Part shown: piece after piece, positions 1 through 43,029 of the stretch | Position numbering within the stretch: position 1 is the first letter of the stretch | Layout of the letters: each line of letters begins with the position of its first letter | Sequence record: NC_048192.1 | Reading direction: 5' to 3' (one strand) | Length of the DNA stretch: 43,029 bases | From: Staphylococcus phage vB_SpsS_QT1 | Position numbers and translations under genes: made by a program | Notes under the pieces: model-generated | Told to the model about the DNA's origin: nothing | Databases searched by the model: none | The model's input: only the letters and a program-made list of their open reading frames with translations

Positions 1-60
1 CGGCGCTTGGGTCTTTTTCACAACTATAATTAAATTTTATATATAAAAGGAGGTAGCGTT

Positions 61-408
61 ATGGAAAATGTAACTAAATTAAATAGTGAACAACTGAAGA
101 CCATAGACAAAACTCGCGACTGGCTGATGCAGCAAGTGGATGTTGAAAACTTAGTAGAGGTCGAAAAGGTAGATAGATACTGCAATCTATTAAAAATATT
201 CTATTATCTGGATAATGATGTTTATGCTAGAGGTCCAGTGATTGAAGTAGGCAATGGCAAGCAAGGGTTTATCAAGCCTAATCCTGCACTTGCAGAAAAG
301 AATAAGATTAACGGCTCACTGCTTGCGATTGAAAAATCATTCAAACTTGATAAGAAGTTAGAGCAACGTCGTTTAGAAAAGGCGCAAAAAGGACCTGAAT
401 TAACATGA
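61..408 (+). CDS. terS: Terminase small subunit, P27-like
   Basis: 115-aa ORF with AAAGGAGG RBS at 46-53, immediately upstream of and overlapping TerL (ATGA); HNH endonuclease lies just upstream across the genome ends, the arrangement typical of HNH-dependent cos packaging. Confidence 0.55.
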   Translation: MENVTKLNSEQLKTIDKTRDWLMQQVDVENLVEVEKVDRYCNLLKIFYYLDNDVYARGPVIEVGNGKQGFIKPNPALAEKNKINGSLLAIEKSFKLDKKLEQRRLEKAQKGPELT

Positions 409-2066
409 AGACCCCAAAATACGTGACGCAATACATTGACAAGATTAAAACAGGTAAGATCATTGTTAATAAGGAGCGTCAAAATCTAGTTGAGTACTTA
501 GAAAAGTACATATTAAATCGAGACGATCTGTATTTTGATTTTCAAAAGATTGAGGATTATGTCGGATTTAGTGAAAAGTGGTTTTTTGAGATTCAAGATT
601 TTCAAAAGTTTATAACTTGTTTTGTATTTTTATACGAAGCAGACACGTTGACACCTTATTTCTCAGAATTTTTTATATCGATGGCTCGGGGTGGCGGTAA
701 AAACGGGTATATCAGCACGTTAGGTGCTTTCTTTTTAACGCCCTTGCATGGCATACCTAAATATAACATGTCGGTCGTTGCGAATAGTGAAAAACAAGCC
801 CAAGTCAGCTTTCAGGAGATATACGACATGATTGAAAGTAATGACTTGTATGTCAGAAAAGATAAGCCTAATAACCCTTTTAACATCAGTAAGGTGCTGA
901 TAGAAGGTATTTCGATGAAAGCGCAGTTTGTGTTTGATACGTCGAACGAAAAGACTAAGGATGGTGCGCGTGAAGGTTGCGTTTTCTTTGACGAGATTCA
1001 CGCCTATGAAAAAGACACGATCATCAATGTTAAACGTAGTGGATTAGGTAAAGTCGCACACCCTCGTACATTTTATATAGGTACTGACGGGCATGTTCGA
1101 GAGGGCTTTTTAGATAAGCTGAAAGAGCGTGCAGCTAATGTTTTAATTGGCGAATCGCCGGAGGATAGGCTTTTTCCGTTCATCTGCAAAATCGACGACA
1201 AAGAAGAGTTGCACGATTTTGACATGTGGCAAAAAGCAAATCCGATGTTTGAAGCGCCGATGAATGATTACGGTCGTCAACTTTTTCAAGAGGTTAAACA
1301 ACAGTATTTGTCGCTTAAGTTTAATCCGTCAGGAAGAACAGAATTCATGACAAAGCGCATGAACTTGCCTGAAACAGATTCTCAAAGCGTAGTAGCGCCT
1401 TGGGATGACATTCTTGCTACTAACCGTGACATGCCGTCACTTGATAACCATGAATGTATTGGAGGGCTTGACTATGCGAGCCTTAAAGACTTTGCAGCAG
1501 TTGGACTTTTATTCAAAGTTGACGATGAGTACATTTGGAAAACACATTCGTTTGCGCGTAAAGCCTTTTTAGATGAATACCAATTGAAACCACCAATACA
1601 TGAGTGGGCTGAAAAGGGATTGTTAACCATTGTAGATGAGCCTACAATATCACCTAAACACATCATTGATTGGTTCCTTGAAGCACAAAAACATTATGGT
1701 CTTAAAAAGGTTATAGCGGATAATTTTCGAATGGATCTACTACGCCCTCTTTTTGAAGAGAACGATATCGATTATGAAGTGGTTAAGAATACGAGGGCTA
1801 TTCAATCGCTACTAGCGCCTCGCGTTGAAGACATGTTTGCACAACAGAACATTATATTTGGCGACAACCCCCTTATGCGTTGGTATACGGGTAATGTGGC
1901 TGTGAAGATTGATAAATACGGTAACAAGACTTACGAGAAAAAAGAACCAGTTCGACGCAAGACGGACGGTTTTCAGGCACTAATACATGCGTTGTATCGT
2001 GCAGATGACTTAAATGGTGCCAGTCTTGACGCTGAGATTGATTTACTTCGTGGCTTGAGATTTTAG
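405..2066 (+). CDS. terL: Terminase large subunit
   Basis: 553-aa ORF in the position following terS; N-terminal ATPase-like and C-terminal nuclease-like regions; size and placement typical. Confidence 0.85.
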   Translation: MKTPKYVTQYIDKIKTGKIIVNKERQNLVEYLEKYILNRDDLYFDFQKIEDYVGFSEKWFFEIQDFQKFITCFVFLYEADTLTPYFSEFFISMARGGGKNGYISTLGAFFLTPLHGIPKYNMSVVANSEKQAQVSFQEIYDMIESNDLYVRKDKPNNPFNISKVLIEGISMKAQFVFDTSNEKTKDGAREGCVFFDEIHAYEKDTIINVKRSGLGKVAHPRTFYIGTDGHVREGFLDKLKERAANVLIGESPEDRLFPFICKIDDKEELHDFDMWQKANPMFEAPMNDYGRQLFQEVKQQYLSLKFNPSGRTEFMTKRMNLPETDSQSVVAPWDDILATNRDMPSLDNHECIGGLDYASLKDFAAVGLLFKVDDEYIWKTHSFARKAFLDEYQLKPPIHEWAEKGLLTIVDEPTISPKHIIDWFLEAQKHYGLKKVIADNFRMDLLRPLFEENDIDYEVVKNTRAIQSLLAPRVEDMFAQQNIIFGDNPLMRWYTGNVAVKIDKYGNKTYEKKEPVRRKTDGFQALIHALYRADDLNGASLDAEIDLLRGLRF

Positions 2067-2080
2067 AAAGGAGGTAAGGT

Positions 2081-3238
2081 ATGGGGTTATTTGACAGTGT
2101 TTTTAAACGACATTCTGAGTTGTCTTGGATGTACGACTTAGAATTTCTTCAAGATAAAAGCAAAAAAGCCTATTTAAAACAAATTGCACTCAACACTGTT
2201 GTTGAAATGGTTGCACGGACTATATCACAAAGTGAGTTTAGAGTGATGAAAAACAATACAAAAGAAAAAGGTACCTTGTATTACTTACTCAATGTTCGTC
2301 CAAACAGAAATCAAAATGCTGTGGATTTTTGGCAAAAGTTTATTTTTAAATTAATTATGGATAATGAAGTGCTTGTAGTTAAAAATGATGAAGGGCACTT
2401 TTTTGTTGCGGATGATTTCGAGAAAGAAGATGAGCTAGGTTTATATTCACATCGATTCACCAATGTCTTAGTTAATGATTTTGAGTTCAAGCGTGTCTTT
2501 ACTATGGATGATGTCATCTATTTAAAATATAACAATCAGAAGCTGGATGCGTTTTCACTTGGATTGTTTGAGGATTATGGCGAGATTTTCGGACGAATGA
2601 TTGACTTGCAAATGCTCAATAATCAAATTAGAGGAATCTTAAAAGTCGACGCAACAAAATTTTACAATAAAGAGAAACAAAAAGAGCTACAAGCTTATAT
2701 TGATACGTTATTTGATGCATTTCAAAATAATACGATTGCCGTTGTGCCCTTAACAGAAGGTTTAGCTTATGAGGAACATTCAAATAGAGGCGCTGCACAA
2801 AGCGCTCAACAGTTTTCGGAGCTTAATGAGCTAAAAAAGACTGTTTTAACAGATGTAGCCCGAATGATTGGCGTGCCACCGTCACTTGTTTTAGGGGAGA
2901 TGGCGGACTTAGAAAAAACCATTGAGTCTTACTTACAATTTTGTATTAATCCGTTGCTGCGTAAAATTGAAGCGGAGTTAAACAGTAAATTTTTCTATCA
3001 AGACGAATACTTAAATGATGATATGCACATTAAAGTTGTAGGCATAGACAAACGGGACCCACTCAAATTATCAGAGGCTATCGACAAATTAGTCGCGTCA
3101 GGAACGTTCACACGTAACCAAGTACGTATCATGACAGGTGAGGAGCCTGCAGATGACCCAGAACTCGATAAATTTATCATCACTAAAAACCTTCAAAGTG
3201 CTGACGCTTTTAAAGGGGGTGAATCTAATGAAGAGTAG
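2081..3238 (+). CDS. Portal protein
   Basis: 385 aa, AAAGGAGG RBS, follows TerL and precedes the prohead protease. Confidence 0.8.
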   Translation: MGLFDSVFKRHSELSWMYDLEFLQDKSKKAYLKQIALNTVVEMVARTISQSEFRVMKNNTKEKGTLYYLLNVRPNRNQNAVDFWQKFIFKLIMDNEVLVVKNDEGHFFVADDFEKEDELGLYSHRFTNVLVNDFEFKRVFTMDDVIYLKYNNQKLDAFSLGLFEDYGEIFGRMIDLQMLNNQIRGILKVDATKFYNKEKQKELQAYIDTLFDAFQNNTIAVVPLTEGLAYEEHSNRGAAQSAQQFSELNELKKTVLTDVARMIGVPPSLVLGEMADLEKTIESYLQFCINPLLRKIEAELNSKFFYQDEYLNDDMHIKVVGIDKRDPLKLSEAIDKLVASGTFTRNQVRIMTGEEPADDPELDKFIITKNLQSADAFKGGESNEE

Positions 3239-4052
3239 CTCAGTAATCCCTCATTTTAAGAATGAGGTTTCGGGTGATACGCAAATATTAACTCTAAACG
3301 GTGTGGTCGCTTCTGATGATTTTGAGAATACAATTTCGCACAAAAAAATTGAAGCCGCGTTGAAAGGTTCCGATAAAAACATAGTTATTAAGTTGGCAAG
3401 TGGTGGCGGTGATGCTTTTGAAGGTATTAACATTTACAACTACCTAAAAAGCTTAAAAAACCATGTCACAATTGAAATAACCTCAATCGCAGCAAGTGCC
3501 GCGTCTATTATTGCGATGGCTGGCGATAAGATTGTTATGCACACAGGCTCCAATATGATGATCCATGAAGCCTCAACTTTTGCATTTGGCAGTAAGACCG
3601 ATATTCGCAAGACTTTGAATGCTTTAGAAAGTGTCGACAAATCTATTGTAGATGTTTACTACAACAGAACAGGTGTCGATAAAAATGAAATTATAGACAT
3701 GATGGCTAAAGAAACATGGATGACAGCGGATGAAGCAATTAAGCAGAAATTTGCTGATGAAAAATGGCAATCTAAGGAGGTGACAAACATGGATAAAAGA
3801 CAACTGCTTGCTAATTTAAAAGAGCAACAAAAATTATTAGCTCAAATGATTGCTGAAACGTCTGGAAATGGTTCTGAGAATGAAGAGCCTGACAATGACG
3901 ACAGCTTAGAACAGCGTTTAGCTGATTTGGAAAATGATGTTAAAAACATTAAATTGCGCTTAGATGACTTAGAGGGCTCGGATGACAAAGAAGATTCTGA
4001 TACACCTAAGCCGCCTGAACCACAAAACAAATTTAAAAGATTTTCATTTTAA
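3228..4052 (+). CDS. Prohead protease (ClpP/S14-like) with C-terminal acidic coiled-coil scaffold-like extension
   Basis: Start chosen at ATG 3228 (RBS AAAGGGGGTGA 3212-3222); ASGGGDAFEG and MIHEAS motifs resemble ClpP-family serine protease; C-terminal ~90 aa highly acidic coiled coil. Confidence 0.75.
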   Translation: MKSSSVIPHFKNEVSGDTQILTLNGVVASDDFENTISHKKIEAALKGSDKNIVIKLASGGGDAFEGINIYNYLKSLKNHVTIEITSIAASAASIIAMAGDKIVMHTGSNMMIHEASTFAFGSKTDIRKTLNALESVDKSIVDVYYNRTGVDKNEIIDMMAKETWMTADEAIKQKFADEKWQSKEVTNMDKRQLLANLKEQQKLLAQMIAETSGNGSENEEPDNDDSLEQRLADLENDVKNIKLRLDDLEGSDDKEDSDTPKPPEPQNKFKRFSF

Positions 4053-4111
4053 TTAGCTCAACGTGAGTAACGTTGGGCTAAAAATATGATTAAAATTAGG
4101 AGGAAAACAAA

Positions 4112-5299
4112 ATGGCAGATATGAAACAAAACAATGTCAAACTTAAAAACTATCATGAACATAAAAAACAATTTGCTAACTTAGTACAAAATGGTGCTTC
4201 GGATGAAGAGCAGTCAAAAGCTTTTGGTGCGATGTTCGATGCGCTTTCTAATGATTTACAGGAGGAAATTACAGCTGAAATCAACAATCGTGTTGTAGAC
4301 AACGGTATTTTAGCGAAACGCTCACAAGACCCGTTAACGTCTGAAGAACGTAAATTCTTTAATGACATCAACTACGACGTAGGTTACACAGATGAAAAGA
4401 TTTTACCTGAAACTGTTGTTGAACGTGTATTTGACGACTTACAAAAAGATCACCCATTGTTGTCAAAAATCAACTTTCAAAATGCGGGCATCAAAACACG
4501 TGTTATCAAAGCAGACCCAGCAGGTCAAGCGGTATGGGGTAAAGTGTTTGGTGAGATTAAGGGTCAATTGGACGCAGCGTTTCGTGAAGAGAATTTTACT
4601 CAATACAAACTAACATGCTTTGTTGTATTACCAGATGACTTATCAACTTTTGGTCCTGCTTGGATTGAACGTTTTGTACGTACTCAAATTCAAGAGGCGA
4701 TTTCAGTAGCACTTGAATCAGCAATCATCAATGGTGGCGGTGCTGCTAAAACACAACCAGTAGGGTTAATGAAAGATGTTAACACTAATTCTGGAGCAGT
4801 GACAGATAAAGCGTCATCAGGTACTTTAACTTTTGCAGACGCAGATACTACAATTTTAGAACTTAACGATGTTTTGAAAAATTTATCTGTAGACGAAAAA
4901 GGTAAAGAGTTAAAAATCGATGGCAAAGTTGCTTTAGTAGTCAACCCACGTGATTCATGGGACGTACAAGCACGTTACACTTACTTAACAGCTAATGGCG
5001 GATTTGTGACTGTACTACCTTATAACGTAACTATAATTACATCTGAGTTCGTTCCAGAAGGTAAGCTTGTTGCATTTGTCACTGACCGATATAACGCAGT
5101 TCGTGGCGGAGGATTGACTGTTAAGAAATTCGACCAAACTTTAGCGTTAGAAGATGCCGTACTATTCACAGCTAAAACGTTTGCTTATGGTCAACCTGAT
5201 GATAACAAAGCATCAGCAGTTTACGACTTGAAAGTTGCATCGGCACCACGTAGGCAAACAAGTGCAGGCGGAACAACTGACGGTGTCGCTGAAGCTTAA
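4112..5299 (+). CDS. Major capsid protein (HK97 fold)
   Basis: 395 aa, strong AGGAGG RBS, directly after the protease gene. Confidence 0.75.
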   Translation: MADMKQNNVKLKNYHEHKKQFANLVQNGASDEEQSKAFGAMFDALSNDLQEEITAEINNRVVDNGILAKRSQDPLTSEERKFFNDINYDVGYTDEKILPETVVERVFDDLQKDHPLLSKINFQNAGIKTRVIKADPAGQAVWGKVFGEIKGQLDAAFREENFTQYKLTCFVVLPDDLSTFGPAWIERFVRTQIQEAISVALESAIINGGGAAKTQPVGLMKDVNTNSGAVTDKASSGTLTFADADTTILELNDVLKNLSVDEKGKELKIDGKVALVVNPRDSWDVQARYTYLTANGGFVTVLPYNVTIITSEFVPEGKLVAFVTDRYNAVRGGGLTVKKFDQTLALEDAVLFTAKTFAYGQPDDNKASAVYDLKVASAPRRQTSAGGTTDGVAEA

Positions 5300-5307
5300 A
5301 GATAGGA

Positions 5308-5607
5308 GTGGTGTACATGGAAAACATCACAAATGATTTATTAAAGCAGTTTAAAGCCTTCGCAAAAATTAATCACGACACCGAAGATGAATATTTGAAG
5401 AATCTTTTGACTAAATCTTATAGCAACTTAATTTCAAGATTTGGTGAGTTTAGCATCACTGAAAATCTTGAGGGTCAGGACTTAGTATTTGCCCGAACAC
5501 GATATGCTTATGAAGATTTAACTGAATACTTTAATGATAATTATCGAGACGATCTGATTAATTTTGGCCTGAATAATGTGCTTGGAAGTGGTATAAGTGA
5601 AAAGTAA
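5308..5607 (+). CDS. Head-tail connector (gp6-like)
   Basis: 99 aa, RBS AGGAG, positional assignment after capsid gene. Confidence 0.45.
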   Translation: MVYMENITNDLLKQFKAFAKINHDTEDEYLKNLLTKSYSNLISRFGEFSITENLEGQDLVFARTRYAYEDLTEYFNDNYRDDLINFGLNNVLGSGISEK

Positions 5608-5959
5608 ATTTAAAAAACCTTTCATTACCACTAAAAAGCTAAACACATGGGTGCGGTTTTACGAATATGTTGAGAACGATGGACCTGAAGCGGGCGAAAA
5701 GCGTAAACAGCTATTGTATGAGTGTTGGGCGTATGTTCCTCGATGGAAAATGACTGAATTGCAACAAGCCATTGAGACTGGAACTGAGCATGATGTTAAA
5801 GTGTTTATTCGTGAAACACATGGGCAATACATCCCCAAAGATACGCACTATATATCGATTCAATCACCTTACGTTAGTACGGATTTGAACATTAAGCTTG
5901 TTCAGCCCGACGTTGAGAATGAACAGTTCTTAATGCTACAAGCGGGTGTTCAATCATGA
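5597..5959 (+). CDS. Head closure / head-tail adaptor protein
   Basis: 120 aa, GTG start overlapping previous gene; position in the head-tail joining cluster. Confidence 0.4.
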   Translation: MKSKFKKPFITTKKLNTWVRFYEYVENDGPEAGEKRKQLLYECWAYVPRWKMTELQQAIETGTEHDVKVFIRETHGQYIPKDTHYISIQSPYVSTDLNIKLVQPDVENEQFLMLQAGVQS

Positions 5960-6357
5960 GGTTAATTTACGACACTAAAAAATTGGAAAGAGAGCTAGAA
6001 AAACGACTAAGTAAACGTGCATTAATGCGCATTACTGACCGCGCTTTAACGGAAGCGGGCGAGGTTGTTTTAGAAGCAATACGCACGAATCTTAAATATT
6101 TTAGAGATACCGGCGCGGAATACGGAGAAGTCAAACTTTCTAAACCTACGTGGGAAAATGGAAAACGCACAATACGTGTGTATTGGGAAGGTGAAAAACA
6201 TCGATATTCCATCGTTCATTTAAACGAGAAAGGCTTTTATGCTAAAGATGGTAAGTTTATCCGCCCAAAAGGGATGGGCGCGATAGATAAAGCTTTGCGG
6301 GCTTCCCGGGATAAGTTTTTTAAAGTGTATGCGGAGGAGGTGTCTAAACTTTTATGA
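5956..6357 (+). CDS. Tail-component protein (HK97 gp10-like)
   Basis: 133 aa, ATGA translational coupling to previous gene. Confidence 0.4.
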   Translation: MRLIYDTKKLERELEKRLSKRALMRITDRALTEAGEVVLEAIRTNLKYFRDTGAEYGEVKLSKPTWENGKRTIRVYWEGEKHRYSIVHLNEKGFYAKDGKFIRPKGMGAIDKALRASRDKFFKVYAEEVSKLL

Positions 6358-6755
6358 TAGATATTTTGATGGAAGTGTATAATATCTTGAAATCTGATGA
6401 CGATTTAATGCGTTTGATAGATAAAAAGAATATCAAATTCAATCAATATCCTGACGTTAAAGACAAGATGGCACCTTATATAGTGATTGATGACTACGAC
6501 GACCCTATACCTGAATGGCATTCCGATGGGGATAGAATAGCTTACAATTACGCTTTCCAGATTGATGTGATGGTTAAGGCGTCCGATGCGTATAATGCAC
6601 GAAAGCGCCGTAACGAAATATCAAATCGAATTAGTGAGCTGCTTTGGAAAAATCAAATGAAACAGATAAGGAATTTAGGAAATGAATACGATAAAAATTT
6701 AGCTTTGTATCGTTCAACAAGACGGTATGAGGCTATTTTTTATGAAAATTATTAG
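6354..6755 (+). CDS. Tail completion protein
   Basis: 133 aa, ATGA coupling; precedes major tail protein. Confidence 0.4.
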   Translation: MIDILMEVYNILKSDDDLMRLIDKKNIKFNQYPDVKDKMAPYIVIDDYDDPIPEWHSDGDRIAYNYAFQIDVMVKASDAYNARKRRNEISNRISELLWKNQMKQIRNLGNEYDKNLALYRSTRRYEAIFYENY

Positions 6756-6767
6756 GAGGAATTTAAA

Positions 6768-7673
6768 ATGTCAAAATATGCAAAAACACCAAAATCGTTT
6801 ATCAATATCAAGGGTTTAGGTTTTGCTTTATTAAAAAAGGATGAAGCAGACGGTACAATCGAGTACACAAACATTACTCAAACACGAGGATTGCAAGAGA
6901 TTTCAGTTGAAACTGGCGGCGATGTAGTAAATGCGTATGCAGATGGCTCTATCATCGAATCAGGTAATACTGATGGCGAGGGAAAAATCTCAATGACAAT
7001 GCATGCGTTTCCTCAAGAGATTCGCGAGCTTATTTTTAACGAGATTTACAACGAGAACGGCGTTTATTCAGAAGAACAAGGTAAACAGAATAACTATGTC
7101 GCGGTATGGTTTAAACGTGAACGCAAAGACGGCACGTTCCAGCGCGTTGGCTTAACAAAAGTTATGTTCTCTGACCCTCAAATCGAAGGAAAAACATCTG
7201 AGGAAAATTGGGAATTTAGTTCAGAAGAATCAGAAGGTACGGCAATGCATCGTATTGCAGACGGCAAACGCAAAATTATGTTTGATTCTGCTAAAGATGG
7301 CGCGGATGAAAAAGAATTTTTCAAAGTGCTTCTTGCTAATGAAAATGGTTTAGATCAAGCAGATTCGGATTTTAATAATGCGGAGGATGTAAAAGTAACT
7401 GAAATTGTTGTCGAGCCATCTTCCGCAAATGTTGACGTCGGCAACACAATTAATCTTACTACTACTATTAAACCGGACAACGCTAAAAATAAAAGCATAA
7501 AGTTTAGCACAACAGATACTCAAAATATAAATGTTGATGCAAATTCAGGTGTTGTCACTGGTTTAAGTGAAGGACAAGCCACTGTTACAGTTTCAGCGCA
7601 AGACGGTAGCGGTGTCGTAGGCACAGCGACAGTAACTGTTAACCCTCGACAAGATTCTGAGGAAACTTTATAA
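6768..7673 (+). CDS. Major tail protein with C-terminal Ig-like (Big_2-type) domain
   Basis: 301 aa, AGGAGG RBS; C-terminal ~85 aa (VTEIVVEPSSANVDVGNTINLTTTIKPDNAKNKSIKFSTTDTQNINVDANSGVVTGLSEGQATVTVSA) matches the bacterial Ig-like group 2 pattern. Confidence 0.7.
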   Translation: MSKYAKTPKSFINIKGLGFALLKKDEADGTIEYTNITQTRGLQEISVETGGDVVNAYADGSIIESGNTDGEGKISMTMHAFPQEIRELIFNEIYNENGVYSEEQGKQNNYVAVWFKRERKDGTFQRVGLTKVMFSDPQIEGKTSEENWEFSSEESEGTAMHRIADGKRKIMFDSAKDGADEKEFFKVLLANENGLDQADSDFNNAEDVKVTEIVVEPSSANVDVGNTINLTTTIKPDNAKNKSIKFSTTDTQNINVDANSGVVTGLSEGQATVTVSAQDGSGVVGTATVTVNPRQDSEETL

Positions 7674-7676
7674 AGC

Positions 7677-7706
7677 TAAAGGCGGCTATGATAGTCGCCT
7701 ATTTTT
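7677..7706 (+). terminator. Rho-independent terminator after major tail gene
   Basis: aggcggcta-tga-tagtcgcct stem-loop followed by ATTTTTGT. Confidence 0.45.
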
Positions 7707-7735
7707 GTATACAAAAATAAAGAAAGGGTGAGCCG

Positions 7736-7900
7736 ATGGCGACATTTGAAGTTTTAAAAGACTGCAGAGACAAAAAGGCGAAGCACCTTTATAGAAAAGA
7801 TGAAAAAATCGAAGCAACAGTAAAAGCCATTAATGAGTTTGAAAGACGTCTAAAAAAAGCAGGCTATGAATTACCATTTTTTAAAAGAATAGATAATTAA
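7736..7900 (+). CDS. Small basic protein (54 aa) between major tail and chaperone genes
   Basis: Hand-translated ORF MATFEVLKDCRDKKAKHLYRKDEKIEATVKAINEFERRLKKAGYELPFFKRIDN with RBS AAAGGGTGAG at 7722-7731; below the 60-aa cutoff of the ORF track. Confidence 0.4.
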   Translation: MATFEVLKDCRDKKAKHLYRKDEKIEATVKAINEFERRLKKAGYELPFFKRIDN

Positions 7901-7914
7901 GGAGAGAACAAACA

Positions 7915-8274
7915 ATGTCTAAATTAAAACGTAACTATATTCAATTAGTAGAAAACCCAAAAGCGGAAGAACTCAAAATGGAGACTTTTTTGACACCTCA
8001 CTTCATCCCCCTTGATGTTTTGTATGAGGTGACAGATGTCATGGTTGAGCTAGAAAAAGTAGAAGCGGGTGAAAAGGAAATGCCTTTTAGCGTTCAACTA
8101 GACAAACTTATCGACGCCGTAGTTAAAATTTACGGTAAACAGTTTACTAAAAAGGATATTAAAGCACGTCTGCATGCACCTGATGCACTTAAAACGTTGC
8201 AAGAACAAGTAGCGTTTATCGCAAATGGTCAACAAGACGATGAGACAAAAAAGTTTATTCAGAGCATCAGCTAA
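7915..8274 (+). CDS. Tail assembly chaperone G
   Basis: 119 aa, AAGGAG RBS, directly upstream of tape measure; ends just after slippery heptamer A_AAA_AAG. Confidence 0.7.
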   Translation: MSKLKRNYIQLVENPKAEELKMETFLTPHFIPLDVLYEVTDVMVELEKVEAGEKEMPFSVQLDKLIDAVVKIYGKQFTKKDIKARLHAPDALKTLQEQVAFIANGQQDDETKKFIQSIS

Positions 8275-8468
8275 AAGATACAGATCTAACGTATGCGAGT
8301 ATGCAGCAAAACCTAGATAAAGTAGTTAAGGACATGATAGAGAATGGCACACCTGCAGACCAGGTACTAAAGATGCCGTTTCATTATCTACTACAGATAT
8401 TAGATGAGCGCCATACAAATAAGGTTATATCTGATTCTAAAGCTGATGCTTTATTTTCAGCGTTGTAA
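7915..8468 (+). CDS. Tail assembly chaperone GT fusion produced by programmed -1 ribosomal frameshift at 8247-8253
   Basis: Heptamer A AAA AAG (8247-8253) in the zero frame 7 codons before the G stop; the -1 frame from 8253 (VYSEHQLKDTDLTYASMQQNLDKVVKDMIENGTPADQVLKMPFHYLLQILDERHTNKVISDSKADALFSAL) is open for 71 codons to TAA 8466-8468, ending 50 nt before the tape measure start. Confidence 0.65.
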
Positions 8469-8470
8469 TT

Positions 8471-8500
8471 TCAGGGGCTTTATGCCCCTTTATTTTTGTA
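8471..8500 (+). terminator. Hairpin (AGGGGC-TTTA-TGCCCCT) followed by T-run between GT chaperone and tape measure
   Basis: Perfect GC-rich stem followed by TTATTTTTGT; possible attenuator. Confidence 0.4.
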
Positions 8501-8520
8501 TATAAAGGAGGTGGCGATGA

Positions 8521-11500
8521 GTGGAAATAAAAGGTTTATCCGTGTTGATGGATGCAAAAGATGTCGGGGTACAACGTACGTTGCAACAAATTAAAGGTCA
8601 GTTTAGAACCTTGTCTAACGAGATGAGTCGTTCGAGCAACAATTTTAAATATAGCGAAAAATCTATGCAAAGTTTAAATCAGCGCTCAAAAGAGTTGTCA
8701 AAAGGTATATCGGTTGCTGAAAATTCGATGAAAGATATCGCGAATCAATTAAAAAAAATGTCGACAGAGGAACAACGTACGAGTGTATATGCAGAACGTT
8801 TAAGAGCGGAATATAGTAGGCAACATAAAGCCTTAAATATGTATCAACGACAATTAGCTCAAACTGATAAGGAATTAGCGCGCTTCAATGGTGCGACAAA
8901 GCGTACAGTCTTTTCTATGGAAAAGGTTAACTCTATTTTAACTACAATGCGCCGACAGTTGAATATCGCTAATATGTCCTTTGAAAAAAGTGGTAAATCT
9001 GTTAAAGGCTATCAGTCCTATTTAAACCAGTTAAATGCGGTTATCCAAAAACATCAAAATACGATTAAAATATTAGAGTCAAGATACAAAAAGGTATCGC
9101 GAGAACAAGGAGTGATGTCTAAGGAAGCGCTTGAGCTGAAAGAGAAAATACTGCAAGAAAAGCAATCCTTGTCACAACTAGACGCTCAATATAAACAAAC
9201 AACAGCAGAAGCTAAACGTTTTTCTATGGAACAAAAAACAATGACTATGTCTATGGGTCGAATTCGAGAACGGATAACGTCCGTAACAAATGCCCTTAAA
9301 ATCAGTTCAGCTAATTTTAAAATGAGCGGGCAAACGGCTTCGGCTTACAAAGCACATATTGCTGAATTGAATAATGGCATGAAGCAACAAGAGCTCATCG
9401 TTCAAAATTTAAGTAGACAGTATGACTATGCAAAGCGTCAATATGGCGCAACAAGCAAAGAGGCGCAAGAATTAAATCTTAAATTGACAGAAGAACGAGT
9501 TAAATTAAAAGATCTATCTGGCGAACTCAAACAAGCAACAAACGCACATAATAGGCTTGAGATGGAGCAGCGTCAAGGCATATCTTCGATGTCCGAAATT
9601 AGAGCAAAAATGCAAAGCTTTAATGATGTGTTGTCTTTATCTCGCAGTAATTTTAGTCGTGCAGGTGAGAGCGTTAAAAGTTATAGAACACATCTCGATA
9701 CGCTAAAGTCTAGTTTGAGCAGTCAAAGAACTGTCTTGAGAGAATTAAACGCGCAATATAAATTTGTTGCAGCAGCTCAAGGTAAAAACAGTGAAGAAGC
9801 GAGAGAACTTTCAAGCGCAATCACTCAACAAAAAATTAAGATGAATGAGCTTGAGGCCGAAATAAAAGAAACATCAAATGCATATAAGCAATTAACTGTA
9901 GCACAACAAAATGCTCAACGTTTAAGCGCAACGGGCTTTGGTCGAAGTATACAAGCTGTAGATAAATATAAGGACTCTATCCGGAATGTAGCAGGTCAGA
10001 TGCGCGCAGTCGGTACTGGCTCTTTAATTTATATGACAATGCCTGCTGTGGCCGCAATGGGCGGTGCGATTAAGACATCAATTGATTGGGAACAAGCGCT
10101 TGCAGGTGTAGCAAAAACAACAAACATGAGTGGTTCAGGGCTTAAGAAAATGGGCGATGAAATCACTTCTATGAGCAACAAAATGCCGTTTGCAGCAACT
10201 GAGATTGCCGGTGTAGCGGAAAGTGCAGGTCAATTAGGTGTTAAGAAGAAAGACATCACGGCTTTCACGAAAACAATGCTTAACATGGGTGTTGCGACTA
10301 ACCTGACAGCTGATGAAGCTGCGACGGAATTTGCTCGATTTGCAAATGCTGCAAAAATGCCTATAGCGCATGTGGATAGATTAGGTAGCACTGTCACAGC
10401 TTTAGGTAACACAACAGCCACGACAGAAGCTGAGATTGTAGAACTCGGTCAGCGCTTAGCAGGTGCAGGTGCACAAGCAGGATTTAGCGCTGATGAAATC
10501 ATGAGTATTTCCGCGGCAATGAGCAGCGCAGGTATCAATGCGGAGGCCGGCGGTACTGCAATGACGCAAATCTTTAACAAAATGACACGCGCTGTCGCAA
10601 GCGGTGGCAAAGATTTAGAAAACTTTGCTCAAACGTCAGGCATGAGTGCGGAAGAATTTGCAAATACTTGGCAAAACAATCCATCAAAAGCTTTATCTAT
10701 GTTTGTTAAAGGGCTTTCTGAGACAAAAGGTGGCGCAAAAGGTGTACTTAAAGCGCTTGATGATGTCGGCATTAAAGGCGTACGAGAAGCTGATACGATT
10801 CGTCGTATGGCAAATAATCATAAATTACTCGAAGGCGCTTTAAAAACAGGTTCTGAGGCTTGGAAAAAGAATACGGCATTGACAGATGAAGCAAGTATTC
10901 GGTATGAGACAATGGGCTCAAAACTAAAAGTGCTTAAAAACACATTTTTTAACTTTTTAAGAACGATTGGTGACGCAATAGCCCCTATTGTTATTAAGAT
11001 GTCAGATGCATTGACAGGATTATTCAAGCATCTCCAAGGCACTAGCAATGCTACTAAAATTGTGATTACTGTTTTTGCGTTACTTGCAGCATCAATACCA
11101 CCACTGCTTATTGGCGTTGGGCTACTTGCTAGCGGTATTACTAATATCGCAAGTGCCGTTAAGCTTTTAAATGGAACAAAAGGTGGCGCAGCATTTTTTA
11201 ATTTGTTTAATGGTGGGATTAACTCAGCCTTGCCTAAAATCGGGCAAATGATCACTAAAATACCAATTCTTGGTAGTATGTTTACGCTCTTAACAGGCCC
11301 TGTCGGAATTGCTGTTGCAGCAATTGCAGCTGTAGGTACAGCTTTTATTATTGCATACAAAAAATCTGAAACGTTTAGAAACATAGTAAACTCAGTCATT
11401 ACACCAGTCAAAAACGCATTTCAAGATTTGGGCAACTATCTCAAGTCATTTTGGAAAGGCATCACTCAGATTTTCAACGGAAACACAAAATCAGGAAGTA

Positions 11501-14500
11501 ATATTTTAGAGAAGCTATTGCCTAAACAAGCTGCAAAAGACTTTACAGAAACTTTAGTCTCAATTCGAGAAGCCTTTAGAGCCACAATGCAGTTTTTAAA
11601 GAGTACGACTGAAATTGTCGGTGCAGCATTGCGCTTCTTTTGGAAACAGCACGGAAACGAGATAGTATCTGTGTTTAATTTTGTTAAAACTAATGTCGGT
11701 ATAGCCTTAAAAGTTTTATATGGGGCGATTATAAAACCGATTTTAGCCGGAATTAAAACCACATTTTCTATCGTCTTTCTTGGATTAAAATTTATAGTTA
11801 TTAACACTTTTAGCGCGATTAAAAATATCGTACAAGGTGCTTTAAATGTGCTTTCAGGCCTAGTCAAGATATTCAAAGGCGTTTTTACTGGAGATTTCAG
11901 ATTAATTTGGTCTGGGATTAAGCAGATTTTTCAAGGCGCGCTAACTTTCATTTTAGGATTAGTTAAGGCGACGTTTGGCAACATGCTTATTGTCGTATCA
12001 ACAATAATGGTGTCTATTAGCAACGTGATAAAAAGCATTTTTACTGCAGCTGTTAATGTAGTTAAGCTGTTATTACGTGGTTTGGGCGTTTTTATAAAGA
12101 GTGTTTTTAATGCCATGGCTAACAATGTAAAATTTTATATGAATATTGTAAAAAATGTCATCGTGGCAGCGTGGAATTATGCTAAATCTAGAACCTTGTT
12201 GATTGTTCGTACAATGGTCGCAGCAGTAAAAGCGATTTTTAATACTTTTGCTTCTACAACACGATCTATCTTTAATAGCTTGAGAAGTTTCTTCTCTTCA
12301 ATTTTTAATTCCATAAAAAACAACGTAATCCGGTTAGTGCGGTCTATGTGGAGCGGAGTCAAAGGCATTTTTAGCACTTTATCCACGTGGACACGAAAAA
12401 CGTTTAATAATCTTCGGTCATACCTTATAAACTTGTGGAGCAATTTGCGCAATAGAGTAGTATCTATTGTACGTGATTTGTGGCGTAGGGTTAAAGGCAC
12501 TTTTACAAATTTATATAACGGTACGCGTTCTATTTTTAATCGCGTTAAGTCGACGATGACTAATATTTGGTCATCGATTAAGCGTAGTGTTACCGGAATC
12601 GCTTCAAGTTTATGGAACAGTGTTCGTCGGATTTTCAATAATATGGCTAATGGATTGAAGTCAATTATTGGAAAAATCAAGAGTCATATTAATGGAATGG
12701 TTAATTCTGTTAAGAAAGGTCTTAATAAATTAATTGATGGTGTCAATTGGGTAGCAGGTAAAATCGGTATGGATAAACTGCCGAAGTTAAAACTTCATAC
12801 AGGTACGACACATACAACTACTCACAACCTTGTAACAAACGGTAAAATCAACCAAGACACGTTTGCTACTGTTGGCGACAAAGGCCGTGGTAATGGTCCA
12901 GGTGGTTTTAGACATGAAATGATACGATATCCAAACGGTAAAATGGCGCTTACACCAAATAAAGATACGACAACATTTTTACCTAAAGGATCATCTGTAT
13001 ACAACGGCGCCCAAACTCATGCAATGTTAAGCAATTTAGGACAAACACCGAGATTTTCAACTGGTACAATGTTTGATGTTTTATCAAACAAAAAGAAACC
13101 TAAAGCACATAAACACGGTGATGAAGCGCCAGGTGATGTTATTGCGACGAAAGGTGGTGGAGGTGCCGCTGAGGCGCTACTTGGTCGCGTTGTCGATTCA
13201 GGAAAGATGTATGTAAGTAAAGCGCTTGGTGCGGTTGCAAAAGGTAAAAATTGGCTATCAAAAACAGTTGGTGACGTGCTTGATTGGATAGATAAACCGG
13301 GTAAATTACTTGATAAAGTTTTAGATGGATTCGGTGTTAACTTTGACTTTCTTAAAGGAGCCGAACTACCATACAACCTTATGCAAGCCATGTTTAAAAA
13401 ACTTAAACAAGCTACTGTTGACTTGTTTACCGGTTGGCTTGAAGATTCTGGGGGCGGTGAAGGTGGCTGGGTTGATATTTCAAAAGGTATTAACTTCCCA
13501 TTCAGTCCACACGGACGTGCTCCAGGCTATCCGTTCCCATACCCTCATATGGGTGTCGATTTAAACTATGTGTATGACAAGCTTTATTCCACTCACGGCG
13601 GTGTAGCCACAGGTAAAACAGGCTATAACGGCGGTTTTGGTAACTCGATGTGGATTAAGTCTGGCATATACGAAATCATTTACGGTCATATGTCAAAATT
13701 AGCGTGGACAGGTGCAAAAAAAGTACATCCAGGTAGCTATTTAGGGATTTCTGGTAACACAGGTATGTCATCAGGTCCGCATTTACATTATGAAATGCGT
13801 AAAAACGGTGTACCTATTGATCCTATGCCGTTCTTAAAGAGCCAAACTAAAGGAGGCAAAGGCGGTTCTGGTGCAGCGTATGCAAGCAGAATCATCAAAC
13901 AGGCTCAAAACATCTTAGGCGGAAACTACAAAGGAGCTTACGTACACGACCAAATGATGAGGGTCGCTAAACGCGAGTCTAACTATCAAGCTAATGCAGT
14001 CAATGATTGGGATATTAATGCTCAACGAGGCGACCCATCTAAAGGCTTATTCCAAATCATAGGTTCTACGTTTAGAGCAAATGCGTTAGCGGGATATAGG
14101 AACTTTAACAATCCGCTGCATCAAGCAATATCAGCAATGCGATATATCGTTGCTCGCTACGGTTGGGGCGGTTTTAAACGTGCAGGTGACTATGCTTATG
14201 CCACTGGTGGTTTAATCAAAAATTCAGGTTGGTACAATATCGCAGAGGGCGGATTCCCAGAATGGATTATCCCGACAGACCCATCAAGGGCGAGCGAAGC
14301 GATGAAGCTGATTGCTTTAGCAGCACAAGACATAGATAGACGTAAATCTGGCGGTAATAAACGACCGCACCAGTTAACTGGTGGTGGACTGACATCTGGT
14401 AATGACGATACAGCACTATTACTAAGAATGATTGAGAATCAGCAAACGCAAATCAATCAACAACAAGAACAAATGCAAGTGCTCATGCAAATTGCAGCAA

Positions 14501-14616
14501 AAGAACTTATTGTTGATGAGTCGTCAATGGAACGTGTGCACAATAAGTTCCAAGACAAACGTGAAAGACAAATTAACAGAGCCAAAAAGTTTAAGGGAGG
14601 TGCAGCCTTTACATGA
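8521..14616 (+). CDS. Tape measure protein with C-terminal M23 peptidase and lytic transglycosylase domains
   Basis: 2031 aa, GTG start 7 nt after AAAGGAGGTG. It has an N-terminal coiled coil, central hydrophobic segments and degenerate Trp-containing ~15-16-aa tandem repeats around nt 12270-12700. HMGVDL and HLHYE motifs (M23) lie around nt 13540-13800; [28 protein letters not shown] (SLT-like) lies around nt 13970-14060. Confidence 0.9.
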
Positions 14617-16097
14617 GGAATGAAACAATCATAGTTAACGGTAAAAAACTAAAGTGGTTGTTTGTCGAACGAGGGTTTAAAATACCCTCGTTTAACTATA
14701 CTACTACGACCGAAAAGGTTCCTGGTCGTCCAGGCACGATAAAAAAGGCTAGAGATCTTGAAGGTTATGAATTTGATGTGCCTTTAATCGTTAGAAATGA
14801 TTATTTAGCGGGTCGTAAAGACCATGACGATATTTTAAATGAAGTTGTTAAGTTTTTTGACTATGACGAACCTGTTAAGTTGCAGTTTTCTAACAAAAAA
14901 TGGTACTGGAATGCCTATTTTGATGGACCTTTTGAAATTGTAAGTAATAACGACGGCTTTATAACTTTTAATGTTCAAGTTATCCTCACTGACCCGTACA
15001 AATACGCTATTGATGGCAACCAAAACACTGCAATCAGTGACGCGGTCTCTGTGGTTAATGCAGGAACGGCGGAGACACCAATTATTGTGGAAGCTAGAGC
15101 ATTACAGAACTCTAACTACTACATGATTTCAAAAGGTGACGAAGATTACTTCATGATTGGCGATGATGATTTAGATAAACCGTTGAAAGATTATTCTCCA
15201 AATATATTAAGTGATGAGTTCAAAAGTTTTGCTGGTTGGACAAAAGTTTCAAGCGGACAAGTTCAAGATACAATATTTGGCGGTACAGTCGGCGGAAGTT
15301 TTAAGTTAGAAAAAAATAAAGAGGGTTTTGAAATAAATAATTTCCCTGAAGGAAATGGGTGGATAGGCGCTCAGTACAAACGTGGTTTTTCGAAAGCTTT
15401 AAAAGATTTCAAGGTTATAGTAAAAGGTATTGTTTATCAAAAAAGTAAAGGGGCAGGGAAAATTGCTTATCATATTTATGATACCGATAATCGCCTATTA
15501 GCTACATTAGGCTATATAAATTCTTCCGGCGGAGCACCAAATGGAAAGTTCATATTCAACTTGTTTAACCAAAGCGGGGATGAAGTAAAAATTTTAGAAG
15601 CCAGTAATGTACCTATGGTTAATAAAATAGATACTTTAATTATATATATGAGTTTAGAACGTATTGGCGATACTTTTAGATTGAAAACATGGTTGTTTAA
15701 TCACGAAAAAGACCCTAATAGAACAAAACCTCTGCAAATTGTAAATAAAACATATCAAGATAAGGGGGACTTTTATCAACGACCAGTAAGTTCAATTTCT
15801 GTTTACGAGGCTAAAAATACTAAATCAAACAAAATGATGAAAATGCACGCGTTAGGTATCTACTTGTTCGAAAAATTGCCTAAACCTGTTGGCGCAAGGG
15901 ACATGATCATCAAAAAAGGAGATTTGATTCAAATTAACACAGCAACTAAAAGCGTTGTGGTAAATGAAGAATCATTCTTATCTGAAAAAACGTTTGGTAG
16001 CGATTGGATAAATGTTGATAAAGGGCATACAGAACTCGTTATTAATCCACCTGGTATTTTTGATACAACTGTGAAATGGCAAGACAGATACTTGTAG
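14613..16097 (+). CDS. Distal tail protein (Dit) with extended C-terminal region
   Basis: 494 aa, ATGA-coupled to tape measure stop, AGGGAGGTG RBS; canonical position. Confidence 0.65.
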
Positions 16098-16112
16098 AAA
16101 GGAGGTTATACA

Positions 16113-19100
16113 TTGATACATGTAATGAACTTTAAAGGTGAAATCGTTGATTTTATATCACAATCAGATAGTGCGGTAATTCAAGCGGTTCATAAACGCG
16201 ACATTAACGAGCGCATGGAAACGTTTGATTTTACGATATTGTCTGAACGTACAACTTACATGCAAGAGCGTAATCGCATCATCATTCAAGATAAAGACAA
16301 ACAGTACCGTGAATTTATTATCGATAGAATTTCAGCAGACATCGACGGTTATACTGAGGTTGAAACAGTAGCGTCCTATCTAGAAGATATAACAAAAGCA
16401 CGACCATATGCGCCTGGAAAATTAGAAAAAATGACGACTAAACAAGCGTTATCTGATGTATTGAAAGATACAGGTTGGGAAGTGTCTGACGCCACCGAAT
16501 ATGGTGGGTTACGAACGACATCGTGGACATCTTATCAGACGCGTTATGATGTGTTATTACAACTATGTACGACATATAAAATGATGGCTGATTTTTATAT
16601 AGAAGTTGGTTCGAATCGTGTGGATAAACGCCTTGTCGTTCTACGGAAACGCAATCCTTTATTTAAAGGCAAAGAAATAACATACGGCAAAGACTTAACA
16701 GGTTTGAAGCGTACTGTTGACTTTTCAGAAATCAAGACAGCATTACTGTGTGTCGGTCCTGAGCCGGAAGAAGGTAAAAAGCGTATTGAGTTAGTCGTTA
16801 AAGATGACGAATCTCAAGCAAAATATGGTTTACCTGGTCGGTATAATTGGGGCGTTTACGAACCTGAAACAGAAGACCAAAATATGACAGAATCACGATT
16901 GCGTACGTTAGGCACAACGGAATTAAACAAACGTAAGTCAGAAGTCATCACATATGAAGTAACCACTATCGATATTGAAAAAGAATACAAACACGAAGTC
17001 ATAAATTTGGGCGATATGGTACGTATTAAAAACCGAGATTTTACACCACCTCTTTATGTAGAAGCTGAAGTTATTTCAGAAGAATATGACTTAATCAGCA
17101 AAGATGTCACGTATAGCTTCGGTACGTATAAAGAATTTAAAGAAAGCGATTTGAGAAGCTCGTTCGACAGAAAATTAGACGCTATTCGACAAAAGGTAAG
17201 TGACGGTTTATCTAACGTCAATACAATCGTCAGGGAATCGCTAGAGGGAGAACTGCAGTACTTTGAACGTAAAATTTTGAAGGGTGATACACCGCCAGAT
17301 AATCCTGTTAACGATTTACTGTGGTTAGATACAAGCAATCCTAAAGTGGCTGTGTTACGTCGTTATTGGAATGGTGAGTGGATTAAGTCATCGGCTGAGA
17401 ATGCAGATGATGTAGGTGCTATAACACGTGAACAAGCGTTGTATAGTGAGCTAAACAATACATTTGTTAATTTAACTATTCAACATAGTAGATTGATGCA
17501 TGAAGTGTCTGACGTTTTAGAATCTGAATATCTTGTCGATACTGATATAAAAGAAGAAGTAAATAGCAAGTTGAACGATACTATTAGCGTGTTTAACGAT
17601 ATCAAGCAAAATCTTGACAGCATGACAAGTGAAACAGCTACAATCGGAAAATTGGTTGATACGCAAGCGTTATTTTTAAAGTATCGCGAAAAAATGCAAG
17701 CATTATACAACATTGTAGAAAACGCAAAAATTGCGATTGATGAGCGATTCAAACTTCTGCAATCCCAGTACACTGATGAAAAATACAACGAAGCGATGGA
17801 GAAAATCGCAGCCGCATTACCAGGTGGCAATTGGGACGCTGAAACTGGTCGACTAACTGGTGATATTCCAAATGAAGAAAGAATAAACGAGATTGAAATT
17901 GCTTTACAACAAAATTTGACAGACCAAATCAATGGTGCTAAACAGATTTTAAATAATCAAGTTGATGCAAAGTTGTTGCAATTAAAAGATGAAATCACTT
18001 TGTCTGTTCGTTCTGTTGATGAAAAAATTGACGGTTTAGGTGACGGTGTAAATTTGCTTGATTCATATAATTCAAGTCGTCCGCTTTCTATTAACAAAGA
18101 CATCGTTTCAACAAAATCTTTTCAAGGGAGATACTATGCTACAAATTTATATACCGCTGATTATCTAAAAACTATATTGATTCCTGGTGAGACATACACA
18201 TACTCTTATGAAATGGAAATCATAGGACTGTCTGAAAAAGAAGCGCCATATAGTAAAAAACACGGAATTATTTTTTATAGTAATACGATGGATAAAGATA
18301 GAATTTTTTCTTATAAAGACGTTGAAAGAAGCGTAGGAAACAAAATTAAGTATACTCATACATTTGTAGCGCCAGAGATTACGGATCATAGATTTGTTGC
18401 TTACGCAGGTTTTTACACTGACGATGGTACGCTTAAATATCCAATCAGTTCAAATTTAGTAGAAATAACAAAATTTAAGCTCGAACGAGGTACAAAAGCG
18501 ACACCTTTTACAGAATCGCTTAACGACAGATTAGAACCTGTAAAAATACGCACGACAAACGCCGAAAACAGCATCAAAGTGATGCAAGATAGTTTACTAC
18601 TAACAGCAACAAAGACTGACGTACAACGCACGTTAGACGAGCAATTAAAGCCGTTAAAACACGAAGTAAATGAGCAAAAAGCACAACTACAAGTCATGTC
18701 TGATTCGATTGACAGTAAAGTGAGTCAATCTGAATATACATCTAATTTACAAGGTGTGGTAGAACGTCTAGATAATGCTGAAACACACCGACAACAATTA
18801 AGTAATCAAATTGCGGATAGAGTGACGAGGTCTGAATACGAAAACGATGTTGAGCAAAGACTTGTTAATTCTAAAGCCGAAGTATTAATTGAAGCTGAAC
18901 AAACATCGAATCGTGTTTCAAAAGAAGTGTTTAACGAAAGTAGTAAAACTTTAGAAAGATATACATCAGAATTTATCAATAACGTTTCGACCGGTATGTC
19001 TTTTAATTATGACGATAACGGTAATATTCAATCGGCGAATATTGGCCCTGAGGGGATTAAAATCGATACATCAAAATTTGTCATTAATGACGGTGACGTG

Positions 19101-20372
19101 ATTGTACAAAATGGTCGTACAACAATTAAAGATGCCTATATTGATAAGTTGTTTAGTAATCAAGCAACAATAGAGTATTTAAAGGCTACTGATATCGATT
19201 TAAATCGTGCGACTGTTAGTGGCTTGAAAAATGGTGAATCAACAGTTTTAACCGGTGGAAAAATACGTTCGACAGGTTCATTCGTACGTACGTTCCCACA
19301 AGGAAGTGTTACTTATGAAGCTTTCACGGAATCTTGGAATGGCGTATACCGCGCAGGATTAATCTCGAAACAATTCGGAAATCGAAAATTAACTGATATT
19401 GAACGTTGGCTTGCATTAACAGATAAAGGGATAACGACGCAAAGAGAAATTCACAGCTTGTCCCCTGACAAAAACGGTGCTAGGTTTATAGACTTTTTTG
19501 CTGACGAATCATACAGCAGTAATGTGTTTGGACAAGGTATGCATATCTATTCCGGACAAGCTATAACTATAGAATCAGAATATGGCTTTAGCATACTGTC
19601 TAACAATCACAGTTACATTAGAACGCAGAATAGTGGTTTTGAAGTAAATATGAATGGTGGTGGTTTGGTATTAAAAAGGACCTCTCCATTTACAAGTCAA
19701 TCATTTTCAGGAGGAAGCTATGTTTCGATGAGATCATCAGATAATGTTGAGCAAGGTCATGTTGGAATCTTGTCTGATAATCGGAACATATCTTTAAGCT
19801 CATCTTTTGGTTCGGTTTTATTAAAAGGTAAAAAAGTGTTTGCTTTAGATAAAAATGGAGAAAACAGAGTTCCTATATATGCGGATTACTTTAGTGGAGA
19901 TAAATTAATCGGAAGCATTGAAGCCCCTGACACAAACGTTTATGCCATGTGTCATAGCGAATTAAGGGTTGTAAGCAAGGATGGCTATAACGGCGGAGAC
20001 ATAACATATAAAAATATACGGTTCAATTCATGGAACGCTATGTCGCATGAAAAGTTTAAACACGATATAGAAGAATGGAATTATAAAGTTTTAGACATCT
20101 ATAAAAACGAACTTCAACTTCATTCATATAAAATTAATTCGGAAGCTGGCACAGAATATTCACGAATTCATCACGGTATTATCTTGAGAGAGAACAGCAA
20201 CTTAGATCAATTCCCTGTTGAATGGCGGAATTCTGACGGGTTTGACGGCAATGAAGTATTATGGTGGAACGCTAAAGCCATTCAAGAGTTAGCGCAAGAA
20301 AATGATGATTTAAAATCTCGAATAAAAGAAATGGAAAATAAAATAGATACGATTTTGGAGGCGATTAAATGA
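16113..20372 (+). CDS. Tail-associated lysin / tail tip protein (Tal) with long C-terminal coiled-coil and receptor-binding-like regions
   Basis: 1419 aa, TTG start 7 nt after AGGAGG; N-terminal ~370 aa resembles prophage tail endopeptidase domain typical of Tal; extensive coiled-coil heptads mid-protein. Confidence 0.6.
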   Translation: MIHVMNFKGEIVDFISQSDSAVIQAVHKRDINERMETFDFTILSERTTYMQERNRIIIQDKDKQYREFIIDRISADIDGYTEVETVASYLEDITKARPYAPGKLEKMTTKQALSDVLKDTGWEVSDATEYGGLRTTSWTSYQTRYDVLLQLCTTYKMMADFYIEVGSNRVDKRLVVLRKRNPLFKGKEITYGKDLTGLKRTVDFSEIKTALLCVGPEPEEGKKRIELVVKDDESQAKYGLPGRYNWGVYEPETEDQNMTESRLRTLGTTELNKRKSEVITYEVTTIDIEKEYKHEVINLGDMVRIKNRDFTPPLYVEAEVISEEYDLISKDVTYSFGTYKEFKESDLRSSFDRKLDAIRQKVSDGLSNVNTIVRESLEGELQYFERKILKGDTPPDNPVNDLLWLDTSNPKVAVLRRYWNGEWIKSSAENADDVGAITREQALYSELNNTFVNLTIQHSRLMHEVSDVLESEYLVDTDIKEEVNSKLNDTISVFNDIKQNLDSMTSETATIGKLVDTQALFLKYREKMQALYNIVENAKIAIDERFKLLQSQYTDEKYNEAMEKIAAALPGGNWDAETGRLTGDIPNEERINEIEIALQQNLTDQINGAKQILNNQVDAKLLQLKDEITLSVRSVDEKIDGLGDGVNLLDSYNSSRPLSINKDIVSTKSFQGRYYATNLYTADYLKTILIPGETYTYSYEMEIIGLSEKEAPYSKKHGIIFYSNTMDKDRIFSYKDVERSVGNKIKYTHTFVAPEITDHRFVAYAGFYTDDGTLKYPISSNLVEITKFKLERGTKATPFTESLNDRLEPVKIRTTNAENSIKVMQDSLLLTATKTDVQRTLDEQLKPLKHEVNEQKAQLQVMSDSIDSKVSQSEYTSNLQGVVERLDNAETHRQQLSNQIADRVTRSEYENDVEQRLVNSKAEVLIEAEQTSNRVSKEVFNESSKTLERYTSEFINNVSTGMSFNYDDNGNIQSANIGPEGIKIDTSKFVINDGDVIVQNGRTTIKDAYIDKLFSNQATIEYLKATDIDLNRATVSGLKNGESTVLTGGKIRSTGSFVRTFPQGSVTYEAFTESWNGVYRAGLISKQFGNRKLTDIERWLALTDKGITTQREIHSLSPDKNGARFIDFFADESYSSNVFGQGMHIYSGQAITIESEYGFSILSNNHSYIRTQNSGFEVNMNGGGLVLKRTSPFTSQSFSGGSYVSMRSSDNVEQGHVGILSDNRNISLSSSFGSVLLKGKKVFALDKNGENRVPIYADYFSGDKLIGSIEAPDTNVYAMCHSELRVVSKDGYNGGDITYKNIRFNSWNAMSHEKFKHDIEEWNYKVLDIYKNELQLHSYKINSEAGTEYSRIHHGIILRENSNLDQFPVEWRNSDGFDGNEVLWWNAKAIQELAQENDDLKSRIKEMENKIDTILEAIK

Positions 20373-20582
20373 ATTTAGAAAACATGAGTAACGAACAACT
20401 GATTAATGAAGTGAAGTATTTAAATGCATTGATTCAAACGTTAGTAAGTAAAAACGCTGAATTAACGTTGAATTTAGCAAATTATGAAACACAAGCAAGA
20501 TTGAATAAAGATAATGAAGCGTCTGACGAATAGTTAGGCGTTTTTATTATATATAAAATTATTTTTTTAGGAGGAATTTATA

Positions 20583-20858
20583 ATGGAACAATTTACAGAA
20601 TTTTACTTAGTAGAAGTTAATAAAAATGGTGAGGAAAGCGCATTAATGCAAAACTATTCAAATAGTTTCGTTCGTGGCGCATCACCTGCAAACGCGTACA
20701 AATTTAAAGATGAGGAGCAAGTTAAAAAGGTATGTGCAATGCAAAACATGCTCGCAGGGATTTTTAACAACGGTACAAAAACGTATTACGTTAAACAAGA
20801 TGTGACGCGTACTAAATTAGATGAAAAAGGTGAGCCGTACACTTTAGAAGATGAGTAG
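20583..20858 (+). CDS. Hypothetical protein
   Basis: 91 aa with AGGAGG RBS. Confidence 0.4.
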   Translation: MEQFTEFYLVEVNKNGEESALMQNYSNSFVRGASPANAYKFKDEEQVKKVCAMQNMLAGIFNNGTKTYYVKQDVTRTKLDEKGEPYTLEDE

Positions 20859-20866
20859 GTGACATA

Positions 20867-21166
20867 ATGTTTGGCTTTATGAAACGAAGAGAGCATGAAT
20901 GGCGCATCATGCGTCTAGAAGAAAATGATAAAGATATGTTTAAAAAGTTAGATAACATTGAACATAGTCTCAGAACGCAAGAAAAAGTTTATGACAAACT
21001 TGATAGAACTTTCGAAGAGTTGAAGAAAGACAGATTGAAAGAAGAGCAAAATAAAAAAGAGAATGCTAAAAATATTCGAGAACTAAAAATGTGGATGCTA
21101 GGTGTTATAGGAACTATCGCAAGTACAATTATAATCGCTATTTTACGTACTTTTTTTGGTATTTAA
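20867..21166 (+). CDS. XhlA-like protein (coiled coil plus C-terminal transmembrane anchor), lysis-associated
   Basis: 99 aa; charged coiled-coil N-terminus and C-terminal WMLGVIGTIASTIIIAILRTFFGI membrane segment; immediately upstream of holin. Confidence 0.5.
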   Translation: MFGFMKRREHEWRIMRLEENDKDMFKKLDNIEHSLRTQEKVYDKLDRTFEELKKDRLKEEQNKKENAKNIRELKMWMLGVIGTIASTIIIAILRTFFGI

Positions 21167-21247
21167 AGGAGGTGATTACTATGTTATTCGGTTATAGTTT
21201 TTGGGCGTGTTTTTGGTTCGGTAAATGCAAACGATAATTAAAACAAG

Positions 21248-21281
21248 GTCGGCGCTTATGCGTCGGCTTTTTATTTTAAGG
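21248..21281 (+). terminator. Terminator-like hairpin between tail module and lysis genes
   Basis: GTCGGCGC-TTAT-GCGTCGGC (two G-U pairs) followed by TTTTTATTTT. Confidence 0.4.
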
Positions 21282-21292
21282 AGGAATTAAAT

Positions 21293-21541
21293 ATGGAAGA
21301 TAAAATTAAACAATTTATCGCTTTAATCGGTGGCTTTGTAGGTGCTTTATATCTAGCGTTACAAGCTAGCGGAATTAGTGCTGAATGGATTAACCCACAA
21401 GCAGTCGACGCGTGGATTAACGTATTAAATACAGGCGTACCGCTCGCTTTAGTAGCGTATGGTGTGTGGAAGAACACATTTATTGTTAAAAAGTCAGCGC
21501 GTAAACAGGAAGAATATTTAAAACAGAAAGGATTGAAATAG
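21293..21541 (+). CDS. Holin
   Basis: 82 aa, two predicted TM helices and charged C-terminus; AAGGAGG RBS; directly upstream of endolysin. Confidence 0.7.
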   Translation: MEDKIKQFIALIGGFVGALYLALQASGISAEWINPQAVDAWINVLNTGVPLALVAYGVWKNTFIVKKSARKQEEYLKQKGLK

Positions 21542-21542
21542 C

Positions 21543-23003
21543 ATGTTAACAGCTATTGACTATCTTACTAAAAGAGGTTGGAAAATATCGTCTGATCCTC
21601 GCACATACGACGGCTATCCTAAAAACTATGGATACCGCAATTACATTGAAAATGGTATTAACTACGACGAATTTTGCGGTGGTTATCATAGAGCGTTTGA
21701 CGTGTATTCTAACGCAACAAATGACGTGCCTGCAGTAACTAGCGGAACGGTTATTGAAGCAAATGACTACGGTAATTTTGGTGGTACATTCGTCATTAGA
21801 GACGCTAACGATAACGATTGGATATATGGGCATCTACAACGTGGCTCAATGCGATTCGTTGTAGGCGACAAAGTCAATCAAGGTGACATTGTCGGTTCAC
21901 AAGGTAATAGCAACTATTACGACAATCCTATGTCCGCACATTTGCATATTCAATTACGACCTAAAGACGCACTGAAAGACGAAAAATCACAAGTATGTAG
22001 TGGTTTAGCTATGGAGAAGTACGACATTACTAACTTAAATAAAAAGCAAGATAAATCTAAAAATGGGAGCGTGAAAGAGTTGAAACATATCTATTCAAAC
22101 CATATTAAAGGTAACAAGATTACAGCACCAAAACCTAGTATTCAAGGTGTGGTCATCCACAATGATTATGGTAGTATGACACCTAGTCAATACTTACCAT
22201 GGTTATATGCACGTGAGAATAACGGTACACACGTTAACGGTTGGGCTAGTGTTTATGCAAATAGAAACGAAGTGCTTTGGTATCATCCGACAGACTACGT
22301 AGAGTGGCATTGTGGTAATCAATGGGCAAATGCTAACTTAATCGGATTTGAAGTGTGTGAAAGTTATCCAGGACGAATCTCAGACGCATTATTCTTAGAA
22401 AATGAAGAAGCGACATTAAAAGTAGCTGCGGACGTGATGAAGTCGTACGGATTACCAGTTAATCGCAACACTGTACGTCTGCATAACGAATTCTTTGGTA
22501 CTTCTTGTCCACATCGTTCATGGGAGTTGCATGTTGGTAAAGGAGCACCTTACACAACTGCAAATATTAATAGAATGAAAGACTACTTCATCAAACGCAT
22601 CAAACATTATTATGACGGTGGAAAGCTAGAAGTAAGCAAAGAAGCAACTATCAAACAATCTGACGTTAAGCAAGAAGTTAAAAAGCAAGAAGCTAAGCAA
22701 GTTGTTAAAGCGACAGATTGGAAACAAAATAAAGACGGTATTTGGTACAAAGCTGAACACGCTTCATTTACTGTGACAGCGCCAAAGGGAATCATCACAA
22801 GATATAAAGGACCTTGGACAGGTCACCCGCAAGCAGGCGTATTAAGAAAAGGTCAAACGATTAAATATGATGAAGTTCAAAAATTTGATGGTCACGTATG
22901 GGTTTCTTGGGAAACATTTGAGGGAGAAACCGTATATATGCCAGTACGTACTTGGGACGCTAAAACTGGTAAAGTTGGTAAGTTGTGGGGAACTATCAAA
23001 TAA
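21543..23003 (+). CDS. Endolysin: CHAP peptidase - amidase_2 (PGRP-type N-acetylmuramoyl-L-alanine amidase) - SH3b cell-wall binding
   Basis: 486 aa; N-terminal FCGGYHRAFDV and GHL motifs consistent with CHAP; central domain with His/Cys zinc-ligand pattern WHCGN and SCPHRSWELH; C-terminal SH3_5-like KATDWKQNKDGIWY...GKLWGTIK; Staphylococcus phage three-domain architecture. Confidence 0.85.
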   Translation: MLTAIDYLTKRGWKISSDPRTYDGYPKNYGYRNYIENGINYDEFCGGYHRAFDVYSNATNDVPAVTSGTVIEANDYGNFGGTFVIRDANDNDWIYGHLQRGSMRFVVGDKVNQGDIVGSQGNSNYYDNPMSAHLHIQLRPKDALKDEKSQVCSGLAMEKYDITNLNKKQDKSKNGSVKELKHIYSNHIKGNKITAPKPSIQGVVIHNDYGSMTPSQYLPWLYARENNGTHVNGWASVYANRNEVLWYHPTDYVEWHCGNQWANANLIGFEVCESYPGRISDALFLENEEATLKVAADVMKSYGLPVNRNTVRLHNEFFGTSCPHRSWELHVGKGAPYTTANINRMKDYFIKRIKHYYDGGKLEVSKEATIKQSDVKQEVKKQEAKQVVKATDWKQNKDGIWYKAEHASFTVTAPKGIITRYKGPWTGHPQAGVLRKGQTIKYDEVQKFDGHVWVSWETFEGETVYMPVRTWDAKTGKVGKLWGTIK

Positions 23004-23035
23004 AATGTGGTATAATAAACGTCCACGACACGAAA

Positions 23036-23066
23036 GGGTAGCTTATACGGCTACCCTGTTTTTTGT
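23036..23066 (+). terminator. Rho-independent terminator after endolysin
   Basis: GGGTAGC-ttatacg-GCTACCC followed by TGTTTTTTGTG. Confidence 0.65.
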
Positions 23067-23110
23067 GTTATAATACAGATAGATTACTGGTAACCAATCC
23101 GGCTTTATTT

Positions 23111-23146
23111 ACCGCCACCTATACTAGTTGAGGGTGGTGGTTTTTG
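23111..23146 (+). terminator. Second terminator hairpin
   Basis: ACCGCCACC...GGTGGTGGT 9-bp stem with one G-U pair, followed by TTTTTGTGTT. Confidence 0.5.
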
Positions 23147-23219
23147 TGTTCGTATTTATGTTTGGACTTTAAATCTTATTAATATATTTGTAAAATAAGT
23201 AGTGAAAGGGGGATTTAGA

Positions 23220-23534
23220 ATGGGTATATCATACAAAGGTATAGAATATGATAGAAATCTAAGTCAAGCTACAGAAATAGATCCGTATATTTTTTACACC
23301 AATTCTTTGGAAATGAGAACAAGTATCACAGATTTTATGATTAACTTCACACAGCACACGCCTAACGGTTTTGTTGAAAATAGGAATATAATGATGAATC
23401 CTAGTTTGGCAAAACAGTTAAGGAATGCACTTGATGAAGCAATCAATCAATATGAGGAGATTCACGGACCGATAAAAGATATTGATACTCTTCAAAACGA
23501 ATTTGACGAAGTGATTAAAGATGAGTCGAATTAA
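23220..23534 (+). CDS. Accessory (moron) protein, 104 aa, unknown function
   Basis: ATG 23220 six nt after GAAAGGGGGA; sits between lysis module and attP, where temperate staphylococcal phages carry accessory genes. Confidence 0.4.
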   Translation: MGISYKGIEYDRNLSQATEIDPYIFYTNSLEMRTSITDFMINFTQHTPNGFVENRNIMMNPSLAKQLRNALDEAINQYEEIHGPIKDIDTLQNEFDEVIKDESN

Positions 23535-23874
23535 TACCTATCCAATCAATAATCACCCCAAATTTACAGATAAAAAAGAGATAAACTCTTTACCGAGATA
23601 TTACAATTCTTATAATATCAGAAGTGTTGGGAATACTCTTATTTCGGAGGTGGATACAATGTCATTAGATTATATTACACGCCCTGAATTTGAACAGCAT
23701 CAAAAGCACATGGACACAAGATTCGATAATGTAGAGTTGAAAATTGATAACGCCGTAAAAAGTTTGAAAGAAGAAATAAACTTAGAAAAAGTCACATCAA
23801 AACGCTTTTGGATTGGTGTATCGATTCCAGCAATTATAAGTTTGATTAGTATTGTAATAAATTTGTTCTTTTAA
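23521..23874 (+). CDS. Tail-anchored coiled-coil membrane protein (XhlA-like architecture); start either 23521 or more likely ATG 23659 (5 nt after GGAGGTGG)
   Basis: C-terminal RFWIGVSIPAIISLISIVINLFF TM segment preceded by charged coiled coil, resembling the XhlA-like gene at 20867. Confidence 0.4.
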   Translation: MSRINTYPINNHPKFTDKKEINSLPRYYNSYNIRSVGNTLISEVDTMSLDYITRPEFEQHQKHMDTRFDNVELKIDNAVKSLKEEINLEKVTSKRFWIGVSIPAIISLISIVINLFF

Positions 23875-23903
23875 CCACACCCTAACCGGTGTGGTATTTT
23901 TTT
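23874..23903 (+). terminator. Rho-independent terminator
   Basis: CCACACC-ctaacc-GGTGTGG followed by TATTTTTTTA. Confidence 0.55.
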
Positions 23904-23936
23904 ATGCGTAAAATTAAAAAAAGATGAGGAAAAGGG

Positions 23937-23965
23937 TTGTTAATCACGATTAATCGTGATATAAT
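23937..23965 (+). promoter_or_regulatory. Sigma-A type promoter TTGTTA-17 bp-TATAAT whose spacer is a perfect 18-bp palindrome ATCACGATTAATCGTGAT (operator)
   Basis: -35 at 23937-23942, -10 at 23960-23965, palindrome 23943-23960 read directly. Confidence 0.5.
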
Positions 23966-23996
23966 ATATATAGAAAGTTGAAGGGAGGAAAAAAGA

Positions 23997-24092
23997 ATGC
24001 TAGAAACTTTCGAAAGAATAGCAAATATCGTCTTTACAGTAGCATCGACAATAGCGGTCATCAAAGCACTGAAAGACGATAATAAGAAATAA
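23997..24092 (+). CDS. 31-aa membrane peptide with charged tail, Fst/SprG-type toxin-like (MLETFERIANIVFTVASTIAVIKALKDDNKK)
   Basis: Hand-translated; AGGGAGG RBS 8 nt upstream; short polar N-terminus, single TM, KALKDDNKK tail. Confidence 0.4.
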   Translation: MLETFERIANIVFTVASTIAVIKALKDDNKK

Positions 24093-24146
24093 GGTTACGC
24101 CCCAAAAGGGGCAACCTTTCTAATTAAATTCTAGCATTTAAAAACT

Positions 24147-24278
24147 ATGAAAACAACTTCTATAATTTTAATAATACTACTATGGATTAATTTGTTTATT
24201 GGAAATTCATTCACAAGCACAGCATTAACTTTAGCAACAACTTTGGTCATTCTTAAACTATACAAAAAAGGTGATTAA
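24147..24278 (+). CDS. 43-aa hydrophobic two-TM peptide (MKTTSIILIILLWINLFIGNSFTSTALTLATTLVILKLYKKGD)
   Basis: Hand-translated ORF; no obvious SD sequence, so uncertain. Confidence 0.25.
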   Translation: MKTTSIILIILLWINLFIGNSFTSTALTLATTLVILKLYKKGD

Positions 24279-24279
24279 C

Positions 24280-24480
24280 TTGAATTTTGAAAACGTGAAG
24301 CAAGATATAAAAAAGTTATTCAAAGTACAAAATGGCAGTCAAATATCAAAAGCGACTGGTTTGCCATATCAAACTGTGCAAGATTTAAGAAATGAAAAAA
24401 CTAATTTAGATGATGCCAGACTCAGAACGATCGAAAAACTATACAACTACCAAAAACAACTAGAAAAAGAAAACGAATAA
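24280..24480 (+). CDS. Small helix-turn-helix DNA-binding protein (66-69 aa)
   Basis: TTG start 5 nt after AAAGGTGA (alternative GTG 24271); SQISKATGLPYQTVQDLRN resembles an HTH; coiled C-terminus. Confidence 0.45.
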   Translation: MNFENVKQDIKKLFKVQNGSQISKATGLPYQTVQDLRNEKTNLDDARLRTIEKLYNYQKQLEKENE

Positions 24481-24482
24481 GT

Positions 24483-24512
24483 TAACCCCGCCTGCAATAG
24501 GTGGGGTTTTAA
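24483..24512 (+). terminator. Rho-independent terminator
   Basis: AACCCCGCC-tgcaatag-GTGGGGTT followed by TTAAACGTTTTT. Confidence 0.55.
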
Positions 24513-24528
24513 ACGTTTTTAAAACGAG

Positions 24529-24773
24529 GAACGTCTCGGGGACGTTTTTCTATACTTTTAAGATTTCGGGGACGTTTTGAGGACGTTCAGCGTAAAATAC
24601 TACATTCAACGAAAACCAACCAAACACAACAAAACACCGTCATACCAACGTTTTAAGTCACGTGATACAACGGTGTACTAACGAAAAATAACCAAAATAC
24701 GGAAACGGAGGGTGTATGTGTATCCTGTAATAACCAAGGTTTCGGCATTTTGGGGACGTTTCGGGGACGTTGG
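24529..24773. repeat. Putative attP region with integrase arm-type repeats (GGGGACGTT x4 plus GAGGACGTT) flanking an A/C-rich core
   Basis: Repeats at 24537-24545, 24567-24575, 24577-24585, 24752-24760, 24763-24771; inverted AACGTC/GACGTT at 24529-24546; directly abuts the 3' end of the integrase gene. Confidence 0.45.
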
Positions 24774-25820
24774 TTACATACTTTTAATCAAGTTAATAGT
24801 TTTTTGTTTTTCTTCGACCTGAGTCTCTTCTAACAGATGAGAATATACTTCTAACGTTGTTTTGATATTAGCGTGACCAAGCCTTTTAGATATATAGTAA
24901 ATTGATACACCGCCATGCAATAGATAAGAGCAATGTGTGTGTCTTATTGCATGTAGAGTGAAATTTCCTAATTTATTTTCTAAACAGAATTTTTGAAGTA
25001 TTTTTGTTACTGCATTGTTTGTTATTAGAGAATAGCCTGTATTAAACAATTGTCTATTCATGTTAATTGGCATTTCAGTCATTGTTCTTTTTAAAACCTT
25101 CATGTCTTCACTCGGGACATCGACTATACGATCTGATGTTACTGTCTTTGTACCTCTTAAATGAATCGTGTTATTAATGAAATCTAAGTCATCAGTTGTT
25201 AATTTTTGAACTTCACCAAAACGAGCTCCTGTTATAACTAAAATGTAGATAAACAAATATGATTGAGTAGGGACATTTGCCACATAATTTTTCAATTTTT
25301 TATAATCTGCTATACTCATAAATTTGTCTTCTTCTGGCTGGCTAGGCTTTTTCCCTTTTACAATAGCTTTATAAGTAGGGTCTTTATAAATAAGCCCTTC
25401 TTGCATAGCGTCGGATAGCGCTGCTTTAAGACAATTGTGTATTTTTTTAACTGATTCTGTCGCATGATTATCACCATACCATTTTAAGAATTTTCGATAA
25501 AAAATTGTTGTGAAATTATTCAAAGTAATATCGTCTAGGTTTTCAGTATAGAGAAATTTCTTGAATTGTTTTATAGCATTAACGTATGTTTGATAAGCTT
25601 TGTCTGTAATTACGCCCTTTTTGTTGACTTCCATCCACTGTTCATAATAATCGATAAAAGAACTTTTATTGTTGATAATTATACCTTGCATTAGTTTATT
25701 TTTAGCTATTGTTTCAGCTTCAGTGGCTTCACGTTTGGTTTTAAAACCTTTCTTTTTATATCGTTTGCCTTCATAGCCGAAATCGTAATACCACTTATTA
25801 CCATATTTTCTAACACTCAT
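24774..25820 (-). CDS. int: Tyrosine integrase
   Basis: 348 aa; HAIRHTHCSYLL (HxxR) and C-terminal catalytic Tyr region LEVYSHLL; GAGGAG RBS on minus strand. Confidence 0.9.
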   Translation of the reverse strand: MSVRKYGNKWYYDFGYEGKRYKKKGFKTKREATEAETIAKNKLMQGIIINNKSSFIDYYEQWMEVNKKGVITDKAYQTYVNAIKQFKKFLYTENLDDITLNNFTTIFYRKFLKWYGDNHATESVKKIHNCLKAALSDAMQEGLIYKDPTYKAIVKGKKPSQPEEDKFMSIADYKKLKNYVANVPTQSYLFIYILVITGARFGEVQKLTTDDLDFINNTIHLRGTKTVTSDRIVDVPSEDMKVLKRTMTEMPINMNRQLFNTGYSLITNNAVTKILQKFCLENKLGNFTLHAIRHTHCSYLLHGGVSIYYISKRLGHANIKTTLEVYSHLLEETQVEEKQKTINLIKSM

Positions 25821-25877
25821 TTACACCACTCCTCAAAAAAGTAAAAAATAATAAGGGTAGGCGCGCTACCCTGAACG

Positions 25878-26531
25878 TTATTGAATATCTGATTTTTGTA
25901 TTTGCCACTTACCTTTCACTTGATTAAAGTTAGGCATAGCATTAAGTTCTAACGTATATTCTTCTGAGTCTGGTACATCGTAATAAATATATCCATCAGC
26001 GGTATTGTCTTTGTTAAGTTGATGAGAAAAAGTACCATTATCGTCGCCTGAACCGAACCATTCTTCAAAATTTTTGCCATTAACTTTAATCGAAAAATCA
26101 GCGTTATCTACTAACACTTGCTCGTCATTTTCATTTTTAAAACTTAAATTAACTTTTAAAGCAACACCATTGTCAGGTTTTGTCGCATATTCGCCTGATG
26201 TATCAGCGTATTCAACGCTATTCAATGTGTATGTTACGCCATCACCTTTGATAGAGTCCCCAACTTTAAAGGTTTTGTTAACATTTTCTTCACGCTCTTT
26301 TTGTTCTTCTTGAGTGCCATTCAATTCTTCATCAACACCTTTAAAAAATGCTCCAGTTAATGCAAATATCAATACTATACCAATAATTAAAAGAAGCAAA
26401 CAGCCACCGCAACCCCATAACCAACGCTTTTTACTTTTTGAAGACTGCTCTTTTTTGTATGCTTCAAATTGTTGTTGCTGTCTTGCTAGTAACTCTTCGT
26501 TACTAAGTTCTTTCTTTTCTGACATTTTCAT
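25878..26531 (-). CDS. Membrane-anchored protein with extracellular beta-rich domain (DUF4352-like), candidate superinfection-exclusion or lipoprotein-like factor
   Basis: 217 aa; cytoplasmic basic N-terminus, one TM with CGGC motif, Asp/Asn/Gly-rich ectodomain; located between int and repressor. Confidence 0.45.
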   Translation of the reverse strand: MKMSEKKELSNEELLARQQQQFEAYKKEQSSKSKKRWLWGCGGCLLLLIIGIVLIFALTGAFFKGVDEELNGTQEEQKEREENVNKTFKVGDSIKGDGVTYTLNSVEYADTSGEYATKPDNGVALKVNLSFKNENDEQVLVDNADFSIKVNGKNFEEWFGSGDDNGTFSHQLNKDNTADGYIYYDVPDSEEYTLELNAMPNFNQVKGKWQIQKSDIQ

Positions 26532-26576
26532 GTCCCCCTTAATAAGATTTTATATTAAACGCATAAAGCGGTTTAA

Positions 26577-27038
26577 TCATTTATTAAAAACTTTATATAC
26601 AATTAATGGTTCAAATTCAATGATGTAGTTGTTAAAATAGGTCCTCAAACCATATTTTTGCTTATAATGCTGGATTGTGTCTTGTACAAAATCTTTAGTA
26701 ACCTCAAAATATAACGCTAATTCATACATATTTTGTACACCATAATTAAAAGCGTTAATTAGACCCTGCAAAGTAATCACTGATTCATTTGCAAGGCGTC
26801 TTGCTTTTAATTCGAATTTACGGTTAAGCATGCTCGATTGGTCTAAAATATTTCCATACGTTATTTCACGGTGTGCTAGCTCCTCAGCTAACACTTCATG
26901 CTTTTTGTAATCCGAAATATTCTCTTTTATAAAAATCTTTCCATCCATATAGAAACCGGACTGAAATTCAGGTAATCTATTAGTTTCAATTATAGATATA
27001 TTGTCGTTTTGTTTTAGTAACTCCTCGTACTTCCCCAT
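26577..27038 (-). CDS. ImmA/IrrE-like metalloprotease-domain protein (anti-repressor protease candidate), non-canonical motif
   Basis: Start moved to internal Met (MGKYEEL) because AAAGGGTG RBS lies 6 nt upstream; HEVLAEELAH region resembles but does not perfectly match HExxH; immediately downstream of and co-oriented with the short HTH repressor. Confidence 0.45.
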   Translation of the reverse strand: MGKYEELLKQNDNISIIETNRLPEFQSGFYMDGKIFIKENISDYKKHEVLAEELAHREITYGNILDQSSMLNRKFELKARRLANESVITLQGLINAFNYGVQNMYELALYFEVTKDFVQDTIQHYKQKYGLRTYFNNYIIEFEPLIVYKVFNK

Positions 27039-27052
27039 GAAAACACCCTTTG

Positions 27053-27379
27053 TTATTTGTCTCTGTTGCGTACCCATTCAATGAAGCGGTTCACTTCGTC
27101 TATTTCTTCCGCAGTTAATCCATCCTTATCAAAATGTGCTGCCATCGTTTCTTGTTGTAAACTTTGTTTTTCAGTAATTCTAGATTTAGGAACATTGAAA
27201 TATTCGGCTAAATCTTGGATTTTTTTAATACGTGGATATTTTGTTTGTTTAAGCCAGTTAGATATAGTTGGTTGAGATACACCAATAGCTTCAGCTAATT
27301 CTTTTTGGTCAATGTTATGTTCTTTCATAAGACGTTTAAGATTATCTGATAAATTTTTTCTAACTTGGTTTTCTTCCAT
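27053..27379 (-). CDS. cI: CI-like repressor, XRE-family HTH only (no S24 peptidase domain)
   Basis: 108 aa; QKELAEAIGVSQPTISNWLK HTH; AAAGGAG RBS; divergent from cro. Confidence 0.8.
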   Translation of the reverse strand: MEENQVRKNLSDNLKRLMKEHNIDQKELAEAIGVSQPTISNWLKQTKYPRIKKIQDLAEYFNVPKSRITEKQSLQQETMAAHFDKDGLTAEEIDEVNRFIEWVRNRDK

Positions 27380-27541
27380 TTTCCTGCTCCTTTAATATTA
27401 CTTAATGTAATATTAACTTGCCATATTATATATTACTTCGCAACACTTTTTATAACTTTTTGTAAAAAAATATAACTTTTCTTGTTGACATGTAACAAAA
27501 AGTAATATAAAGTTATACCTGTGAAAGCGAGGTGAGCAAAA
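27380..27541. promoter_or_regulatory. Divergent cI/cro promoter-operator region with TATAACTTTT boxes and a consensus TTGACA -35
   Basis: TATAACTTTT at 27451-27460 and 27471-27480, inverted copy AAAGTTATA at 27507-27515, TTGACA at 27485-27490. Confidence 0.55.
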
Positions 27542-27733
27542 ATGCCGGAGCAATTGACTATTAAAAATTGGCGTCAAATTAGAGGGTTAACTCAACAAGA
27601 GGTGGCCGATATACTAGGCGTCACACACAAGACTATTGTGCATTGGGAAAAAGATACTACGAATCTAAGCAATGTTACAATTTATGCACTAGCCAAATTA
27701 TATGATATTGATTTGGACCATATAAAGGTCTAA
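27542..27733 (+). CDS. cro: Cro-like XRE-family HTH regulator
   Basis: 63 aa; LTQQEVADILGVTHKTIVHWEK HTH; GAGGTGA RBS. Confidence 0.75.
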   Translation: MPEQLTIKNWRQIRGLTQQEVADILGVTHKTIVHWEKDTTNLSNVTIYALAKLYDIDLDHIKV

Positions 27734-27747
27734 AATTTTTGGCCTTC

Positions 27748-27768
27748 ATATAACTTTTTATAACTTTT
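27748..27768. promoter_or_regulatory. Two abutting TATAACTTTT operator-like boxes downstream of cro, preceded by a weak hairpin
   Basis: Boxes at 27749-27758 and 27759-27768; hairpin AAGGTC...GGCCTT at 27725-27746. Confidence 0.45.
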
Positions 27769-27789
27769 TAGAATCAAGGAGGACAAACA

Positions 27790-28032
27790 ATGTTTAAAAG
27801 GAAAAAGAAAGAACCCTATAAATGTTACGTAGAAACAAACTTATCAGAACTCAAATTACTACTTAATAAATTAAAAAGTCTGTTTTCACAGACAGAAAAC
27901 AAACAGATCGAGCTAAAGAAGAAAATCAGCGAATACGAAAGTTTAGTTAAACAAACTGAAAATACTATTAAAGAAATCAACAAATTTAAACTCGAATCGA
28001 AAATAAGAGGAGAGAAAGAAAATGTCAACTAA
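27790..28032 (+). CDS. Hypothetical coiled-coil protein
   Basis: 80 aa, AAGGAGG RBS. Confidence 0.35.
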   Translation: MFKRKKKEPYKCYVETNLSELKLLLNKLKSLFSQTENKQIELKKKISEYESLVKQTENTIKEINKFKLESKIRGEKENVN

Positions 28033-28249
28033 AACATTTTGGTACATGGACGACCTTATAGAAGAGGTCGGGAGAGGCAGAAAGTGGATTAAAGATAACA
28101 TCTTAAATATTCCTAGATTTAAAAAGGAAATTGAAGAATTCTCGCACTATCCTATCAACAACAATGATGAATACATTTTTGTTGGTAGCAAAATGAAAAA
28201 ATGGCTCGAAGATAATTTCAAAGAAATCGAACGTTTCAAATATATGTAA
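28022..28249 (+). CDS. Hypothetical small protein, possible DNA-binding/excisionase-like
   Basis: 75 aa, AGGAGAG RBS; position in early operon; assignment speculative. Confidence 0.3.
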   Translation: MSTKTFWYMDDLIEEVGRGRKWIKDNILNIPRFKKEIEEFSHYPINNNDEYIFVGSKMKKWLEDNFKEIERFKYM

Positions 28250-28263
28250 AGGAGGTGATTAAT

Positions 28264-28452
28264 TTGAAAAATGTAATCGCTTTGTTCATGACAGTTGCCG
28301 TCGCATTCGTTCTAGGTACCCTACTTGCCTTTGCAGGCGTGTACTTTACCACAATCTTATTCGTGGTTACGCTCGCTGAAATCATCACATACTACGGAAC
28401 GACTTATCTGATTGAAGCATTAAAAAAGACTGAAACTTGCGCCAACAAGTAA
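28264..28452 (+). CDS. Small two-TM membrane protein
   Basis: TTG start after AGGAGGTGA (ORF track uses GTG 28255); hydrophobic. Confidence 0.35.
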   Translation: MKNVIALFMTVAVAFVLGTLLAFAGVYFTTILFVVTLAEIITYYGTTYLIEALKKTETCANK

Positions 28453-28516
28453 CAGTCAAAGCAATTAAAAAACAATTTATATCTTAAATATATAACTTAT
28501 TGGAGGTAATTACAAG

Positions 28517-28873
28517 ATGGGTATTTTAGAGGAACTTTTGGAAGAAGTGAAACGTCTAAACAAAAACTTACAAGTTACAAACGTTGATCTTTCTACCGTA
28601 GACGAGTCTGTAATGCAAAAAGTAAAAGAAGTGCCAATGAAAAAAGAGGAAGCATCAAAAGAGGGTGTAAAAGAATTTGAAGAACCTACACAAGACTACT
28701 CTAAAGACTATGTTTTATCGCTTGGTAAAGAGTTTGTAAAAAATGCAGATGATAGCGACAAAAAGGCTTTTAAAGAAAAATTATCAGAACTTAATTCAAG
28801 CAAATTATCTACTGTTGAATCAGAACACTATCCAATTATTGTTGACTTCATGAAAGCGAGACTCGACGCATGA
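28517..28873 (+). CDS. Hypothetical acidic protein
   Basis: 118 aa, GGAGGT RBS. Confidence 0.35.
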   Translation: MGILEELLEEVKRLNKNLQVTNVDLSTVDESVMQKVKEVPMKKEEASKEGVKEFEEPTQDYSKDYVLSLGKEFVKNADDSDKKAFKEKLSELNSSKLSTVESEHYPIIVDFMKARLDA

Positions 28874-30036
28874 GTCTTGATCACACAAGTAGAGCACACG
28901 CCAAATTAAGTGCAAGTGGTGCAAAGCAGTGGCTCAACTGTCCGCCTAGTATAAAAGCTAGTGAAGGTATAAGTGATAAGACTTCAACATTTGCCGAAGA
29001 AGGCACTTTTGCTCATGAATTAAGTGAATTGTACTTTAGCCACATGTATGAAGGGTTGACTGAGTTTGAATTCAATAAGGCTTATGCCAATTATCAGCGT
29101 AACGAATATTACAGCGAAGAGCTAAGAGAATATGTTGAGCAGTATGTTGACATGGTTGAAGAACGTGTTAATGATGCGAAAGCTCGAGATAAAGATGTAA
29201 TAACGATGTTTGAAACGAGACTTGATTTAGGTAAGTACGTTCCTGAGTCATTCGGGACTGGTGATGTAATTGTGTATGCGGGTGGTGTACTTGAAATCAT
29301 AGACCTTAAATTTGGTAAAGGTGTTGAGGTGTCAGCTATAGACAATCCTCAATTACGTCTTTATGGTCTAGGCGCTTATGAACTGCTAAGCGTTTTGGAA
29401 GACATACACACTATTAAAATGACAATTATACAACCTCGACTCGATAATTACTCAACTGAAGAATTAGAGACTGAGGCGCTTATTAATTGGGGTCTAGAGT
29501 ATGTTAAACCTAGAGCCGAACTTGCCTATAATGGCGACGGAGAATTCAAGGCTGGCGAACATTGTCGGTTTTGTAAGATTAAGCATTCTTGCCGAACACG
29601 CGCTCAATACATGCTTGATATACCTAATAAGCCTGCTCATTTATTAAGCGATAACGAAATAGCCGAGCTACTTTATAAAGTGCCTGACATTAAAAAGTGG
29701 GCAGACGACTTAGAGTCTTACGCGTTAGAACAGATGACTGAGCACGACAAGTCTTACGATGGTTGGAAAATAGTTGAAGGGCGTTCAAAACGTGTAATTA
29801 CTGACGCAGAAGCAGTTGAAAATAATCTGATCAAAAAAGGTTATAAACCTGAAAATATTACTGAAACAAAACTTTTAAGTCTTACAAAATTAGAAAAGAA
29901 AATCGGTAAAAAAGCATTCAACGATATTGCAGGAGAGTTTATCTCCAAACCTCAAGGCAAGCTGACACTTGCTAAAGAGTCAGACAAGCGTCCTGCAATA
30001 AAGCAGAGTGCTGAAGAAGATTTTGACCAAATATAA
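28870..30036 (+). CDS. PD-(D/E)XK Cas4-like nuclease with Fe-S cysteine cluster (DUF2800-like)
   Basis: 388 aa; N-terminal Cys (LNCPPS) plus C-terminal CRFCKIKHSC pattern characteristic of Cas4/AddB-type nuclease domains; precedes DUF2815-like and PolA genes. Confidence 0.55.
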   Translation: MSLDHTSRAHAKLSASGAKQWLNCPPSIKASEGISDKTSTFAEEGTFAHELSELYFSHMYEGLTEFEFNKAYANYQRNEYYSEELREYVEQYVDMVEERVNDAKARDKDVITMFETRLDLGKYVPESFGTGDVIVYAGGVLEIIDLKFGKGVEVSAIDNPQLRLYGLGAYELLSVLEDIHTIKMTIIQPRLDNYSTEELETEALINWGLEYVKPRAELAYNGDGEFKAGEHCRFCKIKHSCRTRAQYMLDIPNKPAHLLSDNEIAELLYKVPDIKKWADDLESYALEQMTEHDKSYDGWKIVEGRSKRVITDAEAVENNLIKKGYKPENITETKLLSLTKLEKKIGKKAFNDIAGEFISKPQGKLTLAKESDKRPAIKQSAEEDFDQI

Positions 30037-30067
30037 AAAAAATACTAAAAAAGGACGGTAATTAATT

Positions 30068-30622
30068 ATGAAAGCAAAACAAAAAGGAACTAAAGTAATC
30101 ACAGGTAAAGTACGTGCGTCTTACGCTCACATTTTTGAACCGCACAGTATGCAAGAAGGACAAGATGCTAAATACTCAGTTAGCTTAATTATTCCTAAAT
30201 CAGATACAAACACGATTGAAGCAATTGAAAAAGCGATTGAAGAAGCAAAAGAAGCTGGTAAAGCGACAAAGTTTGGCGGTAAAATTCCTGCAAACTTAAA
30301 AACTCCATTGCGTGACGGTGATATCGACAGAGAGGATGACCCGAATTATAAAGACGCTTATTTTATGAACGTTTCAAGCAAACAAGCTCCCGGTATTGTT
30401 GATCAAAACAAAATCCGATTAACAGACCCAGGAACAGTTGTAAGCGGTGATTACATTAGAGCGTCTGTCAACATGTACGCTTTTAGCGCAAGTGGCAATA
30501 AAGGTATTGCTGCAGGCTTAAACAATATCCAACTTGTTGAGAAAGGCGAGCCGCTTGGCGGAGCAAGCAGTGCAGAAGACGACTTTGACGAATTAGATAC
30601 AGATGATGATGACTTATTGTAG
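30068..30622 (+). CDS. DUF2815-like ssDNA-binding protein with acidic C-terminal tail
   Basis: 184 aa; C-terminal DDFDELDTDDDDLL tail as in SSB-type proteins; conserved partner of the nuclease and polymerase. Confidence 0.45.
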   Translation: MKAKQKGTKVITGKVRASYAHIFEPHSMQEGQDAKYSVSLIIPKSDTNTIEAIEKAIEEAKEAGKATKFGGKIPANLKTPLRDGDIDREDDPNYKDAYFMNVSSKQAPGIVDQNKIRLTDPGTVVSGDYIRASVNMYAFSASGNKGIAAGLNNIQLVEKGEPLGGASSAEDDFDELDTDDDDLL

Positions 30623-30679
30623 TCAACACACGGGGCTACACAGCCCCTTACTTTTTTAACTGATTGAGGTGATACGCAC

Positions 30680-32641
30680 TTGAAATATATGAATATTGAT
30701 ATTGAGACCTACAGTAGTAATGACATTTCTAAATGTGGTGCGTATAAATACGTAGAAGCGGAAGACTTTGAAATTTTAATAATCGCTTATTCAATAGACG
30801 GCGGTCCTGTTAGTGCTATTGACATGACTAAAGTCGACAACGAACCATTTCACGCAGATTATGAGACTTTCAAAATTGCGTTGTTCGACCCGGAAGTTAG
30901 AAAGTATGCTTTTAACGCTAATTTTGAAAGGGTTTGTCTAGCTCAACATTTTAATAAAGAGATGCCTCCCGAAGAATGGACGTGCACGATGGTTAATGTC
31001 ACTCGCATTGGTCTGCCGGCTTCACTTGATAAAGTTGGCGAGGTGCTAAACCTACAAAATCAAAAAGATAAAGCAGGTAAAAACCTCATCAGATATTTTT
31101 CTGTGCCATGTAAACCTACAAAAGTGAACGGTGGCCGAACAAGAAACCTACCACAGCATGACCCAAAAAAGTGGCAACAATTTATTGATTACTGTGTAAG
31201 AGATGTAGAAGTCGAAATGTCCATTGCTACGAAGATTAAAGATTTTCCTGTTACTAAAGAAGAACAGAAATACTGGTCGCTAGATCAGCATATTAATGAT
31301 AGAGGGATAAAGCTTTCTAAGCCCTTAATGCTAGGTGCTAATGAACTTGACAAGATAAGCAAAGCTGAACTTCTTAAACAAGCTACGAAAATTACAGGAT
31401 TAGAAAACCCTAACAGCCCGAGTCAGTTGCTTAAATGGCTAAACGAGGAACAAGGACTCGATATCCCGAATCTTCAAAAAGGGACAGTAAAAGACTATTT
31501 AAACAAAGCAACTGGTAAAGCCAAACAGATGTTAGAAATAAGGCTTCAAATGTCAAAAACAAGCGTCAAAAAATATAACAAAATGCATGACATGATGTGC
31601 AAAGATGAACGTGTGCGAGGGCTTTTCCAATTTTACGGTGCTGGTACTGGAAGATGGGCGGGCAGAGGTGTGCAACTTCAAAACTTAACTAAACACTATA
31701 TTAGCGATACTGAGCTAGATATCGCTAGAGACCTAATAAAAAAACAAGCTTTTGATGATTTGGATTTACTACTTGATATTCATCCACAAGACCTATTAAG
31801 CCAATTAGTACGTACCACATTTACAGCTGAAGATGGATATGAGTTAGCCGTAAGTGACTTTTCTGCCATAGAGGCTCGTGTCATTGCTTGGTATGCAAAG
31901 GAACAATGGCGATTAGATGTGTTTAATACACATGGCAAAATTTATGAGGCGTCAGCTGCACAAATGTTTGGCGTTCCAGTTGACTCCATAAAAAAAGGTG
32001 ACCCACTCAGACAAAAAGGTAAAGTATCAGAATTGGCATTGGGCTATCAAGGTGGCCCAGGAGCCTTAAAAGCAATGGGTGCTTTGGATATGGGCATCGA
32101 TGAATCAGAATTACAAGGCTTAGTAGATAGTTGGCGTAAAGCAAACCCGAATATTGTCGCCTTTTGGAAAGGTTGTCAAGATGCTGCAATTGAGACAGTC
32201 AGAACAAGACAAACACATCTGACACATGGGCTTAGATTCTACATGAAAAAAGGCTTTCTTATGATTGAACTGCCAAGCGGTAGATCACTAGCTTATCCGA
32301 AAGCGCGATTAGGAGAAAACAGTTGGGGCAGTCCAGTTGTTGAGTTTATGGGATTAGACCTTAATCGTAAATGGACAAAGTTAAAAACTTATGGCGGTAA
32401 GCTTGTCGAAAACATCGTACAAGCAACTGCTAGGGATTTATTAGCGATATCAATGTACAGAATTGAGCATGCAGGCTTTTCAATTGTGGGGCATGTACAC
32501 GATGAAGTGATTGTTGAGATTCCTGATGGCTCAGGAGGATTGAAAGCCATAGAAAATATTATGAGCAAACCAGTCAAATGGGCGGAAGGATTAAAACTTA
32601 ATAGCGATGGCTTTACATCGCCTTTCTACATGAAAGATTAG
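30680..32641 (+). CDS. Family A DNA polymerase with N-terminal 3'-5' exonuclease domain
   Basis: 653 aa; Exo I DIETYS; motif A DFSAIEARVIAW; motif B RQKGKVSELALGYQGG; motif C VGHVHDEVIVE. Confidence 0.85.
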   Translation: MKYMNIDIETYSSNDISKCGAYKYVEAEDFEILIIAYSIDGGPVSAIDMTKVDNEPFHADYETFKIALFDPEVRKYAFNANFERVCLAQHFNKEMPPEEWTCTMVNVTRIGLPASLDKVGEVLNLQNQKDKAGKNLIRYFSVPCKPTKVNGGRTRNLPQHDPKKWQQFIDYCVRDVEVEMSIATKIKDFPVTKEEQKYWSLDQHINDRGIKLSKPLMLGANELDKISKAELLKQATKITGLENPNSPSQLLKWLNEEQGLDIPNLQKGTVKDYLNKATGKAKQMLEIRLQMSKTSVKKYNKMHDMMCKDERVRGLFQFYGAGTGRWAGRGVQLQNLTKHYISDTELDIARDLIKKQAFDDLDLLLDIHPQDLLSQLVRTTFTAEDGYELAVSDFSAIEARVIAWYAKEQWRLDVFNTHGKIYEASAAQMFGVPVDSIKKGDPLRQKGKVSELALGYQGGPGALKAMGALDMGIDESELQGLVDSWRKANPNIVAFWKGCQDAAIETVRTRQTHLTHGLRFYMKKGFLMIELPSGRSLAYPKARLGENSWGSPVVEFMGLDLNRKWTKLKTYGGKLVENIVQATARDLLAISMYRIEHAGFSIVGHVHDEVIVEIPDGSGGLKAIENIMSKPVKWAEGLKLNSDGFTSPFYMKD

Positions 32642-32652
32642 GAGGAATAGAA

Positions 32653-32856
32653 ATGTACACGCTCGCGTTAGGACGTAATGGAGATAAGTTAACAGAAACA
32701 TCACATGATGAATTTGACAAATTAAAAACCGATCGTGCGTATAGAGAATATAAAAATAGTCGTAAAGATAAAACACACTTAGTTAAATATCCGCAATCAG
32801 TTAAAGCGAGTGACTACTATAAATATCTAAAAAGCCAGGCGTTGTGGAGTGAATGA
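32653..32856 (+). CDS. Hypothetical basic protein
   Basis: 67 aa, AGGAGG RBS. Confidence 0.35.
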   Translation: MYTLALGRNGDKLTETSHDEFDKLKTDRAYREYKNSRKDKTHLVKYPQSVKASDYYKYLKSQALWSE

Positions 32857-33021
32857 TGTAACTTGGAAAGACCTCAAATTTATAGGATTTACTAGGTCGC
32901 AAAAAGCAAAAATGATACACAAAGGTATCACGCCTAGCATCGCGCTGAGTAGATATAAAAACTATTGGAGCATTGAGGAAATTGTTAATACGAAGCCTTA
33001 CATGAAAAGGAGACGCAAATA

Positions 33022-33507
33022 ATGAAAATCAAAGACTTGAAAATAAACGACGAAGTAAGCGTTAAGGTTAGCACGCAGCGACTTAGAGACACAGACGATG
33101 AAAAATGGATTTACGAACCGATATTCGAAACGGCGAAAGTTGTAGAAGTGGATAAAGACGGCTTGTTTGCATCGATTGTCTTTGTTGATGGAAAGTGTGG
33201 CGAGCTTGATAAAGATACAGAGTGGTACCTGATTCCGAGTAGCACAAAGATTGCTACACATGAGCGACCTGCTATAAAGAAACCACATCACTATGTGTTT
33301 GAAGATGGTACTGAGGCTATAAAAATTATCAACATGTTGGTGAAAAGATACAAACAATCTACAGTCGCAGCGCAAATTTATAACGCAATAAAGTACATCA
33401 TTAGAGCGCCTTTTAAAAATGGAGTTGAAGATTTAAAAAAGGCGAAAGAAAGCATAAATTTCGCTATCAAATTTTGGGACGACAAAGAAATGGAGTATAA
33501 AAAATGA
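33022..33507 (+). CDS. Hypothetical protein, DUF3310-like C-terminal region
   Basis: 161 aa; C-terminal HHYVFEDGTEAIKIIN...IYNAIKYIIRAPFKNGVEDLKKAKESINFAIKF resembles a phage family of unknown function. Confidence 0.35.
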   Translation: MKIKDLKINDEVSVKVSTQRLRDTDDEKWIYEPIFETAKVVEVDKDGLFASIVFVDGKCGELDKDTEWYLIPSSTKIATHERPAIKKPHHYVFEDGTEAIKIINMLVKRYKQSTVAAQIYNAIKYIIRAPFKNGVEDLKKAKESINFAIKFWDDKEMEYKK

Positions 33508-34181
33508 ACGTTACGAATGAAATCAACAAAATATTAAACATCAAAGATAGTTATCAAGCTCCCCAAAAAATAATGGACATTTTGTGCGGTGATAGAGATA
33601 AGCGAGACGAGGTCTTTAAGCAATTTCTAGAGTTATTCAAATATGACGTTACCTTCGATTGGTTCCATGAGTATTTTCAGGACGAACATGCAGACCGAAA
33701 AAAGAAAAAGCAAGACTTCACACCTCAGTCAATTTCAAAGTTACTTTCGTCAATGGTTAGTGATGAAGATGGAACGTATTACGAACCTGCGGCAGGCACA
33801 GGAGGTATTTTAATTCAAAAATGGAATGACGACAGAATGAAACACTCACCGTTTGAATATATGCCATCATTTTACTTCTATGCCGCCGAGGAATTGAGCG
33901 ATAGAACAATACCATTCTTACTATTTAACATGCTAATAAGAGGTATGAACGGGCTTGTGGTACAGTGTGATGTTTTAACGCGTGAAGCATATGGTGCGTG
34001 GTTTATACAAAATGATGATAATGATCACTTCCATTTTTCATCACTGAATAAATTGCCGCCAAACGAAATGATTGAACGTGAGCTAAATGTGACTTTTGTA
34101 GAAGATAATTATCTAGACATTATGCAAACAACGGAGTGGCCTGAGTGGCTAGGTGATGTGAATGAGTGCATCCCATCGTGA
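33504..34181 (+). CDS. N6-adenine methyltransferase-like protein lacking a recognisable (D/N)PP(Y/F) catalytic motif
   Basis: 225 aa; FTPQSISKLLSSMV and YYEPAAGTGGILIQ resemble motif X and motif I of amino-MTases; no NPPY-type motif found downstream. Confidence 0.4.
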   Translation: MNVTNEINKILNIKDSYQAPQKIMDILCGDRDKRDEVFKQFLELFKYDVTFDWFHEYFQDEHADRKKKKQDFTPQSISKLLSSMVSDEDGTYYEPAAGTGGILIQKWNDDRMKHSPFEYMPSFYFYAAEELSDRTIPFLLFNMLIRGMNGLVVQCDVLTREAYGAWFIQNDDNDHFHFSSLNKLPPNEMIERELNVTFVEDNYLDIMQTTEWPEWLGDVNECIPS

Positions 34182-34362
34182 TTTAAGCAATGTTAAACGT
34201 GCGAAATATAAATACAACACAGCAGGCAAAACGCCGACAGAATTACAACGAGAATTAAGAAAACGTGGTGTAAAAGGGTTTGTGGTAAACGTAAATCACA
34301 ATCGCGTAACGATGTTAGTAGACAGACGCGATGTAAAGAGGAATAAGGAGTGTATGAGATGA
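34162..34362 (+). CDS. Small basic protein
   Basis: 66 aa overlapping neighbours. Confidence 0.3.
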   Translation: MSASHRDLSNVKRAKYKYNTAGKTPTELQRELRKRGVKGFVVNVNHNRVTMLVDRRDVKRNKECMR

Positions 34363-34709
34363 AACCCAAATTTAGAGCATGGGATAAAACTGAGAATCTA
34401 ATGTCAGATGTTCGTGAAATCAGCTTTTTTGATAAATATGTAAAGCTAGAAAGTGGTGCATTTAGAGGTTTTGATGAGGTTGCTTTAATGCAGTCAACAG
34501 GATTGACTGACAAGCATACTGTCGAGGTGTACCAAGGTGATATTGTGTGGGACGACATGGATGAAGAATATGGTGTAGTTCGAATTGAAGAAGCTAAAAC
34601 AATTATTGAGTGGGATATCTATGTGGAAGATTTATTCGAGAAAATAGAACTTTTAGAGGTTGTTGGGAATATTTACGAAAACAAAAAATTGTTAAAGGAG
34701 GAACGATGA
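34359..34709 (+). CDS. YopX-family protein
   Basis: Start at ATG 34359 (8 nt after AAGGAG): MKPKFRAWDK... matches the characteristic YopX N-terminus. Confidence 0.6.
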   Translation: MKPKFRAWDKTENLMSDVREISFFDKYVKLESGAFRGFDEVALMQSTGLTDKHTVEVYQGDIVWDDMDEEYGVVRIEEAKTIIEWDIYVEDLFEKIELLEVVGNIYENKKLLKEER

Positions 34710-34804
34710 TGAAAGAATTAAAAAATTTAGAATACCCGTTTCATTTACAACTGATCAAACAGAGGGGCTTCCGTGCAAACCGTACATTTCCTACGAAACT
34801 ATAG
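34706..34804 (+). CDS. 32-aa small ORF with strong RBS (MMKELKNLEYPFHLQLIKQRGFRANRTFPTKL)
   Basis: AAAGGAGG at 34694-34701, ATGA overlap with YopX stop. Confidence 0.3.
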   Translation: MMKELKNLEYPFHLQLIKQRGFRANRTFPTKL

Positions 34805-34912
34805 ATTTGTGTGAGGAATGCTCAGCAAAAGCTGTAACACTTTTAGGTATGGGAGCACAAGGTTACAACTCATATAGATTTAAAAAATAGAACGATAAGA
34901 GGGGTAAAAAAG

Positions 34913-35179
34913 ATGAAAATCGAAAACATAAAATTGGTAGTGGCAAGCATATCGAAAGACATTTACATGGCAAAGATCAATAAAGATTCAATGATGGATA
35001 TTGATAACAGACGTGTAGCCACTGAAGAAGTATTACGCGCAGCAGCAGAGTGGTTTATAGCGAATCAAAAAACCTTGTGTAAATTTAACGGATACGGAAC
35101 ATTGGCGTGGATACCGGATAACAGACATACAACAGAGGAAATTAAAACACATTTAAATAAATTACAGGAGGACGAGTGA
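34913..35179 (+). CDS. Hypothetical protein
   Basis: 88 aa. Confidence 0.35.
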   Translation: MKIENIKLVVASISKDIYMAKINKDSMMDIDNRRVATEEVLRAAAEWFIANQKTLCKFNGYGTLAWIPDNRHTTEEIKTHLNKLQEDE

Positions 35180-35180
35180 A

Positions 35181-35336
35181 ATGGAGATAAGCCTAGCAGA
35201 AACTAGAGAATTTTTAAACATAGTAAAGAGAGTTACACCAGTATTAACACGAGAAGAGTTTGAAATGGTTGGCTTAATTTATTTAGGTGCGCTTGAAAGA
35301 TTAGAAAATAATATGGAGGACACAAACAATGACTAA
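35181..35336 (+). CDS. 51-aa small protein
   Basis: Hand-translated; AGGAGG RBS at 35166-35171; stop overlaps dUTPase start. Confidence 0.3.
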   Translation: MEISLAETREFLNIVKRVTPVLTREEFEMVGLIYLGALERLENNMEDTNND

Positions 35337-35868
35337 TACATTACAAATCAAATTATTATCAGATAACGCAACAATGCCAAAACGTGAGCACGATACTGAT
35401 GCAGGCTTTGACATTTACGCAGCTGAGACAGTGGTATTGGAGCCACAGGAGAAAGCGTTGATTGCTACTGACATAGCAGTGAATATTCCTAAAGGTTATG
35501 TTGGGTTATTGACTAGCCGTAGTGGTGTGAGTAGCAAGACGCATTTAGTGATTGAGACGGGTAAGATTGACGCAGGATATCAAGGCCATATGCAGATTAA
35601 CATTAAGAATGATTATATCAACTTAAAAGAATATGATGAGGCAAAAATAGACACTAACTACGGCGATGTTATGTATCCTATTTACAATGTCGATGGTCAA
35701 GCGAATTACGATAAAATTTATGATAATCCAGTATACAAAATTAACAAAGGCGACCGACTAGCGCAATTAGTTATTGTGCCTATCTGGACGCCAGAGCTAG
35801 AGCAAGTGGAGGAGTTTGACAGTGAGTCAGCAAGAGGAACAAAAGGGTTCGGATCATCAGGAATCTAA
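35329..35868 (+). CDS. dut: dUTPase (trimeric, with staphylococcal-phage-type insertion)
   Basis: 179 aa; motifs AGFDIYAAE, GLLTSRSGVS, GKIDAGYQGH, RGTKGFGSSG; insertion between motifs III and IV. Confidence 0.85.
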   Translation: MTNTLQIKLLSDNATMPKREHDTDAGFDIYAAETVVLEPQEKALIATDIAVNIPKGYVGLLTSRSGVSSKTHLVIETGKIDAGYQGHMQINIKNDYINLKEYDEAKIDTNYGDVMYPIYNVDGQANYDKIYDNPVYKINKGDRLAQLVIVPIWTPELEQVEEFDSESARGTKGFGSSGI

Positions 35869-35904
35869 AGACATACTAACTAAAGTGAAAGAGGTGCTGG
35901 GGAA

Positions 35905-36369
35905 ATGAAACGCATTTTAGACGCATGTTGTGGTAGTCGAATGTTTTGGTTTGATAAGAATAACCGAAACACAGTTTTTATGGATAACCGTCAACTACAA
36001 ACGAATTTGTGTGACGGTCGAAAATTAGAAATTAATCCTGACATAGTGGCCGACTTTAGAAATATGCCATTTGATGATGAAAGTTTTTATATGGTCGTGT
36101 TTGACCCACCGCATTTGTTAAGAGGTGGCGATAAAAGTTGGTTAGTACAAAAATATGGTCGGCTTAATGAAACGTGGCCAGAAGATTTAAAACAAGGTTT
36201 TGATGAGTGTATGCGTGTGTTAAAACCAAACGGAACACTAATTTTTAAATGGAACGAAGAACAAATAAAATTGTCAGAAGTTTTAAAGTGTTTCAGTCAA
36301 AAGCCGTTGTTAGGTAACAAACGAAGTAAGACACATTGGTTAGTTTTTATGAAAGGGGCAGAACAATGA
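35905..36369 (+). CDS. Small DNA methyltransferase (N6A/N4C class), DACCGS motif I and DPPH catalytic motif
   Basis: 154 aa; ILDACCGSRMFWFD and VVFDPPHL. Confidence 0.5.
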   Translation: MKRILDACCGSRMFWFDKNNRNTVFMDNRQLQTNLCDGRKLEINPDIVADFRNMPFDDESFYMVVFDPPHLLRGGDKSWLVQKYGRLNETWPEDLKQGFDECMRVLKPNGTLIFKWNEEQIKLSEVLKCFSQKPLLGNKRSKTHWLVFMKGAEQ

Positions 36370-36554
36370 CACAATACCTAATTACAACATTCACAGATAG
36401 CACAGGTCAAACATTCACAGAAGCAACTAAAGCGCGTGAGAATCAAACGTTTACTGTTGTGTTAGCAGAAAGTAAAGAGGAAGCGATTAAGAAGTATGAG
36501 AGCCCTAAAGTTAAACAGCAAGTTATTACATGCAATATGCCGGATTGGGCTTAA
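36366..36554 (+). CDS. Hypothetical small protein
   Basis: Start at ATG 36366 (AAAGGGG RBS, ATGA overlap with the methyltransferase stop); 62 aa. Confidence 0.3.
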   Translation: MTQYLITTFTDSTGQTFTEATKARENQTFTVVLAESKEEAIKKYESPKVKQQVITCNMPDWA

Positions 36555-36569
36555 TAAGGAGGAAACAGA

Positions 36570-36851
36570 ATGGGATTAGCTGAATTATTAACAATTGTAT
36601 TTGTCGTTTTAAAACTAACTGGGGTTATTGATTGGTCGTGGTGGTTAGTACTTCTGCCTGAGATTATAGCAATCTTGATATATACTGTATTGTTTATTAT
36701 CACCGTTGTCTATGCAAGAATGCAGAACAAAATATTCATGAGTAAATACGAACGCGCAGCTAAACGAACACGTAATAAACATGAAGAATATTTAAAGCGA
36801 CGTCAAAAATGGTTTGAGAATCATAAATTAGATAGAGGTGAAAAGAAATGA
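36570..36851 (+). CDS. Two-TM membrane protein with basic C-terminal tail
   Basis: 93 aa, AAGGAGG RBS. Confidence 0.4.
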   Translation: MGLAELLTIVFVVLKLTGVIDWSWWLVLLPEIIAILIYTVLFIITVVYARMQNKIFMSKYERAAKRTRNKHEEYLKRRQKWFENHKLDRGEKK

Positions 36852-36990
36852 AATACATCATCACAACAGCAATGATTTTATACATTGCATATCAATACTA
36901 CATCAAACGTACTGCTAACGATGAGGTAGACGCATTTAATGAATATGATCATATTGATTTAAATAACGTAAGAGCGGAGGTGAGTGAGTG

Positions 36991-37293
36991 ATGGACATTA
37001 ATGAATTAAGAAATCAAACAGAAAAGTATAAAGAGAAAACATTTCAGCGTTCTAAAGATTACTGTATTTGTGTAATAAACAGTGCAATACATGAAGCGGT
37101 TGAAAAAGGTAAGTATTCAGCTCAAATAAACATTAGTACATTAAAGTATGAAATACCTGTGGTTATGAATAATTTTTATTACAACGTTACACGTGATGTT
37201 ATAAACGCAATAGATAAACAATATACCGCACTGGGTTTTAACGTTAAGTTCAGTAGTGTGTTTGGAATGATTATAGATTGGAGCGAACAATAG
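36991..37293 (+). CDS. Hypothetical protein
   Basis: 100 aa, GGAGGTGA RBS 7 nt upstream. Confidence 0.35.
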   Translation: MDINELRNQTEKYKEKTFQRSKDYCICVINSAIHEAVEKGKYSAQINISTLKYEIPVVMNNFYYNVTRDVINAIDKQYTALGFNVKFSSVFGMIIDWSEQ

Positions 37294-37295
37294 TA

Positions 37296-37472
37296 ATGTG
37301 GATTATAACAACGATTATCTTAGCACTGATCGCTTTAATTTTATTAGCTGAAAACAGTTCGCTAAGAACCAAAAACGAAAGTCTTAAATACACTATCGTT
37401 TATTTACAAACTAAGTTTAAAGATGATGTTGATTATGAAGAACTAAAGCGAATTACTGATCAATATAAATAA
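37296..37472 (+). CDS. Small membrane protein (58 aa); alternative TTG start at 37278
   Basis: N-terminal TM helix WIITTIILALIALILLA then charged coiled region. Confidence 0.3.
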   Translation: MWIITTIILALIALILLAENSSLRTKNESLKYTIVYLQTKFKDDVDYEELKRITDQYK

Positions 37473-37509
37473 GGTAGTTATTAGAAAGTATTAAAGAAAG
37501 GGGACCATC

Positions 37510-39960
37510 ATGTTAGACAAAGTCACACAACCTAAAAAAATTAAATATGATCGTGATATTCAGTATGCCTTTGCTAGCAGTCGTTTAGCTACGAACTGGA
37601 CTAATCACAATATGGCTTGGTCTGACTTTATGCAAAAGCTTTCTTCAACGGTTCGGACAAAAGAGAGCCTACTCGATTACAACAAAATGTCTAAATCCGA
37701 ACAAGCTAATGTGAAAGACGTTGGTGGGTTCGTTGGGGGCTATCTAAAAGAAGGCAAGCGCAGAGCGGGGCAAGTGATGAACCGCTCCATGCTAACGCTT
37801 GACATTGACTATGCAGCGCAAGATATGGTCGACATGTTATCAATGTTTTACGATTTTGCTTATTGTGTCTATTCAACGCACAAGCATAGAGATGTCAGCC
37901 CTAGATTAAGATTAGTTGTTCCTCTTAAACGCAATGTCAATTCGGACGAATATGAGGCGGTTGGGCGTAAAGTTGCTGATATGGTAGGTATGGACTATTT
38001 TGATGATACGACATACCAGCCTCATCGGCTAATGTACTGGCCATCTACAAGTAATGATGCAGAATTCTTCTTTTCTTATGAGGACTTACCTTTATTAGAT
38101 CCCGATAAAGTTTTAGATGAATATGTAAATTGGACAGATACCCTCGAGTGGCCGACGTCGTCGAGAGAAGAAAGCAAAACAAGACATTTAGCAGACAAGC
38201 AAGGAAACCCAGAAGAAAAACCTGGTATTGTTGGTGCATTTTGTCGCGCGTATTCAATAGAAGAAGCAATTGATACCTTTATACCTGAATTGTATGACCA
38301 CCATAGCAGCAACCGTTACACGTACCATGAAGGCTCAACATCAGGTGGGCTTGTATTATATGAGAATGGCAAATTTGCCTATTCACATCACAATACTGAC
38401 CCCGTGAGTGGGCTATTGGTGAATAGCTTTGACTTAATACGGATTCATTTATATGGTGCGCAAGATGAAGATGTGAAAGCTGATACGCCGATTAACAGAC
38501 TACCAAGTTATAAGGCGATGCAGACCAAAGCTCAAAATGACGAGCGCGTTAAAAAGCAATTGATTAATGACAGGATTTCAAGTGCCGCAGATGATTTTGA
38601 CGAGATTAATACAGGCGATGATGACAGTTGGGACGAAACTCTTGAGATCACTTCAAAAGGCACATTCAAAGCGAGTATACCTAATATAGAAATTATTTTG
38701 CGCAATGATTCTAACTTAAAAGGTAAAATCGCATTTAATGAATTTACCAAACAGATTGAATGTCTAGGTAAAACACCATGGAACAAAGACTTCAAGACAA
38801 GACAATGGCAAGATGGCGATGATAGCGCGTTACGTAGCTACATTGAAAAGATTTATGAGATACACCATTCTGGTAAAACAAAAGATGCCATTATAAGTGT
38901 GGCGCTTCAAAATGCCTATCACCCAGTTAGGGACTATCTTAACAATTTAGAGTGGGACAAAAAGCCAAGATTAGAAACGCTATTCATTAAATATTTAGGC
39001 GTTGAAGATTCAAAAGTTAATCGCACAATTACACGTAAATCATTAACGGCTGGCGTTGCTAGAGTGATGGAACCTGGTTGCAAATTCGACTATATGCTTA
39101 CGTTATATGGCCCTCAAGGCGTCGGTAAATCCGCTATTCTTAAAAAGCTGGGTGGCGGTTGGTTTTCAGATAGTTTAGTTTCGGTGACTGGAAAAGAAGC
39201 GTATGAGGCGTTGCAAGGGGTTTGGATTATGGAAATGGCCGAACTTGCAGCAACACGTAAAGCAGAGGTTGAAGCGATTAAGCACTTCATATCAAAACAA
39301 ATTGACCGCTTCCGTGTCGCGTACGGACATTACATTGAAGATTTTCCACGCCAATGTATTTTTATCGGTACAACAAACAAAGTTGATTTCTTAAGAGATG
39401 AAACGGGAGGTCGTCGTTTTTGGCCTATGACTGTTAATCCTGACAAAGTGGAAGTTAAGTGGTCTAAGTTGACTAAAGACGAAATCAATCAAATTTGGGC
39501 TGAAGCAAAGCACTATTACGAACAAGGTGAAGAACTTTATCTTGATCCTGAACTTGAAGAAGAAATGCGTTCAATACAAAGTAAACATACAGAAGAGTCA
39601 CCGTATTTAGGCATTATCGAGGAGTTTTTAAATACACCTATTCCAAGTAACTGGAATGAAATGTCTATTTCTGAACGACGGGACTTTTATAAGTTTGGTG
39701 ATGACTCAATCAGTGAGCAGAGCAGCAAATTGGTTCAAAGGGATAGAGTGTGTGCTTTAGAAATTTTTATCGAATGCTTTGGAAAAGATAAAGGCGACGG
39801 CAGGGGTTCTATGGAACTTAAAAAAATAACAAATGCTTTAAGACAGTTAAATGATTGGGAAGTTTATGACGGCAATAAAGAAGGCAAACTTAAATTTGGT
39901 AAAGAGTATGGAAAGCAAAAAGCTTATGTTAGGCAGGATCATTTTAATGACTTAATATAA
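37510..39960 (+). CDS. Primase-helicase, VirE / D5-type (N-terminal primase-polymerase-like domain plus SF3-type NTPase)
   Basis: 816 aa; Walker A LYGPQGVGKS; AAAGGGG RBS. Confidence 0.8.
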   Translation: MLDKVTQPKKIKYDRDIQYAFASSRLATNWTNHNMAWSDFMQKLSSTVRTKESLLDYNKMSKSEQANVKDVGGFVGGYLKEGKRRAGQVMNRSMLTLDIDYAAQDMVDMLSMFYDFAYCVYSTHKHRDVSPRLRLVVPLKRNVNSDEYEAVGRKVADMVGMDYFDDTTYQPHRLMYWPSTSNDAEFFFSYEDLPLLDPDKVLDEYVNWTDTLEWPTSSREESKTRHLADKQGNPEEKPGIVGAFCRAYSIEEAIDTFIPELYDHHSSNRYTYHEGSTSGGLVLYENGKFAYSHHNTDPVSGLLVNSFDLIRIHLYGAQDEDVKADTPINRLPSYKAMQTKAQNDERVKKQLINDRISSAADDFDEINTGDDDSWDETLEITSKGTFKASIPNIEIILRNDSNLKGKIAFNEFTKQIECLGKTPWNKDFKTRQWQDGDDSALRSYIEKIYEIHHSGKTKDAIISVALQNAYHPVRDYLNNLEWDKKPRLETLFIKYLGVEDSKVNRTITRKSLTAGVARVMEPGCKFDYMLTLYGPQGVGKSAILKKLGGGWFSDSLVSVTGKEAYEALQGVWIMEMAELAATRKAEVEAIKHFISKQIDRFRVAYGHYIEDFPRQCIFIGTTNKVDFLRDETGGRRFWPMTVNPDKVEVKWSKLTKDEINQIWAEAKHYYEQGEELYLDPELEEEMRSIQSKHTEESPYLGIIEEFLNTPIPSNWNEMSISERRDFYKFGDDSISEQSSKLVQRDRVCALEIFIECFGKDKGDGRGSMELKKITNALRQLNDWEVYDGNKEGKLKFGKEYGKQKAYVRQDHFNDLI

Positions 39961-39980
39961 ATTTTAATGACTTAATATAA
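39941..39980. repeat. Perfect tandem duplication of 20 bp (ATTTTAATGACTTAATATAA x2) spanning the primase stop codon, followed by a partial third copy
   Basis: Read directly. Confidence 0.85.
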
Positions 39981-40009
39981 ATTTAAATGCATAAATATCC
40001 AAAAGATAG

Positions 40010-40299
40010 CGTCCCTTTACTTTAGATTCACCGTGCCTTTTAAATTTAGTAAAGGGACGGTGAGAGTGTAAATTTCTATTGTGTCGTCCCTTGCGTGCCT
40101 TTTGAAAAAACAATAAAGGCACGGTTAAAGGCACGGCACAAATGTAGTCATATCAAAGGTTTGAGTGCTATCGTCCCTTGCGTCCCTTTTATTTTACTAA
40201 ATAGATTAATATTTAATGATAGGGAGTAAGTAGAAGTATAGTTGACCTCTAATAGCGTAATAGTATGAAAAAGTTAAAAATTAAGGCACGCAAGGGACG
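40010..40299. repeat. Iteron-like array: 11 copies of CGTSCCTT(T) in both orientations, including a 17-bp inverted repeat pair (40085-40101 and 40283-40299) bracketing an AT-rich stretch; candidate replication origin
   Basis: Plus-strand copies at 40010, 40032, 40085, 40094, 40172, 40181; minus-strand copies at 40051, 40115, 40127, 40283, 40292. Confidence 0.55.
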
Positions 40300-40337
40300 C
40301 ACATATAAATTATGTATACATTATGCAGGTGGGATAA

Positions 40338-40634
40338 ATGAGAGAATCGAACATTGAAAAGTATTTGGTAAGAGAAGTTAGAAAGAAAAAAGGCTTGTGC
40401 TTGAAGTGGGTTGCACCTGGAACAAAAGGTGTGCCTGATAGAATCGTCATCATGCCAAAAGGAAAAACCTATTATGTTGAGATGAAACAACCAAACGGCC
40501 GAGTAGATCCGTTACAAAAATATATGCACAAGCAATTAGAAGATAGAGGGCATCAAGTATTTACCTTATGGGATAAAAAACAGGTTGATGAGTTTATAGA
40601 AAAGGTAGGTGCAAAAGATGGCAATTCAGTTTAA
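40338..40634 (+). CDS. VRR-NUC domain nuclease
   Basis: 98 aa; GVPDRIVIM...YYVEMKQ fits the PD-(D/E)XK pattern typical of VRR-NUC; precedes SNF2 helicase as usual. Confidence 0.6.
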   Translation: MRESNIEKYLVREVRKKKGLCLKWVAPGTKGVPDRIVIMPKGKTYYVEMKQPNGRVDPLQKYMHKQLEDRGHQVFTLWDKKQVDEFIEKVGAKDGNSV

Positions 40635-41976
40635 GCCACATGTCTACCAAAAGCATTCAATTGATAAAGTAATAGACAATGAGAAGTACGGTCTTTTCTT
40701 AGATATGGGTTTGGGAAAAACGGTATCAACGTTAACAGCATTTAGTGATCTACAATTATTAGATACTGAAAAGATGTTAGTCATAGCACCTTTAAATGTA
40801 GCTAAGGACACGTGGGCGGATGAGATAAATAAGTGGGAGCACTTAAAGCATTTACGTGTATCTAAAGTATTAGGCACACCCAAGCAAAGGCTAGCAGCAC
40901 TTAATAAAGAAGCTGATATCTACGTAACAAATAAAGAAAACACAAAATGGTTATGTGATCAATACAAAAAAGATTGGCCTTTTGACATGGTAGTGATAGA
41001 TGAATTATCAACGTTTAAAAATCCATCAAGTCAAAGGTTTAAAGCAATTAGGAAGAAACTTCCTTTAATGAAAAGGTTTGTTGGTTTAACTGGTACACCT
41101 AGCCCGAACAGCTTACTGGATTTGTGGGCACAGGTCTATTTGATTGATAGAGGTGAAAGGCTAGAAACGTCATTCAGTAGATATCGAGAAAGGTTTTTTA
41201 AACCTACACATCAGATCAGCGATCATGTATTTAATTGGGAACTTAGAGGCGGGTCGGAAGAAAAGATATATGAGCTGATAGAGGACGTATGCTTAAGTAT
41301 GAAAGCCAGTGACTATTTAGATATGCCTGAAAGAATAGATACTGTTCAATCCGTTAACTTATCCAGTAAAGAACGTAAGTTGTATGATGAGCTTGAAAAA
41401 CATTACATCCTAGAATCAGAAGAAGATGGGACAATAGTTGCACAAAGTGGAGCTTCACTAAGTCAAAAGCTTTTACAGTTATCTAACGGTGCCGTTTATA
41501 CAGACGATGAAAGTGTAAGACACTTACACGACCGTAAACTTGATAAGTTGGAAGAAATAATAGAAGAGTCGCAAGGTCAACCGCTTCTTGTATTCTACAA
41601 CTTTAAACATGATAAAGAACGAATAATGGAACGGTTTGATGAAGTTGTCACTTTAGATGACGAAAGCTATAAAGATAGATGGATTGAAGGTAAAGTTAAA
41701 ATATTATTAGCGCATCCTGCAAGCGCAGGGCATGGACTAAACCTACAAAAAGGCGGACATATTATTGTGTGGTTTGGGTTAACTTGGTCTTTAGAATTGT
41801 ATCAGCAAGCCAATGCTAGATTGTACCGACAAGGACAAACACACACAACAATCATACATCACATTATGACAGATAATACAATTGACCAAAAAGTGTATCA
41901 GGCGCTGCAGAATAAAGAGCTTACGCAAGAGGACCTAATGCAGGCTATCAAAGCAAGGATAAAACAGTATGAATAA
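40618..41976 (+). CDS. SNF2-family helicase
   Basis: Start at ATG 40618 (AAGGTAGGTG RBS); Walker A DMGLGKT, DEAH-like VIDELS, motif VI QANARLYRQGQ. Confidence 0.8.
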   Translation: MAIQFKPHVYQKHSIDKVIDNEKYGLFLDMGLGKTVSTLTAFSDLQLLDTEKMLVIAPLNVAKDTWADEINKWEHLKHLRVSKVLGTPKQRLAALNKEADIYVTNKENTKWLCDQYKKDWPFDMVVIDELSTFKNPSSQRFKAIRKKLPLMKRFVGLTGTPSPNSLLDLWAQVYLIDRGERLETSFSRYRERFFKPTHQISDHVFNWELRGGSEEKIYELIEDVCLSMKASDYLDMPERIDTVQSVNLSSKERKLYDELEKHYILESEEDGTIVAQSGASLSQKLLQLSNGAVYTDDESVRHLHDRKLDKLEEIIEESQGQPLLVFYNFKHDKERIMERFDEVVTLDDESYKDRWIEGKVKILLAHPASAGHGLNLQKGGHIIVWFGLTWSLELYQQANARLYRQGQTHTTIIHHIMTDNTIDQKVYQALQNKELTQEDLMQAIKARIKQYE

Positions 41977-41989
41977 TGGAGGGTGTTTG

Positions 41990-42457
41990 ATGTATTCGAA
42001 AGATCAGATTAAAGATATGATATTTAGTTATCATTGGAGAAAGAATGTCCTAGCAGATGAAGGCTATGCATATGACAGTAACAGTGTAGCGCAATACGGT
42101 GTCGATGCAGCAATGCCAAAAGCTAAAGGACAGACCACAGATAAAGTACAAAGATTAGCAACAAACAACTGCGTGCTAAGTAGAATATATGACGAGCACC
42201 TAAAGACAATACAGTTTATCGATACGTATGAGGGACAAATAGACAACGACATGAACTTGAATATATTGATGTTGTTTAAGAAGGGGAAGAAGCCCGTAGA
42301 GATTAGGGAGATTATGAATATCGGTCGTACTAATTTAGATAGTAGAATTAACAGTATTGTCAATGTTTATTATCTTGTGCAGGATAAGCATAATCAACGC
42401 AATCAACACAATCAACACAATCAACACAATCAACACAATCAACACAATCAACACTAA
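41990..42457 (+). CDS. ArpU/RinA-like late-gene transcriptional activator with C-terminal (NQH)n repeat tail
   Basis: Start at ATG 41990 (GGAGGG RBS 6 nt upstream; ORF track uses 41969); PVEIREIMNIGRTNLDSRI resembles a sigma region-4-like HTH; position immediately upstream of the HNH and terS genes. Confidence 0.45.
   Translation: MYSKDQIKDMIFSYHWRKNVLADEGYAYDSNSVAQYGVDAAMPKAKGQTTDKVQRLATNNCVLSRIYDEHLKTIQFIDTYEGQIDNDMNLNILMLFKKGKKPVEIREIMNIGRTNLDSRINSIVNVYYLVQDKHNQRNQHNQHNQHNQHNQHNQH
42393..42446 (+). repeat. In-frame 9-bp tandem repeat, AATCAACGC once then AATCAACAC x5, encoding NQR(NQH)5 at the C-terminus
   Basis: Read directly; the ORF stops immediately after the last unit. Confidence 0.85.
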
Positions 42458-42603
42458 TTTGTAACGTTGTAATGTCTGAGATTATAATAACGTTACGAGT
42501 TCAAAAACATTAAGACAGGGCACATCGCAAATACTATATTATGTTGAAGCACATCGTTAACGCGGTGTGCTTTTTTGTTTGGATTGTTGGAGGTCGGACT
42601 GAA

Positions 42604-42927
42604 ATGAGTAAGTACAGTGATTATATTTATAGGCGGAATGAGAATAGAAAGTTTTATATGCGTGCTAAATGGCGCAAGGTTAGGCATCAAGTGCTTGTAC
42701 GCGATCACTTTGAATGTCTTCACTGCAAAAAAGAAGGAAAGCTTACAATTAATCAGCAACAGTCTCTTGAAGTCGACCACATTTTAGAACTATCGGAACG
42801 TCCAGATTTAGCGTATGACCTGAACAATCTACAAACATTGTGTAAGTATCACCACAATAAAAAGCACGGCAGATTTGAACACAACAAAAAAAGCGGAAAG
42901 AACAAATACCAAGATGAACGATGGTGA
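42604..42927 (+). CDS. HNH endonuclease (packaging-associated)
   Basis: Start at internal ATG 42604 (GGAGG 10 nt upstream); CLHCKKEG...EVDHILELSER...CKYHHNKKHG HNH motif with zinc-ligand pairs; directly upstream of terS across the genome ends. Confidence 0.75.
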   Translation: MSKYSDYIYRRNENRKFYMRAKWRKVRHQVLVRDHFECLHCKKEGKLTINQQQSLEVDHILELSERPDLAYDLNNLQTLCKYHHNKKHGRFEHNKKSGKNKYQDERW

Positions 42928-42944
42928 TAAGAAAAACTTATCAC
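42924..42944. other. Perfect hairpin GTGATAAG-aaaaa-CTTATCAC overlapping the HNH stop codon, near the presumptive cos region
   Basis: Read directly. Confidence 0.5.
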
Positions 42945-43029
42945 TAAAGCTCTAAAATGTTTTGCACATAAGAGGGTTCAATCCCCCCCCGGTCTAAATA
43001 ATCGCTCAACGACAACGTTTGACGGAAAC

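Follow-up and report, generated by a model that had tools for sequence, protein, structure and literature searches.

A putative Aca-type self-repressing operon with small membrane-peptide genes and a long-range RNA helix at the first start codon in Staphylococcus phage vB_SpsS_QT1

INTRODUCTION

Staphylococcus phage vB_SpsS_QT1 (NC_048192.1) carries a short cassette composed, in this order, of a promoter, a first peptide gene (pep1), a hairpin, a second peptide gene (pep2), a helix–turn–helix (HTH) gene and a terminator. The question raised by this locus is what kind of unit it represents and how the expression of its two very small genes is controlled. We analyzed the complete stretch of 43 029 nt, which is called the window in the following. 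A sequence-only reading had regarded the cassette as a self-contained, repressor-controlled module with a toxin-like membrane peptide, and every feature that it named was found in the window. The answer that we consider rather probable is an Aca-type self-repressing operon of a temperate staphylococcal phage, with membrane peptides as cargo and an RNA structure as translational gate.

RESULTS

Boundaries, promoter and operator of the cassette

Two additional genes (23202–23874) separate the endolysin from the cassette. A terminator scan identified an intrinsic terminator on the plus strand (23874..23905; stem 23874–23895, then a T run) with a fold of −13.6 kcal/mol (z = −4.3), and by this predicted terminator the cassette is insulated from the preceding genes. 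The same element also precedes cassettes with a different cargo in two related loci, L004 and L084. At the other end, the closing terminator proposed by the sequence-only reading could be seen as a hairpin of −18 kcal/mol (24484–24508) followed by a U-rich tail, UUUUAAACGUUUUU (whole element 24484..24520, plus strand). It is identical in L004 and was not flagged by the consensus scan because only 4 of 8 positions in the tail are T. A tRNA fragment was sought at the terminator and attP, and none was found. Two promoter-like sites within the cassette, one on the plus strand (24137–24166) and one on the minus strand (24198–24171), are unconserved in other loci and were taken as chance occurrences.

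The sigma-A promoter of the cassette (23937..23965, plus strand) consists of TTGTTA (23937–23942), a spacer of 17 nt and TATAAT (23960–23965). It scores 10/12 and has an extended −10 TG at 23957–23958. Almost all of the aligned family members have their promoter at this place and with a 17-nt spacer; in one locus, L017, the spacer measures 18 nt. The spacer is filled by a perfect 18-bp palindrome, ATCACGATTAATCGTGAT (23943..23960), a dyad in which ATCACGAT and ATCGTGAT flank a central TA. This palindrome occurs once in the 43-kb window, with about 0.03 chance matches expected at ≤3 mismatches, and its ACG-N6-CGT core is conserved at the same position across the intact loci.

Assignment of the regulator and its operator

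The HTH gene (24280..24480, plus strand) encodes 66 aa. It starts with TTG at 24280 (not 24281), ends with a stop codon at 24478–24480 and has the Shine–Dalgarno (SD) sequence GGTGAT, for which the pairing with the 16S 3′ end amounts to −8.9 kcal/mol. A profile identification of this protein had been proposed earlier and proved informative: compared with the PDB, the family profile matched the N-terminal domain of AcrIIA15 (8jfr_B, E 5.7e-15) and Aca11 (9lx2_A, E 1.2e-11), both over nearly the full length, and the 66-aa protein itself matched phrog_1529 at E 4e-22. The AlphaFold model (pLDDT 90.4) shows a four-helix fold (residues 3–16, 19–26, 30–37 and 48–65) in which the HTH is made up of helices 2 and 3. 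When this model was compared with the PDB by Foldseek, the nine best matches were all AcrIIA15 N-terminal domains or Aca11 (TM 0.75–0.85, rmsd 0.8–2.2 Å), whereas generic Xre proteins reached a TM of about 0.5–0.66. On the basis of profiles and predicted fold, the protein is assigned to the AcrIIA13–15 N-terminal/Aca11 family of anti-CRISPR-associated autorepressors, for which inverted-repeat binding at the promoter and repression have been proven experimentally (PMC7104187, PMC10901769, PMC12658196). The window protein has no Acr domain: it is complete at residue 66, and the terminator comes next.

For a better evaluation of the operator we compared it with the recognition helix in 15 loci. 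All nine loci with the helix PYQTVQ have a T before CACG in the left half-site, and all six loci with PRQTVT have a G before YACG, with a C on the mirror side. The outer operator base pair thus covaries with the HTH residues 30 (Y/R) and 34 (Q/T), and these variable residues align with Q26, which contacts a base, and S30 of AcrIIA15 as well as with Q28 and S32 of Aca11. Since the AcrIIA15 N-terminal domain/Aca11 family binds such repeats and since operator and recognition helix covary, the HTH very probably binds the palindrome, which we predict to be the target of the cassette's own HTH dimer. Regulator family and operator covariation agree with the earlier claim of a self-contained, repressor-controlled unit, in which the HTH would shut its own promoter.

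The same reading had considered the arrangement of promoter, peptide and HTH to be undescribed. This was wrong, as the scaffold is that of acr–aca operons and sister loci with a fused AcrIIA13 exist. In the acrIIA13, acrIIA14 and acrIIA15 operons (PMC7104187, PMC10901769) the shared N-terminal HTH is homologous to the window regulator in sequence and fold; both they and the window have a strong sigma-70-type promoter with an inverted repeat within the −35/−10 spacer, and in both the regulator is the last gene. In the AcrIIA15 promoter, TTGACT-TATGACGAACGTCATAA-TATAAT, the repeat IR2 fills the 17-nt spacer with the same geometry as the window operator. However, the window HTH stands alone without a Cas9-inhibitor domain, there is a single inverted repeat with no IR1 upstream of the −35 element, the operator half-site is ATCACG compared to TATGAC in AcrIIA15, and the base-contact residue K31 of AcrIIA15 is replaced by Asp. 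In the papers on acrIIA13–15 operons that we consulted, neither the small membrane peptides nor the long-range helix are described. Aca11 from a Streptococcus prophage (PMC12658196, PDB 9lx2) is also a stand-alone dimeric HTH, of roughly 65–70 aa; it is 32% identical to the window protein, fits the model with a TM of 0.82–0.85 and an rmsd of 0.8 Å, and binds a promoter-overlapping palindrome and represses (PMC12658196). In contrast to the window, Aca11 is encoded after the soluble AcrIIA25.1, and a neighboring operon is under its control as well. Its inverted repeat is AT-rich and comprises 22 bp, whereas the palindrome of the window occurs just once in the phage, and the cargo of the window consists of putative membrane peptides. 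A known or homologous Acr was not found in the window operon; pep1 and pep2 match no family.

The two small ORFs and their relatives

pep1 (23997..24092, plus strand) is an ORF of 31 aa, MLETFERIANIVFTVASTIAVIKALKDDNKK, whose N-terminus is short and polar; a single helix of moderate hydrophobicity and a charged tail follow. The pep1 SD sequence AGGGAGG (23982..23988, plus strand) is single-stranded in the minimum free energy (MFE) structure and pairs with the 16S 3′ end at −15.3 kcal/mol. pep2 (24147..24278, plus strand), annotated as gp25 of phage QT1, encodes 43 aa with two hydrophobic segments, and a Shine–Dalgarno sequence was not found for it (pairing with the 16S 3′ end +1.3 kcal/mol). 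The pooled pN/pS of pep1 is 0.56 in its own frame compared to 0.78 and 1.35 off frame; the pooled value of pep2 is 0.49 (pN 0.05 and pS 0.53 relative to L023), and the off-frame values for both peptide ORFs range from 0.78 to 1.68. Synonymous divergence is lower for pep1 (0.465) than for pep2 (0.617). Both are real genes under purifying selection.

We observed the order of promoter, peptide, hairpin, peptide and HTH in about 50 distinct loci of at least eight staphylococcal species and of their phages, at a protein divergence of 40–60%. Because this order recurs so widely and both peptide ORFs are under purifying selection, the cassette goes beyond chance. L023 and L024 have the same pep1 and pep2, and the HTH that comes after them carries a fused AcrIIA13 domain (E 1.5e-12); an AcrIIA13-like domain was present only in the sister loci L023, L024 and L060–L074. 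Tiny-peptide partners were found in nearly all loci recovered by regulator similarity and belong to at least five unrelated sequence families. These observations suggest that a pair of very small membrane peptides usually accompanies the staphylococcal AcrIIA13–15/Aca11-like regulator. A comparison of pep1 with the first peptides of other families by hhalign gave a probability of 7%, so that they are analogous and not demonstrably homologous. L084 combines an AcrIIA15-type promoter with a different and soluble cargo, and ‘GF5 gene 1’ of Watters et al. may be such a Phage_Gp111-type cargo as in L084 and not a peptide. CRISPR is rare in S. aureus. Phages of this species also have the peptide-plus-HTH version, which, together with the rarity of CRISPR in the host, argues for a CRISPR-independent role of the peptides.

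A long-range helix at the start codon of pep1

The start codon of pep1 lies within an RNA arm, GAAUGCUAGAA (23995..24005, plus strand; inverted repeat I16), that pairs with a second arm, UUCUAGCAUUU (24129..24139, plus strand), which we call the anti-start and which ends 7–8 nt before the pep2 AUG. The resulting helix of 10–11 bp leaves the SD sequence of pep1 unpaired. In the window its mean pair probability is 0.97 (MFE ensemble), and it is present in the MFE structure of all 16 folded RNAs with pair probabilities of 0.62–1.0. In an alignment of 14 loci 94% of the cells are paired, with compensatory changes at three pairs; the covariation score is 0.274, compared to 0.13 for shuffled alignments and at most 0.07 with slid partners. 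RNAalifold recovers the helix independently, and the fold z-scores of the region are −5.5 and −3.8. A C·A mismatch within the helix occurs in two loci. The single-stranded flanks add up to between 7 and 20 nt, and no single simple geometric model fits them. The helix was not found in Rfam 15 or in the literature searched.

Equivalent helices of 13, 13 and 7–11 nt were observed in three other, unrelated peptide families with the same regulator. Each of them lies 5–11 nt upstream of the sole cistron without an SD sequence, and the helix is missing from families in which each cistron is provided with an SD sequence. In the window the helix appears to gate the translation of the peptides. It could be argued that the inverted repeat works as DNA, either as paired protein-binding sites or as a recombination substrate, since its covariation is formally compatible with DNA symmetry as well. 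We consider this very improbable: the arms always lie at the start codon of cistron 1 and just upstream of the SD-less start, in four unrelated families; G·U wobble is tolerated on the plus strand; the enclosed RNA is unusually stable; and, apart from the start codon, the arms of different families have no sequence in common.

Two further structures are enclosed by the helix. An ORF-internal stem (24026..24081, plus strand; inverted repeat I17), formed by AUCGUCUUU and AAAGACGAU plus inner pairs, folds the coding region of pep1 onto itself and is part of the MFE structure of every folded family member; the low synonymous divergence of pep1 relative to pep2 is in line with it. A hairpin (24091..24118, plus strand; −15.3 kcal/mol, z = −4.0) overlaps and follows the pep1 stop codon, and each of the peptide families has a hairpin here, built from unrelated sequences. 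An intrinsic terminator was rejected as an explanation for it, as a conserved U-tract is missing on both strands.

In phage MS2, long-distance RNA pairing couples the coat and replicase cistrons, and T4 gene 38 has a split ribosome-binding site. The window resembles both in that RNA structure would govern the usability of a downstream start and tie it to an upstream site. It differs from them as the start codon of cistron 1 itself serves as its upstream arm, its downstream cistron is SD-less, and the design recurs in four unrelated DNA-phage peptide families. For acr–aca operons there is recent evidence for RNA-level regulation too (PMC13551039).

Is pep1 a cargo or a leader?

Irrespective of the product of cistron 1, the helix always joins its start to the cistron without an SD sequence; in L010, L013 and L075 cistron 1 is a non-hydrophobic ORF of 30 aa. 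pep1 could therefore be a regulatory leader ORF whose translation melts the helix and so licenses the SD-less cistron, the real cargo being pep2 or, in other families, the repressor. This would fit with the degenerated copies that we observed: pep1 is frameshifted or truncated while pep2 is intact in L007, L014 and P0003–P0005, from which it follows that pep1 may be dispensable or mainly regulatory, and variants with a C-terminal frameshift of pep1 occur as well. In addition, part of the pep1 conservation (IVF, KDD) overlaps the ORF-internal RNA stem. However, across large divergence pep1 keeps its hydrophobic-helix character, its fixed length and conservative substitutions, and its in-frame pN/pS lies below the off-frame values. 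Of the four families with the helix, three have a transmembrane-like cistron 1, and so does the L056/L059 family, which lacks the helix; this suggests a function of the protein. For these reasons we regard a mere leader as unlikely and prefer to see pep1 as part of the cargo.

[quoted passage not shown]

The sequence-only reading had likened the 31-aa peptide to the Fst/Ldr/SprG type of membrane toxins. In a corresponding model pep1 would be a membrane toxin encoded by an mRNA that is inert by folding back, a cis-antisense antitoxin would be transcribed from a minus-strand promoter, and the HTH would add transcriptional control. Several observations are in line with this model. pep1 resembles such toxins in general shape: it has 31 aa, its core is hydrophobic and its tail is charged. 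Type I toxin mRNAs typically sequester the start codon by long-range pairing, and the start codon of pep1 indeed lies in a long-range helix. A candidate antisense promoter is located on the minus strand (24128..24156) and consists of TTGTTT (24156–24151), 17 nt and TGc-TAGAAT (−10 at 24133–24128). Its extended −10 and 17-nt spacing are invariant in 14 of 14 aligned representatives, and the invariant motif includes an ATT that is only partly explained by the helix. The predicted antisense RNA would start near 24121, be complementary to the 3′ part of pep1 and fold stably (z = −6.1). Such an overlap at the 3′ end resembles that of the S. aureus SprG/SprF pairs (PMC6393307).

Nevertheless, neither the peptide nor the RNA could be placed in a known system. 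None of 11 members of the pep1 family matched a type I toxin family of Pfam, and the pep1 of the window matched none in NCBIfam, PHROGs or PADLOC (E up to 10 in both cases). A family search with pep1 and pep2, as the earlier reading had proposed, gave no Fst, SprG, holin-like or defence match; nothing meaningful was obtained with the two peptides in Pfam, NCBIfam, PHROGs and PADLOC, the best match being YhfC at E 0.03. An exhaustive search of 1.84 billion representatives returned only three relatives, all of them orthologues, and a query with the concatenated pep1 and pep2 proteins returned only five close relatives. In full-text literature searches, neither the peptide sequences nor any small transmembrane protein of an acr locus turned up. 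No Rfam family, antitoxins included, reached its gathering score in the window and three divergent loci (best rli48 with 29.9 bits, cut-off 100). The matches of rli48, SprD and sau-41 are weak, lie on the minus strand and probably reflect the hairpin.

The hydrophobicity of pep1 also speaks against a toxin of this type. Its best 18-residue Kyte–Doolittle window is 1.93, values of 1.5–1.9 for its hydrophobic stretch are marginal for a transmembrane helix, and the core is less hydrophobic than that of Fst, SprG1 and PepA1. The assignment to the Fst/Ldr/SprG type was therefore given up, as no toxin family matched and the core is weaker. A peptide resembling phenol-soluble modulins or delta-toxin was rejected as well, since the hydrophobic moment is too low (whole-peptide moment 0.17 and window 1.9 for pep1, compared to 0.44–0.60 and 0.75–0.85 for delta-toxin and PSM-alpha3).

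The candidate antisense promoter itself has another explanation, as its fixed spacing also results from the constant distance between anti-start and AUG together with codons 2–4 of pep2. The other three helix families are without an antisense −10, the antisense RNA has no conserved terminator, and cistron 1 of the L010 family is not hydrophobic at all. Compared with the type I systems of Firmicutes (Fst/RNAII, SprG/SprF, SprA1 and TxpA/RatA), the window shares a tiny hydrophobic peptide, the prophage location, an extensively folded mRNA in which the translation start is concealed and possibly a convergent antisense promoter. It differs in that the peptide gene opens an operon of three genes under a protein repressor, that the helix hides the start codon and not the SD sequence, that the pairing partner precedes another cistron, and that sequence membership and a known antitoxin RNA are lacking. 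Taken together, we think it quite improbable that the cassette is a type I-like system, and the reading as an Aca-type operon with peptide cargo is retained. pep1 itself may still have a toxin-like activity in the membrane.

DISCUSSION

Our findings can be combined into the following model of the Aca-type operon. The near-consensus sigma-A promoter would be active as long as the repressor is missing, for example just after entry of the DNA, and a single mRNA would then give rise to pep1, pep2 and the 66-aa HTH. Once HTH dimers occupy the dyad that fills the spacer, the promoter would be shut, so that a pulse is followed by a low steady level. On the RNA, the helix could join the start codon of pep1 to the anti-start, 9 nt ahead of the pep2 start, after about 140 nt have been transcribed, and the pep1 cistron would be closed as a compact three-helix domain. 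The most likely mode is a coupled unmasking, in which neither small cistron is translated from the closed form and ribosomes that initiate on pep1 hold both of them open; alternatively, the helix may hand the strong SD sequence of pep1 to pep2. By either route the synthesis of the peptides would be brief, limited and coupled, and this fits with membrane-acting products that do harm when too much of them is made.

Regarding the biological role, anti-defence and superinfection exclusion are the leading candidates by association. Because the cassette of the window has no Acr domain, the link to anti-defence is one of guilt by association. A more far-reaching proposal, which we put forward tentatively as possible and not as the expected outcome, is that the start/anti-start helix is a new recurrent translational switch, working by either of the two routes, that together with the Aca repressor sets the timing of a brief burst of tiny membrane peptides. 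These peptides would then form a new membrane-acting class of anti-defence or exclusion factors and the ancestral core that was later joined by the AcrIIA13–15 inhibitor domains.

Aca-type repressors serve as flags for finding new anti-defence genes, and the peptide partners described here are mostly missed by annotation. The helix is a clean, covariation-supported case of what would be post-transcriptional control on top of an Aca-repressed promoter. Through it, the start codon of cistron 1 is linked to the one cistron that has no SD sequence. If the peptides act on the membrane, they could represent a new functional class, which may for example block DNA entry, counter membrane-acting abortive-infection effectors or tune lysis. 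Such a class would be carried by candidate therapy phages of S. aureus and S. pseudintermedius.

Organization and genomic setting of the cassette

Every feature that the sequence-only reading had claimed was found in the window: a promoter TTGTTA-17-TATAAT, here seen to carry an extended-10 TG (23937-23965), a perfect palindrome (23943-23960) that occurs only once in the window, a 31-aa ORF (pep1, 23997-24092) with the Shine-Dalgarno (SD) sequence AGGGAGG upstream, a 43-aa ORF (pep2, 24147-24278), a 66-aa HTH ORF with a TTG start (24280-24480) and a terminator hairpin (24484-24508). The observation of the cassette is confirmed, and its description as a self-contained, repressor-controlled unit was borne out, with repression predicted from the Aca-type family of the regulator. 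Three features had been overlooked: a stable hairpin across the pep1 stop codon (24091-24118), the lack of an SD upstream of pep2, which according to a pairing-energy calculation is wholly absent, and a long-range inverted repeat. Our verdict is that the cassette is an Aca-type, predicted auto-repressed operon with two tiny putative membrane peptides as cargo, in which a conserved long-range helix probably gates translation.

In the 43,029-bp genome of vB_SpsS_QT1, pep2 corresponds to gp25. The cassette is 97-99% identical in 2638A, phiSP119-1, SpT99F3 and several vB_SpsX phages, and is annotated in these records as hypothetical genes at most, or not at all. For QT1 itself, the gap between endolysin and integrase was described as a 650-bp region with three hypothetical genes, with nothing more noted (PMC6950010). 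In the window, two extra genes (23202-23874) stand between the endolysin ORF (21543-23003) and the cassette, and the integrase ORF follows on the minus strand (24774-25820). The two extra genes overlap each other, have their own terminator (23874-23895) and encode 110 aa (DUF3467, phrog_7919) and 117 aa with a C-terminal hydrophobic helix (phrog_7090); because they are missing from the corresponding position in 2638A and phiSP119-1, we regard them as a separate insert. A terminator stem CACACCCT(A/C)A...GGTGTGG is common to the window (23876-23894) and the related loci L004 (~1165-1185) and L084 (~13100-13120), and the cassettes downstream of it differ widely in cargo and also in operators, which points to a recombination boundary common to these loci or to a hot spot for accessory genes 3' of the lysis genes. 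Beside the integrase gene, four repeats containing GGGGACGTT(T) surround a non-coding stretch (24522-24587 and 24747-24771); they probably represent arm-type integrase sites of attP. No tRNA was detected by ARAGORN between 23000 and 26000.

The regulator and its predicted operator

Pfam gave HTH_3 alone for the 66-aa protein, below threshold, and PHROGs gave phrog_1529 (function not annotated, E 4e-22). A profile built from 14 members matched the N-terminal domain of AcrIIA15 (E 5.7e-15) and Aca11 (E 1.2e-11) among PDB sequences. The AlphaFold model (pLDDT 90.4, four helices) agreed with this: its nine best PDB matches were again the AcrIIA15 N-terminal domain and Aca11 (TM 0.75-0.85, rmsd 0.8-2.2 A), compared with about 0.5-0.66 for generic Xre-type proteins. 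The N-terminal domain that AcrIIA13-15 have in common binds to the promoter of the operon encoding it, at an inverted repeat (PMC7104187); the AcrIIA15 dimer binds IR1 and IR2, the latter lying between -35 and -10, and represses a reporter roughly tenfold (PMC10901769); and Aca11 binds a promoter-overlapping palindrome and represses that promoter (PMC12658196). Promoter-repeat binding and repression are established for this family, and the HTH protein of the window would probably act likewise.

The operator points in the same direction. The AcrIIA15 promoter (TTGACT-TATGACGAACGTCATAA-TATAAT) and that of the window (TTGTTA-ATCACGATTAATCGTGA-TATAAT) have equal geometry, and an ACG-N6-CGT core keeps its position in the spacer of all intact loci. 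At nine loci with the recognition helix PYQTVQ, including L054 with its unrelated peptides, a T precedes CACG in the left half-site, while at six loci with PRQTVT a G precedes YACG and the right mirror position is C. In alignments, the variable HTH positions 30 and 34 correspond to AcrIIA15 Q26, a base contact, and S30, and to the predicted DNA contacts Q28 and S32 of Aca11. Locus L004 shares its peptide subtype with L008/L009, yet has the opposite HTH class and the opposite operator, and L015 stands in a parallel relation to the window; judged from these alignments, the association of operator and HTH does not simply follow peptide type. The earlier pairing of HTH protein and palindrome was supported by this covariation and by the homology to AcrIIA15/Aca11, and the comparison across loci makes a good case that the palindrome would be read by the HTH protein of the cassette itself.

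Relation to anti-CRISPR operons and spread of the module

The arrangement of promoter, peptides and HTH gene had been thought undescribed. This is wrong, as its scaffold is that of the acrIIA13-15 operons. At L023/L024, pep1 and pep2 as in the window are followed by a 160-196-aa protein with the HTH as its N-terminus and a C-terminus matching AcrIIA13 (E 1.5e-12), and at L060-L074 a 195-aa HTH-AcrIIA13-like protein follows another pair of tiny membrane peptides. At L084, the promoter is exactly of the AcrIIA15 type, with both IR1 and IR2, and the terminator upstream of it is as in the window. The operon (13227-14261) encodes a 185-aa HTH-AcrIIA13-like fusion and a soluble 157-aa Phage_Gp111-family protein; the latter is a candidate for 'GF5 gene 1', the unnamed gene from which Watters et al. 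started a search. However, the inhibitor domain is absent from the window, and since this domain is the defining feature, the cassette does not qualify as an anti-CRISPR locus.

Searching the HTH alignment against genomes, viral contigs and metagenomes gave about 75 loci, and two peptide relatives were used to recruit further ones. The window-type module was found in about 50 distinct sequences, clustered to 15 representatives, with hosts including S. pseudintermedius, S. cornubiensis, S. felis, S. chromogenes, S. schweitzeri, S. borealis, S. caeli and S. marylandisciuri. It is also present in the S. aureus phages phiMR11, 96, vB_Sau_IS1 and others, usually directly 3' of endolysin, and phiSP119-2 carries a diverged copy (55% peptide identity) with the parts in identical order. 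The cassette is a conserved module. Both peptide ORFs evolve as proteins: pooled pN/pS in the coding frame was 0.56 (pep1) and 0.49 (pep2), compared with 0.78-1.68 in the remaining two frames, and between the window and L023 pep2 shows pN 0.05 and pS 0.53.

Cassettes of S. aureus and S. schweitzeri phages carry one or two more small genes between HTH and integrase (L008 4203-4403; L083 3064-3420; e.g. a 66-aa MFVTKEEFKNL...), which matched nothing in Pfam. L012 (1063-1883, S. schweitzeri) has a tandem pair of paralogous small HTH genes of the same family, the first with a 41-aa hydrophobic peptide upstream and the second without a recognizable peptide partner.

A long-range helix pairs the first start codon with an anti-start

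With a repeat finder we observed that AATGCTAGAA, the segment holding the pep1 start codon, has a perfect complement in TTCTAGCATT (24129-24138), 9 nt upstream of the pep2 AUG; by chance, a perfect complement of at least 10 nt would occur in about 1% of comparable cases if its position is unconstrained. Across 14 representatives, 94% of cells are paired, with double changes at three pairs: the first base of the start codon (A/G with T/C), the first base of codon 2 (C/T with G/A) and the base preceding the start codon (A/C/G with T/G/C). The covariation score is 0.274, compared with 0.13 for shuffles (0 of 500 reached 0.274) and at most 0.07 for slid partners, and the RNAalifold consensus is this same helix. 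The predicted transcript from ~23972 to the pep2 start folds at -47.6 kcal/mol (z = -5.5) into three helices, namely the long-range helix, an ORF-internal stem and the post-stop hairpin, and leaves the SD unpaired. The diverged S. schweitzeri version gives an equal fold (z = -3.8), and the long-range helix is part of the MFE structure in all 16 folded RNAs, with a mean pair probability of 0.62-1.0.

An equivalent helix of unrelated sequence was found in three more peptide families that occur with this regulator. In L054 (GAATGAACCGAAT / ATTCGGTTCATTC) and the L060 group (GAAATGAACCGAA / TTCGGTTCATTTC), the distance from the anti-start to the HTH start downstream is 8-11 nt; in L010/L013 (GAAATGAGGA(T) / (A)TCCTCATTTC) and L075 (AGTGGTG / CACCACT), the anti-start is 5-6 nt upstream of the second cistron. 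In every helix family the cistron behind the anti-start is the sole one without an SD (-2.9 to +2.1 kcal/mol); all others in helix loci pair at -8.9 kcal/mol or lower, except the L075 HTH gene (-5.4). At L056, L059, L077 and L084, where no cistron lacks an SD, complements did not exceed 6 nt. The pairing of start codon and anti-start is a general design.

Possible functions of the helix

The helix probably hides the first start codon and occupies the site that the 30S subunit must bind for the SD-less cistron. We prefer a coupled unmasking of both cistrons, in which ribosomes initiating on cistron 1 would hold both sites open, and a lapse of initiation would let the helix shut and silence the mRNA. 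Alternatively, the closed compact domain could place the strong SD of cistron 1 beside the SD-less AUG; summed single-stranded flanks of 7 nt (L075) and 10 nt (L010) would fit such a hand-over, but those of 13-15 nt (window), 14 nt (L060) and 20 nt (L054) fit poorly.

As a minority rival we considered a type I toxin system, with an antisense RNA against pep1 from a minus-strand promoter at the anti-start. Read on this strand, the anti-start gives TGcTAGAAT, which is an extended -10 and lies exactly 17 nt from a TTGTTT that overlaps pep2 codons 2-4. Neither element varies among the 14 representatives, nor does their spacing; the constant bases include an ATT for which the helix accounts only in part. 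The putative RNA would start with a hairpin and then run antisense to pep1, and staphylococcal systems with 3' overlap have a comparable antisense layout (PMC6393307). However, such a -10 is absent from the remaining helix families, the 17-nt spacing is also set by the distance from anti-start to AUG, no conserved terminator for the antisense RNA was found, and Rfam families were unmatched. Weak Rfam hits on the minus strand over the hairpin (23996-24140), to rli48 of Listeria (E 0.006; 29.9 bits against a gathering score of 100), SprD and sau-41, are taken as structure-driven chance.

Cistron 1 may also serve partly, or chiefly, for coupling, as a leader ORF, because it is a non-hydrophobic 30-33-aa ORF in L010, L013 and L075, and because pep2 persists where pep1 carries a frameshift or truncation (L007, L014 and the variant proteins P0003-P0005). 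Against this, the hydrophobic-helix character of pep1 is kept across large divergence.

The peptide cargo

At nearly all HTH-recruited loci very small hydrophobic peptides, either one or a pair, are encoded upstream of the HTH gene; they form at least five families without sequence relation (hhalign probability 7%). For pep1 and pep2 we found no family in Pfam, NCBIfam, PHROGs or PADLOC, nor in a Pfam scan of 11 members of each peptide family, and only three relatives of pep1 were found among 1.84 billion representative proteins. The assignment of pep1 to the Fst/SprG family was unsupported, as models of Fst, holin-like toxins (SprG/TxpA) and other type I toxins gave no match to either peptide. 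With a best 18-residue Kyte-Doolittle window of 1.5-1.9, pep1 is marginal as a transmembrane helix; the reference sequences used for Fst, SprG1 and PepA1 score higher. A delta-toxin/PSM type is far off (whole-peptide hydrophobic moment 0.17). A full-text literature search found neither the two sequences nor small membrane proteins in these operons.

The natural variants P0003, P0004 and P0005 (S. pseudintermedius and a Logan assembly) are 42-60-aa products with a frameshift near the KDDNKK tail, after which reading continues into the hairpin region; strict conservation thus does not hold for the charged tail. In L007 (3192-3868, S. marylandisciuri), pep1 is frameshifted with pep2, anti-start and HTH intact, and a repeat-rich insert of about 560 nt, with two long direct repeats and GGGGCCCACCCCAAC-type units, lies between the post-pep1 hairpin and the anti-start.

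By association, we favour a dose-limited membrane activity of the peptides, which may serve in anti-defence or superinfection exclusion. The persistence of the module in S. aureus phages without the inhibitor domain argues for a CRISPR-independent role.

Follow-up and report, generated by a model that had tools for sequence, protein, structure and literature searches.

What is the function of the short repeats that directly follow the primase-helicase gene in this Staphylococcus phage of the 2638A / phiSP119-1 type, and could they be the place where its replication starts? For 2638A-type or VirE-type phages, no described origin was found in the literature. The preliminary description of the window, i.e., the whole stretch of 43,029 bp that was analyzed, had reported 11 copies of a short motif, six on the plus and five on the minus strand, within approximately 290 bp, and this was borne out by both the count and the shuffled controls. 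All 11 exact matches to CGTSCCTT lie within 40010-40299, none was found elsewhere in the window, and copies with one mismatch are absent from 39900-40400. In shuffled sequence, the motif occurred 1.52 times on average and five times at most, and none of the 100 shuffles contained 11 copies. The array starts 50 bp past the stop codon of the primase-helicase gene (39958-39960) and consists of iterons with an 8-bp core, which are distributed asymmetrically around an A+T-rich spacer, with nine sites to its left and two to its right. The coordinates of all features are summarized in Table 1.

Table 1. Features of the primase-helicase gene, the downstream iteron array and the adjoining leader, with positions referring to the window.
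Feature	Position	Strand	Details
Primase-helicase gene (putative initiator)	37510-39960	+	816 aa
Domains of the primase-helicase			AEP-type primase, residues ~1-380; VapE/SF3 helicase core, 477-694; C-terminal winged helix, ~720-816
Coding part of the putative specificity cassette	39796-39960	+	Codons 763-816
Wing beta-hairpin	39880-39921	+	Residues 791-804; EGKLKFGKEYGKQK
Left A+T-rich low-stability tract	39940-40009	.	Stop codon to first iteron
Tandem duplication of the primase-helicase 3' end	39941-39980	+	20 bp, exact, including the stop codon
Iterons 1-3	40010, 40032, 40052 (region 40010-40059)	+, +, -	CGTCCCTT, CGTGCCTT, CGTCCCTT
Iteron dimer 4-5	40085-40101	+	CGTCCCTTGCGTGCCTT; spacing 9 bp
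Iteron dimer 6-7	40116-40135	-	AAAGGCACGG twice on the plus strand; spacing 12 bp
Iteron dimer 8-9	40172-40188	+	CGTCCCTTGCGTCCCTT; left bracket of the A+T-rich spacer
A+T-rich spacer, candidate unwinding region	40189-40282	.	94 bp, 77.7% A+T
Invariant non-iteron core in the spacer	40217-40256	+	TGATAGGGAGTAAG, 40217-40230; CTAATAGC, 40249-40256
Iteron dimer 10-11	40283-40299	-	AAGGCACGCAAGGGACG on the plus strand; right bracket of the A+T-rich spacer
Leader of the downstream VRR-NUC gene	40304-40337	+	Conserved
Parts of the leader			TATAAAT, 40304-40310; palindrome ATGTATACAT, 40312-40321; RBS AGGTGGG, 40327-40333

The tandem repeat of two copies mentioned earlier was recovered as TAAAGGCACGG at 40114-40124 and 40126-40136. 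Likewise, 40085-40101 and 40283-40299 proved to be a 17-bp inverted pair with 100% complementarity; however, it is not this pair that immediately brackets the spacer, but dimers 8-9 and 10-11, which face each other across it. Other repeat clusters in the window were attributed to arm-type sites of attP and to a tandem repeat of 9 bp in coding sequence, and were not counted as iterons.

With regards to the A+T-rich stretch that had been placed at about 40190-40282, the composition of the spacer agrees well with this assignment, as its A+T content corresponds to the 99.7th percentile among 94-nt windows (63.1% for the entire window). The stability profile confirmed a low-stability region in the spacer, with the least stable part at 40183-40240, but also revealed another tract, still less stable, which separates the stop codon from the first iteron. 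Here, the 40-mer from 39949 is the second least stable in the whole window, and 39961-40009 reaches 83.7% A+T. The spacer is conserved between motif classes more strongly than the iteron clusters, and its core, composed of TGATAGGGAGTAAG and CTAATAGC, is kept in motif classes A-D. Analogous arrays in SaPI1-type loci, with the words AAGACAC, GGGACA, and GGAACAC, have the GGGAGTAAG version of this core in common. The core is a candidate priming or loading site. As single-stranded DNA, the spacer showed no folding (z = +1.9). A TTAGGG / CCCTAA stem around the conserved core was discarded, since the window itself does not keep it.

The protein encoded directly upstream of the array was then considered as the potential binding partner. 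It contains a Pfam VapE-like domain (2.3e-83) and matched helicase and primase families in PHROG, among them phrog_9765 ('DNA primase'), while Pfam and NCBIfam returned no match for the N-terminal 400 aa or for the C-terminal domain. For the N-terminal 380 aa, the AF2 model (pLDDT 90) resembled the AEP domain of the cyanophage S-2L PrimPol (6.1e-5) and the RepB' primase (2.5e-3). Residues 382-805 matched SaPI1 Rep1 (7PDS_A) with an E-value of 5.1e-87 in a phmmer search against the PDB, and this alignment included the C-terminal domain. The AF2 model of residues 680-816 (pLDDT 82) consists of three helices and a subsequent beta-hairpin wing, with the strands 793-796 and 801-804 coming after helix 766-779. 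When this model was submitted to Foldseek, the best six matches were 7PDS chains (E 1e-7 to 4e-6), and winged-helix domains of the forkhead type came next as weak matches.

Rep1 of SaPI1 is a self-loading initiator-helicase, the C-terminal winged helix of which binds iterons just downstream of its gene; for Rep1 as well as PriRep5, specific and ATP-independent binding to the cognate iteron origin has been shown, and both proteins support the replication of plasmids carrying such origins in vivo (PMC9371898). SaPI origins are located immediately 3' of the gene and comprise 6-12 iterons with cores of 5-6 bp, which are placed roughly half on each side of an A+T-rich region, with at least two opposed iterons per side (PMC9371898). 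The phage locus shows this layout, as it lies directly 3' of the gene and has 11 iterons with opposed dimers around an A+T-rich region. It further resembles SaPI1 in the homologous helicase core and C-terminal winged helix (E = 5e-87, with a matching fold), in the short iterons of both orientations that flank the A+T-rich region, and in a lineage-specific motif of related form (AAGACAC or GGGACA vs AAGGGACG). Differences are found as well: SaPI1 has a separate pri gene, whereas the phage carries AEP primase and initiator as one fusion protein, and SaPI1 is a satellite, whereas the window is a full temperate phage. The 8-bp core and the 9 + 2 distribution of the putative phage origin also set it apart from SaPI1.

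The preliminary description had proposed an iteron origin for a VirE-type initiator by analogy with SaPIs, and this proposal gains support: the Rep1 match shows that the link is one of homology and not of analogy alone, and the layout and the co-variation discussed below speak for it as well. Together with the array itself, its conservation, and its co-variation with the protein tail, the homology makes it very likely that 39961-40300 is the replication origin of the phage and that it belongs to the SaPI Rep/ori type. Very probably, it represents a clear but expected addition to the SaPI-like origins. The inflection of GC skew or cumulative skew that had been suggested as a further indication was not found at the array and no origin signal was obtained; since the genes lie almost all on one strand, the skew is uninformative.

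Taking SaPI1 Rep1 as the model for binding, melting, loading, and priming, initiation at this origin would proceed in four steps. The winged helix would bind the eleven CGTSCCTT iterons, chiefly by the wing at residues ~791-804 (K795, K802, and K804 in this class). Binding at the inward-facing dimers (40172-40188 and 40283-40299) would melt the 94-bp spacer without the need for ATP, and the hexameric helicase could assemble on the opened DNA in the absence of a separate loader. The first primers would be laid down by the protein's own N-terminal primase.

The conservation of the locus was followed in a set of three close relatives (phiSP119-1, 2638A, and DS12) and approximately 57 distinct, more distant ones. 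Missing repeats in close relatives had been named beforehand as evidence against an origin, yet the repeats were found at the same place in all three of them and in nearly all of the ~57 distinct distant relatives. In the 500 nt past the gene, relatives that are 43% to 99% identical carry 5-13 copies of a short lineage-specific motif; one relative (L057) has no array within this distance. Across relatives, the orientation and the spacing of the sites are kept, while the motif word differs (e.g., CGTSCCTT to GTGTTAC), and iterons 1-3 retain their positions and orientations across the motif classes. In DS12, all 11 sites have switched jointly, with TGTTAC in place of CGTSCCTT. Identity within one class amounts to 98% in the iteron cores and to 65% in the DNA between the iterons.

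The motif word co-varies with a small part of the protein. In a comparison of 40 distinct staphylococcal proteins, the columns of residues 795 and 802 are the only ones to separate classes A and B, and the columns separating A from C and B from C are 791, 794, 795, 802, and 804, plus 764 and 346. In the independent Enterococcus-type clade, all 12 separating columns fall within 786-811. In the phages, AAGGGACG goes with the residues K/K, AGTAACA with L or S/K, TGCAACA with V/I or V, and TTGGACAC with R/L. SaPI-type Reps follow the same trend at the residue preceding the invariant Gln, where AAGACA goes with K, GGGACA with R, and GGAACA with L. A natural exchange of this region was observed between the prophages L007 and L009: their primases are identical over residues 1-762, with all 11 differences at 763-812, and the prophages, otherwise identical, diverge only in a cassette of ~480 bp that comprises the last ~55 codons, from 763 to 815, and the iterons. 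The DNA identity falls only from the region of codon 763 to the end of the iteron array. As the co-varying residues are encoded 40-400 bp from the iterons, linkage within a recombination block adds to the association. Initiator and iterons hence appear to form cognate specificity pairs, with physical linkage as a confounder, and the co-variation suggests that the winged-helix domain recognizes the origin. The cassette swaps in nature point to residues 795, 802, and 804 as candidates for reading the iterons.

For the alpha protein of P4, primase, helicase, and a C-terminal iteron-binding winged helix are likewise combined in one chain, and P4 replication requires, besides the origin, a second iteron cluster (crr) in cis. 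The array of the phage could correspond to such a cluster, i.e., it could bind the initiator as an enhancer or copy-control (handcuffing) site while synthesis starts elsewhere, e.g., inside the primase gene. With nine sites on one side and two on the other, and with the additional A+T-rich tract at 39940-40009, more than one melting site is conceivable. However, the 43-kb window differs from P4 in having no second, distant motif cluster, and the equivalent array in the homologous SaPI system is a functional origin (PMC9371898, PMC7581432), which renders this explanation improbable.

Alternatively, the array had been regarded as a binding site for a transcriptional regulator, i.e., as an operator of the VRR-NUC / SNF2 operon that is occupied by a separate protein or by the primase-helicase acting as a repressor only, with replication starting elsewhere. 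Because no terminator was found on the plus strand between the primase and VRR-NUC genes, transcription probably runs through the array, and dimer 10-11 is located at the −35 position for the conserved TATAAAT of the leader. It is plausible that the bound initiator acts secondarily as a roadblock or in autoregulation. The only terminator called, at 40302-40286 on the minus strand, is the iteron dimer itself. On the other hand, no sigma-70-like promoter was detected on the plus strand in 39500-40700, and none of the ORFs up to 3 kb to the left or right of the array follows the motif class (A vs B). Eleven sites over 290 bp with an A+T-rich center are the layout of an origin and not of an operator, and the sole co-varying segment is the wing of a homologue of Rep1, whose known role is origin binding (PMC9371898). 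We therefore consider the operator highly improbable, and the earlier suggestion of a regulator array was not supported. The same applies to the label 'late activator' for the 162-aa ORF at 41969-42457, for which Pfam and NCBIfam returned no match.

It is barely credible that the array is an sRNA or another structured RNA, or that neutral repeats have clustered here by chance: the weak Rfam match to rli38 (RF01470; 39982-40128, 34.3 bits, E = 0.0063) stays under the gathering threshold of 49 and is absent when a narrower stretch is searched, several microRNA-precursor models match the inverted repeats but the hairpins are inverted iterons and nothing more, the spacer is unfolded, the motif changes between lineages as a whole word on both strands and not in compensatory pairs, and a chance origin of the cluster is excluded by the shuffles and by the different conservation of iteron cores and intervening DNA.

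Building on the origin of the SaPI Rep/ori type, a broader scheme can be put forward tentatively, although we regard it as rather doubtful at this stage. It combines a portable cassette (the last ~55 codons and the iterons) with a residue code in the wing and a common TAGGGAGTAAG core for priming or loading. Recombination would move the cassette among staphylococcal phages and possibly between phages and SaPI-type satellites with homologous Reps. The code YG-x-Q-x-AY (K802 and K804 in the window, with K795) would set the iteron word, and a conserved part of the initiator would recognize the invariant TAGGGAGTAAG at 40220-40230, which phages and SaPIs have in common in all classes of origin. 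If this scheme is true, two or three substitutions could re-program the origin specificity, and phage-satellite cross-replication or exclusion could be predicted from sequence.

A comparable behavior is found in lambdoid phages, in which each replicon specificity type pairs its own DNA-binding part of the O protein with its own iterons, and related phages swap the two together. However, O is neither a helicase nor a primase and depends on P and host DnaB, and the iterons are located within the O gene itself (PMC7466680, Stx phages). Cch2 of SCCmec is a self-loading helicase of the D5/SF3 type and binds direct repeats in the intergenic region that directly follows its gene, but its putative origin has three iterons only, a separate polymerase-like complex (CCPol-MP) serves as the primase, and Cch2 does not belong to a phage (PMC7581432). 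PriRep5 of SaPI5 (7OLA, 7OM0) shares with the phage protein the combination of primase, helicase, and origin-binding C-terminal domain in one polypeptide as well as its own downstream iteron origin (PMC9371898). As PriRep5 was not among the sequence-search matches of the primase-helicase at E <= 0.01, it represents a different Rep prototype; the three SaPI Rep prototypes have been described as unrelated in sequence (PMC9371898).

The analysis provides a well-supported replication origin for the 2638A / phiSP119-1 group of Staphylococcus phages and, by extension, for a primase-helicase family present in approximately 600 sequenced phages of Staphylococcus, Streptococcus, Enterococcus, Bacteroides, and other hosts, where 'virulence-associated protein E' is still a widespread annotation of the gene. 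The SaPI replicon would then be the satellite form of a replicon that phages continue to use. Possible uses include origin annotation, the design of phage-derived vectors, origin-decoy resistance, and the prediction of cross-talk between satellite and helper-phage replicons.

Finally, two elements flanking the array deserve mention. The 20-bp duplication at the end of the primase-helicase gene is exact and followed by a partial third copy, as had been described, but it is not a conserved feature. Since it is absent in phiSP119-1, 2638A, and DS12, it is private and recent and not part of the conserved element. On the other side of the array, the leader of the VRR-NUC gene, in which the promoter scan called no promoter, is probably not part of the origin proper; its sequence is 100% identical in four phages, motif class B included.

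The window of 43,029 bp contains 11 copies of the motif CGTSCCTT, and all of them, six on the plus strand and five on the minus strand as first described, lie within 40010-40299, behind the primase-helicase gene. Dinucleotide-preserving shuffles contained 1.5 copies on average and five at most. Within the core, position 4 is C or G and the other seven positions never vary; no one-mismatch copies were present near the array. The tandem TAAAGGCACGG, the 17-bp exact inverted pair and the A+T-rich stretch of the preliminary description were all recovered. The latter corresponds to the 94-bp spacer between the last two dimers, with 77.7% A+T compared to 63.1% for the window (99.7th percentile), and its first 50 bp rank with the least stable stretches of duplex in the genome. 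Another tract of low stability is located left of the array at 39940-40009. The reported 20-bp tandem duplication at the end of the primase gene (39941-39980) is real and exact; it extends the left A+T-rich tract and leaves the protein unchanged.

Coordinates of the iteron array and of neighboring or related features in the window
Feature	Position	Strand	Remark
Integrase gene	24774-25820	-	arm DNA-binding domain
816-aa ORF (primase-helicase)	37510-39960	+	
Non-coding gap	39961-40337		between 816-aa and 98-aa VRR-NUC ORFs
Single iteron	40010	+	
Single iteron	40032	+	
Single iteron	40052	-	
Iteron dimer	40085/40094	+	9 bp spacing
Iteron dimer	40116/40128	-	12 bp spacing
Iteron dimer	40172/40181	+	9 bp spacing
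Iteron dimer	40283/40292	-	9 bp spacing
Spacer core, TGATAGGGAGTAAG	40217-40230	gene strand	
Spacer core, CTAATAGC	40249-40256	gene strand	
Conserved block	40304-40337		holds TATAAAT, VRR-NUC ribosome-binding site and palindrome
10-bp palindrome ATGTATACAT	40312-40321		
98-aa VRR-NUC ORF	40338-40634		

The 816-aa protein carries a VapE-like domain (Pfam, residues 477-694, 2.3e-83) and was assigned to helicase and primase families in PHROGs. Its sole match among all PDB sequences was chain A of 7PDS (E = 5.1e-87, query 382-805 against chain 26-463), a cryo-EM structure of SaPI1 Rep1 with DNA (PMC9371898). An AlphaFold model of residues 680-816 (pLDDT 82) consists of helices followed by a beta-hairpin (strands 793-796 and 801-804), and its best six PDB structural matches were the six 7PDS chains (E 1e-7 to 4e-6); forkhead winged helices came next, with weak matches. 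The model of the N-terminal 380 residues (pLDDT 90) matched PrimPol of cyanophage S-2L in its AEP domain (6e-5) and also RepB' primase. With an AEP-like N-terminus and a Rep1-like remainder, the protein thus joins an AEP primase and a Rep1-like initiator-helicase in one chain.

SaPI Reps are self-loading initiator-helicases, whose C-terminal winged-helix domain reads penta- or hexanucleotide iterons; 6-12 of these lie directly 3' of rep and enclose an A+T-rich region, with two or more per side, oppositely oriented. Rep1 and PriRep5 each show specific, ATP-independent binding to the cognate origin and drive the replication of ori plasmids in vivo (PMC9371898). Rep1-encoding loci fetched for comparison, among them L084 (100% identity to the sequence of 7PDS), have AAGACAC arrays downstream of rep, and related islands use GGGACA, GGAACAC or TAGACA, all similar in general form to AAGGGACG of the window group. 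As in the window, the A+T-rich stretch of L084 (~60 bp) is flanked by a plus-strand and a minus-strand dimer.

With the primase-helicase as probe, 80 viral contigs of 43-99% identity were fetched (~57 distinct sequences), and nearly all of the distinct sequences repeat a short word 5-13 times in the 500 nt 3' of the stop codon. The word is lineage-specific: the window group has AAGGGACG or AAGGCACG, the DS12 group has AGTAACAC, S. aureus phages such as tp310-2 and phi2 carry TGATGCAACA, and other lineages use TTGGACAC, GTATCCA, GTGTGAC, GGACACA, GTTGACA, TACACAA or GGACCCGC. The positions and orientations of the sites, compared across all staphylococcal classes and relatives of ~48% identity (Enterococcus phiFL4A type), are nearly constant, with two to three singles, a plus, a minus and a plus dimer, a gap of ~100 bp and a minus dimer. 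A single locus, L057, had no array in the 500 nt behind the gene (2638-3138); an insertion may have displaced its origin. A possible GGTAAACAAA repeat starts there only near 3164. In the phage collection searched, the protein family occurs in 597 records, including 135 from Streptococcus, 105 from Bacteroides and 96 from Staphylococcus. Members are often annotated as "hypothetical" or "virulence-associated protein E", and the latter label obscures their role as replication initiators.

Identity of the region to its close relatives is 97.7% for Staphylococcus phage phiSP119-1, 95% for phage 2638A (genus Fibralongavirus) and 87.7% for the S. pseudintermedius phage vB_SpsX-DS12. All 11 sites are kept in phiSP119-1 and 2638A. 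In DS12, the alignment shows all 11 positions still occupied by a site, every one switched from CGTSCCTT to a word of the TGTTAC type, with drift in the intervening DNA; one word altered together at 11 places is as expected for sites read by one protein with changed specificity. Within the window's own class, comparison with L007 (proteins 87% identical) gave 98% identity for the iteron cores versus 65% for the intervening DNA, which indicates purifying selection on the iteron words themselves. The 20-bp duplication was absent from the other three phages of the four-phage alignment; being private to the window phage, it is a recent slippage event rather than a functional element.

The change of word could be followed into the protein by aligning 40 distinct staphylococcal-type proteins, each assigned to a motif class (A, CGTSCC; B, TGTTAC; C, TGTTGCA; D, TGTCCA). 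Only columns 795 (K/R) and 802 (K/L or S) fully separate A from B; columns 346, 764, 791, 794, 795, 802 and 804 separate A from C, and 791, 794, 802 and 804 separate B from C. In the structural model, the class-separating residues sit in the beta-hairpin wing. For an independent clade of enterococcal type, six proteins of the GTATCC class were compared with six of the GTGTTAC class; 12 columns told the two apart, all of them at window-equivalent 786-811. The C-terminal tails share a constant scaffold, (K/R)FG..YG-x-Q-x-AY, in which both x positions follow the motif, and SaPI-type Reps (GIG-x-Q-YGF) show a like trend, with a few exceptions (K with AAGACA, R with GGGACA, L with GGAACA). The clearest example is a pair of loci, L007 of class A and L009 of class B, whose proteins are identical over residues 1-762, with all 11 differences within 763-812; their DNA is 100% identical in the gene, 45-87% between codon ~762 and the array's end and 93-100% downstream, which makes this a swapped ~480-bp cassette of C-terminal tail and iterons. 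No other plus-strand ORF within 3 kb segregates with motif class. Linkage alone would give some of the association, as the tail is encoded beside the iterons. However, the coordinated change at all sites, the recurrence in three clades and the fact that these residues sit in the wing by which a known origin binder holds DNA argue together for functional coupling.

Between classes, the spacer is more conserved than the iteron clusters. It holds a non-iteron core, TAGGGAGTAAG plus CTAATAGC, that is kept in all staphylococcal iteron classes; both TGTTAGGGAGTAAG (TGATAGGGAGTAAG in the window) and CTAATAGC are invariant in classes A-D and always on the gene strand. Many SaPI-type origins contain an TTGnGGGAGTAAG or GGGAGAGTAAG version, and SaPI1-type origins the form GGGAGTAAG, found ~212 nt after the rep stop in L084 and also in other SaPI-type loci. 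The core showed no hairpin, no following start codon and no RNA family match. Its independence of iteron specificity makes it a candidate site of a conserved activity, and we conjecture priming, helicase loading or host factor binding.

Initiator binding may have a side effect on read-through into the VRR-NUC gene, since no terminator follows the primase gene and a conserved TATAAAT adjoins the last dimer. The conserved block, 100% identical in the four phages including DS12 with its different iterons, may serve to regulate the operon that follows. The alternative offered in the preliminary description, an array for a transcriptional regulator, was not supported: the plus strand at 39500-40700 lacks a promoter-like site, no regulator gene nearby co-varies, and the sites are laid out as in an origin. 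No second iteron cluster exists in the window, which leaves a P4-like arrangement, with its additional cis site, likewise unsupported. RNA readings were rejected, as the only Rfam matches were sub-threshold and caused by the inverted iterons, such as rli38, a Listeria "sRNA", at 39982-40128 (34.3 bits, threshold 49, from inverted-iteron hairpins). The rli38 family is accessory, being confined to certain Listeria and streptococcal strains.

Rep1 homology, the SaPI-like layout and the conserved array thus uphold the origin proposed earlier by SaPI analogy, and the array is very probably the predicted binding array of the primase-helicase and its origin. Our literature search found no paper on this phage origin. 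The kind of element is long known from SaPI work and an SCCmec counterpart (PMC9371898, PMC7581432), and the window array is therefore a SaPI Rep/ori replicon in phage form, in which primase and initiator are one fused protein. What is added is the picture across the family: the site architecture is conserved and the words differ by lineage, tail and iterons can be swapped as one cassette, candidate residues for specificity are named, and the spacer has an invariant core.

Two further repeats were observed in the window. The 9-bp unit AATCAACAC is perfectly repeated seven times in tandem (42392-42454) at the 3' end of ORF 41969-42457, whose protein consequently ends in a tripeptide repeat. The ORF belongs to phrog_1058 (unknown function) and had no significant match in Pfam or NCBIfam; its earlier label "late activator" was unconfirmed. 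GGGGACGTT occurs in four exact copies and one near copy at 24538-24771, in two groups directly upstream of the integrase gene, and these are probably attP arm-type integrase sites. The hexamer GGGACG is common to GGGGACGTT and the iteron, probably by coincidence.

What the first reader, a model, noticed from the sequence alone, without database searches (positions are those of the whole stretch)
42393..42446. In-frame 9-bp tandem repeat gives the putative late activator a C-terminal NQR(NQH)5 tail
AATCAACGC followed by five perfect AATCAACAC units sits at the extreme 3' end of the ArpU/RinA-like gene, with the stop codon immediately after the last unit. Perfect short tandem repeats slip during replication, and a 9-bp unit keeps the reading frame. 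Tail length is therefore expected to vary between isolates and could tune activity of the late-gene activator. A His-rich tail could also bind metal. A coding microsatellite in a phage late-transcription regulator is not something I recall being described.
Basis: seen in the sequence. Interest (0 to 1): 0.6.

Follow-up and report, generated by a model that had tools for sequence, protein, structure and literature searches.

The report
Late activator's binding sites, translated
The 9-bp repeat at the end of this phage regulator gene is real and varies in copy number between isolates, but it is most likely the regulator's own DNA-binding-site array in front of the late promoter, an arrangement already known in related phages, with the Asn-Gln-His tail arising because the gene reads through it.

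Summary
The array is 42392-42454: 1x AATCAACGC plus 6x AATCAACAC, giving the tail NQR(NQH)6, with the stop at 42455-57.

The gene (41990-42457) is not ArpU or RinA by HMM. It is a clear homologue of LtrC, Family IV of the Ltr late-activator superfamily: phi55 ORF34, E 1e-21; PVL/phi13 Ltr, 42% identity.

Copy number varies as predicted. On an identical or near-identical core protein there are 3-10 units in 15 alleles. Flanking DNA is identical in three phages.

The best explanation is at the DNA level:
- In phi55, four 7-nt boxes at 9-bp spacing just after the stop are the tested LtrC sites.
- In phi13, a 7x9-bp array inside the 3' coding end (-107..-42) is required for the late promoter.
- The window's array has the same position, 9-bp period and length (63 bp), and the same distance to a TATAAT (28 nt versus 28 and 29).
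- Tail-less homologues carry the array just after their stop.
- Distant relatives have tripeptide tails of unrelated sequence.

So the tail is probably a translated by-product, and His-metal binding is not a family feature. This is a new member of a known kind. The copy-number polymorphism and the linked change in tail length appear undescribed.

The parts
41990..42457 (+). ltrC-family late transcriptional activator gene (155 aa; an upstream in-frame ATG at 41969 is probably not used)
   Evidence: ORF listing and RBS. 34% identity, E 1e-21 to phi55 ORF34, the LtrC prototype. 42% identity over 98% of its length to PVL orf61 and phi13 Ltr. phrog_1058 covers the core only.
41990..42382 (+). Conserved core (residues 1-131) with a C-terminal helix-turn-helix; homologues without a tail stop exactly here
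   Evidence: Alignments. AF2 model with pLDDT >90 for residues ~80-130. Distant relatives hit GerE, Sigma70_r4 and DUF1492. phiSP15-1, DS12, phiRS7 and phi55 end at the aligned Gln.
42383..42391 (+). Degenerate first unit GATAAGCAT (Asp-Lys-His)
   Evidence: Same 9-bp register. GATAA(A/G)CA(C/T/A) is a recurrent unit type in related arrays.
42392..42454 (+). Array of seven 9-bp units (AATCAACGC, then 6x AATCAACAC). Proposed LtrC box array at about -103..-41 of the late promoter, translated as NQR(NQH)6.
   Evidence: Homologous in position, period and geometry to the tested arrays of phi55 and phi13. 3-10 units in relatives.
42455..42457 (+). Stop codon TAA, lying in the -35 region of the putative late promoter
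   Evidence: TAA directly follows the last unit in nearly all tailed homologues; where the stop is mutated the ORF shifts by only 2 codons (L005, L015).
42459..42488 (+). Putative late promoter: TTGTAA (42459-64), 18 nt, TATAAT (42483-88); predicted TSS near 42495
   Evidence: Best consensus match in the region, 10 of 12. A TATAAT or TATACT sits 24-29 nt after the array end in all 11 representative loci, including phi55 (28) and phi13 (29, where the TATA box and TSS were tested) (PMC13123087).
42456..42501 (.). Inverted repeat bracketing the promoter core (perfect core GTAACGTT...AACGTTAC)
   Evidence: Analogous inverted repeats of different sequence occur in phi13 and other loci. Role unknown.
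42546..42580 (+). Terminator-like hairpin plus T-run between the putative late TSS and the HNH gene
   Evidence: A similar hairpin occurs in phi13, phiSP15-1, DS12 and phiRS7. Role unresolved.
42604..42927 (+). HNH endonuclease gene, first gene downstream of the promoter
   Evidence: Pfam HNH E 1e-9. Same annotation in 2638A and phiSP119-1.
61..2066 (+). terS (61-408) and terL (405-2066): the late/packaging operon continues across the genome ends
   Evidence: Pfam Terminase_4, TerL_ATPase and TerL_nuclease. phiSP119-1 has the order ltr-HNH-terS-terL-portal contiguously.

Best explanation
The 9-bp array is the cis-acting binding-site array (LtrC boxes) of the phage's own late activator.

Proposed mechanism. 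The gene 41990-42457 encodes an LtrC-family protein with a sigma-region-4-like helix-turn-helix. Several copies bind the 7-nt cores (ATCAACA) spaced 9 bp apart, at about -103 to -41. They activate the late promoter immediately downstream (-10 TATAAT at 42483-88). That promoter drives HNH, terS, terL and the rest of the late operon.

Origin of the tail. In this lineage the stop codon lies after the array rather than before it, so the ORF reads through its own operator. The motif has A at every second codon position, so its translation is a polar (Asn-Gln-His/Arg)n tail.

Variation. Replication slippage or unequal recombination changes the unit number. Each such event changes the number of boxes and the tail length together. 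The tail itself is probably a tolerated by-product.

Status of each step.
- Shown here: homology, array anatomy, conserved geometry, polymorphism.
- Shown by others for homologues: the repeats are required (phi55, phi13), and EMSA binding was shown for phi55.
- Inferred: that this protein binds this array, the TSS position, and the neutrality of the tail.
For: (1) Family membership. BLASTP to phi55 LtrC gives 34% identity, E 1e-21, end to end, with phi55 ending at the residue aligned to window Q131. tblastn to PVL orf61 and phi13 Ltr gives 42% identity, E 4e-24. PVL and phi55 are listed as LtrC Family IV in PMC3753634, and phi13 Ltr is assigned there in PMC13123087.

(2) phi55. Directly after the stop come four AAATGAC boxes at 9-bp spacing. 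This fits the paper's four 7-nt repeats whose replacement abolishes activation and whose fragment is shifted by purified LtrC.

(3) phi13. The array is 7 alternating 9-mers (63 bp) inside the 3' coding end, translated as (SSDTSY)n. Deleting -107..-42 abolished the late promoter P23.

(4) The window array is 63 bp. It ends 28 nt before a TATAAT, against 28 nt in phi55 and 29 nt in phi13. The offset is 24-29 nt in all 11 representative loci, and 27-28 nt across the 22 NQH-type haplotypes.

(5) Tail-less homologues (phiSP15-1, DS12, phiRS7) carry 4-6 units with ~9-bp period and a TACACA or TGCACA core immediately after their stop, 24 nt before the -10.

(6) Across 36 distinct 9-mers from 22 haplotypes, positions 2-8 form the conserved core. 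Positions 9 and 1, a dinucleotide spanning a codon boundary, are the least conserved. This is a 7+2 DNA motif.

(7) Among distant family representatives, 9 of 60 have at least 3 tandem tripeptides in the last 30 aa, against 1 of 204 internal windows. The peptides are unrelated (TNQ, STN, TNG, LPN, NRT). L041 has four CAAACGAAC-type units followed by 28 nt and then TATAAT.

(8) The motif dimer occurs nowhere else in the 43-kb genome, as expected for a single late promoter.

(9) Context. The gene sits between the replication genes and HNH-terS-terL.
Against: - There are no binding or expression data for this protein or array.
- The promoter is only a consensus match and the TSS is extrapolated from phi13.
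- The codon-position analysis is not decisive. Second codon positions are the most conserved, and synonymous variants (CAT, AAG, CAG, AAC) occur, so it also fits selection for a polar tail.
- In the NQH-type clade every full-length ORF reads through essentially the whole array in the same frame. That could reflect selection on the peptide, although the unit has no stop in any frame.
- phi55 works with four boxes, so 7-10 perfect units may include functionally surplus copies.
- A terminator-like hairpin lies about 50 nt downstream of the predicted TSS and is unexplained.
- The fold search gave no significant hit.
Confidence: 0.8

Rival explanations
1. The repeat matters mainly as peptide. The length of the (NQH)n tail tunes activator oligomerisation, stability, DNA affinity or metal binding, or helps escape satellite-encoded inhibitors. 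Slippage then generates functional protein variants.
For: - All NQH-type homologues from at least 6 Staphylococcus species keep the array in frame and translated, usually ending in -QH.
- There are 15 tail alleles on one core.
- The tail directly follows the last helix of the DNA-binding domain.
- LtrC is a known target of SaPI PtiA and PtiM (PMC5052747), so a variable surface could be useful.
Against: - Functional family members lack any tail. phi55 LtrC, tested experimentally, ends at the core, as do phiSP15-1, DS12 and phiRS7.
- Tails of other members have unrelated sequences with no His: SSDTSY, TNQ, TNG, LPN, NRT.
- Tail composition follows automatically from a motif with A at every second codon position.
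- The unit is open in all three frames, so read-through needs no selection.
- AF2 confidence falls to ~50 in the tail.
Confidence: 0.13
2. A neutral, selfish microsatellite. The array has no function in DNA or protein and simply expands and contracts by slippage.
For: The units in the window, 2638A and phiSP119-1 are perfect. Copy number changes fast against an invariant background.
Against: - An array with the same period, position and distance to the -10 persists in lineages down to ~34% protein identity.
- Degenerate arrays still keep the 7-nt core.
- Homologous arrays are experimentally required in phi55 and phi13.
- No allele has fewer than 3 perfect units plus 1 degenerate unit.
Confidence: 0.05
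3. An assembly or sequencing artefact, or a mis-called ORF end.
For: Some database homologues are 'partial' proteins that end in the repeat at contig ends (P0118, P0125). This shows that short-read assemblies can break there.
Against: Three independently sequenced complete phage genomes and many prophages carry the array in frame with identical flanks. The arrays are only 27-90 bp long, which is shorter than typical sequencing reads.
Confidence: 0.02

Closest known systems
phi13 Ltr and its P23 late promoter (S. aureus Sa3int phage; PMC13123087, 2026)
   Same: Both are LtrC family, with ~42% identity to the window protein. In both, the array lies inside the 3' end of the activator's coding sequence and is 7 x 9 bp = 63 bp. 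The stop TAA comes directly after it and TATAAT follows at 28-29 nt. The phi13 array is required for late-promoter activity. Its copy number also varies among related phages (3-11 units).
   Different: phi13's units alternate (ACAGTTCGG / ACACATCGT, described in the paper as 18-bp repeats) and encode (SSDTSY)n rather than (NQH)n. The first downstream gene is MazG-like rather than HNH. The paper does not discuss the encoded tail or the copy-number polymorphism: 'C-terminal' occurs 0 times.
phi55 LtrC (ORF34) and its four direct repeats (PMC3753634, 2013)
   Same: This is the prototype of the family, 34% identical with E 1e-21. It has 7-nt boxes at 9-bp spacing starting at the end of the core ORF, with the -10 28 nt after the last box. 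The repeats are required for activation, and purified LtrC shifts the fragment that carries them.
   Different: In phi55 the stop codon precedes the array, so there is no peptide tail. It has four imperfect AAATGAC boxes rather than seven near-perfect ATCAACA boxes.
RinA, ArpU and TP901-1 Alt late activators
   Same: All have the same genomic position and logic: a small activator gene just upstream of the packaging genes that binds 2-4 short direct repeats upstream of the late promoter. For Alt the repeats lie at -76..-32, as cited in PMC13123087.
   Different: These are different sequence families. The window protein gives no Pfam or NCBIfam ArpU or RinA hit.
Bacterial contingency loci (simple-sequence repeats that drive phase variation)
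   Same: Both involve slippage-prone tandem repeats that generate heritable variation between close relatives.
   Different: The 9-bp unit cannot shift the reading frame. Unit changes inside the array leave the spacing between the last box and the -10 unchanged. So there is no ON/OFF switch, and at most a graded effect.

Membership tests
LtrC (Family IV of the Ltr late-activator superfamily, Quiles-Puchalt 2013) | Sequence homology to phi55 ORF34 and PVL orf61 | tested here: met
   BLASTP 34% identity, E 1e-21, full length. tblastn 42% identity, 98% coverage, E 4e-24 to PVL and phi13.
LtrC (Family IV of the Ltr late-activator superfamily, Quiles-Puchalt 2013) | Gene located between the replication module and the packaging genes (HNH/terS/terL) | tested here: met
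   SNF2 helicase upstream, HNH downstream, terS and terL across the genome ends. The order is contiguous in phiSP119-1.
LtrC (Family IV of the Ltr late-activator superfamily, Quiles-Puchalt 2013) | C-terminal helix-turn-helix DNA-binding domain | tested here: inconclusive
   The AF2 model has three short helices at residues 87-130 with pLDDT >90. Distant relatives hit GerE, Sigma70_r4 and DUF1492. However, the window protein itself has no Pfam HTH hit, and the Foldseek search of the PDB found nothing significant.
LtrC (Family IV of the Ltr late-activator superfamily, Quiles-Puchalt 2013) | Short direct repeats at or just past the 3' end of the gene, upstream of the late promoter | tested here: met
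   Seven 9-bp units at 42392-42454, 28 nt before TATAAT, the same geometry as phi55 and phi13.
LtrC (Family IV of the Ltr late-activator superfamily, Quiles-Puchalt 2013) | The protein binds the repeats and is required for late transcription | not testable with these tools
   This needs EMSA, reporter or knockout experiments. Data exist only for the homologues phi55 and phi13.
   No Pfam or NCBIfam hit above threshold. Only phrog_1058, 'unknown function', matches.
Phase-variable contingency locus | Repeat-number change switches expression by frameshift or by altering promoter spacing | tested here: not met
   The unit is 9 bp, so changes stay in frame. All alleles differ by multiples of 3 aa. 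The distance from array end to the -10 is constant.
Phase-variable contingency locus | Repeat number differs between close relatives against an invariant background | tested here: met
   3-10 units in 15 alleles. There are 0 substitutions in 553 flanking nt among three phages.

The most novel reading that the evidence does not exclude
One slippage event changes two things at once: the number of activator boxes in front of the late promoter, and the length of the activator's own C-terminal tail. The locus would then act as a mechanically coupled cis-trans rheostat. It would generate heritable, graded variation in late-gene timing or burst size among otherwise identical (pro)phages. Tail variation might also help evade satellite-encoded LtrC inhibitors of the PtiA/PtiM type. 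This property would be general to LtrC phages, since phi13/PVL-type arrays vary in the same way.
Probability: 0.15. Interest if true: 0.65.

Novelty: new member of a known kind. Interest (0 to 1): 0.4.

Why it matters
The result turns an apparent curiosity, a coding microsatellite in a regulator, into an annotation. It identifies the late activator (LtrC family), its probable operator and the late promoter of the Fibralongavirus-type phages of S. pseudintermedius and S. aureus (2638A group), where the gene is still labelled 'hypothetical'.

It also yields two general observations that I did not find in the searchable literature:
- LtrC operator arrays are copy-number hypervariable. The window clade has 3-10 units, and the phi13/PVL clade has 3-11.
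- Many family members translate their own operator. This gives tripeptide tails whose sequence depends on the DNA motif, a clear case of a cis element overprinted by the 3' end of the gene whose product is proposed to bind it.

If box number affects promoter strength, this would be a simple natural source of variation in lysis timing and in transduction and satellite mobilisation. Practically, the array is a useful typing marker and a place where short-read assemblies break.

Tried and rejected
- Pfam and NCBIfam on the window protein gave no family, so the ArpU/RinA label could not be confirmed directly. Homology to LtrC had to be shown by tblastn and BLASTP instead.
- The Foldseek search of the AF2 model against the PDB found nothing significant; the top hits are mostly small HTH and sigma-r4 domains.
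- Rfam on 42300-43029 found nothing.
- The genome-contig scan returned only one locus, S. nepalensis. IMG/VR and exact-protein look-ups supplied the DNA instead.
- The codon-position conservation test, meant to separate DNA-level from protein-level constraint, was not decisive on its own.
- I could not confirm that the S. carnosus homologue P0018 is the TM300 LtrC (YP_002633590) tested in PMC3753634, so I do not claim experimental data for an NQH-type member.
- Two distant loci (L040, L042) have translated 9-bp units but ambiguous spacing to the -10.
- A role at cos or as a terminase-binding element was considered and dropped. The array is ~575 bp from the genome end, and it matches the tested Ltr boxes in every respect.
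- Metal binding by His was considered and rated unlikely as a selected function, because His is not conserved in homologous tails.

Full report
**1. The observation**

Reading the sequence codon by codon shows AATCAACGC at 42392-42400, followed by six copies of AATCAACAC at 42401-42454. TAA follows at 42455-42457.

The tail is NQR(NQH)6, preceded by a degenerate unit GATAAGCAT (DKH). Tandem Repeats Finder reports period 9, 7.0 copies, 98% matches, score 119, the strongest array in the window. A two-unit pattern with up to 3 mismatches hits six times, all inside the array, against 0.6 expected; none of 100 shuffles reaches six.

The ORF is continuous. Its likely start is ATG 41990, behind a GGAGGG ribosome-binding site, giving 155 aa. 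The same ORF is annotated in phage 2638A and phiSP119-1.

**2. What the gene is**

Pfam and NCBIfam give no ArpU, RinA or other family for the protein. PHROGs places residues 1-133 in phrog_1058, 'unknown function', and that profile stops just before the tail.

tblastn against phage genomes finds 131 records. PVL orf61 and the phi13 'PVL orf61-like' protein match at 42% identity over 98% of the core, E 4e-24. Direct BLASTP to phi55 ORF34 gives 34% identity, E 1e-21, end to end.

phi55 ORF34 and PVL NP_058499 are the founding members of LtrC, Family IV of the Ltr late-activator superfamily (PMC3753634). phi13 Ltr is assigned to the same family (PMC13123087).

The gene lies between an SNF2 helicase gene and HNH-terS-terL-portal. 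The AF2 model is all-helical with a confident C-terminal helix-turn-helix. The tail is modelled only as a low-confidence extension of the last helix. Distant relatives recovered by a profile search hit GerE, Sigma70_r4 and DUF1492, the LtrB family. The PDB fold search was not significant.

The precise family is LtrC, not ArpU or RinA.

**3. Variability**

The window, 2638A and phiSP119-1 have 7, 9 and 10 units. Their 402-nt core and the 151 nt between the stop and HNH show no substitutions.

The protein's own 90% cluster, from S. pseudintermedius prophages, adds alleles with 3, 4, 5, 6, 7, 8, 9 and 10 units. These have different NQR/NQH interspersion patterns, giving 15 distinct tails in all, on a core that is identical or differs at two residues.

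Some database entries are 'partial' proteins that end in the repeat at contig ends, so short-read assemblies sometimes break there.

**4. What the repeat is**

[quoted passage not shown] Replacing the repeats abolishes activation, and purified phi55 LtrC shifts the repeat-containing fragment.

*phi55.* In the phi55 sequence the ORF ends at the Gln aligned with window Q131. The next bases are CGAAAATGA CAAAAATGA CAGAAATGA CGAAAATGA, which is four AAATGAC boxes at 9-bp spacing.

[quoted passage not shown] Read as 9-mers, the phi13 array is seven alternating units, ACAGTTCGG and ACACATCGT. It is 63 bp long, is translated as (SSDTSY)n, ends at the stop codon, and has TATAAT 29 nt downstream.

*The window.* The array is also 63 bp and ends at the stop codon. 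TATAAT lies 28 nt downstream, and this is the best promoter match in the region: TTGTAA, 18 nt, TATAAT at 42459-42488. With a TSS near 42495 the array spans about -103..-41.

*Tail-less homologues.* The 131-aa proteins of phiSP15-1, DS12 and phiRS7 carry 4-6 units with ~9-bp period and a TACACA or TGCACA core directly after their stop, 24 nt before a TATACT or TATAAT.

*Across the family.* In 22 distinct NQH-type haplotypes from S. pseudintermedius, delphini, warneri, haemolyticus/hominis, carnosus and nepalensis, the -10 is always 27-28 nt after the last unit. The same element therefore sits at the same place throughout the family. The only difference is whether the stop codon lies before or after it.

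**5. DNA-level or protein-level constraint?**

Over 36 distinct unit types, positions 2-8 are the conserved part (consensus ATCAACA). Positions 9 and 1, adjacent bases on either side of a codon boundary, are the least conserved. This matches a 7-nt box plus a 2-nt spacer.

On its own the test is not decisive. Second codon positions are the best conserved, and synonymous variants do occur.

Stronger evidence comes from distant relatives. Of 60 representatives at 50% clustering, 9 have at least three tandem tripeptides in their last 30 residues, against 1 of 204 internal windows and 0.4 of 60 for shuffled tails. Their peptides are unrelated: TNQ, STN, TNG, LPN, NRT. One of them (L041) has four CAAACGAAC-type units, then 28 nt, then TATAAT.

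What is conserved is the 9-bp period and the promoter geometry, not the amino acids. Histidine in particular is not conserved. The polar NQH composition follows from a motif with A at all three second codon positions, and the unit has no stop in any frame, so read-through needs no special selection. phi55 LtrC works without a tail.

I conclude that the tail is most likely a tolerated translation product of the operator. A modulating role is not excluded.

**6. Generality**

In the phi13/PVL clade, phages with an identical core protein carry 3, 5, 7 and 11 nine-bp units, or 8 of a variant type. phiPV83, whose core is not identical, carries 6. All are translated, and the -10 stays fixed at 29 nt.

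Copy-number hypervariability with a co-varying tail is therefore a family property, including the member whose array has been tested experimentally. Searches of the paper library for the Ltr literature found only the two papers above. Neither mentions the tail or the polymorphism.

**7. Open points**

- A terminator-like hairpin (42546-42573 plus a T-run) lies about 50 nt downstream of the predicted TSS, just before HNH. phi13 and other relatives have an equivalent. PMC3753634 inferred a terminator between ltr and the terS promoter. How Ltr-dependent transcripts pass it is unexplained.
- An inverted repeat brackets the promoter core in the window and, with different sequences, in several relatives.
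- LtrC is a known target of the SaPI proteins PtiA and PtiM (PMC5052747). This leaves room for a protein-level reason for tail variation, but I have no evidence for one.

**8. Verdict**

The predicted polymorphism is real. The feature is best explained as the LtrC operator array of the late promoter, read through by the activator's own ORF. It is a new member of a known kind and closest to phi13 Ltr/P23. Two modestly new general observations come out of it: hypervariable box number, and translated operators that give motif-determined tripeptide tails.

Noticed in passing
window 42546-42580: A terminator-like hairpin (12-bp stem) plus T-run lies about 50 nt downstream of the predicted late TSS and only ~25 nt before the HNH start. 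Equivalent hairpins occur in phi13 (L004 ~2038), phiSP15-1, DS12 and phiRS7. How activator-dependent transcripts get through is unexplained; possibilities include antitermination, attenuation, or a role purely as the ltr terminator.
   Followed up: partly
window 42456-42473 / 42484-42501: An inverted repeat (perfect core GTAACGTT...AACGTTAC) brackets the -35/-10 core of the putative late promoter. Inverted repeats of different sequence sit at the same place in phi13 (L004 1969-1984 / 2009-2024), L036 and L005, but not in L003. It may be the operator of a second regulator, or a structure in the ltr read-through transcript.
   Followed up: partly
window 42531-42541: A TACTATATTAT box just 5' of the leader hairpin is conserved in the window, phiSP15-1 and phiRS7, although the surrounding sequence differs. 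It overlaps a second, weaker promoter-like match (42512-42540).
   Followed up: no
window 39941-39998, 40114-40136, 40283-40301: There are further tandem repeats: a 20-bp unit ATTTTAATGACTTAATATAA x2.9, a 12-bp unit TAAAGGCACGGT x1.9, and AAGGCACGC x2.1. They lie a few hundred bases upstream of the SNF2 helicase gene and could be replication-origin iterons.
   Followed up: no
L043-L047 and L004 (phi13/PVL-type S. aureus phages): The experimentally characterised phi13-type array is also copy-number polymorphic, with 3, 5, 6, 7, 8 or 11 nine-bp units and tails of 13 to 37 aa. The core protein is identical in all but phiPV83, and the spacing to the -10 is fixed.
   Followed up: yes
L005 (IME1367_01) and L015-L017: Stop-codon shifts occur at the array end. 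In L005, TAA has changed to CAA, which extends the ORF by two codons (QF). In L015, CAA has changed to TAA inside the last unit, which shortens it by two. The exact C-terminus is therefore not strictly conserved.
   Followed up: yes
phage collection record OP712468.1 ('Pseudomonas phage PSV3', 1565 bp): This short record, labelled as a Pseudomonas syringae phage, is ~94% identical to the S. aureus PVL/phi13-type ltr region. It is probably a mislabelled or contaminant sequence.
   Followed up: no
window 40609-41976 versus 2638A: The helicase gene differs from 2638A at 48 of 1368 positions but from phiSP119-1 at only 2. The adjacent ltr core and promoter are identical in all three phages, which suggests a mosaic or recombination boundary near 41976-41990.
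   Followed up: no
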